Source of the DNA: Lingula anatina
Taxonomy: Eukaryota; Animalia; Brachiopoda
NCBI GenBank assembly: GCA_051362555.1
Contig: CM120646.1
Location: forward strand, 23,622,001-23,686,000
Direction: 5' to 3'
Length of the DNA: 64,000 nucleotides
Shown: positions 1 to 64,000 of the stretch, piece by piece
Layout: every line of letters starts with the position of its first letter
Numbering within the stretch: the stretch's first letter is position 1
Translations under genes and position numbers: made by a program
The notes under the pieces: model-generated
The model's database searches: none
Told to the model about the DNA's origin: nothing
Seen by the model: only the letters and a program-made list of their open reading frames with translations

Positions 1-542
1 AAGTGACCCGATCATGCTGATTTTCGAACTTGACCTGCGTATTAAGAATTTTCATCAGTTCTGTAAGTTTCAAGCCAAAAGGTAAAATGGTTTTCCACTT
101 ACTGTGTTATCGGTGCTGCATATATGCTGAAAAAGTGAAAAAACAGCATAAATTCCCTAAAAATGGCCCAATCATGCTGATTTTCGAACTTGACCTGCAT
201 ATTATGAAAATTCATCAGTTCTGTAAGTTTCAAGTCAAAAGGTACAATGGTTTTCCACTTATCGTGTTATCGGTGCTGCATATATGTTGAAAAAAGTGAA
301 AAAACAGCATAAATTCCCTAAGAGTGACCCGATCATGCTGATTTTCGAACTTGACCTGCGTATTATGAATATTCATCAGTTCTGCAAGTTTCAAATCAAA
401 AGGCAAAATGGTTTTCCACTTATCGTGTTATCGGTAAAAGTGCACGGCGACGGCGACGGCGACGACAGCGACGACGGCGACGGCGACGACAGACGCAGAT
501 GATGGCTATATGTACAGACACATCTGTGTCTGTACATAAAAA
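1..542 (+). mobile_element. 3' part of a Helentron-associated non-autonomous element (HINE/DINE-1-like) in a USP25 intron
   Basis: About 2.7 copies of a ~160-bp tandem unit (ATCATGCTGATTTTCGAACTTGACCTG at 11, 171, 332), then a (CGACGG)n microsatellite at ~445-492, then a perfect 13-bp stem-loop TATGTACAGACAC-atct-GTGTCTGTACATA (509-538) and an A-run. This order is the typical HINE architecture. Confidence 0.7.
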
Positions 543-588
543 GACATCAAGAGCATTCTATTCAGCAAATCCATGCTGCCAGACTCAC

Positions 589-829
589 CTGTCCATATAG
601 ATTGTCATAGGAAATTTTAATTTGTTGTGTATTTTTTCTGGCCTCCCCAGTGTTTGATTAAATTGAAATCTTGACAGCTCAAAGGTCAAGAAAGGAGGAA
701 GTCTTGTAAACCATTGCTGAAAACACAACAACACAATGAAAATAGTTAGAATCAGTTTTTATAAAATGTCAGTGCAAATTTTCAAGATTTAAAGTGTACA
801 GTAAGCAGATATACCACTTTTATGAGAAA

Positions 830-860
<31 letters not shown>

Positions 861-3800
861 AGCACCTGACTTATTTTAAGATAGTTTACCTCCTGGCCAG
901 ATTTAGATGAGGACTCCCCAGTGACAGTCTCAATCTCTCCCTGTGCTGTGGCATTCTCAAGACTCTCATGGATGTCATGGAAACCGTTCACTTGGAGAGG
1001 AAACTGACCAAATGTCTCCTGTCTGCAGAAAGCTTTGCCTGGAAATAAACCACAGTTATGTGGATTGATACACAAATTATGTTGTTTTATATACAAATTA
1101 TGTGAATTAATATACAAATTATGTTGATAAATATCAAAACTAATGGCACCCTGACATGTGCTTGCTGAACAAGGTGAAATAAAAACAAGGTCACTTGGAA
1201 ACTTGGAATATGCAGGCTCCATTATATATATTTACTCATTAAAAAAAAAAAAAAACTTTTGTCTGTGACTATTTCAATTAAAAATTTTCACCCACCGAAG
1301 GAATATTGGAAAACCAGATAATTCATATGAAAATATCCTCTTAAATGTTACAATAATAGACCTTAAACCATGCTCACTACCTTCATGGAATCCATCTGTG
1401 GTGACCTGGCCATAGAATAAATCTATCATGGGGTTTTTGGCACTACTAAGAGATTCTTCACTACTAGTTCTGAAATAAGAAAATCATAAGATTTTAACAT
1501 CTCTAAACATCACCTCAGCATTAATACACACAATAACTCTGATAAATCAGTGATTTCTAAACCTGGAATTCTATATCAGAACTTCATCTGACTGTTCAAC
1601 TTAGTTTTTTTTTTTCATTGCAGGTGTTATATTAAAATAAACAATCCTCATATCAGGAAAAAATATTCTGGTGTATGTCTGGCAGAAAAAAAGATTTCTA
1701 GCATGTAATTGCCACGTACAAAGATTTCTAACACATATGGCATGAGCTGAGTAACAAGTTCAGTAAGAACAAACATGCATTAGCTGTCAGTCCTACCAGT
1801 CACTGCTAATAATATGTTCAAGGCCAGATAAAACAGTGAGTGAGTATGAAAGCTAACATTTTGATTTTACAGTCAGTCTTATAAAAAGTCATTAGTGTTT
1901 TCCTAACTACTGGTCCAAATTATCACTGTATTTATAAAAATTTTCAGCATGTCTGGTTAGAGGCAGTCCCATATCCTTACCCTTGTGTAGGTGATGTAGG
2001 TCTGGAGTCATGACATGTGAAAGCTTCCTCCAGCCATTCTAGTAACTTGTGCTGAAACTCACTCACATCCTAGAATATATACAAGTTCTATTATTGAACT
2101 GATGGAAACATTTTAATTAATTAATTAATTAATTAATTTTTTAATTTATTTATGTATTATTTTTGCAACATGATAAAAGTACCTGTTGACTGTCACTGGT
2201 ACCGCTAGGAGAAGTGAAGGCTTCCTTTAAGATATCCACAGCCTTAGAAGGGTCAACATACTTCCTCTGAGACCCGATCATCAGCGCAAACAGACGCCGC
2301 AGCTCATGCATGAAACGCAGGTTACGCTTTTCCTGGGAAAATAGACAGAATTGCTGTTAATCTTTAATACTGGACACAATACCCTGTAGTAAAATGCTAA
2401 TATTAACCACAAGTCTATGTAACTGAACTTGTTAATGATGTCTTACTGGTTCACTGAAGACCTATAACCTAAGTCAACCGCTATCTGTGTGTAAATTGTT
2501 ATTGAAGTTTTAGTACATTAGTTAAAGTAAGTACTGTTTTGTCACAGTCCTGGTATAAATGTACTTAAATCAAAATAAGTCAACCAATCAATATAAAAAT
2601 AAAGTAATGGAATCGAGCCTATAAAAACCAGTGTGCTATGTCTACCTGTAGCGTTCCCTGTGGTGTCTCTGCTGGAGAGACAAAATTCAGCACCAAGTGG
2701 CGGAAGATAGGAAGATGAAACAATGACTGAAAACAAAGCATTGATTATTACAACTGACAACTTTAACTGCACTCAGCATCTAGAAACCAACTTCAGAAAA
2801 GGACTTCATTGAAAACGAATAAAACTAATTAAATATTATGTTCTATTTGAATTTCTCTGACACAAATATTATTTTGGCATTGTCATTAGTTACATTAAAT
2901 ATCTATGACATTTGCACTCTCCCTTAGACTTCATAGAGAGAAGGTTGAAAGTCATACATTGCTATGGCAACCAGAATTAACCCCACAGAAGCATTGCGTG
3001 CTAATCTGGAATATTTATTCTTCAGGGTTGCAATTATAAAATACAATAATCCTAAAACAACAACTCAACCAGGAAGAAAGAAATGATTGAGCCGATTTAG
3101 GGACTGGCAAGAATGTGGATCACTTTCTGGTTAAGGAAAAAAAGAATTTGACTGAATCCATCTTGTAAAACAGTTCTTGCAGTGGTTTTACCTGTATGAC
3201 TGCACTAAACCAACACGTGTTGCCCACATTTTTGAGCCCCACTGGCCACGCCTCCTTCCTTCTCCTCTCATATGGATTGAGGGGGTCAACAAACCAAATG
3301 TCGCCTCTTTTCCTTTTGGTGCCAGCTTTACTCTCTGCCAGACTCGCCTCAAGGATTCTGTATGGAAACAATTGAAGTATATCATCAAGATCAACAATAG
3401 TGTTATTTTATTATATATTTATTTTCATCAACTTATGTCAAAACAGTTTCTGAGAAAAAATTACACATATCTGTCAATAATGTAAACTATCTCATATAAA
3501 CTGATACTTTTGTTTCATCACGGCACATGTTCAAGGCCTATTTTCACCATGAAAATCTTAATTACAAAAGTAACACAACTTGTCAATTGGGCAGAGGAGG
3601 GATAGGCTACTATCCAGATTCCAGACTCGCCTACTAATATCTTGCTCCTCTCGCGAGATTTGTCCTCCCAGAATTCCCTGGTTGTCCTGCAGGCTGGCAG
3701 CGATGGCTTTCTGGAGCTGATCTTCATCATTGGTCAGGTCAACCACTACTGCAACAAAACCAAACTTGGAGATAAAAGGAGCAGCATTCTAAGACTTATT

Positions 3801-6480
3801 TAAATCTTACTACTTTTTACAACACAGCAACACTGCTGCAGTGTAATGGATTCCTGGTGGTGTATATTTTTGAACATCTAATGGTTAAATAAATCTTTAT
3901 CTTATCTCATCATCTCAGGCTGCCCAAACCATGCAAAACTTAGTTAGTAAAACCTGATGATTTTTCAATGACTTTTTGAATGGCAATACTCTTACTATTC
4001 TGGCATAAACTAACTGTCTTGCAATTATCTTTATGGTAGTAGCATATTGCAATCAATCTCCATAAATAAGCACACTTTGGGCTTAAAATGGCATTTTGGT
4101 GTTCCTTATCACATACTGTTCACAACAGTTTGAAAACTTCTGTTTCTATGATCATGAGGTCTCTCACAAATCAAAATGAAGCCTCAAAACTGCAATGCAT
4201 ATATATTGTGTAATTTTTCTTGTTTATGCTATCTATCAGTTATTTACTCCACTGGACTCCACCGGACTACCTACATGCACTGTCACTCTTAGACTTGCAT
4301 GTATTCACAGGGATACCTACATGCACTGTCACTCTTAGACTTGTGTGTATTCACAGGGATACCTACATGCACTGTCACTCTTAGACTTGCGTGTATTCAC
4401 AGGGATACCTACATGCACTGTCACTCTTAGACTTGAGTGTGTTCACAGGGATACCTACATGCACTGTCACTCTTAGACTTGTGTGTATTCACAGGGATAC
4501 CTACATGCACTGTCACTCTTAGACTTGTGTGTATTCACAGGGATACCTACATGCACTGTCACTCTTAGACTTGTGTGTGTTCACAGGGATACCTACATGC
4601 ACTGTCACTCTTAGATTTGCGTGTGTTCACAGGGACATCTGTGGCATCCGTGGGCTGGGTGATAATCTTGGTTGTCGTCTGCTCCGTGTCCTTCTCTGGT
4701 TTCTCTACAGGCTCCTGAAATGACACTTCTCCTTCAGTACAACAGTATGTAGCTGCTGAAATAACTCTTTTCCTTCAGCAGTGTTTATGAAGTCAGGGGA
4801 GATTGGTCTTGACCAAGTAGCTTTGATGCACAGAAAAATTGCTATAATAATTTATAAGTTGCTTAAGTCAAAATAAAACTACAGCAAAGAATGTATCCCA
4901 ATTAATTTTTTTTTTCTCAATGAAATGCCTCACAGGGGAGGTCAAACAATGGTTGGCGAACCAGCGAACCAGTCTGTCACAGATAAAAAAGTTACAATTG
5001 TCTTGTTCACGGGGATTATTATGTGGATTATTATGGATTATCCTCATCCTGTCCACTATACGTACCGGTTTCTGCTGTGTGGGTTTGATGGTCGCCACTT
5101 CCGAGACGAGCAGAGAGACCACCTCAGACAAGTCATACTTCCCCTGCTCTGTACAGCAAGCTGATATAGCCTGGCTGATCACCTTGACATCCTCAATACC
5201 CGTCACCTCCTTTATCTGCTCTAACACATTGGGTTCTATACGTACTGGACGCTCTGGCTGTAAAGGACATAATAGACAATACTGAGATAGCAGCAGGTCA
5301 AATGACAACATGTAAAACAACACAGCATTATCATCATAAAATCATAAACATACTCTCGTGGTGGGGGGAATGGCCACAACAAACTGACTTCTTCTTGTGA
5401 GAAATTCCTTAGAAATTGTTTCTCCACCCAGAAACAAACTCTCGTATAATCACATTGCTCATGGGACTGACACTGAAACTCTGTTCTGCTTAGAAGGTTG
5501 TTTTCTGGCTGGAAAAATATTAAGTCATTACATAGTAATTGACCCATGCTAGAGGGATGGGAGTGAAGGACTAGACTAGTTTACATTTTTCTGCTATGAA
5601 AATTGAGTCCATTCATTTATAACTAGGTCCAATCAAGCAATATCAGATTATTAAGCACCCACTTCATTTCACTCCCAGTGTTGTAAACATAGTTCATATC
5701 CTCCTCAAGGTCAACTTGGGTCAAGTAGGCATCATCTACAGTAATAGCTCTATGACAGGTGCCTTGACTGGTTATATAATATATAACTTTAAATTCTTTG
5801 CATGTATAGGAAGATTGGGTATCAACTTCACTGTACACAGTAATAACTGATACAGTTTGTTCTTCAATGGATAAAAATTTCCTAAATAATCTGTACAAAT
5901 TAAACCACCTTCATGCAAAATGGGTGCAAATAGAAAGTGGACAACAAACACTGCAAGATCTTCTCTTTTTCATGTTTGCAGTAAAATTGAAAATCATCAC
6001 TTGAACACCATTTTTGCACTTCAGCAGCAAAAATCTTAGTCTGCAAGGAGAGAGGCTCTGTCACTAGCTGCAGTATTGAAAGTGCAAGCTGAAGTTGAGG
6101 TGCAAGATATAACTAAGGGGGTAGGGTCAGTTTGCTGATATACAGCACATAACATGCTATTGATTTCTTATATTAAATGTTACTATCTGCAGGTAACATC
6201 ATAACAAATCGTACAACTTCTTTTATGTATAAATTAGTCAAACCTGGACAGTGTATATAAGGGGATTTCCGACACCAATGCGTAATACTGAACGCGTTGG
6301 GTGCCCAGCGTCTGAGACAGCGCCGCGTTTTATCGATATGAGGAAGCATACAGCTTATGATTTAGTATACATTCGCTCTAATGCTTAGTCATTTTGACAT
6401 GAAGTTGCTGAGTTATAAAGAGGACGACTTACCTGGTTCTTATTATAAGATTGCGGTAGCAATGACTGCTCTACAGTCAT
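589..6480 (-). CDS. USP25: Ubiquitin carboxyl-terminal hydrolase 25/28, first 11 coding exons; the gene continues beyond the left edge
   Basis: Phase-consistent exons 6480-6433, 5257-5066, 4714-4597, 3748-3631, 3357-3192, 2726-2646, 2332-2183, 2069-1981, 1469-1381, 1038-890, 716-589. The N-terminus MTVEQSLL resembles USP25 MTVEQ. Also present: a UBA-like exon, SIM/UIM region [19 protein letters not shown], Cys-box [38 protein letters not shown] and [16 protein letters not shown]. Probably the single invertebrate USP25/28 pro-orthologue. Confidence 0.95.
4269..4636. repeat. 46-bp minisatellite x8 containing the end of USP25 exon 3 and its 5' splice site
   Basis: Unit ACCTACATGCACTGTCACTCTTAGACTTGTGTGTATTCACAGGGAT repeats at 4269+46n up to 4591. 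On the minus strand each unit has GCAT|GTAGGT. Confidence 0.95.
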
Positions 6481-7073
6481 GTTGGAGTTGTAAACATGGC
6501 GCTTACGGAAGAGCAAAACTGCTCCCTCACAATATCAATCACTTCAGAGAGAACTTTATGAAAGTCATCGATTTTTTGTTTAAAACTGCCCAAATGTAAA
6601 CAAAATATTAAATAAAACCCAACAGAGGAGACGTCTTAACAATTCATCCTTTTTTTCGTACATTTTATTTCATCAAATATAGACATTTGAAGGTGAATGT
6701 CCAATTGATCGAAGAGCCGAAGGATTCCACTCATCATCACCGCCATAACCTGGACATTGATTGGCTGTACCTCATCATTCATACTCACAAACACGGAGGA
6801 AATAAATGATGTCTGCTGCGCCTAAAGAAAACTCTTTGCTAAATCTTAATAAAAACTTAATAGGTATATATATTACATCATGTGTGTTTAAAAAGAAGAA
6901 TCAATGTTTTACTTTTTGATAAATAACATTTCTCTGTGAACCAACTATTAACCAATCACCAATAGCTTTTCAAGAAGCCTAGGCTAATAAACATGGCGCC
7001 TCCCATGGAATGATTGAACTGAGGCATTATTGTTGAATTTTCACCCCTTTAGATAGCTTTCTTACCACTCAGA
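6481..7073. promoter_or_regulatory. Bidirectional promoter region USP25/GPR89
   Basis: Start codons diverge ~590 bp apart. Locally CpG-richer, with YY1-type AACATGGCG at ~6493 and ~6990 and CCAAT/ATTGG at ~6759, 6952 and 6959. Confidence 0.7.
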
Positions 7074-10000
7074 ATGTCATTTCTCGTGGATTCTTGTGTG
7101 ATGTTCTTTTCTCAGGTAAGAACAAGTTTGGTTGACGAAGCTTAGTTTGGATTTTACAAAAGTGAATTTGAAATGCCGTGCTGTGACGGATGTGTCACCG
7201 TTTACTGCAGTGACACCTGTCTTTAGGCTGTACTTAATTCCTTTCATAACTCACAGCCTAAAGAATTCTGCCCTAGCAACTGGACCTTCACTTAGCTACA
7301 GCCAAATGAATCATCAGTGCACTGAAATATCTTTCTGAAACACACACACACACACGCATACACAAACAGATCTTAATTAATCATTTTACAGTTTTTGTGT
7401 TGCAAAGTGATTTACTTTCATTTCCACAAACACCATCTTGAAATTATTATCCGTGTAGTTTTCCTTTAGAAGTGCCAGAACATTAAACTTTATTATTATG
7501 GAGACCTACTCAACATAATTATGTTTTGTATTTTTATTTCAATTTTTGTTTATTTCAGATCATCTTCTTTGCAGGAGGATGGGTATTTTTCTTAAAGCAG
7601 CTTTTTAGAGATTATGAGGTTTGAGTTGCGACTTCTTTCCCTATCACACATGAGTATAAATTCACTTTTTAAATACTAAATACGACTTTAAAGAAAAAAA
7701 TAAATAAAAAGAAAGAGATTATCTAATTTTGAAAATTTCATTCTGCATACAAAGTGTAAGTCTACAGTTTGTTTCTCAAATACATTCTCCGTTTCCATTA
7801 GAAGATGTGGAGAACGGCAAATTGACATCAGTTATAACTTATTTATTTTTCATAGGTGCACCATTTTGTTGTGTTGCTGTGTTTCTCTGTGACCTTTGCC
7901 TTGTCCTGTGCCATGTTTGAACTGATTATATTTGAAATTTTGGGGGTTCTAGATGCAAGGTAGGCTGTGAAGGAACAGGGTATATCAGGTTACTTATTTT
8001 AAGTAGTGGATGCTTATTCTCTCCTCTTTGTCATTGATGACATGATTCTGTAACTTACAATAAAAAGCAATATGTTTTGAATATCAATTACATTTGAAAT
8101 AGAGAAACTGTTTTATATTTAAAAGAAAAAAAATATGTGTTGTAATGATGTGTTGTCTTTTTTTGAAGTATCATTTACCACTTATTCTATATCATTGAGC
8201 TTGAACTAAAATCTAACTACTTGATTGTGATTATTTTTGTGATAATTCTAATTCAGCTCCAGAAAGTTTCACTGGTATGTAGGTCTGTATGCCATGCTGC
8301 TGTTCCTTATCATTGTACTGCCATATTACATTGCCTACTTTGTGGTCAGTAACGTCCAGTTTGGTAAGGGTCAACAGTACTTCGTGGTACTGAATTTTAT
8401 ATCAAACTATTATATAATACAGCCAATATATAACATATATTATTTTTTCACTCATTTTGTATTAAAGAACTAGAGCTATACCTAAAGAACTATATCTAAG
8501 TTCTAAAAATAGAAATTCTGGTGATTAATTATGAGATGTGAGTATTTTTACAGTTTTTCATTTTAAGTGTATAACTTTTATATATACATACACGTTATAT
8601 GTGACCTGCAATATATATATATATAATGAAATGATTGAATTAAAAACTATTATAATGGTAATTTATAAAGAACTGCTAATAATCATCCTGTTTTGGTATC
8701 CTTTTCAGTGTCCCAAAAGAAGCATATCAGGATTGGTTTGACCACCATTGCTTGGCTTATTTATCTGTACTTCTTCTGGAAGATAGGAGACCCCTTCCCT
8801 ATACACAGTGTTAAGTATGGTAATGATATTATTATTATTATTATTATTATGAAACAATTGGCTCACTTATCTGTACTTCATCTGGAAGAAAGGCGACCCC
8901 TTTCCTATTCACAGTGTCAAGTATGATATACACAATACTGTAAGCAGATTCCGCAGAGGTGGAACTAGACACATAAATTCTATATTCCAGACTACATCTC
9001 TATAGAGCAGTATATAGGCAGAGTGGGGGTGATAGGAGTGACACTGATGGCAGTGTTGTCTGGGTTTGGTGCTGTCAACTATCCTTACACATCCATGTTT
9101 TATTTTATCAGGTAAGAAGAAAGGTGTGATGATGAAAATAAAAAAAATTTAGGTTGTGTTCACAATGAAACTGTTTTACTAGGTAATTCATGTTAACTCC
9201 ATAGAGACTCTTGCTAAATGCAAGCAGATTAACAATATGCCTCCTCTCGTTTCTTAAAGGGATAATAACTCTTTGTTTTGAGCAAAAAATGAATTTCCCT
9301 GGAGTAAACAACAATTTTTTTCATACTTACCAATGGTTAATGAATCCATTTTTACATTCAAAGTTAGTCCCTGGTTTATTTCAAAAAAGTTTGCTTTTTT
9401 GTTATAATCTCTTAAGAGATTATAACAGAGCATGGCCATCAATGGAGGTCACGTGGTCTAAAGACGAGCTCAGACATCAGAATAATAGCTATAACTGCAG
9501 TTTTTGTGGTACAGCAGAAAATATTATATTTCTATGAGCTGTTCACAATGTTTTTATTGGTTTAATTAACAATTTCCGTCAAATGGATTTATCTTCTCTC
9601 TGTCTCTTCCCTTCATCAGACCAGTTAGTGATGCAGACATTCAGATGGTAGAGAGGAGACTTATGCAAACTATTGACATGATCTTAATGAAAAAGAAAAG
9701 GTACGATCTAAAAGTCATATGTTAATTTATCTAGACACTATTACAATTGTCTTGAAATGAATGAGATCGGTGAAATATTTGAAAAGTTTTACCTCTCTGT
9801 TTGTGAACATGCCTGTTATGTATGAATTTATTTATTAACTCACTTATTATGTAGAAATAATAATACAGTAAATATTACTAGATAAATGAAGAATCGATAA
9901 TGTGTTATTGTTGCAGAATTGCTGTAGCCAAGAGGGAGGCCATGCAGAGAACCAACACAGGGGAGAGCCGGAGTGGGATTTGGGGACTAGTGAAAAGTTT

Positions 10001-12765
10001 CGCTTCTGCAGGCAGTGGAGAAAGTATCCTTTCATGACCAAGCTGGGTAAAAGATGTGTTCATAGTTTGGGGGGTTGGGTGTCTTTGATTTAAATTTTGG
10101 TTCATTGGCTTTGTCCTGTTCAGCAAAACGGGATATATTGAGTACTAGATAAACATGAGGAAGAATATAAAATAACTGCTCAGAGCTTTTCAGATACTGT
10201 AACAACTGTTAAAGGCAGTCAAGACATATCATACACTTTCCTTAACTTCAACACTCAGATTTAGGTCAACTTCGCCAGGAGGCAGATGCCTTGGAGGAGC
10301 TAAGTAGACAGCTGTTCCTGGAAACAGTAGATTTACATAACACTCAGGTTAGTGGCTTGTCTTGACTGCTGCTACCATCTAGTGTGGGTAATATTTATAT
10401 TGTATATACAAATATCTATTTTAATATATTACGGGCATGTTGCATTTTATCTGTTTGAAAGTTAAAGTATCTACATATTTTTTCAGATTGGGAACAAGTT
10501 AAAAAATAATGATTGCGTCAGTTTCGGAGAATGTGATTGTCAAAATTAAGTAATACTATCTACATTTCAGGAAAGGATGGAGTATTCTAAGACTTTTAAG
10601 GGAAAATATTTTAATTTCCTTGGATATTTTTTCTCAGTCTATTGTTGTTGTAAAATATGTCTGGTAAGTAGGATTGGATAGTAAACTTCTTTTTCATCTG
10701 CAACATCACTGAAAGAAATATAGACTAACTTATAACTTACAAAGACAATATAACTTAGATTTAAATTAACATACAAATTACAAAGAAAGTTAAGTAATGA
10801 AATTTAAAATTGTATGTGCATTGAACCAATAATTTTCTTTCAAGTAAATTTAAATAAAAATTGTTAATGTGTATCTGTCAGTTGTACTGTGTACACTGAC
10901 AACTTTTAATATTAATTACATAGAATGTTACGTGATGCTGTGTGTACATTCCAGGCCACAATCAATATAGTATTTGACAGAGTAGGGAAGACAGATCCTG
11001 TGACTAGAGGAATAGAAATAGCTGTCAAATACTTTGGAATTCAGTTTGATGTAAGTGGTGATTTCATCTTTACTGTTAGCTGTACTTCAAAAAGATAGTT
11101 GGTCTGAACTTAAAGTTAGTTTGTTTTTACCTTGTAATTGTTGGCCTCAAATTAAAAGAGTTGATCTGAAATTGAAGTTTTGTGAACTTGACCCAAGGTT
11201 ACTTGATCATAATCCACTTACTGAAATGATTTATGAAACTGATCAATCAGCTGATGCTTTAGATCAATAGTGACATTATTTAGCATTTTACTATGGATTT
11301 ATCCTTAATGAAAGCATACCTGAATTAAGTTAAAGTAAAATTTTGGTTTGAACTCCTTAATGTAATGGTCACAGAGGTGTATTTTGTGAGTTGATGGGAA
11401 AAGTTACTGTGGTTCTAATTTGAATGTTAATGTGGATACTTAACAATTTCAGGTGAAATTCTTCTCCCAGCACATATCTTTCTTTTTAGTTGGAATCATC
11501 GTGGTGACATCTATAAGGGGTTTGTTGATAACTCTTACTAAGGTAAGCTGTATGTTTTATGTTCAAGCAGTCACTCTCAACCCAAACAGGAACTATCAAA
11601 ATAGGACAACATAAGTTGAAAAAAAATTATTTCTGAAGATAATTGCCTAAGTATGGTAGACTATGTATATCTTGGACACTTTGGGACCCAATAATTTGAG
11701 CACTTTGAAGTTTCAAGTACATCAAAGGTAGTAAATGTCAGCTACTATGGTAGAAAAGTCTCTGTTCATTCACATTTGCACAAGATTAGCTTTGAATTAC
11801 AAGGTGACAAGTAATACAGACTCTGCTCTGCCTTCTATTACATTTTCTGAAGTAGGTGGAAATATATAGTTTGTTTAAAGTTTTGAAAATATTTTTGACA
11901 CCATCTCCAGCTTTTTTTGTATGGATACAACCCAAACATTTAGCATTGTGGCTTTTTTCTCATTGGGTTCATCTTTTTCAGTTTTTCTATGCCATAGCCA
12001 GTAACAAATCTTCCAATGTGATAGTGTTAGCTCTTGCTCAGATTATGGTAAGTTGTAGCTGGGTTAATCATTTGTTGAACAAACTGAATTGCTTTGCTTG
12101 ATAGTGATACTGTTACAGTGGCCCCACCTTATTGTGCAGACACTGTGACAGGGGACTTTTGAAGGTCTTTTCAAATTCATGTATGATATCCGTCATATTT
12201 TGTTCTAATTTAAAAGAGGTTGAGTAGACATAATGGTTAAGATTTGTTTCAACTCAGTGATCAAAGGTTGAATGATTTGACATATTTGACATGACAGTGT
12301 ATTCCATTTCAGGGAATGTATTTTGTATCCTCTGTTTTGCTGATGAGGATGAACATGCCTTCTGAATATAGGTAAGAATATTTTCTATGTAGATTCTATA
12401 AAATTGCAGTGATATAGACATCTTATTATGATTAGCTGCTCAAAGGGAACCATTCTAATCCCTCTGCTGCCCCACCCATAGCCACCAATGTGTTTAACTG
12501 AGTAATATATCTAATTATGATTAGATCACCACAGCCCAGAGGATTAACTGGGTGATAAAATCTTTACTTGGAGCACAAGCTGGAGATTTCTAGTTAAATG
12601 TCTTTCTTCATCTATTTCAGGTCTATCATCACAGATGTTTTGGGAGATCTGCAGTTTAATTTCTACCACAGGTGGTTTGATGTCATCTTCTTGGTCAGCG
12701 CACTCTCCAGTATTTGCTTCCTGTATATCGCTCACAAACAGGCGCCAGAAAAGAACATCACATAG
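7074..12765 (+). CDS. GPR89: Golgi pH regulator (GPR89/GPHR), complete, 15 coding exons
   Basis: Exons 7074-7115, 7559-7618, 7856-7959, 8257-8363, 8709-8819, 8991-9111, 9620-9700, 9917-10023, 10259-10347, 10571-10663, 10955-11050, 11453-11542, 11982-12047, 12313-12371, 12621-12765. Peptides: [111 protein letters not shown] at ~12818 and ~12947. Confidence 0.96.
10024..10258 (+). other. U12-type (minor spliceosome) GT-AG intron in GPR89
   Basis: 5' site GTATCCTTT at 10024 and branch TTTCCTTAAC at 10237-10246, 12 nt before the end of the intron. Removal restores the frame ([18 protein letters not shown]). Confidence 0.92.
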
Positions 12766-13435
12766 CAGAGCAAGAACAATTAGAGCAATTTCGCCATAAT
12801 GATGTTTTGCTCTTCAAAATAAAATGCATCAAATGTTTATTTATTAATTAAATATTATCTATTGGTGGACAAGTTGTATATTTCAAAGCTTGGGTAAGGT
12901 GATTGGTTTTATGTTCTAAATGATAGTCAATATGAATGGAGGGATAAATAAACAAAATTCAATTGCCATTGCCATTGTTTTTATTGAGTTTTTGTGTATT
13001 TTTATAGTCGGAATGATCAACTGATTTTCATATGTAATAAAATCTGCAAAATTGTTGCTCAGAAAATGTAAACTGGTTTCATTTTAAGTTATATTTTTGG
13101 ATACAACAGTTTAAACTTGTCCTCATCTCCGTTTCTTATTGTGGGGAAAAATAGTTCACAAAAACCCTGACTCAAAATAAATAGTCCATGACTCCAGGCA
13201 AGTGCCCTGCCTAATAGACTACAGATTTCTTGCAAAAACACTATATTAATAAGCCCAGACTTTTTTTTTTTACTGTTGAATATCACATTGCTGACATACA
13301 TTTGTGAAGGTCAATTTCTCCTCACTGTTTCTGCTACTTTAGACAAGTTTAGTAACAAAACTCTTCACAGGGGGTATTATTACTTGTAACTATACTTGTA
13401 ACAGTCTTAACTTTGTGACTGTCACAGTAGGTATT

Positions 13436-16400
13436 TCACTGCTGTTGTACTTGTAACTGTCTTAACTTTGTGACAGTCACAGTCCACTGATCTCTCCACT
13501 GCTGGTAAGTTCTACCGTGTATCTTTAGCCAAGGCACCAAATACTGGGCAGGCTGCTCCCACCTGGAATTATTCAGTAATAAATCAATTATTTTATTAAT
13601 TAAATAAAGAGACTAAAAATGCCATGTGAGGCTGAACCGCATGGTCCAGGCCAAATCCATGGTACCTCCCAAATACAAGCTGGTGTTACAACTACAGTAA
13701 GCCTTGCATTGTGTTTGCATTTGTTAAAATGGCAGAGACCACACAAAAGATGTTTCTGTCACCGTGATATGTATGAAATATGGAAGATTAATTTCCAGAG
13801 TCAAATGTGCAAAGGTACATCTTATCATAAAGAGAGAGTATATTAAATAATTTACTGGCCATTAGGCCAGTGAATATAACATTTATATTGTCCATCACCA
13901 ACTGCACTGCTCAGTCCACCACGTGACTCACCAAGCTTGCACACAGTCCTTCACTTCAAGACACTCGGCTAAAGCCTGACTTGCTCTGGAAATCCTTTTC
14001 TGCAGAACTGGTAATAAAGCATCCAGTTGCTTCCTGTCATTCTCTTCTACTTCCTGGCATAATCCTGGAAAATATACTTCATTCGTTATTAAGAAACACA
14101 CTTAAAGACATACTAGATACAGTTCATACTGGTAACAACTAACGAGATTTTGAATGTCACACCAAACACAATTTGCAGTGTCTCACACCCAACAAAATTT
14201 GTAGTACGGCATCCATTTCATGTGTCTCATCCAATGCAATCTGCAGTGTCACCTCTACCACAATGAACAAACCTGCTATGTGATCCACAGTGAGGGCCTG
14301 GTCTCTCTCTGCCCCCCTCAGCAGTCTGCCTAGCACTTCATGGCTCTCAAGCTGGGCGTTCATGTCATCTATCTCCATCTTCACCTCCATGGCCTTCCTC
14401 AGGAGACACTCAGGAGCCTAGGCAGATATATAACAATAGTTTAAGTGGGTCAAGGTCACAAAATAGCACCAAGGCCTAAAGCAAAGGTTAACATATCCCA
14501 TATATATGTAAATGTCAAGTTCTGCCTTCTACATAATTTTATTTAAGAAACCTATTAAAGCTGCTCAATAATAGTACCCCAACAGTCTATTATTATACAA
14601 TAATACTAACTGAATTCTCCTACCTTGAAGACAGGAAACTCCAGAGCGTTGAGCACCTGCTGTAGCTGTTGGTTGTGGCCAGCGCCAGGACCGGTGAGTC
14701 TGTTGATGGACAGGTCAATCACTGCCAACTTCTGGGCACTGCAGGGACATGCATATACACATAAACATGGCATGGGTAACAACATGAGAAACATGAGTAA
14801 CAGATACAGCTCAAGTCAGTCAGATGTATTTGATATACATGAGCAGATATTACATATGGCATAAACAAGTATGCATGCATAAGAATGGCATTGTGATGAA
14901 AAGAGATAAAATAAAAATGGTTGATCTCTGGATAAAAGATACTCATATTTCTAGACAGACAAATCATATGCAATCAGATGATTCACTGCATATGACAGTC
15001 TGTGCACGTGTGTGGTGGGAGGGGGGGAGAGTAAATTTTTCCTCACCTCTCTAACACAGTATACATAAGGTATGGCAAGGCCAGGGCAGCAAAGGCGTCC
15101 ACCTCCTTAATAACATGATCCTTAAGATGGGTCACATTGGTCTTCACGTCCACTTCATGAGTGGACAGTGACCTTTGGACATACTGCTGGATCTGAAAGA
15201 GAAGATTATATTTATTTTATATACTGTACGTATACTAACTCGCTGGTCAGTGCTTGCTTTTTATGATGAAAAGGAAGACAAGTAAAAACTGGTTGGCTGT
15301 TTACAATATTTGTCATGAAATATTCAAGAGGCACATAAAATACTTTAATAAAATCAGTATAAACTTCAGTACAAAGATAATTACACCAGTTGTTAAGAAA
15401 AATTGAAGAAAAACATGAAATACCTAAATACAGTCAGGATAAAGTTAAGTACAAAGTGAATTACACCAGAATTTTCAAGAAGAAAATATAGATGGTTAAG
15501 CATAACAAAGTATCACTATCAGGGTGACAGCATATACTGGTATTTAAGTTTTTCAGGACATGAATCAGTCTTACCAACCAGGTAAAGGGAATAGAGAATA
15601 AAATCATTATAAAAGACCTACCGCAATCTGTTGCTCTGCCAATCTGCTGGCAGCATTAGTGTTCTGTTTCACCAGAACTCTGATCACTCCCTGCTTGCTG
15701 TCCTGTTATATTAATAGATCACAAAACAACTTAAAATCCATCACATGATACTGAAAGATTCAATTAATTATTTATTTATTTATTAAGATTACAAATTTCC
15801 TTGCATCAAACTGAAGAATACAACCTAAGGACATGTTGGTCTTAACAAAAAATAGAATTTTCAGAGAGATAAATATAATTAATTATGGGAGGCGATCATT
15901 CAGAGTAATGACCATAACAACAGATCAAAATTATTTGATAAGATACTCAAAACTCAGGGTTAAATAAAATACTTAAAACTCAGGGTTAAATAAAAATAAA
16001 ACACAGACTTACAGCCAATTTCCTAAAATCCTGTATCTGCTGATATTTGGCAAGCAGAATCTCCTTCTCCTTAGCAGACTGACTGACGCGGAGTTTTAAC
16101 TCTGTGTTTCTGTCCTCCAAGCAAGCAAGAGCTGCCCTCGATCCAGCCACGCTCAGCTCTGTCTCGAACAAGGACCTAAAAACACCAACTATCATATAAC
16201 TCTCGGTGGTTGAAAAAAAAATGGATTCTAAAAATTCAAAGTCATCACTGCCTCTGCTATAAAACCTAGGATTTCCTCATAAATTCAAAGATCAAGGAAA
16301 CATCTCTGTTGTTGTATCTGTCTCAGCAACAGAATCCTCCAAAACAATTCAGAAACATAAATTGATACCTGGCCAAGTCCAGAGCCCCTGGGTTACCCTG

Positions 16401-19400
16401 TATTTGGGACTTAAACTGCAGGTCTACCTCTGCTCTCAGCTGCTCTAACTGCTGGTGGATACGCACACACTGATTCTTGCGTTTCTCTGTCTCCACAAAT
16501 TTCTTGATGTGATTCAGCTGGGACTCCTGTAGACATAATCATCAAGTTTCTCTTATAATTTGGCAAACATTCTTCTAGCTGTAGAAAACACTTGTATCTT
16601 GATACTAAAATTTTTCTTGTAAACATTATTGTCAAGACCAGTTTTTGAAGTTCACACAAACATCTTTTGTAAAAAGTGCATCTCAGTTTCAAAGATGATG
16701 ATAATATGGAAATTTAAAATTCTTAACCTCTGCTACATGGGCAGACATTTTAAAATAGCGTGAATGAGATTGCAGACTATACATATTAAAAACTAAAAAC
16801 ACATCATATTTTCTAAGGAGAATTAAATAAATAATACTCACAGAAATAAAAATAAATAAATAAAAAATAAACAAAATTCTGTGCTGGCCACTGATGCTTA
16901 CCTCCAGTAGTTGATGGACACTCTGTAGTAAAGATGGGGCAGAGGACACATCTGTCAGCCTGCCATTGCCTTCATACTTAAACCTGCAACAAGGCTCTTG
17001 TGGATATATCAAGTAAGTAAAATATATATAATGCAATATGTTTTGTACTTTTATGGAGGTCACTAGACAATTAATTAAAAATGACATTGAGTTTTTTAAA
17101 AAGAGAGTCTCATCAACTTAAAAAAGATACCTCCCCTCTTACTCCTTAGTTAAAAATCTAATGAAAAAATTACTAACAAATAGAAGATACTGCCACTGTA
17201 CACAAGATATTCAAATATCTAGATTTGGAGGATGTTTGAATTTTCATCATTATTAATGAACCCTACTTGAGTTTCTCCACGTCCCTCCTGATGTCAATTC
17301 TCGCCGTCCTCTCCCTCAGAGACAGGGACGACTCCTGTGTGTTGGAGACCAGGGAGGTCACTATCTGATTCACTGGGTACTCTGAGAATACCATCTCTAT
17401 GTCTTTCCACAGGAGGTCCTTCCTCTGTGCTCTATAAAATAATATAATATGTGATAGGTACAATACAAGTCGCTGAGCAGTACGTGAAATATTAGAGTGT
17501 ATTGTCGAGCCACAGGTGAGACAATACACTAGTAATTTTCACATACAGCTCAGCCAAGTCTTTTGTTCTACGCACTAGCCATGGTTTAACTGTTAGAGGG
17601 TAACAAAGAGAGGAATAATAATAACAAGATTATTTCTCCTGTTGTTCTTTTGTTAAATAAGCAAACAGTACTTACAGAGTGATTTTATCATTGCCAAATG
17701 AACCCTGCAGCACCTGCTGTAGAAACTGACCAATAGAGTCACAGGTTTCACGCACATGTTTCTGAAATTTATTTTATAAAAACATCTCAAGCTATAAAGC
17801 TTCACAATTCAAACATGGGCGAAAAGAATGATCTGAATACATGAAAAATGAGCACATACAAGAAAAAATTTGACTTTTGTTATTAAAGACAATTGTTTTT
17901 ATTGTTGTCCTTACACTCAAAATATTGGTGAAATGACCTCATAAAAAATGAGAAAATTTAAGAAAAGTTTGACTTCTGTGAATGAAGATAAATGTTTCCA
18001 ATGTTTTTCTTACAGCACATGCCCCTTCCACTGCTGTTACTTCCCTCTCTCCTTCTTCTCTCTTCTTGCTGTAAAATGTGCTCTCCACAAAGTCTTTACT
18101 GCAATGGGAAACAAAACGAAATATGTAAAAATACATATTCATATGGCTATAGCATGATGTTTTATACAAGTGTTTTTTAACAAAGTATTCTTACTATTTC
18201 CATAAAAATGGAAAACTTCTACAGATCTAATAGAGTATTGATAGAATATGAAGAATTTAAAACAATATGGATACTGTAACATGGGCATTTTTTTTATATC
18301 CATAAAGTTCAGAATCAGACAGACAAATAAAAGCTGGCTTAGAGACAGAGATACTTCATCTACCAAAAAGCACAGAAGCATAACATTGATGATTTAATAT
18401 TCTTTTCAAAATAGTAATTATTTTTAAAAATAGTCATCGAAACATATTACTCATACTGCAAACACCTAATAAGGCTGTGTTGGATTCACATATATATTAA
18501 TTCACGATATATTAATTATTAAGTGATAAAAAATTTTCAATTTTTTACAGTAATGCATAAATCAATACAGATGTGAGCCAGATATATATCTTAGGATGTG
18601 TTACAGATTAGGATAAGACTGTTATCACATGTATATTAACCTGGAAGGAATGTCAGAATCCCTGGTGCCTATACTGGAGGTTAGGTGTCTTTAAGCAGAG
18701 TATAATAAAGGGGGCGGGGTGTTATTAAATGCACACTAACCAAGGAGGCAAGCATGGACCCCCAAAGTTAAATCCATACTGAAGGTTAGTGTATCTTAGT
18801 GGAGTGTTAAACAGAATAAGGAGGGGAAGGGTGTTACAGCATGCAAACTAACCTCTGGGAAGCAAACCTGTACCACACGTGTTTAGGTATGTGTTAATAT
18901 AGAAGAGGTGGGGAGGATGTTCAAGTTTAGAAGTAAATATAGTGATAATATGGAGGTGGGGAGATGTTAAAGATTAAGAATGGAGTGTTATAGCATGCTA
19001 ACTAACCTGGGAGGCAAGTCTGTCCTCCAGTGTCCATAGCTGAAGTCAGGTGCATGATATCAGTACACAGCAAACAAGACAAATCCAAGCAAACTAAACT
19101 AATAATACATTACAATACTAGACTAGTGTGGCACAACTGATGAAAAATAATATATACTTATCACATGCAATCTTTACTCCTCTGAAAGTTGTTTTCTCAC
19201 AGATGTAAACATAAATCTTTCAACCTACTCCATAAAACTCATTTTACAGAGGAAAATAAGTTAAATTTTAAAATAAAAACAAACACAGTCTCTAAAAGAT
19301 GGTAGAAGAATGTCTCACCTCTGCAACTGTTTGTACTTTTCAATTTTCCCGTTCATGCGTCGTTCAAATTCTTGGTAACAATCATGCAGCTCCTCGCACT

Positions 19401-21283
19401 GCTGTGAGTGCGCCTTCAGTAGCGCACTGCGTCTACGTAACTCTCCTAGTGCTGTACACGACTCCCTATAAGCTTGCTCTGGAAGATCACAGTATTAGAA
19501 CTGAAGGCAATCTTTGTCATTTAAAAAAACCTTCTTATTTTTCATTTGGAAATACAATATAATATCAAGTTATGTCAAGTAAGAAAATTATTTACCCTGC
19601 TTCTATATCACTTTGCTACACAATGTGAAAATGCTCCCTCCTCTCAAAAAAAAATAAATAAATAATAAAATAAAATTATAATAATAATAAAGAAAGAAAG
19701 AAAGAATTATTTAATATTAATATATTAAACATAAATACTGCATGCTACGAAGTGTTAAAGTGGTACATAAAACATTTAATTACAGATATTTTTGTGTTTT
19801 GAATTCGCCTTAATGGATTGAAAATTTTATGCATTACTAGTAATTTATTTCATGCTAAAATTTTTATTCACAACTAATACACAATTGTGTACCATACTGC
19901 CGAGAGTGGACACTTCTTACTACACCAGCTACTAACCTGTGCCCAGAATGTCCTTCTTCAGTTTACTTAGATCCCTCTCCACATGATGAACATCAGACTT
20001 GAGGCTGGCTAGCTCAGCTGTAAGTGCTCTCTTGGTCTCCAGAAGTTCATCTCTCTCACTAGAGTACTGCTCTGTTCCTTGGTACTTCACTCTGTAAGAC
20101 TGGGTGGACAACTGCTGGTGCTTACTGGATACTCAGTCAAGGGATTGATATTACTTAAAACTGGGGCATATCATAGTGGAATCAAACCCACATTTACAGC
20201 ACTCGATATGATGGAATTATCATGTACAGCTGTGTATGCATGTGTGTGTGCATGCGTGGCTTTGGCACTAGAAAAAAGTCAATGATAAAAACCCATAGGT
20301 TTGTTATGAAGAAACAGTGATAATAATTCTTACTAGCTAAATCATGTAAAAAGAAAGTTTCATTTACATGTATGTCAATACAGGACAGGGATACAGGGCA
20401 AGGTTTCCTTTAACTTTCTGCACAGTTCTGGAAAAGTCAAAGATTAACAAATAAAAGTAAATAGATATTGACAGATTACACATATTTTAAATACTAATCA
20501 TTTGCATTTTCTTCAACTTAGAACACTTTGTGTCCATACCACACTATATTTTTCACTCTGTAACAATTTTTCACCAGAAGCTATTCTATTTTTAAAAAAC
20601 ATTTTCCCCAGAAATTCCTACTAATTCTATACAGTTTCAAGAGAGAGCTAGAGTGAAGAACCCTGGGATAGGCTGCCATGAACTCACTGTGCTGAATAGA
20701 CATGTTGTATGACAAACTTCCAGATGTCAACCATTTGACCCCGGCATATGCTGGAATATAAACAAAACATAAATCATTTTAAAAAGCTAATGGATTACTA
20801 GTATATACAACTTGCAAGTATTCATGATACAGAGGCGTCCACCCTTAAACATATTGTTAATTTTTAGATAACAATAAGAACTCTTTACCCAGTGCAGATA
20901 AATGAATGGCTTATTTAATTTCATAAATAACTTTAATACTAGTTCCAAATGTTAATATCAACGTCCAGATACAGGCCCGTAGCCAGCAATTTCAAAAGGG
21001 GGATTCTTTTCCTGAAAATGTGGACCTTTTACCAAGAATCCTTTGTGTACCTAGATCCAGAAGGGACCTTTTCTGGCAAAAGGTTTTTTTTTTTTTTTTC
21101 GAACCTCCCGAACCCCTCCCCCCTCTAGCTAGAGGCCTGAGATACAACACTGTTATCATACTTTCTGAAATCATCAACAGAGGGGAGTTTGGAGTTGACA
21201 TGTCTTCCCTGGGGTCTGAAATGCATCTCCTCCAAGGCCCACTTGTGTAGCTGGCCAGCCAGGTCTTCCTTAGCACTACTCAT
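13436..21283 (-). CDS. HAUS5: HAUS augmin-like complex subunit 5, complete multi-exon CDS
   Basis: Exons include 21283-21162, 20750-20688, 20427-20395, 20124-19937, ~19478-19319, ~18098-18014, ~17761-17676, ~17431-17268, ~16983-16902, ~16527-16369, ~16175-16013, ~15702-15622, ~15192-15047, ~14738-14624, ~14417-14162, ~14064-13932 and ~13562-13436. The N-terminus LHKWALEEMHF..ICRGQMVDIWKFVIQHVYSAQTVQKVKGNL and C-terminus WWEQPAQYLVPWL..QQWRDQW match the HAUS5 family. An upstream non-coding exon has its donor at ~21655. Confidence 0.88.
20125..20394 (-). other. Probable U12-type intron in HAUS5
   Basis: 5' site GTATCCCT and branch-like TCCCTTGAC (20144-20136) ending 11 nt before the 3' end, with no polypyrimidine tract. 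The frame is restored (GNLAL-KHQQ). Confidence 0.75.
20972..21139. mobile_element. Short non-autonomous DNA transposon (MITE)
   Basis: Imperfect TIRs CAGGCCCGTAGCCAG / CTAGCTAGAGGCCTG, AGATA on both flanks, internal poly-T and poly-C. A related GTGGACCTTTT motif recurs inverted near 62090. Confidence 0.6.
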
Positions 21284-21655
21284 CTTGGAGTTCACTCTCA
21301 GTTATGTGTTGCATCCAAATTATTCTGAAATGAATTTGTTTTATGTTATTCTGCAGTCTATTTTGCTGCACTTTGACTATCTTGAACAATATACACAAAA
21401 TTTAAAATCCATGCGCATCTAGGTAATTTCATTTAGACTGTGATTTCCTTAAAAGATCGATACAATTAGGTCTAGAATAACTGTAGTGTAAGATAAGACT
21501 TTTGACCAATGGTGAATGGAGATAAACGGAGAGAGAAGAAGGAGGAGGAGGTTCAGGAGAGAGAGAGAGCGTGCTTTAAACACTCAGACGACAGTGTATA
21601 TTTTAGGCCAATTGCTAAAACTGTCATTTACGACTTTAACAAAATCTGAAATTAC

Positions 21656-22300
21656 CTTATTTTAAGCAGAAAGTGACCGCACTAAACTTAGCGCCATCAG
21701 TTCGAATTCACTTCCGTCGGCGCATGGAAACCACCAAGTAACCGGAAGTTTACATTTACGAAAGCGAGGCCACTGGCTGCCGCAGGCAGTTGTGCCATGT
21801 GAGACCTCGAGATTGATTCAACATGACGTCTCAGGCCAGAGAGTTTATTACATGCATGACATCATTGACATGTATCTTGTAATAAAGTAAAATCTTAACA
21901 TTATATTTCCTGTGAATTTTTCTATGAATTTTTCATGTTTTTTATGGGATCTCCGACACGCGCTGTATCTTGGTGATTAAAGTTAAAATATTATTCTTTA
22001 ATCTTAAAAGATTTCATATCTCTGTACTGTTAAATCATTTTATATCAAAAATTCTTCTATCGGTATTTTTGTATTGATAACTGTAAATTAGAAGAGATAG
22101 AAATAATTCTTGTGCAGATTTCCACTAACTTGTGGTCTGGTTTGACATGTAGCGGCCATCTTGCGGTCTAACATGTCATTTCTATAAGCTCCAGCCAGAG
22201 TTATATGAGTCTGAAAACGCAATGAAATTTGTCATTGAGCAAGAATCCCCAGAATAAACAAGGTGTGCTGAGGATAAATTGCGAACAAACAAAGTAAGCG
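21656..22300. promoter_or_regulatory. Divergent promoter region HAUS5/AMPD
   Basis: CpG-richer island with ETS-type ACCGGAAGT (21741) and CACTTCCG (~21709), CRE-like ATGACGTC (~21823) and YY1-type GCGGCCATCTTG (~22152). Donor sites point outward at ~21655 (-) and 22294 (+). Confidence 0.6.
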
Positions 22301-23568
22301 GTATTTCAAGGGGAATTCAGAGACTCATAGCTGAAAACAGCCGGAAATAAGAATGGCTGATCAAACGAACAGCTTAAAGAAAGAGCGACCGCAGTCCACA
22401 GGAGATTACGAACCAATGTCGGCCGACCAGACAGAAGGTCAGGAATTTTTGTGTGGTTGAAAAAATTACTTGTATCGCTGGGCCTGTATTTTTCTTTCCT
22501 CATTTTCATATATTTCGCTACATTTCTTTTCTCTTGATAGAAACTGTAAACATAACGAAACATCACTGAAATTGCGCAGAAAAAAATGAAACTGAAAGTC
22601 TGCGAAAATTACAAAATAAATGTACTGTATGGTATCGCTTGTGCATGTATTATCTGTAGAAGGTCTGTACTTAGAGGAAAGATTTAATAATTACGTATGT
22701 TAAAATAAAACGTGTCATTTATATAGAAACCCAGTTTTAAGACTTGTGTCTTTTACCTGATGTTTACCCCCTATTATAATTTTTTTCCTTAGTTCAGTGA
22801 CACGATTTAAAAGACATCCAAGACATCTGTACATCTAAAATTAACACAAGTAAGAGTCTGTGGCAATATTTTAGCCATCTAAAGCAAAGGTGATTTGTAT
22901 TCCCATAAAGAAAGAAGAGCAGTTGTGAAATACTGGTACATGTAGAATATGTTGTAACAGAACATAAAACAGTGAGTGATCATCAGGCCATCATCAGAAT
23001 CCATTTGAAATGGTTTTATTCATACTCTTGAGTTATATATGTTGAAACAATATATTTTTTTCATAATGATGAAAATTTTAAACTGTTGGATTTCAACACT
23101 AACTAAAGGCATACCTGTAAAAGCTTTTGTCCCAACACTTGGTACTTCATCAGTCACACTGAAGTTGTGAGACAGTGTGTAAAGAACAGTCTAATGTAGA
23201 AATTGAACAGTTCAAAATTATAGCATTATGAGCAACATTACCACAGATCAATTCCCATCAAAGTGGATTTTGTTATTGGTGTATCTGTCCAGCAGTCCTC
23301 AGTCAGGTTTGATTTTTATTTGTCAAGCAGTGATTGGGAAGGCAGAAATCAAGCAAGAAATGAGTGATAAAATTTTCTGTAATGTAGAGGAATGATGAGT
23401 CTGCACTCAGTGCTTCAAGGGAGGAGATTAATCTTCAGTTTGCTCATTCTCCTGTGATAAATGTTAACATGAACTCTTATCATTTTTTCTGCAGCAGGTC
23501 ACTGCCCCCATAAACCTGGTGTTCTCTTTGTAGACCATTGTGTGCTCATCATTTACTGCCTGACTGAC

Positions 23569-23572
<4 letters not shown>

Positions 23573-23647
<75 letters not shown>

Positions 23648-23941
23648 ATTGGATCCATGCTGAATAAAACCTAGATTAACTGACGATGCAGTTTTCATAT
23701 CCCCCTAAATAATAGTTAGTTTAATATAAGGTTTAGTGTAGCCTATTCTAGTTGAATCAGTTTCTCTTTTTTATCCCTATATTGATCTTTATTGAGTAGT
23801 ACATGTACTTTCCCTGCTTTAGTCTAGACATTATATAATGTATATCAAACTGTATATGGTAATCGCTATGCGGATTACTTCTTGTATTTGTATTTGATCA
23901 TGCCCGGATGTAGGGCGATTGTCAATAAACTTCTGATTCTG

Positions 23942-24020
<79 letters not shown>

Positions 24021-25032
24021 CATCAATTATCTCCATATATTGGTTATAGCTCAGAGCCTTTGCTATTAATTTAATTTAATTTAAATTTAATATTTTAAGT
24101 GACGTGCTTTGTTTAACATTGAAAAAGAAACTCAGTTTATTTGCGTCATGGTTGATTTCAACATGGAGAACTGTTTTTTTAATATGCTGAGAGAAATGAT
24201 CCAGAAGGCAGGCTACTGGTACTAGTAGGCAGGTAGAAATGATGATTAGAGCACATTATATTAGGAGAGTGAACCATTGAGTGCAATCCTTTGTAAACTG
24301 ATTGGTTCCAGTTCAGAGAAGATACAGTGTGTGTACTGGAAAGTAATCAGACAGACAACACCAGGTATGTCTATGTCATGGTAGACTACTGTGTGTAATC
24401 AAACGCCTTGTTGCTTTCAATTATGGGAAATAAATGGCAGGTAGACAAGTACCCTGTCCCTCAGACTGTTCTATGTGAGTAGAGATATTGTGTCTGATGT
24501 TCTGTACTTGGTGACAGGAAATTAAATGACCGGAAGAACACCAGAGATGAACCCCCCCCCCTCCCCCCCCAGACTGTTCTTTGTGAGTAGAGATAATGTA
24601 CCCGATGTTCTGTTTGGTGACAGTAAATTAAATGAATGGAAAAACAACAAAGGTGTAGCCCCCCCCCCCCCCCCCCCCCAGACTGTTTTCTATGAGTAGA
24701 CATAGCATACCTGATGTTCTGTACTTGATGTTCTGATGATTGACCATCAGACAGTTGCATTACTAATGCGTGTGCCTATTCATAATGGTTCTCCTTTGAT
24801 AGTTGTACTAGTAATAATTATTGTGTGTTTTCTTTATAGCTGCGTGAACTAATTTATTTGTACCATCATGGAAACTTCTGGGTTATTGAGTAAAAAAACA
24901 TGGGAAAGATGAGATAAAAAGATGCTGGGAAAACCAGAAAGAAAAAGAAGGTAGATTTTAGTCAAATATTTTAAGGAAAGACATCTGCATTAGGGAAATC
25001 TGAGTAAGAGAGATTCGGTGAGCTATGTTTGC

Positions 25033-25104
<72 letters not shown>
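23573..25104. repeat. Three (TA)n microsatellites (23573-23645, 23944-24019, 25039-25104) and a degenerate ~105-bp repeat x3 with poly-C tracts (24462-24735)
   Basis: Read directly. The unit core is CAGACTGTTCT..GTGAGTAGAGA..TGATGTTCTGT. Confidence 0.85.
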
Positions 25105-25108
<4 letters not shown>

Positions 25109-26283
25109 TTTTTAACTTTTATTTGAAACAGTGAGAAATAGTAGTCCTTATCTGCATCATGTGTCCCAAGTAAAACTGAAAAATGTTGGTTTGGTTTTGT
25201 ACAAACTTTAGTTCACCTATCTTTGCCCCCACATTATGGAGGAGATGTGGATATTTCAACAATTTAAAAACTATTTTAAATGAATGACTTGAAAATTGCC
25301 ATGAATTTTACTTTTAACACAATCAATAAACAAGCCACTCATGCTACATCATGCAGAAGTCTGCATTTAAAAAAATAAGAAACATTCATGTTAGTTAAAG
25401 GAAAAAGTATGTCCATTGCCAGAGACTTTATTTGATGTATAATTTATCAACTCAAGGGATTTCAATGTCTGCCCCAGGGACAAGGTTTCAAGATTATATA
25501 ATTAAATCTTAAAGGTCCTGTACTTTAGAGATAATGATAGTTACTTATTGGGCACCTAATGGCACTTGTTCCACCTTGTCAGCTCTTCCCTACATGATAT
25601 ATACAGATAGATACAAACTTAAGCATTGCATATCCTCATTGACATTCTTTATCATCATGATAAAACATTTTAGAAACTCTCATTTTTGTCTGTCATTCAT
25701 AAAAAAAGTTTGTGTAAAAGAGGCTTTTTGTGTACTAGTACTATCTGTCTTGTAGATAAAATATTACAGTAAGTACTATACTTGAACAGACCACTGGGAT
25801 AAAGTACCCCCCCCCCCCCTCCAAAAAAAAAAAAAAAAAAAAAAGAAAGAAAGAAAAATATGTAAAAGAAAAAATAATGTGTACTAGTAAATGAATTTGA
25901 CACTGAAATGCTGACAAATTATGACTTGGCTTACTCTAAGCAGAGTTTTCTCAAAACAAAACTGCTGGATAGTTTCTCAGGTCTAATGTTGAATGAAATT
26001 AAAGAATGATAAACTTGGTGGAAAAGTAGTACATAAATTATTTAAAATAGCTATTCTATAACATCAGATAATTTAGAATGTGTGGTTGAAGTCTCCAGAT
26101 GTGAGCACAGAATGGCAAAAATCTTATAATCTTGGAGGAGGAGACTTTGGAAGATGTATCTTGTAGAAATGTCACTAGGTTATCTTAACAGGACAACTTG
26201 AAGATACTACCACATTCATTCCTGTCATTCACCATGTTATAGATAAGTGGAGTATTTGGTACAAGTGGAGGGCTGGCGCCAAC

Positions 26284-26314
<31 letters not shown>

Positions 26315-28105
26315 ATAGTTTGTACATTGTAGCCTTGGCCTGCTTTATCTGAATACTAACATATCAGGGATGAGATATTTCCTGCCATTGGCAGATATCC
26401 AGCTTATTGAGAACCAAAATAACGCTTTTGAGATAAATGAAGATCTAAAAAAAAAAAATGGGGGGGGGGGGGGTAGGTCTGGACTCCACCCTTTATTTTC
26501 AGACATTCATTTAATAGCAATCACTGTATACAGTTATATTATTTTATGAAGTAGATCTTAACAAATATATATAGATTGTAGCATTTGCCTGGTTTATCTG
26601 AATACTGGTAATATAATTTTATAGGTATTAAGTTAGAAATATATATATATGTATTACAAAAATAACTACCTGCCTTCAGAAGTCTCTCAAGGTGATTTGT
26701 ACCTGGAGAAATTCATTATAGTAAATATTTTAAAAAGAGGAAGGTGAAAACCTGTGAAATATCTGTCAGGAAACCTCTTGCGCTCACGCTTTAAATATGA
26801 AATGGGAGAGTATTGATCCGGCTCTAATGACCTTTAGAAAATCAGGTCCTCCTCACTAAGGCCATGGTATATATAGGGAGAGAACCAGACGGTTTCCACT
26901 GTCCATGTTATCAAGACAAGTTAGGACACCACAGGTGATGTTAATACTAGTAAGCTGATTCAGGTAATTGTTAAATGTCAGGTGATTGTTCTTTTTGACT
27001 TGTTGTCATGTGGTTTCATTTGCCGTAGATTTCTGTAGATTTCGGGTGTTTCGTAACTCGTTATTTCCCTCCGTAGTCAAGATCATTAGAACATGGTTTT
27101 CCTTGTTTTCCAAGTTGATTACTGTCCTGCTATATTTTTAGAATAAAAAAATTAAAATTATAATTATTTGGCCTAATGTATAAAGATAAAAATTTTTAAT
27201 AAGTTTCCAATTAGAATTTGACTAAAACAGAGATGTAGGACAAAAACCCCTTATTTGGACATGTTTGATATAGGAAAGGGTGGTGTTCATTTTAATAAGA
27301 CATCCATTGTAAATAAGTACGTACTACCTTCCAGTGATTCCATTATTATCTCCTGTATTTCACTGAGATAAGATTACAATTAAATTCTCAGAGGAAGTTG
27401 GATATTTCTTGTATTCAGATGAAACAGAATTTAATTTAAACTGGTAATATGATACAGGATGTGTCAGGCTACTAGTACTTAAATACGCAATTCCTGATCA
27501 CTTTCAAGTAACAGTTGGATACAATATTATTTGAAGTGAGCAAGGGACGTATGTGGTATATTTATGACTATTTTTTCTAATCAGTAATTAATCTTGGTTT
27601 TTATATTTTATTAGTACTGTGAGTTATAATAGTAATTACGAAGCATGAGATGATTTTATGTTAGGTATCTTAATTGATTAGGTCTCAGGCTTTTGCAGAT
27701 TTTCTTTTTGTAGCCACATGTGGTTTATTAGTACACAGTAAATAAGGATATGTGTATATGTAGTATTTAGTTTTGGCAAATAACTGTTGCAATTTCAGTA
27801 GTGTTTTAGTATATGCCCCTCGTAACTTAAAGTACCAGGGTAAAGTCAAGAAATTTCATGGTCCAGGATGTTGTTCATGTTGCTGTGTGTGGGACGTGCC
27901 AGACAATTAGGCTGATTACATTGACTGCGCCTTGGTGAGAATCCCCACTGAGATAAACTGATCTAGCTGGACCAATAACTGTTACACTGAACACAGCCTA
28001 AGATATTCTTGTGCTTCATTTTTTCTGTCAGTAGCTAACACCAATTTTTTTACCATCATTGCCGATTTCATCATTGTATACAGCGTGTTATTATTTATCT
28101 TTTAG

Positions 28106-30288
28106 GTACAGCTATATCACCAAAGTTATTTTCTCCAACGAAACTGCGCTTCCCCAAACACATCCACACTCCAATGGATGACAAATTTCAGGAGATCGCA
28201 GATCACCTTCACCAACGCATTTTGGTAGACCCAGAATTAGCCAATGAAATTTCAGCGCCATATGAGCTTCCACAGTATCCCATTGAACAAAGAGAACAGA
28301 AGAACAAACTTGCACGCCAACTTAGTCACAAGTGAGTAAACAAATTTATATTGGACAGGCTTGGGTCTGATAAGAATCATTAATTCGCAGGGAAGAAATG
28401 TGAATTTTGCAGAGATTTCATTTTAGATAGGATGAGCTTAGATGTTTTACGTCATACTACTTGTAGATAGATGCTTGTTAATGGCTGAATTTGGGTTGAT
28501 CTAAAAGTACGCAGTTTTCATACACATTTTTTTTTTTTTTTTGCTAGAATCGTTGACAACAAAATAAAAAGTATAATTAAATACAGGAAACTTTGTCAAG
28601 GACTCCTCAAATTTTTTTATGCCACCATTAATGTAGCTGCTACAAAGCATGATGTCATGAATGGGGTCATGGTCAAAATGTCTTATAACATCTATGTTGC
28701 AATGCAATCACATTAGATTGTTTGCTCATTTATTGCTTTCTGTACACACATAATTGAGCTAAAAGTGTCTGACAAACACATTTTGATTTTGCTTTAATCG
28801 ATTGATTTTCTAGCGAGTTGTGCTTTTCTTGTATTCTGTTTCAGCCATCTCTGTAGTTGCCATGTTTTTGCTGAGATCAATGACATTTGCTCCTTGGGTC
28901 AGATGTACCTCTAATTACGCTGCCTAATTGATTACTAGTATAGAAATAGAACTGAAATAGGCGATTGTTTGAAATAATTACTACTGATTTTTAAAAGAGT
29001 GTGACATCTTTTGATATGTCATGTTTTTAATTTAGACTTTTACAATTTTTGGCATAACATATTACATGACTTATGGAGCAAGTTATACCTTTATTCTTCA
29101 ACAGTCTAATATTGACTTTGATTTAGAAGATATGAAATGATATCAGAGTTGTTGTTTTATACATCCCTTTACTTAACCTGTCTGAAGATTTTATTTTATT
29201 TATTTATTTTATTTTATTTTATTTTATTTTTGTAGTCGCGTTAATCAATTAAGAGTTTTAGATTATTTCTGTCACAAAATTTAGAGCAAATGCAACATTT
29301 TTGGGTCTTGACAGTCTTATTATAGATTTGAAGTTTTTCAGTTACAAAATTGAAAACATATTTGGATTCTTCTAATAATTTAATAAATTCTTCAAGATAT
29401 ATATTCACTTAAATGATGACCAGTCTGTTGAACATTGTAACTAAAATAACTTATGGGCCATCCTTTACTTTTCAGCTTGCAAAATTAAAGTAGTGTGTAC
29501 TATAGGATAACTAAATATTATCCTTATAAATACTACTTATTATCTTGATTGTAATTAACTGTGCTTTTTTACTGTAAAATATTAGAGTGTCTTTCATTCT
29601 CTGATGCATTGATGGTGCTCAATAATTAAAATATAAATCCACTTTCACTTTTCTCCCTCTCAGGATTCCGCCTGCTTGTTCAAAACTGTGTTTCAATGAG
29701 TGAGTGTTTGAAGCATTTCTATCCTCACACCACTTTCACTTTCACTTCAGTAGATGTAGCTTTCACCCTGGTGGCAGTTTGAAGAGCATTAATTCTTCGT
29801 ATGAATTTAATTTGGTGATAACAAAGAGAACATTTCCACCAGAAAATGAAACAATGATGATAATAAAGTAGAAAATGAAATTATCTTAAAAGAGTTGGGC
29901 CATTTGGCCATAAATTTTTATACTAGTAACAGATTCAGAAGTGAATGCATTATCTATAAAATTGATACCTCATAAGTGTATATAAAATATTTCTGGTGGG
30001 AATGGAGTCTTTCTGTTCACGTGGTTCATGGTGCAGTTTCACAAGACGCGGGGTGCACGCGGTGCATGCAGGGACAGGTGACACCAGGTGTGTTATCATT
30101 GTCCCAGTAATGTCAGGTGTGAAATGATGTCAGGTGTGCATGAAGAGTAATGACCTCTGTGGTAGTGACATCACAGAATACCGCCGTATGTGGTCCTGCA
30201 GATTGCATTGCTTTGTGTTTTTTTATCTTCATATCTGACCTGCAGGGGATTTGTTACCACTTGGTTATACTGTGATTATATCATAGTG

Positions 30289-30340
<52 letters not shown>

Positions 30341-33300
30341 TCATTTAGTGAAAGGATAGAAACTTCACTTTAGAAGATACAAGAAAGAGCAGTCTGATAG
30401 TAATGACATGAAATAATCAGAAAGAATTTTTTTTCCTTTTTTCGCTTTTTTTTTTTTAATTGCCCCAAAGCAGTACACATATTCTTGATTCAACATGGAG
30501 TTTTGATAAAAGGTAAAAAGTAAAATTGTGATGAGTAGAAACCAGCATATTGTGCATCTTGGGTTATAATGATTACGGACCAGCATGACGTCAACTTTTA
30601 TATTATCATTATTATGTATGGAACTTTGGCAGCCCTTTCACCTATCTTACAAAATATGTAGTCATTACAGAATTGCTGTTTACGTAATTAACACATTTTA
30701 GATGGAATTAAATAAAGATGGTTAAAATGGAAGCAGTCATAAATTGTGGTTGAAATTTGAAGTTTTAAGTAGATGTATAACATTGAAAATACCAAGTTAC
30801 AATCCAGTTAGATTGTAATCGACTGTCACTGTGCAGAAATACTTCTTCCTTTATCTAGAAAGAATCTAGCCAATTTTGTTATTGAGAAATTGGGGAAAAT
30901 CACTTCAGAATGAATTGGAAAGAAAATGCCTGCAAGATTAATTACATTGCTTTAATTAATGTTCAGCAGCAGAGCATTAACAATGTAATTTAGAAGCTAA
31001 AATAACCCAATTTTAAATAATTGACTAAATATACTCTACTCATAGCAAAGGCTTAATGAAGTGAAATGAAGTAATGTATTGATCTGAAAAAAAATGTTGG
31101 GAATGGGAAAAGAGAACTGTAAACTGTTTATTTCACTCAGGAAAATGAAGCAGACTGCCACTTGTGACTTGAAGTTATGATTTCTGCATGCAATTGCCGT
31201 AATTGTAATCGTAAGCAGTGACGCATGCAAGCATGCTTCCTTATTATTTACACGCATGGGTTTGTTTGTTTTCAATGTTGTGTCATATTTGTAAAAGCTG
31301 TTGGCTCATATATTGTCTGCAGAAGTCTCTGGGTAGTTTTGCCTTCAGTTGATGCAGCTACTTAGTGAAATGTCAAAGAGTCTGTAGGGTAATTTGATCA
31401 TCCTGGTATCTAGGAGCCTGCTTTAATTACAACCTGAAGATGTAGAAGTGTTCACAGAGCTATGTTCCTGGAATAACTGACATGTTTAATTATAGCAAAT
31501 TAACTGGAATGTGCTTTTATCACACCACTGGCTGATTTGACTGGTCAAGACATGTTGAATACCCCCCAGTGAGCCTCGTTTCAGTTACTCTATGATTACT
31601 CTAGGCAGTTGCTTAGCGACTAAATCTTATCACCTTGGCAACAGTCTGTCCAATATTTTGTCATATACTATCAGTAATTGAAACAAGATTCATAGGGGGT
31701 TGCCTTATACATAAAAAGGCCTGGTGAAGGAATTTTATGATATTTTTATTAGTTTTATTTTAAAGATTTAACGCTAACTCAGGGATATGATATTTTAATA
31801 ATGCAGAAACATATAGCCACTAACTAGGGGTAAGGGAATACTGAATGGTATGGGGTCCATGAAAGTGTCTATATCAGGACTTGGCTGACACCACAACCAA
31901 TATAGATATTTTACATGGACACCATACCCTTCATTGTCTCCTGCATATTAACCAATTAATGATTTTATAAGATATTATTCAGTTAAGTGAATTTAAAATG
32001 CAGTGAATGGCTTAATGTCTCCCATAAGTAAAAATAAGTCATTGGATTTAACGTAATATTTATTTATGTAACATAATACTTACCCAATTCTTTAAAATTC
32101 CTGCATCAAGTTCATTTTTGAGATAAAGAGGGTGTGCATATTAATAGTTGAAGATATTATGTTAGTTTTAACTCTAATATAAGTGTGGACACCGTGGTGT
32201 GATCAGGCCTTTTTTTTTTTTTTTTTTTTTTTTTTTGTGATACATTTGACACTGGTAGTAGTGAAGGGACTGAAAAACAAATTAACTCTGGGTTATGGTT
32301 TGGGTTTGTTTCATCATTTGATGTTGTGTTGTGGTCTTGTATTGCAACACCAAAAGGGAGGTGCTCTATTTAAAGACGTACACATTTTTCAGTATGAAGA
32401 TATGCAGTAATAGTAAAGTAGTACAAGGAATAATAATGCTCGACAGAAATTAAAATTAAAACAGTCTAAGGGTACTTGATGGCAGCTTTACCCCAGATAA
32501 TTATCTACTGAAATGTGTATTTATAGAAGTAATACTATTCCTTCAATTTTTTGTCATCAGTCTTTGGATATTTTAAATATTGCTTTTAATTTCCACACCC
32601 AGTGTCTTAGATTAAATGACTAGAACTTAATTTTTGTGTCTTTAAAAATAATACATGAAGTGAAAGAATGCCATGATGGTTGATGGTTTCCTTCCTTAAT
32701 TCTGTATGTTGTCTATTCTGTTGTTTAAGATCCAAGCAACATGCAGAGAGCGGCGGACACATGGGTCACATGCATGTGCACACACACGGCTCACATGTAC
32801 ACACACACGGGCCACTCGTACGCCAGGCGCACACAATGCAGGAAGAACTGGCCATGCTCAGTGAACAGGTAATGTGTGTACTTACACATCACTCAGTGAC
32901 AAGTGTAACTTTTATAGCAAGTTCATTTGGTGCTGTGTGAAAGAATAAATGAAAACAATTAAAGGGTCAGAGTTTTCAATTATTAAGAAGTAGGGAAAAA
33001 GTTACTACTTGTGTGTTTCAGCAGATTAAAAATAAAAGCCCTTGATTGGTGGGACTTGAAGTCAAGTTCTTCAGTGCATTTTTTAATTTTTTTTTTTTTT
33101 TCAATTTTGCAATTTTTGGAAAATTGAATTAAGTATTCTAGGTGACTCTAATTTTTGTGCAAAGAATTTACTTCCCTGACACCAAGTCTGTTAGATGACC
33201 TGTGTCCCTTTTGACTCTCTCTCTCTTTCAGGAGATGGCAGTGGATGCAGAGGAGGAGAGAGTGGAGGCGGAATGTTTGGAAACCGTGTTCCAGAGAGTC

Positions 33301-35780
33301 AGCATCAGCGGGGAGGACAACAGTGGGGTAAGGGTGATATCTGTTTTTGATATTTCCTTTTAGAAATATTCTTTGCATATATTCTCGTAAAAGGAGCCAG
33401 AGGGTACCATGAAAAAACTGGCCCATGTCTTTAATTCCAAGATCCTCTATATCTTTATACTCAGCCAATGCATGTATTCCACTAAATTTTGTTTTAAAGT
33501 AATATCAACATCTTTTGTCTCACTATCCCCCTAGGTACCACTAGCAGACCTGAAGGAGGCCTCTAAGAGCTTGGTGCGAGCTCTGCTGATCCGTGAGAAG
33601 TACATGGCGATGTCTTTACAGAGTTTCCCAGGTACCACAGCCAGACACCTGCAGAAGATGGAGGCCAAAGGCATCTTTGAGGGGGACGAGTTTGAAGAAA
33701 TTGAACACAATGCCAAAAATGGAGAAGGTGGGTTTAAGTCAGAATGAGGCTGTGTGGAGGAGAGGACTGAGTTGTGATTATTATGTGGTCTTAAGAGTGG
33801 CAATAAGCATTGAACAAAATGGATATTGTCTGGTTTGAGAGAGAGAAAGAATTGCCGGAAAAAATGGCAATGTTGTCGTTAAAGAGATGATAAGAGCCTT
33901 AAAAAACCAGGAAGCAAGGTCCTGAAAATCACTTTCTTAGCAGGTGGGTTGATATATAAGTGAAATTGGAAACTTCTTATTTGTTTTTAGTTTGTTTGAC
34001 ATCACAGAGGTTTGTGAAGTATTCACTCAATGAAGGCAGTACTTTACCTCTTGTTATGCATGAATGGCATGGTGTGTTATACTGTATTTATAGACATTTT
34101 ATTGCAATTTATTTTGATTTTAAAAAAATAAGTATTTAAATTTCATTATCATTTTTATTTATTTATTTTGTTAACGTTGACTTCTTTTGCGTGTCAGGTG
34201 GCAGTGCTAAGTGGGTTATGTACTATAATGCACAGTTTAATCCAGGTAGTTGTTTAATTCAAAGAAAACACCGTCACCATTTAGATGTGCAGTGATTGTG
34301 GTGGTGTCTGCATCAAGTTACTGACCTTAACTTTTTACTGTGTTATATTCTGCTTTCTGGTGTTAATAGCGTGACACATGTTAATTCTTACATTAATATT
34401 GTAAGGGTCTGTGAATTTGAATGAGCACTTCACTCACAGTACACATGCTTTTATGAATAATGTCATCCTTTTTTTTATAATAAGTTGTGATTTACTATTA
34501 ATAGAATAGAATACAGTATTGCAGCTGTATTTTTTAAAAGCTTATGAAGAACACTCCATTTTCTTTATTGTGTTTATCACTTAACCAGCACATTTCATTT
34601 TTTAACTGACGTTTTTTCTCCTAAATGCAAAATGCTCATTTCTAACAGCTTTTAGTGCTTCATGTTCTGCAATAGAGTAGCAACATTGTAGAATGCTCTT
34701 AAACTTCTCCTCCCTCCCCCCTCCAAAAAAAAAAAAGAAAGAAAAAGAAAACAAAAAGTAAAAAAAATAGCCAGAGATATGTTTTTGCTCTCCTTTCATC
34801 TCTCATTTTTGAACATAACAAATTTTATCAGTTTTTTCCAGGAGCAAGTGTTCCTCTCACACTAATGGATTGATTGATTGATTAATAATTATCTTGTACC
34901 AGTTAATACCCCTGTGGACTGTTATGTATACCATAAAGAGCTCAATACATTAATTTTGTCCTAAATTAACATTGATCCTGCCTTCCTTAATTTCATGCAT
35001 GTTACCCAACAAATGCACATTTGATATATCACGTTTTTTGTCCACATACCAAACTTTGCAAAACTATTAATAGTGATCATGATAAATAACCTTTTCATTC
35101 AATAACCTTGACCTGTTGAACTGAACATGATGACCTTGACCTGCTGACCTTGACACAGTGACTTGTTGTTTTTGTGGAACCTAAATATAAAAGCAAATAT
35201 TTCAATGATTTTTGTTTTGATAGAGGTATTATATAGCTTAGCTTTATTTGGATTAGGATCCTAATACAGTGTTGCTTATGTAATTGTTATAATTTCAAAT
35301 CTTCTGATATTCATCAGACTTACAAACTTAGTGAAAGAATTAAAGTTCAGGAAAGCCACATACTGTAATTGATAAATTGAATAATGAATGCCACCAAAAA
35401 CAATCCAATACAGCTTATGTTTTGTTGTTTTATTTCCTGTGCTATACAGTGTAAATTCATCCCACACCTTTATAAAGAGAAGAAGACATATTATGTACTC
35501 AGTAATTGTTACCATATCTTACCATGGCAGAGTACGTGGAGCCCCCAAACATCCAGTCAGATCCCTTCCACATCGAGTTCCCAGACGCAGTTGGCTGTCA
35601 CTTCAAGCTCCGCCATGGTGTGATGTATGTGTACAAAGACCAGGAGTGCGTAGAGAGAGATGAGCCCATAGAGTGGCCGTACCCTGACCTGGAAACCTTC
35701 ATAGATGACCATAACCTCATGTGTGTCCTCATGTCTGACGGACCTCTGTAAGTGGAGCTGAGAGAGAGAGAGAGGTTGAC

Positions 35781-35813
<33 letters not shown>

Positions 35814-38800
35814 AGTAAGATTGCACTGTTTCAGATTTATCATGAATATAGTTCCTAATTTTTCTTTGGCTAAAATAACCAGTTATTTGGCTACAAGAAT
35901 ATTGTCCCAAAGTGGTCTAAAATTATAGATTATTGATGACTCTTTCAAGCCAAGTTATCCAACATGCCCATAGATGGTGTCAATCTTTTGCATGTAATTT
36001 TAATTCATGGGTTGTGTTTTATGGTAAATGTGTCACTTACCCTGTGTAAACTATATCATATATTCCAGGAAGTCATTCTGCTACAGACGTCTGTCGTACC
36101 TGTCCTCCAAGTTCCAGCTTCACAGCCTCCTAAATGAGATGAGAGAGGCAGCGGCACAGAAGGAAGTGCCCCACAGAGATTTCTATAATATAAGAAAGGT
36201 GCAGTATTACAAGGGGATATTTATTTATCAACAAGGCTTTTGTTGCTCCAATAATGCTCAGTAATTTTGAATGAATATCAACAAAGAAAATTATGCATTG
36301 AGATGGTCAATTCTAGACTTGGATTTGATCAGGTGACTTAAAAATAGCACTTAAAGTAGGAAAATTTCTGTTGATTAATTGATGTTGATTTTGTAATACA
36401 GCAAATATATATATATAAAGAGGAGATGATATGGATTTGAAAGACATTAAATACAATACTACTACTACTGCTACTAACTACCACTACCACTACCACTACC
36501 ACTACTACTAACAACCACCACCACCAACAACAACAACATAGTGTCCAGGTTTTATGATTTATCTGCTGGTCCTCTTTCAGGTGGACACTCACGTCCATGG
36601 TACGTCCAGTATGAACCAGAAGCACCTGTTGAGGTTCATCAAAAAGACTATGAGGACCAGTGCCAGCGATGTCGTTTGTAAAGATAACAATGGCAAGGAG
36701 ATGACACTGGAGGAGGTAATGAAACCGATGATAGTGAAGCAAATTGGTCACATGCACACGCACACAGTCACACACATTCACAAGTTTTGTTTTTTTTTAA
36801 ATCTGACAAGGGGACAATTTTTCAAGTAATAAGAAGAAAGTATGTCACAAAAGTTATGGTTAAAAATAGTTGCAAAATTACGTTAATAACTCCAGCTACA
36901 AATTATTGTATTATAAAATGATAAGAATAATATGTGTGAATACCAGTATCTGGTGTTTTGGGGGAAAATATGTGTAAATTGTTCTAAAAAAACTTGGTAA
37001 TCCCCTTGTACTGTGCTTTATCCATGAAGTTTGGTGGTTTTCTTCTTTTGGACAGTAATGATATTTCAACTCTGTTTCAGGTTTCAGAACAGCTCCAACT
37101 GTTTAATATCCTTATGCATGTTGTAACAACACTAATTTGGTGATAGTATGGAGATTGGTGAAGCAATATTGTGTTTTATAAAAAATGGGGGTGGTTCTGG
37201 TGAAAATGGAGCTGAGAAGGAAGGTTATATTTGTATTACTGCAGTAACCTTCATTAACTCTGGTACAGTGAACGTCTCCCTTCATTTCCAGGTCTTTCAG
37301 TCAGTAACGTCTGCCAGAGAAAAGAAGACAGGTTCCCGAGATGACAAGAAAAGAGATGCAAGTTTTCTTTTTCTTTAATGTTTGTTTTCCTTCTTGCATC
37401 ACAACTGCTCGCCATCATCATTCTTCTTTCAATTGTTAAGTCTTAATTTTGGGGAAAAAACATGCTTGTTTTGGGTTTTATTTGCCCTCATCTTAGTAAA
37501 TAACATCAAGTTTACTATTTTTGAATACAAAATAAACATGATACCAGTTCTCTCATGTTAAACAGTCAATTTTGTTTAAATGTAAATTGCTTTTTGCTGA
37601 CACGAAAATTAAATATTTATATGAGAGATATCTGTGTACAAATTTCACTGTCGTCTATAAGTTAAGCTTCCCCTGCTTTTGTTGTAATGCATGTTACATA
37701 CAAGTGCTGTTCTTTAGCAGTACGTTATGAGTACGAGTTATTTCTTTCCCTGTAACTAGGGGAGAACCTGTCTGAAAAGTTTTGGGGGCTGGTTTTCTTA
37801 AAACTACACAGAAAATCTTTTACGTTTTTTTATGAAGTTTGTGATAAAAGAGCTTTTTATCTCTCTCTCTCTTTTTCACAAAAAAATCTTTTTCAGGTTT
37901 TTTTCTGCTCAATACATCATTTAATTTCCCAACAATTTTCAGTTTATATTATTATTTATCATGCATGTGGATGTTTTTTTAGCATTTTATGAGAACATTT
38001 CCAGGTGCTATCAAGGAGGGATATATTTTGTCTTTCATGTATTTTCCATGTTTATTTTCATGCATGACATATTGTACATACTTAAATTATGTAAATGAAA
38101 TTCACGTTGAACAGCTAAGCACCAGCAGATATTTTAGTTTAGCGTCCAGGCGCCTTTCTGTCGCTAGTCACGTGATAAACAGTAGCTCTCCATGTTGAGA
38201 AGGTTCATATCAGCTTCTCCTTGTAAACCCTGGTTAATGTGTTGATGATGAAGCTATTTCTGTTGTCAGGTGTTTGAAGGTCTAGGGCTGACAATGTATG
38301 ATCTGAATATAGACACCTTAGATGTCCACGCTGTGAGTTTATCGTCCTTGACCTGAGGGTTGACCTTTGACCTGTGTGATGACCTTGACCTGAATATTGA
38401 CCCCCTGCATGCCCATTATGTTGCACATAGCCGCATGTTAACTCTCAGCAGTTTCACATCCCCAAGTGCTTCTTGAAGTGTGATTTTACAGGGTTTTCAC
38501 AATGGATTTAAAGAAATAACTGTTTTATAATGACTTACCCACGTTAACCCTCTCTCTTCCATCAGCTTATTAACCCTATTTCTCTCTGATTTTGGTATTT
38601 TGCAGGTTTTTCAGAGTTTAAACTTGACAGCGTATGATCTCAATGTTGACATGCTTGACGTGCATGCCGTAAGTTTCACAGTAACATGTGACAGTTTTTG
38701 ACTTTTGAATTTGTGTTCACCTAAGGTATATTAACATACAGATTAATTGCGGTGTGATTTCTATTGAATTTGTTCACCTTTTGTTGCACAATTTCCAAGA

Positions 38801-40755
38801 GAATTTTTCAAGCAGACATTTGTGTTTTTTTTAATGATTATCATCCAGGATGAAATAAATATTGAATACCTCTTTCTAAGACTGGGCTCCCACAGATTTA
38901 AATTGATCCATCTGGATCAACCTAACTCTCTGGGGTTTCACACTAAAATGCAGTCAGCCGAGCATGCATTAAAGTTGATTACCCCCTTACAGCTTTTAGT
39001 AGGTGGGACAGACATTTAAGCTGGCTAAGCTGATAGCAATCTAATGACACTCCCCACGGGGATTGATCGATCTAAAACCTGTGCGAATGCAGTCTAAAAC
39101 CCTGAAAGAGAAGTTTATAAGGCTTTTGCATAGTTTCTTATCTAATAGTTTAGTAGAAACAAGTAGGATTTATGTAGAGGTTCTCTTTTTGTTATGGTTT
39201 TAATTGCACAGAAGTCTTTTGTTGCTCATAGTATTAGTAATCTTTATCCTCCTTTTCTTTTCAACTTTTTTAGTGTTTTGATTTGGATCTTGGTTCTTGG
39301 TATTCATTTCAGTTTTGCCTAAGCTTTAAATTAGTGGTTTAACTTGTTTAGTTTCATATAGCTGTTATATATTAGTTACTTTCATTACCTCTTCTTACAT
39401 TCAATTTGTTTAATTTGATCAGAGTATCTGAATGTGTATTTTGGCAATCTTATTTGATGTAAAATAAAATATTCATTTTTGAAAGTATATAAGACTCATG
39501 TTTGTATCTTACACACACGCGCACACACACACATTCACACACACGCACACACACACACACACACACTTGCCTGTATTGCCCCTGTATGTGACCTTCCCGT
39601 TTCTATCCATGCGTAGGACCGTAACACGTTCCATAGATTTGACAAGTTCAATGCCAAGTACAACCCTATTGGAGAGAGCAGACTGAGAGAGATCTTTCTG
39701 AAGACAGACAACTTCTGTAAGGGCAAATATCTGGCCAAAGTGCTCAAGGTAATCTCTCCTCTTTATATCTGACTTGATTCGTATTCATTTTATACTTCGA
39801 GCCTTGTTGCAAACTTAAAGCAAAGCAAAGTTATTTTGTAGCAAAATATTGATGATCAGTTTCAGCTACTTACTGAAATGTAGATATTGTTCCAAGAATA
39901 AAGCCTACTAGTTTATCCAAGACTTTAATGAAAAATCTTCAAGAGTTTATTTATAATTCAAGGATGGACCAACTGCAACACTTTCACATATGGATTCCTA
40001 TGTCACCCAGCTACCATAGCAACAGCATTTAACAAGATTTAAATATCAGCAGTGTGTATTATGCTTGTTTAACAAATAAGAGAAGAGTTCTAAATTAATT
40101 TAAAATCAACATAAACTATTTCTACTCCCTCTCCAGGAAGTTCTGAGTGACCTAGAGGAGAGTAAATACACCAATGCGGAACTGCGGCTGTCTATCTATG
40201 GTAAGAGACAGTCAGAGTGGGACGACCTCGCCAAGTGGGCTGTCACTCACAAGATGTACTCTCCCAATAACAGGTGGATGATTCAGATGCCCAGATTATA
40301 GTAAGTTATGGTGTGAGAGAGATGTATATTCACGCTTATGTAATGATGAATTTTCTGCATTAAAAATGCTTTAATGCTTTAAGAAAAGTTAAGTCTGCAA
40401 AACTACATGTATAAATGCATGTTTGATTGACTTTATTTAAACTCGTAATGGATTTGATAATAGAAATGGCTGATGTGGTCTGAATAGGGCCTTGCTTTTG
40501 AAGTGGAGTCGCCCATATTTAGTCAGGGTATCAGTTAGTACTCAGATGTTAAAGAAGAGCTGCTGCCATCACAAGGACACCACACTGACATCTCTCACTC
40601 TGTATGTCTCCTGTTATTTCAGTGATATCTACAAGAGCAACAATCTGATCCAAAACTTCCAGGACATCATTGAGAACCTGTTTCTTCCTCTGTTTGAAGT
40701 CACCAATGACCCCAAGAGTCACCCTGAGTTACACATGTTTCTACAACATGTGAGT

Positions 40756-40803
<48 letters not shown>

Positions 40804-43800
40804 TTGCTACCTCAGGGGTGACAGGCATAAAAGAGTATTTAGTTTTAAAGTGTTCAAAACTGCCTGGACATCACAGAGTATAGATCTTTTACAAGATCTC
40901 CAGTAAACAAAAGCAGTTGACACCTTGACATCTAGCTGCAAAAGGCCCTTTGGTTTAGTTCTCTGTTTGAAGACCAGCAATACCAAGAGCTATCCTGAGT
41001 AACATATGATCCTTTGGCATAAACAGGTGTTATTACTGTACCTGTTATTATGAAAACTCTTGTTATTGAATGAAGAAAGATAATGAACACCTGAAGTTCA
41101 ATGCCCAGAATATCCAGATCCTTAGGAGTGCCTGTTTATTCTTCTGCGTCATAAAACCAGTGATATAAAATGTTATCCTCCTGAGCTATATGGTTCTCTT
41201 CAGCTTATATGGATGTTAATGTGAAAACCAGTTGTCTTTGATTTATGTTGTTATTCTTAATGATTAGTACCAACTTATTTTTTAGATCTCTGGGTTTGAT
41301 TCTGTTGACGATGAGTCAAAGCCCGAGTTGTTCAAGTTTGACAAGAGTACACCATACCCAGAGAACTGGCATATGGCTGACAACCCACCTTACGCCTACT
41401 ATCTCTACTATATGTATGCTAACATTGTGGTGCTTAATCACTTCAGAAGGTAAATGTCTTAGTTCTTTCTGTCACTAGTATAAGATTGTCTTGAATGATA
41501 GTGGTCTAAATGGATGTCCTGCAGATAGGGCTGTTTTCTGTTTTTCCTTCTTTTCTTATTTCTACCATCTTTTTCACACTAACGTTAAAACATGATATGT
41601 TTTATATCTGTTTTCAAAATAGTGTTGTTTTCATAGATGTCTTGGTTGAAATCACTTGTTTGACATATTCAATTTGGTATTTTTAGGGAACGTGGTTTCA
41701 ACACTTTCACACTGCGCCCTCACTCTGGGGAAGCAGGTCATGTGACTCATCTAGTCACGGCTTTCATGGTCGCTGAAAATATTTCCCATGGACTGCTGCT
41801 CAGAAAGGTGAAATGTTGTCAATTTGAGATGAAAAATTTATTGTTTTGAAATTTCATATTGTAATTCCATAATATATTTTTGCGTGTTAGTTATTCCCAA
41901 GAACTGTTCATAAGTTCAAAACATCTTCAATAATTCACCTAACATCTTGATATTGAATTTTAAAATGAATATCTTATATGTGCACAGCACTGCTATTTTT
42001 GATAAATTAATAAATTGAGTGATTTCCTATCTCTAGGTCCCAGTGCTGCAGTATTTATACTACCTGGCTCAGGTAGGAATTGCTATGTCTCCACTCAGTA
42101 ACAACTCACTGTTCCTGAACTACCACCGTAACCCACTGCCAGAGTACCATGCCAGGGGCCTCAAGGTGTCCCTCAGCACTGATGACCCACTGCAGTTTCA
42201 CTATACCAAGGTAGGTCAAGGTCATGCTGTCATTATGGCAGTTTCACTTTACAAAAGTGGGTCAAGGTCATGGTGTCAGGGAAGTTCCACTATATGAAGG
42301 TAGGTCAAGGTCATGGTGTCATTATGGCAGTTTCACTTTACAAAGGTATCTTTGACTGCAGTTACTTTTGAATCAGAAGCCTTATATGTTATTTATTGAT
42401 CTTATTGTTCATTGCATGATATTAGACATACAAAGTTTCAGTGAATTTTTTAAAGATGAAATAATCACTGCTGTATGAATCCAAGGTTAATGACATTTTC
42501 TGTTTATGTAAACTTTAACAGTTCTATTTGGAAGCTTTTACTGCACCGTGATTAGTTGATGTAGGTTTGCAACACAGGAGAAGAGATGTGGTGAGGTGAA
42601 CAGGATTATGACTCCCTTTCTTAGTTGACTTATCTTATATTGTGTAGGAGCCGTTGATGGAGGAGTACAGCATTGCAGCCCAGGTCTGGAAGCTGAGCCC
42701 ATGTGATATGTGTGAACTGGCCAAGAACAGTATAGTGATGAGTGGGTTTACACACAAGGTGAGCTGTTAGGAATATTGGATAGATACAGTATAGTAATGA
42801 GTGGATTTACACACAAGGTGAGCTGTTAAGTATATTGGGTAGATACAGTATAGTAATGAGTGGATTTACACACAAGGTGAGCTGTTAAGTATATTGGATA
42901 GATACAGTATAGTGATGAGTGGATTTACACACAAGGTGAGCTGTTAGGTATATTGGATAGATACAGTATAGTGATGAGTGGATTTAAACACAAGGTGAGC
43001 TGTTAGGTATATTGGATAGATACAGTATAGTGATGAGTGGATTTACACACAAGGTGAGCTGTTAGGTATATTGGATAGATACAGTATAGTGATGAGTGGA
43101 TTTACACACAAGGTGAGCTGTTAGGTATATTGGATAGATACAGTATAGTGATGAGTGGATTTACACACAAGGTGAGCTGTTAGGTATATTGGATAGATAC
43201 AGTATAGTGATGAGTGGATTTACACACAAGGTGAGCTGTTAGGTATATTGGATAGATACAGTATAGTGATGAGTGGATTTACACACAAGGTGAGCTGTTA
43301 GGTATATTGGATAGATACAGTATAGTGATGAGTGGGTTTACACACAAGGTGAGCTGTTAGGTATATTGGATAGATACAGTATAGTGATGAGTGGGTTTAC
43401 ACACAAGGTGAGCTGTTAGGTATATTGGATAGATACAGTATAGTGATGAGTGGATTTACACACAAGGTGAGCTGTTAGGTATATTGGATAGATACAGTAT
43501 AGTGATGAGTGGATTTACACACAAGGTGAGCTGTTAGGTATATTGGATAGATACAGTATAGTGATGAGTGGATTTACACACAAGGTGAGCTGTTAGGTAT
43601 ATTGGATAGATACAGTATAGTGATGAGTGGATTTACACACAAGGTGAGCTGTTAGGTATATTGGGTAGTGCACAGTGGGTAGACAATTTATCTAAAGTTG
43701 CAGCTATATATTTATACAAGTACCAAGATAACAATATGTTTTTGCATTCAGAAGCTGTCACCATACCTCAAGCCCCTCTATATTTCAGGTAAAACAGCAC

Positions 43801-43962
43801 TGGCTTGGCCCAAACTACAACAAGGAAGGTGTCGCTAGTAACGACATTACCAAGACAAACCTGCCTGATGTCCGAGTGGCATTTAGATACGAGACCTTGG
43901 TGGAAGAGTTGGACACTATTTGCAGTGCCGCCAGCAGAGAGACGGACCAGTGTGAACAGTAG
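28106..43962 (+). CDS. AMPD2: AMP deaminase (AMPD2-like); the true first coding exon is unresolved, first in-frame ATG at 28174
   Basis: Exons 28106-28331, (29664-29699), 32730-32868, 33232-33327, 33535-33727, 35531-35747, 36069-36198, 36581-36715, 38270-38332 or 38606-38668, 39617-39748, 40137-40301, 40623-40749, 41286-41449, 41687-41807, 42037-42210, 42648-42758, 43789-43962. Motifs: [91 protein letters not shown]. Confidence 0.96.
38879..39095. mobile_element. MITE, same family as 62566-62750
   Basis: Imperfect TIRs AGACTGGGCTCCCACAG / CTGTGCGAATGCAGTCT. The internal CAGACATTTAAGCTGGCTAAGCTGA is shared with the copy near 62650. Confidence 0.6.
42728..43667. repeat. 59-bp minisatellite x16 containing the end of the penultimate AMPD exon and its 5' splice site
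   Basis: Unit CAGTATAGTGATGAGTGGATTTACACACAAG|GTGAGCTGTTAGGTATATTGGATAGATA at 42728+59n up to 43613. The copies are near-identical and the first is the coding one ([10 protein letters not shown]). Confidence 0.97.
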
Positions 43963-44580
43963 GAAGCTAGTGACATCTGGTGGTCAAGTTCAACACTGGT
44001 AGTGGCACCTGGTGGGGTTTTTGCAGTGCTGACCTCTGTTGGAACATTTTGACAGAGATTAGGGTTAATTCTCGGAACCAGGAGGTTATAGACCCATCGG
44101 AAAGATGCTGTAGCAGTGACAGATTTACTGATAAGAAACTGGTGTGAGCAATAATAAAGACATGTTTATGATCTAAGCCATATTAGAGAGAAAAATGAAA
44201 ATAAATAATTGCAATCGTTTACATTTTGTTTGGCAACAGATCTAAGTTACCTGATACATAGAGGAGCAGTAGATATTGAGAAGTGTTGACTTGAACATAC
44301 TCAGTATTAAAACAGGGTTCTAGCATAATTAGTTGTAGATTGCTCAACGAAATGAGATACCATTTGATACCTATAAATTGCACTACTGTACCTATGGTAG
44401 CTATCATTTTTTCTTTCTATGACCGCACTCAGAACAGTTGACTAGTAACTAGTCCAAGGGTCATTATGCTCTATCCACTTGAATACTTCCCCACGGGGAA
44501 TCTATTCAGTGTCTTTTAGCGGATTAGATGGCAAGCTTTTTAGTTGGTTACTATATTTGACCTGTGGCCTATCTAAGTAA

Positions 44581-44841
44581 GGCTTCATTCACATGCAATG
44601 TCTATTTTCTAAATTCTATTTTCTGTTCGCGGTATGTCTTATGATCACGGTCTGTGCCCTGAATATCCCGCGGCGTAATTAATTACTGGCAGCGCGAGCC
44701 AGTTACTATAAGTTACTATAAGTAACTGGCTCGCGCTGCCAGTAATTACGCAGCAGGATATTCAGGGCACAGACCGTGATCATAAGATAGCGCGAATAGA
44801 AAATAGAATTTAGAAAATAGACATTGCATGTGAACGAAGCC
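44581..44841. mobile_element. Almost fully palindromic PIF/Harbinger-type MITE downstream of the AMPD stop codon
   Basis: Ends GGCTTCATTCACATGCAATG / CATTGCATGTGAACGAAGCC, with TAA on both flanks (TSD). The arms are complementary over ~125 bp up to the centre. Confidence 0.85.
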
Positions 44842-46729
44842 TAAGTCTACTGGTCTGAATGTGGCCTATGTAGCAGTAGTGTAATGTAGATGTGCAGTGG
44901 TAATAGACACAAAGTAAAAGCACAATTGTAAAATATGCATTTGATGTTTCTAAAAGCAGTCAGGTACATTTACCCTGCTCCGCATTTACCTTGTGATACA
45001 GAAAAGCACAATTTTGGTATAGATTTGTTAAAGATAAAAGATTTGCAAGGCTAATAGAAGTGCTGATAGACTGAGATCTAAAGTCTCCAGTATAAATAAT
45101 TTTCATTAATTTTCCCAGTTTTGATACATGTGCAATACATATGAAACAATGTTTGTGCTCTTTTAAGCAAACTGGTTAGACCTATGATCATTCTTGTGAA
45201 TTATATATACTAATACTAGTGACAGAAGTATGATGAAGGGATCATACCCCTTTAATAATTTTCATTATTCATCTTTTGCTTTGCATTTAGTTGAAAAATT
45301 GCTGCTTGTCATAATATAGAATATCTTCTGTTCTTCTTAATCGTACATATAAATTAATAAACAACATTATTCTGGATGTGGTGATGACAGTTGCCCTGAA
45401 TGTTGCAGCCTAAAGCTAACAAGCACAGAGTTGTAGGGGAAAGTCTTGAAATTAACCTGAGCCTAAGAGCCAAGGAACAATTTGTATAAAACAAGGAATC
45501 TAATCTCAAAATGCACTTATTTTTGACATAGGAAGCTGCTTTATACCCTGAGGATGGCAGAGACTATCCTCTATAACCAAAATATACAAAAATATAGTTC
45601 TCCACTCTGAAACACGGGGTACTGTGTACAGACTTCTAAAGAGATCAAAGAAAAACTTCGGTGAAATATTTACAGAACAACAATGTATTAGTACTGGTGT
45701 CTGGTGATAAAGACTTATTATTATTCTGGCTTTATGTGAAAAGTGAATTCATGATCTATGATTCTTATTATTCAAAGATGCTTTATCCATTGATCTTTTA
45801 ACTTAGTGTTGTATTGGATACCTTGTAAGCATTATCAGTATTGAACTATTTCTACATTAACATACCCATATTGAATAGGCTATATGCCAAATATAACATG
45901 CTTGGTAACAAAAAAGCTACAACATCAAAATATATATGAAATCTAAGTATTCAGCTTGGTGTTATTTATTGTTAATGCAAAGTGTAAACATTTTACAGAT
46001 GATGTAATTTGTAATTAGGCATATGTTATCTGTTTTTTATTTACAGTTTGCAGAATTTATTGAAGAGATTTGATCTCAACATGAAATGTAATCTTGCACT
46101 TAAATTTGGTCTGCACATAGTGTGACAGAGATAGAAATGAGGTCAGTCTGAAATCAACATGGATGAAAAGCAGGGGTTATTTTCTTGGATGACCTATTTC
46201 TGGACTAAGTTTTAGATGATTATAAGTCAAATCATATTGTGTGCAATTTTACTCCTATGTTTCAGTTATTATTAATGAAGTATTTAATTTATTTCAGCTG
46301 TATTCAATGTGCCACTATATTGCAGCTTTATAATTGATTTTTATTGCATAATTGCATCATGTTACTTTATCATCATTGGTTTAAGTGTTGTTTTAAAATA
46401 TTATATACCTTGATAAATCTCTTTACATACATATGTATTTAACCTTAAAGTTAATTGATATCTGTAAAACATTTATAGTATCTATAATTATATTTATACA
46501 TATTGTTGCTTATTTTTCTTTTCCCAAATTTTGTTATCAGAACATATACATTATGTTGATTGCTTGAATGCTTGTCTTGCAAAATCCCATGCTACTAATC
46601 AGCTGTTTAAGGCCCCATGTGCAATGATTGCTGTGACCTGTTCTCAGAAAAAAACCCAAGTCCAGAGATACTGGTGAAGTTTACCTTAGCTTTTATTTAT
46701 TTATTACCAGTATAAGTGTCATCAGTTAG

Positions 46730-47177
46730 GGGTGTCACTGAAATGCGCAATACATTGCAATACAGCACAACACAGTGCAATACACTTGATAAGACAAGTC
46801 CAGTTGCAAGTTAACACAGGAAAAGGTAATCTCAAATAAAATAAGGTGATATAAAAGCAAAATATAGTACATAGTAATTAATATTGCTGATACAACTTCA
46901 CAATTTTTTCATTGTTTGGTCAGCCGCCATGTTGGCGAGTAGCTCTTCTTGGCCAGTAATATATCCAAGAAGAGCCACTTGCCAACGTGGCTGCCAACCG
47001 GACAATATAAAAGTCTTGCTGATTTGTTAAGTTATATCAACAATATTACTTACCTAGTAATATAGGTTGTTTTTATATCACCCTACATTGCTGGGGATGG
47101 TCATTTCTTTAGTGTAATTGCAACTGGATTTGATTTTTGAAGTGTGTTGCGCTGTACTGCGCATTTCAGTCACACCG
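46730..47177. mobile_element. Mutator-like (MULE) foldback non-autonomous element
   Basis: 9-bp direct repeat ATCAGTTAG at 46721-46729 and 47178-47186. Termini GGTGTCACTGAAATGCGCA / TGCGCATTTCAGTCACACC. Degenerate inverted symmetry runs to the centre (CTCTTCTTGG..CCAAGAAGAG). Confidence 0.8.
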
Positions 47178-49492
47178 ATCAGTTAGTCATGATCCAAAAG
47201 GTATTATTTTCGAGCCCTACAGGCGATTTCTGCTTATTTTGTGATGATTATATTCATTTGCTTTTACCACCATATATCCCGGTTAGAAGTTGTCAGGGTT
47301 AGTGGAATTGACGTGTATATCTATTACGTAGAGCCGCAATATTATTGCAAATTTAGAAAATATAAAATAAGACATCACAGTATTTATTATCTTATATATA
47401 TTTTTTTTCATATTTGGTTTATTTATTTTTGTTGTTGTTGCCCATATCTTTGTCCCATATTATGTTGTACTGTAGTAAATAGCCTCTGCAGTTATGTTCA
47501 AGCTTTGAGAGGAAAATGAAAGCAAGATTAATTTTAAATTAGGATTAGTTGCACTCTGTTCCCACTGATAGCATTTGATGAATAACAAACAACTAACGAA
47601 CTTTTCCATTCTCCAAATTAATACTTTCTAATTATTCTACAGAAAACAATTACAGCTTACGATCCCACTGGTGATAATTATTGACATTCTTACTGGAAGT
47701 AAATTATTCAAGTACTTTTGTCATAGTATCCACTTTTAATTATAGCTTTATATAGCTATAGTAATCATTATGACCACATTAAGATCAGTACCTCATACTA
47801 TGTGAAGTTTTCCAATATTTCTGAGAAAAAGTTACCAGACGAAACATACTCAGTGCAGTGATTTAAAGTAAGTTTCACCTACATGATTGTTTACTGATAT
47901 TTTATTGAAATAAAAGTTCATTGAAAATTTTTATTTGTTATGCTTGTTTGGAAAAGGACTATTAGTTTTGATGTGAAAGCAAAACAATTGGTCAACTAGA
48001 AAATAAAACCAGACAGCATTTCAGAAGAGTAATTTTTATACAGGCCTTGCCTTCAAAAGGACTTTATCATGGTAAAGACAACTGAAACATATCTTGCCTC
48101 ATTCTCTGGCTATTTTTCATTCACCATGGCAGACAGAAGGGGTGAAGAAATGTCAAACTTTTTAAAGTAAATGGAAAGTTTTCAAATGCCTATTACTTGC
48201 ATTCAAGACATTTCGTCAACAGTGCCCCCAATATGAAAGGACATCAGTTTCCAAAATATTATCACTTTCCCTCAGAAGCCCTGCAATAGATCCGAGTAAC
48301 AAAATTGCAAGGTTGTCAGAAGCATTGCCGAAAAAAATTTCTGAAAAGTACTACAAAAATCAGACAGTTTACAGTACATGCATTTTAATTGCACTGATTT
48401 GTTAACAATAGCCTTTACTTTGTCAGTTTCTCAGGGCATACCAACCCTTAACCCCAGAATATATGGAATATACAAATACATCTTATATACAAGTTTGAAT
48501 GCATAAAGAAAAGATGCAGCAAAAAAACTAAACCAAGTTCCACCATTTTGCCAGCTTCTTTTCCGTACCACATCAAGGTCTCTTGTCCATCATTTATCAA
48601 TGTCTGCACTATAATTTGACACCAAACCAAGTTTTTTTTTCTTAACCAGTAAAATCCAGTATGATTTTCATTGTGTTTCCAATACTCCACGTCTTAAAAT
48701 TTCTTGACTTTTAAATGAATGCAAAAACAAAGAAGATAAATATAAATAATTTTAGTGCAAGGCAATCAGGTCCTTTTGTAATATGTATGTTACAACTCTT
48801 TACCCAAGGCGAGGATTCTTCCTGTGATCAAATGTAACATGCCCCACATTACTTTTACTTTCAAAATCCTCAGTTTTCCTGCACTTCATGGCCACAGTAA
48901 TTCCATTATTCCACCTGGCAATACACATACATCTTTTCTTCACAGAATGTCAGCACAGAAGTCCAGGCACCTGCTCATTACACTGACATATTGGTAATTC
49001 TAAACTCTAAAGATCCATACTCTCCCAGACTCTAGCCCTTTCAACTTCATTGTCACTATATATATTTTTTTAATCTGGTTTCAATTGTCACTCCCCCCCT
49101 CCCTTCACTATGGAAACAAAACCCTGTAGTTGTAATCTTAATGATGAAGTGATTTCTAGTGACAGCCAGTTGTGATGAATGATACTTGAAGATGTGAACA
49201 TTAAATAATTCAGCATGTGTTGGCCATTCTTGACATCTTTCCACATGTTTACATTATCTAACTCCAACATAGTATGACTGCTATGAAAACAAGATGGAAT
49301 AGCTGCTGCTGCTGCATAAAACTTCACAAATTTTGTCCCTTCCTTATTTTTTTCCTCATAATCCAAGGTCGTGTATTCTAGAGTTGCCTTTTCCTCTCAG
49401 CACGGCAGTGTTAATTCAATTATTCCAACACTATTAACTAAAGTTTGTTCTAGATTTAATCCGTTTGGCAGGAGGCATACTGAATGCATCTG

Positions 49493-52400
49493 TTATACTA
49501 TTTCATAATTGTCCACAAAGAAGAGAACTTGTGAGGAGAATTTGACGGGCGTACCATCGTCCACCATTTGAACATCAATTAACTGAAATATTAAAAAAAT
49601 TCCATTTAAAAGTTACACAAACCAAACAGTTATACCACATCCCTGTCACAATTTTATGAACAGTCTTCAACAATTTTTCAAGCAAATACGCAGCATAATT
49701 TCTTTCTTTAATTTACATCTATAATCTACTATTTAAACTTCTTATAAACCTTTAAAATTATCATCAAAGATCCATGACAAGATGAACTCTTCAACATCTG
49801 TCACACAACAATGTTAAAAAAAGCCCACCCAAACACATACCTCTATATCACAAAAAGATTTCTTGGAAACAAATGAGACGTGGACTGGAAAGAAGTCATC
49901 AGGATGACCTCCTATGCTGAACTCCATACTGCCTGTCTTGTTACCAGAGTCTATGACAGGAATGGACCACTCTAGTTGAGTCTTTGCCCGGTCAAAATTG
50001 TACTCTCCGTCACAATCACTGACCACTGGAGACTGACCATGGCTGAGGAGAGGAAATGACCAGTTAACATCACATATATATATACAATATATCTTATTAT
50101 GATAGAATTGTATCACAATCACTGACCACTGGAGACTGACCATGGCTGTGGAGAGGATATGACCAGTTAACATCCCATATATATACAATATATCTATAAT
50201 ATTATACAATACAACTGTATTGTATAATATTATAGATATTATACAATACAATACAACTGTATCTTAATATCATGAAATTGTAATTTTCTCACTGCTTCAA
50301 TTCTACCTTGGGTTCAGGGCTTTATTCAACATCATTCCAGCATGGTGCTTTATCTTTTGTGCAATTTATTGTACTTACCACTACTTATGGTAGTGGTATG
50401 GTAATTACTACATCATTTAGTTCCATATCTTCTTGTTATACTTACGGTAGTGGTATGGTAATAACTACATCATTTAGTTCCATATCTTCTTGCTCCAGTG
50501 TATATTCTATGTTCACATCACACCCACTACTGGTCTCTGATGGCCAACAATTTACTGGAAAGATTGACAATGCATCATTTATTAAGTATTACTTCATCCT
50601 CATTTACTAGTCTTCTCTTATCTGTCCTTTATATTTGTTTAATAAAAACCCATCAGTTTCTTAGATGAATGGGCCACATTCGCATAAAATTAATCCTGTT
50701 GTTTTATCTGACCTGTCCAATAAACTGGACATTTTTCATCACAAAAATCTAGATGTGGACAGCCTCAGATTCTAATCACTAGCATTGTTCATAATGTATA
50801 AACGTCCTCGCACACTTTCCTCTAAACAAGAAAATGGATGTAAAATATTGTTTTCAGCAACTTGAGCATTCAATAAACAGCCAGCAGTTTTGAACCAAGG
50901 CTGTAGTTCTCTTAACACAGGTGACTTACTAGATAGAGGCATACAGCTCTCATCTTGTGTCTGGAACCTCCATTTAAGAACACCCACATCCGTCTTCATA
51001 GGGAATGACTTATCTGGGTTCTTGAGGGCTATGCAAGACTCTGAGGCAAACCGCTTTTTATCCACATTAGGATGAGTCTGGAGAAAATACAGTGAGGAAA
51101 ACAGTGAAACATGCTGGCATTAATGAGAACCAACTTCTTTATGCTGCTAAAAGAGAAATTTCTGACAAAAACTGTGCTGAATTAATTTGCAATCAAATTA
51201 AAAGCATAATGTTGTATATTTTCTCTGAAACTGTGCGCTGCATTGTTTTGTTGTTGTTGTTGTTGTTGAATTAAGATGCTCAGTTTATCATGCAAAAATT
51301 TTAGACGCTGCAATAATTGGTTTTAGGCCTTTCATCTTCACCTAACCTTAACCTTAAACATATAGCAATCTTTTCTAAACTGAGCAATGCAGAACAAATC
51401 TTTCACTATACAAGCACCCCATACCTGTACTTGAATCCCTCTTTGGTCTCTATTATTGACTGCTATCTTAATTCTCCCGTATTTCTCGTCTGTGACGCGC
51501 AGTGTGACCAGACCGTGGACCTCCATGTTCTGTAGACCTCCGTCTCGCCCAGCTGTCAAATTGATCTTCTCTTCCACGTTGATGTTTACACTGCAAATAA
51601 CGCACCAGTCTTAATACTTGTGCATATTGTCTACATATATATTAAAACACAAAAATAAAATTAATCATATGGAGTTTAAATGTTTAACTCACAAAATATT
51701 AGCTTCCATTTAATGCCACATAATACTAAGCTGTCTTCAGTGCAATTTGACCACTGAGGATGTTGTGCGCAAATGTAGACAGCCACATATATATTCAAGT
51801 GTCTAAGAAACCCTCCACTTTAATATACTCTTATCTACACAAAAGTCCACCCTTGTTAAGCCTTATCAATCTGTCCAACTTAATGTACTGTATGCCCAAT
51901 CTTATTTGTGTGCAACTCCTCTCCCCACCCCCATGTCCAGTCTTCTGTCCAACCCCAATGTCCCTTCCCCTCCCATCCCCACCTGTCCCCAATGTCCCTG
52001 CCCCTCCCATCCCCACCTGTCCCCAATGTCCAGTCTTACCTCTCCTGGTTGACCTCTGGCACTGCTGCCCTGGACACTGCTGAGGGTTTACCTGAACTAG
52101 TGCTCACCACATCTAAAAGGTAAACGTATTAAACATTAGGAAATGTTTTCATAATAATTCCCACTGGCACTGCCCAGGAACATCTGGGCAGGAAACATCC
52201 CTGCAGTTATGTCATACTTGTGTAGTATATTAGTTTATGAATTGCTTACGCATCACACCAGGAGTCGCAATCTTGAACGTAATAAAGTAGAACTCACAAC
52301 ACTTGATTACTGCAAAATAAATCAAAATATTGCCCTATCTATCATCACACTGATGATTTCTTTCACCCTCATCTTCTGAAACTCGATTATTTCAAAACTG

Positions 52401-55400
52401 TCTTTTTTGCCTCATATTAGCGGGAAATATGTTCAGCATGACTGTTACTCAGGTGCGAAACATAATTTGGTATTAATCACTGGCAAAATGTCAAGGTGCA
52501 GGACAGAATATTTCACCAATTGTCAAACTGTGTTGTAAAAAGGTTTGTCATAATTGATTACCTTAAATAAAACTTTTACCTAAATAAAACTTGCAAATAA
52601 AGCAACAGGCATGGTAGTGGCTTTCTTTGGTCACTGACCAAACAAATATTGCATGTCTTATTAGTGAACAACTTGGCCCCGACTTAATGCTCTAGCTTTG
52701 AGAGTAAAGAGACATTTGCACAACCTAGACCATCTCAGCTACAATATACTGCTACTGACTTAAGTGAGAGGAAACTATTTCTATGGTCACCAGAGAACTA
52801 TAACACAGAAATGGTAAGAAACACGTAGTAAAATTACTCACTTTGTCCCTCAGACTTCAGCTGATCTACAAACATGTCCACATCTTTAGTCTTACTGCCT
52901 AGCTTCATGGCTTTACCAGTACCAGAGGGACGACTGGAAGAGGAAAACAAGACTTTGCAGTCATCATCATGTTTAATAGCACATAGGTTCTGATTCAAAT
53001 ACTGCAAAGGCAAGTACACTTTAAATTTGGATGATAAAAACTATAAAACTTGATTCAATCTTCTTGCCAGTGAAAGTAAGCACAATACTCAATTAGTATA
53101 AGAGAAACTTTGCCAATACCACCTAAAAAGAGTTGACAATATACTTGAATAATTTACTGTATACCTAAGGCCACACTTTTTTATTTTTATGGATGACATC
53201 CTCTGGGTACCCCAAAATCGGTGCGAGAGGGCGAAAAAAAAAAAAACAGTCCAAAAAAAAAAAAAAACTGCTTAAGTAAAGGAATGCTGTCAGTACACAG
53301 CTGGAAACACAAATTTAACCACAGAAACACGTATCAAACTAACAATATGTCTTTATCCATGCTCTCAAAATATTAAAGCATTGTGAATACTTCGTAGAAA
53401 TGTAAAAAAAAGTCATGAATTGATACTGTATACTTCATATTACCAAATCTATTTAAGGTTATTTCATGCATTCATTTGGTATAGCAATCAATAAAACAAA
53501 TATCAATCAAACAGTGTGTCTTTATTTGTATTCTCAGAATATTAAAACATTTTGAACACTTCACAGAAATGTTTAAAAAATGATGCAAAGATATGCTTAA
53601 TACTACCAAATCTATTAAAGGTCATTTCAGACGATGCCATTTTGTCAACTTCAACTCACACGAAGCAGCTAAACTGGCCTGTCCGACCTTCAGCCCACCA
53701 AATACCTCGACGCCCCTTGTCGACCCTTTTTTCGCTACAGAAAACCTGGTATTAATGTGCTGCTTTAAACAGAATGTCACAGAAATGTTTCGGCCGCCGC
53801 CAGCCTTTCGCACAATTGTAAAAAGGTGATATCTCCATGCCCAATATCGATGGCATACCAATCCAAAACGATGGCGCCTGTTCTCTTTATGACTTTTATT
53901 GTTGTGTAATTTGAAAGTAATCCTAGAGATGAATTTGACAGCAAAGTGGCCGCATTTCCACGTGGCAATAATACGCATGCGCAGAAAGCTCATTTCCTTG
54001 CAAATTCAATAACAACGTTTGCGACAACCGACTTCGTTGGGGGCTGGGGGGTGGGGCTTTTTTTTTTTTTTTTTTTTTTTGGAGAACGGGCGAAAATCCA
54101 TGCGCGCGCAGGATGTCATCCATAAAATTAAAAAAGTGTGGCCTAAGATACAATGAAGATAAGATATAAACAAAACAAGGAGAAAATGTATCAAATTGTG
54201 CAAAACAGATCTAGAATAGAGTCTAGACCTGTGATCGAGTTTGAGTAATTGTTCTTCCTTCGCTGAACACCAGCCTGGTACATGGTAGAGAACAGGTTGT
54301 TAATGACAGTGAAGGACCTTAGACATCGACACCATCATCATCCTTTGCCCTTGGGCAGAATGGCAGTAGTAGCAGCATGTTTAGACCAGGTCCCAGTTTC
54401 ATCAAAAAAATTCAGTCAGGTTCCTTGACTAAGAAGTTAATTCCCAAGGTTACATGGTCACAACTTAACCTATCAGGAGCAGTGTTACAGCACACTCATG
54501 GAAATCCTAGTCAACTATGCCAGGGAACTGACTTTTTACCCTTTTTTTCTTTTCTTTTTTTTTTTTTTGTGAATCTGGGGCCAGATTTGTTTCTGTCTCA
54601 TGATACACAAGTCAGCAATAGTAAAAATTGAATAATGTCACAGGAATATGCAATAATTTCTAGAAAAGTTCCACTTACGCTGGAGGAGTATAGGCAGGTT
54701 TGGTTGGTTCTGGAAGTGCCGTCTCCATGACAGATGAGCTGGAGCGGAAGTCGCTGCTTCCAATCCCTTTATATGCTGGTCCTCCACGCTTGGTATTCTC
54801 CCTCTTCTGTTGTTGGAGTTCTTTTGCTCTCTTACGCATCTGTTCCTTGGCTTCTCTTTCTTGTGTCTAGAAATAACAGGTTTTAAGCTTTTACCTTCAT
54901 TTATAAGTGTCCAAGTCAATGTTCACTTGTCCCAAGATGTGATCTACAGTAGATGAAAATTGATCAAAACAACTCTTAAATGTGCACTTGTCCTATCAGA
55001 TCAGTGATGATGAATAACCCCACTCTCAATAAGACCATAAAACTGTACTATTTGTCTGACAGCTGGACTTCAATCCCAGACTCTCATTAAGACCATTAAA
55101 GATATGTTTTTACCTGTCTGACAGCCTGGAACACCTTCTCTTCATGTGAGTCCATCTCAGTAAAGGTCCTGATCTGGGCGAGGTTGACGCTCTCTCTGTA
55201 TCCCAGTGCCACTATCTCATCAAAGGCAAAGATCAGTGGGAATGCTTGGTCAACTATCTCTGACTCCTCCATGGCTCGGCAGTACTCTGGGATCTGCAAT
55301 TCAAATATATATATATATATATATATATATACAGCTTATAAATACTAGGAAGAGTGAAATGTGGTCCCTTACTGGCTTACTCATCTTACAGCAGTTAATG

Positions 55401-57222
55401 TAATTTTGCCTCAAAATGAGAAATAAGCCAAACAAATTCTCTGACATCTAGACAAATTGAATGCAAGGGTATGAGTAAGTGTCAAGCCAATTTCTATCTG
55501 CTCATTTTCAATACCAATTGAATAGGGGTCAGTTTACTAAACAGAAACAATTGGTGGGCATGATAATTTTTTGCATCAAGGTCAATTTCATCTATAAAGG
55601 ACTAAATCTGTAGTTTAAGATCTCGCTTACAAACAATGCTGTCTTTTCTCTTTAAGTTTGCCTCATATTAGCGGGAAATGTGTTCAGCATGACTGTTGTC
55701 TCAGGTGCGAAACAGTTTGGTGATAATCATAGGCAAACACGATATTGCTCATAAAGTAACAACCTGGCTTTTGCACTAAGTACAAGATGTCAAAATATTG
55801 AGGATATAGTTTTCACCACTTTAAATGTATATATCATTATTCAAAGCACATATTTTTATGGGGCAATATCAAGCCTTGATCAAACTAAGTGCAAATATTA
55901 TATAAAGACCAATATGATGGGGGAAGCAAAAGATTTTTACAATGATTCTTCCAAATCTGATGAAATGAAAATGTGTCGTCTAAAACTAAAATGCATCAGT
56001 GAGGATCCTGGGAATAAAACAATTAAGAAAATGAATTAATAATAATAATAATTTACTGTCATATTTATACATAAAATTATAAAATGAAAATTGATCTAAT
56101 TTGTCGATAAAATGAAATACAACAGAATAATTAAAATCCATTACTTACAACTCTGGCAAATAATCTCAAGGTCTCTAGATCCTCTAGGATATTGCTGGCC
56201 TTAGTGGTGATAAGCAGCATGTACAGTTTCTCCAGGGGCTGGTACACGTAGCGCACACTCTCCGTCTCCACAAAGGTGTGCTGTTTCCCTGTATTCATCA
56301 GTTTGGGGAAGGCTGCCAGCAGACCCTCGATCCTGGACCTGGTCATCTCCACAAACTGACGGGAGATTATGGCTGAAAAGGGAAACATTGAAAACTTTTA
56401 AATAAACATTTAAGGGAGTTTTTGGCAGCTCATATGACCCATAAAAAGTCTTTTAAACAGCTCCTGTGAGTTATTTTCAATTTCCTTTCAGTTTTATTTA
56501 GTAATGTAGATATGAAAAAAAAGTTTAATATTAGCCCTGTGTAGTACAGTTTAAGTGATAAATCAGACCTCACCACTACTTCAAGTATAGCCATAGTTTG
56601 TCATTACAAAAAAAAAAAAAAAAAAAAAAAAAAACTCACCCTTGCCTGTCTTGTTACAGACAGCAGCTGCCAAAAGCACCTGTAACAGATAGTGAATCTC
56701 GTTATTGTGTATAAGTTAATTATCATTATACATACATACATAAGACTGGTGAAATAAAAGTGTGGCATTGTTGACTTAAGTTGTTTTTCTCATCAACCCA
56801 TGCCTGATCCTAAACTCAGATTTTATAGCTGCCATGCTGACACAGTTCTTTGATTAAAGACAAAGTGGAGTCATGTACTGATGAGTTTTACATTTGGAAA
56901 CATTAGCAATAATAAAAACAAGTGGATGTCAAATTTAGAACATCTTCAGGAAAGAGATTGATCACTACCCTTCTGCTTTCAAACACTGCCTTTATTAAGG
57001 AACTAAAATAATTTCAAATTTTCAAACGGATCACAACCTTAAGTTATTCGCTTGATCGTTCAGAAAGAGAGTCAAATATTCATTCGTGGCAATGAATGAT
57101 CCGACCTTCGTTCTAACAAGTGGCTTTGATCATTTTAACAAGCCGGTACGTCTTTCAGCATTAATTTCTATATATTTTCCCTATGCATACATCAGATTTT
57201 AATTTGCCAATATGCTTACCAT
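49493..57222 (-). CDS. ARCN1: Coatomer subunit delta (archain), complete
   Basis: ATG-only first coding exon 57222-57220, then 56679-56640 ([13 protein letters not shown]), 56372-56149 ([24 protein letters not shown]), 55293-55114 ([33 protein letters not shown]), ~54866-54677, ~52934-52842, ~52112-52040, ~51590-51426, ~51077-50929, ~50566-50446, 50042-49851, ~49582-49493 (stop TAA). Confidence 0.96.
52405..52488 (-). ncRNA. Candidate intronic box C/D snoRNA, copy A (ARCN1 intron)
   Basis: On the host sense strand: terminal stem TTTTGCC/GGCAAAA, box C GTGATTA, D' CTGA, C' ATGCTGA, box D ATGA. Paralogous to 55656-55738. Confidence 0.7.
53169..54143. mobile_element. 975-bp non-autonomous PIF/Harbinger-type DNA transposon in an ARCN1 intron
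   Basis: TIRs of ~33 bp, GGCCACACTTTTTT.ATTTT.ATGGATGACATCCT / AGGATGTCATCCATAAAATTAAAAAAGTGTGGCC, with TAA TSD on both sides. CpG-rich interior and no transposase ORF. Confidence 0.85.
54390..54581. mobile_element. Short MITE with CAG target duplication
   Basis: TIRs GTCCCAGTTTCATCAAA / TTTGTGAATCTGGGGC, inner inverted AGTCAGGTTCC / GGAACTGACT, CAG on both flanks. Confidence 0.6.
55656..55738 (-). ncRNA. Candidate intronic box C/D snoRNA, copy B (ARCN1 intron)
   Basis: Terminal stem GTTTGCC/GGCAAAC, box C ATGATTA, D' CTGA, C' ATGCTGA, box D ATGA. The guide segments TGTTTCGCAC and ATTTCCCGCTAAT are identical to copy A. Confidence 0.7.
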
Positions 57223-57846
57223 TATGATATCTGTTTTTTCGCAGTATAACGCTTCAAGTCAGTTTAGATATGTTGCAAGTCGACTAAACTTCTGTCATCG
57301 GCGTGGACTTCCAACTCATCCGACCAACATGGCGGCGGCCACGTATAACTATAATATCATTCCGCTTTAAGTGAATAAACCTCCAAATCTATGAAAATAT
57401 GCACACCATTCCCTAGAGCAAACAAAAATGCTTCCATTTAAATGGTTTTTATCATAACAGAACTGATTCTTTATTTATTATGCAACTGTATCTATAAATT
57501 TTGAGGACTAGTCTTTTGATATTATTTTCCGGCGTAGTACTCACAACAAGTAATACGCGTGTATATATTTAGCACATATCACAATAAACTAATAAGCAAA
57601 ATGGTTTATGATAAAAAATTTGTATTGGATTTTATAAAATACTTTATGTTAAGATATTATTCTGGGTTTCATTACTCAAAAATTGTGATTTTATAATGTC
57701 AAACACAGACATTTTACTCGCATTACTTTATAGTCACGTGACTCACCAGACGGGTCAAAATGGCTTCCGGACCGGAATGCTAGGTGTGATCGGAAGAAAA
57801 TATTGGTTTATTTCTTATTTGCGAAATACTTGTTTTATTTACTAAG
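57223..57846. promoter_or_regulatory. Divergent promoter between ARCN1 and the unidentified gene
   Basis: YY1-type AACATGGCGGCGGCC (57326), GCCACGT (~57338), palindromic E-box GTCACGTGAC (57733-57742) overlapping TGACTCA, and AAAATGGCTTCCGG (57757). Donor AAG|GTGAGT at 57847. Confidence 0.65.
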
Positions 57847-59442
57847 GTGAGTAGTAAGTCCAAATTATTACTTTTGTGGTTAGTATGAACGGTTGTCAAT
57901 ATCTTAGTTCTGTAGTCGATTGTGACGCTATAAATTCCCAACGGCGGGGCTATCATGCTGTGCCAATATTGGGAGTTTTTGTCATGTTAGAGATATCACA
58001 TTGTTAAATAAGTAGACTGTGTGTGGGTGTCTGGAATCTCACGTGCCACGATGTCACTCACTGCACCTTGAATTGACTCCAAATATTAACTGGAAATTAT
58101 AACCAGATTGAATAACAGCAACTCGTCTTGCCCTATTTCTGTTTGTGCTACTTTGTGTTGATGGAACACCTCATTGTCATACCTGGTATATGGCAGATAC
58201 CTAGCACAGATTGTTTTTTCATGAAAATTTTCCATTTAAGTCGAATCATGATGGATCAGTTCATTATTCTCATAGAATGAAGTGTGTATACACCCCAAAA
58301 ATCATCACTTAAGGCTTGAATAAAAGCTGATATGAATTTATTGTGCAAAACAGTCACATTTTAGAATCCAGTGGTTGTTAGAAGTAATAATAAATGAAAT
58401 TACAAAAAAATTAAGTGGAAAAGTAAGAATCGCATGAAGCTTTATAGTTTATATTCATTTGAAAGATTTGTGTGCATTTAAGGTAAAGGATAAGGCACTT
58501 GATCAAGCTAGGCAAAACAAATGAAATAATAATAATAATGATTATTGTACTGTAGGTTTTTAATATACTATCTAAACTGTCTTAAACCATTAAGAATTGT
58601 TTGCATTTTTATTAGCATCAGCCTGGTTGAGTGCAGTGAACATATTGACTGGAGACTCATCAATACAGTTATGACTCATCATTGCCACACACGGTTAGAA
58701 TATCTGAATGTATTATGTCCCATTTTACCCATATATTGATCAAACTTTTGAAATGTCCTGAACAGTCTTAGTGGTCAAGAATAAGGTATAAACAATAAAG
58801 TGGGAATTGGTTGTTTTTATCTTTGCACTGCCCCTGATAATTCCAAGCAGGCTGCACTAGATTTTTTCAGTGTTCCATTGCCACATTTTTTCATAATCAA
58901 TATTGCTATAATGGATGTTGAACGAATGTGGCATGGCATTTTTTGCATTCATTGCACCTAATGCATTAACATATATATGAGTGCATTGTACTTATTTCTT
59001 GTGATTCATCTAAATCAGTTGAGTCAAGTTGCAGTGACCCAGGACACTTGTACCAAGGCTGGTGTATAAGAGAACATTAACATACATAGTAAATACATTA
59101 CAAGCAATTAAGTTTTATTCGTTTTGTAGAGGAGAATAAAGATGATCGGGAAACTCAGCATTAGTTCATTACTTACTTTTATAGTAAGGCACAGAGCCCT
59201 TGATTGGTGGAAATGTTTTGATATCATGTCATTATGGAACTCATATTGCTAGAAAGGTGATTAAGTGATATATGTAAAATAGGTGTGAATGTCTCATCTA
59301 TAAAACAAAAGAGACAGTGTTAGCTATTGTTGAGAATCCTGTATGTTACAGTATGTTTTCTCATTTCAGAGCAGTGAGAGACAGTGAAGATATGGCAAAG
59401 ATCCTGGAATCTGATATTGATTAGAATGGCCACAGGAGGGAT
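57750..59442 (+). other. 5' exons of an unidentified gene (~57750-57846, 59130-59183, 59370-59442); possible start MATGG at 59426
   Basis: Canonical donors GTGAGT, GTAAGG and GTAAGT, with pyrimidine-rich acceptors TTTGTAG and TTTCAG. No further coding exon was recognised in the window. Confidence 0.45.
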
Positions 59443-62400
59443 GTAAGTGAATAGTTTTATACTTCATTCATAATCCTTGCTCAGGGCCCCTATTTCAGTA
59501 CACAGGCCCTGTTCACAGCAGTAATTGAGGGGACAGGAGATTGGAGAGAGGGCTGAAGTCTCCAGAGGATTTCACATTGCTGATTGAAAAAGAAAATATA
59601 TTTAACTAGTAATATATTATTTAGTGCTCTTTTTTAGATCATTAGCTTGTCTTTGATATAGAACAAAATATGGTTTGGATGCATTAATAGTGATGGTAGT
59701 AATTATTATAAAATTTTGAAATAGAAAATTATAAAAGCAGTGCTCATTGCCCCCTGCCTGATCAATAGGACACCAAGCATTACATGGATGTGTATATATC
59801 AGTAATGGTATCTTGTGTAGCCTGTGTTCTACCATCAGTAACAGATGGACCTGTAAAGAGGGATACAGACCAGATTGCATAGTGATGGGAATTGTATTGT
59901 TCTTATACAACATTATTGACGGGATCAGCTCTGGTGAGAGTGCAAAAAGAAGGAGATTGATTTGCATTGCATTAATTGTGGCATTTGAAGGTCGCAAACT
60001 CAATTACATAAGTTCAGATTATGGCAGAGATTATGATTTTATTGATTGATTTTTTTTTTCAGAAAAGTAACAGTGACATGTACACTTTCTGGGACAGTAG
60101 ATTAGACCCAATACATTAGGTGTTATGATATATATTGATCAATGAATAATAATCATTATCATTTTTGTATCTGTGTTGAATCTTGCTGAATATTTTTGTC
60201 AGTATCTGTATGGTAGAAATGCCATGAAAAGTTTTCCCAGGCCTAGCTACCTCTGTCTAATATTCTAATCCTAAATGTCTTAGCCCTGTGTGTGATCATT
60301 TGGTTATAGAATGAGAGAGAAAAAACATAAAAGAACCTTAGAATTTTATTTTAGTCTCTAAATGACTGTAGATTTTATTTCTAAGATTTTAATATTCTGT
60401 GCATAAAAAGTGAGAGGCTGTATTAAAAGAGCTGAAAAGTGTATTTGGTGTTTATCAATCAGATTCAAATTGTATGAGTCATTTGCCAGCAGGGACTCTT
60501 GTTTTATAGGGACTTATTTATGGATGCATGAAAATATTCTTCCAAAAACAACATAAGAATACCAGTCAGTGTTCCAGTATCATGTTTACAGCATATTAAA
60601 GACTGTGATGGATTGTTGGGCAGGGTTAGGGTGGAAGCAGTGAATACTGCATTGGTTATTTACTAGTATTTGTTGTTTCCATACCACATTGGATATTTAC
60701 TAATACTTGTTGTTTCCATGTTCTATGACCACATGACTTTTATATGACTTCATGTCAGGCAAGGATCAAGTTTTGTACATATAGCCTGTATGAAAATCAT
60801 TAGGCATCGAATTAAGATAATGTAACTTTCTTTCTGTAGTCTTGTGCCTATGTGATACAAAGTGCCTCAATGGTTGCAACTATTTCAGTGCGGACAGTAA
60901 AAGTATGAAAAAATGCACACTTTTGTCCTGTTTCAAGTAAAAAATTATTTAAAAAAGAAATTAAGAAACTGGAGAGTTCTTAAAGAATATGACGTATTAT
61001 ATTTCATGCAAAGAAAATTATAGTTAACACTTGAGCAGTTTATGTGCTTGGCGAGAGGGTAGCATGTCAGCACACCATGTAGTGTTATATAGCAGGAAGA
61101 GAGACAAACATACCGGACATCCTCATACATATTTGATAGTGCCGACATGATGCCTGAGGTTAGCTAAAGGTCTTGAATACATCAACTTCCTTCCTTTCTT
61201 TCCCTTGCCTATAAATGGAAGGAAATGAGGGAATATAGAAATTAAAGTCCACAATAAATTTGAAAGTTTTCACCATACATTTGGACCACCTAGATGTATT
61301 TGAACTTGGCCAAGAGGGTTTTGTTCATGTGCATCATGTTCCTTCTCTTTTAAGCAATTTTATATTTGGTTTTCTTTGCGTGTTATATGCCAATTATCTA
61401 AGCTGTTGGGTTGGAGACAAATGGGTTTGTTAACCAGAATGACGTTATTTTGAAATTCAGTGAAGATGCAACTTGGCAGAAAATTGCTGGAGGGAAGGAT
61501 GAGCCAGTCACTTGAGCATGAAAAGAATTCTTGTGCACCTCTATTTAACACCTTGCCTGTATTTCTCTGGGCAATCCCACTAGTTTAATTAAAGGACATT
61601 TCCAGAGGGGCCTTTTAGTTTGCACACCCCGCGACCCTGCTACTAGAATAGATCTAAATGTAGAGTGATTTGTATTCAACTCTAGTGTTTTGTGTTGCAA
61701 GAATACATCAGGAGCTACCTGTCACCTTGTTTAGATGTACATATAGCTGTACCAAAATATGTGTATCTAAGAGTTATAAGCAAATTGTTGTGTTAAGAAA
61801 TGAATTAAGATTTTTTTTTTAATTTAAATTTTACTTGATTTATAGTTTCAACTTTAAAGAGTGAGGGAGGCGCAACAGTTTAAGAGCTTGTATCACTTGT
61901 TTTTAACACTAATAAAAAAGGTACTGCTTATTGTTGTGATAGGACACATTAATGTATGCCAGACAGCACCAGAGCATATTGTCCTGTGTGGATCCTTTGG
62001 CACTTTATACAGGCCTTTTGAGGAGTAGAAGGGGGCCTGTAGAAACAACCCAAAATTTAAACTAGATTTTTTTAGCAAACTCTATGGTTAAAAGGTCCAC
62101 CTTTTCATAAAATGCCCCCCCCCCCCTTTCCCCGGATACAGCTGACTAAAGGTCCATAATCATTAAATTACCATGTAAATTCCACACAGTAGTGTCTGCT
62201 CATCATTGATTCTATAGCTACACAAGATAGTAAAGCTGTTCTTATACCACAAAGGGATCTTGATTTCAACAATCTCTTCAAAATGCTCTTAGCTACACCA
62301 AGATTTCAATGGTCCTGTTTCCTACTGTCTCAAATCACTTAGTTCAGTGACAGACACTGGTGACAGACAGGTTGTGTTAAGTGACATTTAGAGGACTACA

Positions 62401-62565
62401 GTGGTTAAAGCTGAGTGGTAGTAGAGACTTCAAAAGTCTGTCTCGTCTTAATTCTTATCTTGGTGGTGCCGTCAGACTGTCACAAATGACTTAACCAGGT
62501 CATCAAAATGCTCCAAAAGGGGTTGAAATAGTTTGAAGACGATAATCTGCTGTAGTCAGACTATG

Positions 62566-62750
62566 AGACCATTCCCAGACCCTGTTGTACTAACCGTGGA
62601 TCGATCTATCTCCAAGGGGAATCTCGCTATATTGCAGTCAACATGCCAGACATCTAAGCTGCTTAAGCTGAAAACAATTTTCTAGTAGCAAGAAACCCCT
62701 CGGAGATGGATCGATCCTGTTAGATTGATCTAGGTATGGGAACCCAGTCT
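62566..62750. mobile_element. MITE, same family as 38879-39095
   Basis: Ends AGACCATTCCCAGACC / GGTATGGGAACCCAGTCT, inner GGATCGATC symmetry and a shared internal motif. Confidence 0.55.
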
Positions 62751-63167
62751 ATGTCTGCTGTAGCCAGTATGTGGCTGTTCCATCTTCTCTCTTTCTACTG
62801 TTGACCCTGTGGCCTTATTGATTTTGTGTTGTCTGTGAGCTAAAGAAAGAACTGTTGTGTTGACTTGTTCAGTGGGGCGTGGGGTTGATTGGAGTAGAGT
62901 TCATGGGTGGGACATGGAAGACGCTGTAGGAGGCGAGAACATCCATGGCTGTCAGGTGAGGGTTGCTATATTAATGGTAGGTCAGGGTTGGTGTTAACTG
63001 CCTTATGTACCATTTGTACTTGATGGTCAGTAATCAGTAGTAATATTCCAGAGGTTCTGCAAAGCAGGTGTTGAGGTACATAGTGCATATGTTAAAATTG
63101 GGGCACCTGAGATATTCAGAGGATATCTGTTTACTAAGTACCCTTACTCTTACTAAGCTTACCAATA

Positions 63168-63169
<2 letters not shown>

Positions 63170-63262
<93 letters not shown>

Positions 63263-63320
63263 ACAGTCAGTGTGTGCATGTGTGTGTGTGTGTGTCATAG
63301 TATGCGCGTGTGTGTGTGTT
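63170..63320. repeat. (GT)n microsatellite
   Basis: Read directly. Confidence 0.95.
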
Positions 63321-63911
63321 TGGCAGGAAGGGTAATACAGGTGATGTACTGAAGATGTGGTAAAGAATGCTTACATAGCAGATGAAGTGTGACGCAGACA
63401 GTATACATTGTGCACTTTATCTTTAGGTCAGTTTACCTCTGTGTGTGTGTGTGTGTGTGTTTGTTTGCATGTGTGGGGGTGTATAATATGATGGGGAATC
63501 CAGTACATCCCCACTTTTGGTACGTGTCACCTTGTACTTCTTCCTTCTATCAATACAAACCATGCTGATCACTGGCACAGGTCAATCCAAATATAAATAT
63601 CAGTTATTTAATGTTATGTTGTTGTACTTCACTGGCTGACCATGTGGTGGAAGGTGTGTGTGTTTCTGTTTCCTTCCACCAGGTGTGTCTGTCTGTTAGA
63701 TTGAATACAACAGGTATGTATATACTAACACATGGACCTGTGTGTTTATATGTCTGGCCTGTATTTATCTAAGAGACAAAACCCCTGTATAGAAATAAGT
63801 ACACATGTTTGTGTTGATATGTCACATTTATTATTTTATTACTGAGTGATTAAACACGTTCATGTTGTGAGAGTTTTCATAGCAGTGCACATTGTATGTT
63901 TTGAGTGGGCA

Positions 63912-64000
63912 GTAGGGGTGTCAGGGTGGGTGCTAGGGGGGTGTCAGGGTGGGTGCTAGGGGGGCGTCAGGGTGGGTGCTAGGGGGGCGTCAGGGTGGGG
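63912..64000. repeat. G-rich 23-bp tandem repeat running off the right edge
   Basis: Unit GGTGGGTGCTAGGGGGGYGTCAG, about 4 copies. Confidence 0.9.

Follow-up and report, generated by a model that had tools for sequence, protein, structure and literature searches.

Tandem duplicate exons of an AMP deaminase 2 gene in the brachiopod Lingula anatina are used alternatively and are probably nearly exclusive

AMP deaminase guards the energy charge. In vertebrate AMPD genes splicing occurs at 5' exons, and to our knowledge the diversity of the enzyme described so far comprises paralogs and 5' exons. A locus of Lingula anatina raises the question of whether an internal segment of the enzyme can also be exchanged: a first-pass annotation of the sequence had proposed that two homologous exons of 63 nt stand in tandem in an AMPD gene and are probably spliced in a mutually exclusive manner. 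This raises the further questions of whether both copies are genuine, how they are used, what their exchange would do to the enzyme and where the pair comes from. The window, that is, the whole stretch of DNA analysed, comprises 64,000 nucleotides, and the features discussed are collected in Table 1.

Table 1. Features of the AMP deaminase 2 locus, with positions counted from the first letter of the window.
Feature	Position	Strand	Description	Evidence
AMP deaminase 2 coding span	22353..43962	+	830-aa protein P0005, XP_013422045.1, Lingula anatina	
Upstream constitutive exon	36581..36715	+	HxH zinc motif (His380, His382); phase 0 end; donor GTAATG	
Exon C	37292..37357	+	Unannotated 66-nt in-frame cassette; AG acceptor, GC donor; 22 mostly charged residues	C-to-B reads
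Exon A	38270..38332	+	Derived copy; preceded by CAG, followed by GTGAGT	Joints to both flanks; at 5 of the 6 residues that differ, the less common one
Intron between A and B	38333..38605	+	273 nt; six TGACC, two GCATG, eight branch-point-like heptamers	
Exon B	38606..38668	+	Ancestral-like and major copy; residues 422-442 including Asp439; preceded by CAG, followed by GTAAGT	Joints; homology to single exons
Downstream constitutive exon	39617..39748	+	Residues 443-486; HRFDKFN helix	

The Lingula anatina AMPD2 gene lies inside the window, and P0005 was mapped onto it exon by exon by tblastn and exact peptide mapping, the downstream exon being 100% identical to this protein (AMP deaminase 2, Lingula anatina). 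The domains PF19326 and PF00962 are present together with the HxH zinc motif and full-length similarity to solved AMPDs, the alignment with human AMPD2 has an E value of 2e-293 and is free of gaps in the 21-residue segment, and the predicted fold of the protein matches 8HU6 best. The domains, the motif and the matches to P0005 and human AMPD2 thus bear out the earlier identification of the gene as an AMPD. One of the two members of the RefSeq protein cluster was read, and it carries exon B alone, so that exon A is missing from the visible gene model.

The coordinates and both peptides of the first-pass annotation proved to be exact, and its description of two exons of equal length and phase (0-0) with intact splice sites holds, both having AG acceptors. 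The copies lie on the same strand, 273 nt apart, and are homologous: they share 41 of 63 nucleotides (13, 18 and 10 of 21 at codon positions 1, 2 and 3, respectively) and 15 of 21 residues, with six residues differing. The two arose by tandem duplication of a single exon of the AMP deaminase gene. In a scan of all open 21-codon frames on both strands of the window, A scored 109, B scored 106 and the next best frame scored 32, so that the pair is unique and far beyond chance. Between the copies, saturation is confined to synonymous sites (pS 0.82 versus pN 0.21; Fisher p 6e-5 with rounded counts), which confirms the earlier claim of purifying selection on both. Among the 14 differences between reads and window that were classed, with many more listed or hidden, 13 were synonymous and the remaining one is a change from Glu to Asp in A, where the other two of three checked differences were synonymous. 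An assembly artefact or an allele is ruled out: 35% of positions differ between the copies, their flanks are unlike, and both are spliced. The splice joints together with the selection also rule out that A is a pseudo-exon.

The use of the two copies was followed in RNA reads. Nine runs (X1 to X9) are listed under the species label, eight were used (X3 was left out) and 6-30% of each was read; joint counts include both mates, and a row was listed from three reads at two starts in one run, though some rows of two reads also occur. All four joints to the flanking exons are present. The upstream exon is joined to A in six reads of a single run, placed three bases rightward with the expected skip of 1554, and to B in 28 reads of seven runs, and the downstream exon is joined to A in 14 reads of three runs and to B in 37 reads of six runs. 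At low depth and with this listing threshold, neither an A-B joint nor an upstream-downstream joint skipping both copies was listed in the eight runs. The junctions that had been suggested as a check (36715 to A or B, A or B to 39617, and absence of A-B joins) are thus found as predicted, at low depth, and it is neither the case that one copy is never spliced in nor that both are always included together, as each copy joins both flanks. Of the proposed mutually exclusive splicing, the alternative use of A or B stands on the four joints and is practically certain, and B is the major form. Strict exclusivity is likely, though judged from 14 A-downstream reads: with such low counts and the listing threshold, as many as roughly one in five 3' joints of A could still lead to B (3/14 rule of thumb). 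Near-strict exclusivity is, in our estimate, highly probable.

The ratio of A to B among 3' joints varied between runs (6:3, 4:0, 0:6, 4:13, 0:4, 0:10, 0:1 and 0:0, with X1 having no informative joint). Heterogeneity among the seven runs with joints, which carry no tissue labels, had a permutation p of 0.0002 by distinct starts and of 0.035 with reads halved for mate overlap. Within study P2 the counts were 9:3 versus 0:6 (p 0.009), for a grouping picked post hoc. Reads of study P3 (X7-X9) carry many synonymous differences from the window between 36581 and 40301, up to eight per read and more than those of X1-X6, and they may come from animals of another population, or of a cryptic species, that bear the same species label. 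Part of the difference between runs may therefore be genetic. That the choice between A and B is regulated is probable.

The first-pass annotation overlooked exon C. Its joint to B (from 37357) was found in eight reads (two in X7, four in X8 and two in X9), all from study P3; these three runs have 14 upstream-B reads. The C-to-B joint was unlisted in the runs of P1 and P2. The upstream exon is presumably joined to C as well: that joint is itself unlisted, and a bin depth of 0.13, corresponding to 17 bases in two runs, would fit one read entering at the acceptor. As a third homologue of A and B, exon C is ruled out by weak alignment scores and a flank-inclusive shuffle fraction of 0.58.

Two versions of the same 21-residue segment were also found in ten bivalve species, that is, in five oysters, two scallops, Mytilus edulis, the unionid Sinanodonta and the ark clam Tegillarca, in which they stand in tandem in one model. 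These pairs come from automatic RefSeq/GenBank annotation and are known from proteins and models, not from genomic exon boundaries. As in Lingula, the two versions are of an identical segment in one gene; oysters add forms with both copies and with neither. Models with both copies are common in two oysters (four of eight in C. virginica and 6 of the 15 listed in O. edulis) and occur once among 15 in M. gigas, and one of eight models in M. angulata (P0434) has neither.

Such models bear on a rather improbable alternative, in which A and B would be independent leaky cassettes: one-copy transcripts would dominate, transcripts with both copies or neither would also be made, and inclusion of both, or of C, would add about 21 residues and act as an off or down switch. 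Both exons have lengths divisible by three, so that every combination stays in frame; exon C is in fact joined to B in eight reads, and inserts are annotated at or beside the start of the segment in several other animals (see below). In C. elegans the AMP deaminase gene C34F11.3 is also alternatively spliced: the accessible text of two reports describes its exons 10 and 11 as tandem cassettes and not as exclusive exons, the cassettes being of 36 and 189 nt and the 36-nt one depending on the neuronal CELF protein UNC-75 (PMC3627589, PMC4165533). However, the Lingula reads contain 14 joints from A to the downstream exon and none listed from A to B, and no skip was listed against 85 single-copy flank joints. 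The listed models of scallops, mussel, unionid and S. echinata contain one copy each, and the oyster models with both copies, which the Lingula result puts in question, may be prediction artefacts.

The inserts just mentioned comprise 5-21 residues and are annotated at the segment start or three residues inside it in spiders, beetles, Mya, Dreissena, Pomacea and one further protein (P0123, P0148, P0016, P0087, P0110, P0242, P0414, P0347 and P0196). Many of them end in Gln, as alternative acceptors would, and from these protein models the segment start looks like a splicing hotspot.

If alternative, nearly exclusive use of A and B is accepted, the choice has to be enforced. Frame surveillance by NMD cannot do so, because both exons are 63 nt long and thus multiples of three, and the pair therefore differs from NMD-enforced pairs, whose exon length is not divisible by three. 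At 273 nt the intron leaves enough room for splicing, and its length is unlikely to be what blocks A-B joining.

It is also doubtful, in our view, that exclusivity is mechanical, with A-B splicing blocked either by a distant branch point of B near the donor of A or by an RNA helix pairing the acceptor regions. Four branch-point-like heptamers do lie at 38351-38400, less than 70 nt from the donor of A, and a 16-nt inverted repeat links 38232-38247 with 38560-38575; a distant branch point is reported for OGDH in the accessible part of PMC7969005 and is possible for B. However, seven AG dinucleotides lie between the donor-proximal heptamers and the acceptor of B, and ordinary branch-point candidates are found at 38573 and 38589. 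Helices at least as stable as this one (-21.6 kcal/mol) arise in 2.7% of shuffles and in 16% of 3667 window pairs, and a pair probability of about 0.1 was computed for it. This helix was the best candidate and is not above background, so that a docking-site/selector arrangement was rejected.

Activation of A by splicing factors is our best guess for the mechanism. The intron between the copies is rich in motifs, with 22 TGACC and 7 GCATG per kb versus 0.7 and 1.0, respectively, in other introns, GCATG being presumably an Rbfox-type site, and its eight branch-point-like heptamers correspond to 29 per kb versus 6.9 per kb in other introns. Exon B has a consensus donor and a more pyrimidine-rich acceptor than A. 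B would be the default, and A would be switched on in some tissues or states by factors acting on the intron behind it.

Two further observations concern the introns around the pair. The stretch 38354-38415 (+), in the intron behind A, aligns to A with a score of 37.5, a 9-nt insertion and a 1-nt gap, and has no splice sites. None of 459 window tiles attained this score, which dinucleotide shuffles attained in 0.4% of cases and block shuffles in 0.5-1.3%; the stretch was chosen post hoc and may be a decayed third copy of A. In the intron downstream of B, 38880-39090 is a repeat with internal inverted arms to which hundreds of reads from both strands fit in part; it is likely a small non-autonomous transposon.

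As A and B are each spliced between the same two flanks, a given transcript likely contains one or the other but not both, and the two resulting enzymes of 830 residues would differ at six positions in a helical segment at a predicted subunit interface. In the fold model (mean pLDDT 62.9, below 50 at 439-462), residues 422-442 form a helix, a turn, a short helix and a loop (helices at 419-425 and 435-438) that leads into the HRFDKFN helix, which we take to bind the substrate phosphate. Macak et al., in the accessible text of their report, inferred a salt bridge between K287 and D361 across the dimer interface of AMPD1 and measured a Vmax about 25% lower for the K287I variant (PMC12246493). The spacing between the conserved Lys and Asp is 74 in two vertebrate AMPD2 proteins, equal to that of K287 and D361; the Lingula equivalents, with one extra residue, are Lys364 and Asp439, the latter inside the alternative exon. 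By this spacing, and against a model that the paper itself inferred, Asp439 would match D361 of human AMPD1 and occupy an interface position.

Asp439 is identical in A and B, as are all residues that are invariant across the family segment. Two of the six differences sit two and four residues before it, and the changes from B to A in its vicinity are Val435 to Ile and Met437 to Thr, plus two added glycines. Because the zinc ligands and Asp439 are kept and the neighbours of Asp439 are changed, the swap would tune subunit packing, leading to a shift of Vmax or cooperativity and not of chemistry. The two forms likely differ in subunit packing, and we give even chances to a measurable kinetic or regulatory difference between them.

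It is unlikely that the pair is real but neutral, with A a tolerated redundant copy, kept since a spliced copy must fold, and the two enzymes alike. The retention of the family-invariant residues in both copies would be expected in that case, and several residues of A are found in ordinary single-exon AMPDs, for example in crinoids with 17 of 21 matches to A. However, synonymous sites are saturated, yet A stays open and used; its use varies between runs; and twin copies persist in oysters, scallops, mussels, ark clam and unionid. In addition, Ile at position 14 of the segment occurs together with Ser, Thr or Asn at position 16 in 7 of 7 cases versus 10 of 114 otherwise, in a sample that is enriched by the A query and contains non-independent sequences. 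Duplicate exons of probably near-exclusive use, with putative regulation and interface tuning, are the best overall explanation, and one in which we place good confidence.

The origin of the pair was approached by comparison with other animals, in which the segment was mostly seen in one version. B matches the single exons of gastropods and several other animals at 18-20 of 21 residues (Littorina, 20/21); A matches the crinoid single exon at 17 and the minor copy of Mytilus at 16 of 21. Among listed bivalve isoforms, a second version was not seen in Ylistrum (2 isoforms), M. californianus (5), M. galloprovincialis (2), Ruditapes (7), Mya (8) or Dreissena (6); the same was true of the listed gastropod isoforms of Haliotis (14), Littorina (14), Pomacea (11), Biomphalaria (10 with the motif) and Patella (7), and of those of Lineus (9), Tubulanus (5), a cephalopod cluster (8) and Patiria (5). 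For large protein clusters, 15 of 22-37 members were listed. Of 80 metagenome loci, 39 had no complete upstream-downstream interval, and 26 of the remaining 41 either resembled mRNA or carried the segment in one piece with the upstream exon. This left 15 complete genomic intervals in which the 63-nt exon stands by itself; about 11 of them are distinct, and the proteins nearest to them are most often those of annelids. The exon was single in all 15, with a second-best score of at most 19 versus 73 for the window. A search with an A-type profile gave no named brachiopod, phoronid or bryozoan besides Lingula among the best 120 of 1262 matches, which is weak evidence.

Some single models deviate in other ways. 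P0510 (Schistosoma turkestanicum) contains two identical tandem copies of the segment, through an assembly artefact or a very recent duplication, and the models P0097 (Taenia solium), P0241 (Pinctada imbricata) and P0003 (Leptidea sinapis) are without the segment, probably because a small exon was missed.

Separate duplications in brachiopods and bivalves are modestly favoured by these comparisons. One ancient duplication in the lophotrochozoan ancestor, kept in both groups and lost elsewhere, is the less probable course, though a serious one. In its favour, it is the identical exon that is present twice in the two groups, the major, clam-like copy is the downstream one in oysters and ark clam, like Lingula B, and Lingula A and the Mytilus minor copy have the rare Ile14 with Ser/Thr16 in common and are paired, with each other alone, in the best-scoring tree. 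Absence elsewhere is in addition partly based on annotation, which missed A in Lingula itself. A single origin would nevertheless require many losses, given the 15 single genomic intervals and the single segment in all listed gastropod, nemertean and cephalopod isoforms. The residues common to Lingula A and Mytilus are also present in single-exon crinoids and the schistosome model, and the other bivalve minor copies are without Ile14. Tree tests on the 21 columns gave the single-origin tree a p-AU of 0.019-0.032, but a p-SH of 0.13-0.14; the two-origin tree, 2-4 log units from it, was not rejected (p-AU 0.24-0.32), and a free tree of 39 segments left most relations unresolved.

The exon swap in PKM serves allosteric tuning. 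PKM is listed as an internal event in the accessible part of a catalogue of human exclusive exons that arose by tandem duplication, where likewise equal-length homologous exons are swapped in an enzyme and one segment differs; AMPD1, AMPD2 and AMPD3 have no occurrence in the supplement of that catalogue, as a text of 352,992 characters (PMC8373072). Unlike the human cases, the Lingula pair is hosted by a lophotrochozoan AMP deaminase and is known from genes and RNA reads alone. In tropomyosin, Dscam and ion-channel genes, as far as the accessible text of PMC3342872 describes them, one exon was likewise duplicated in separate lineages and is alternatively used; AMPD, in contrast, is a housekeeping metabolic enzyme, and the independence of the duplications in brachiopods and bivalves is modestly supported. 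The mechanism of tandem exclusive exons is thus already known, to the extent covered by these two sources (PMC8373072, PMC3342872), and the AMP deaminase pair appears to be newly described: the literature consulted, mainly open-access texts, contained no account of it in brachiopods or molluscs, and the bivalve isoforms are already in public annotation. Vertebrates likewise have several forms of one tetrameric enzyme in AMPD1/2/3, but there the forms are separate genes, whereas in Lingula six residues are swapped internally, which would be a far smaller change than an exchange of paralogs. The further idea of the first-pass annotation, that a single gene would in this way furnish the kinetic or tissue isoforms for which vertebrates use AMPD1/2/3, is conjectural.

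The annotation of Lingula is corrected by two unannotated exons, A and C. The internal swap adjoins a putative subunit salt bridge and is a natural six-residue experiment on the control of activity by the interface; a human variant in this region costs the enzyme about a quarter of its Vmax (PMC12246493). With the swap, a metabolic enzyme joins the few genes in which duplication may have struck one and the same exon repeatedly. It is a tentative extension of this view, and one we hold to be less likely than not, that the segment is a recurrent splicing switch, with independent duplications, convergence of Lingula and Mytilus on Ile14 and Ser/Thr16, and cassettes at the same point elsewhere. 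If true, sessile shelled animals would retune the control of the adenylate pool by a swap at the dimer interface, for example in muscle or at low oxygen.
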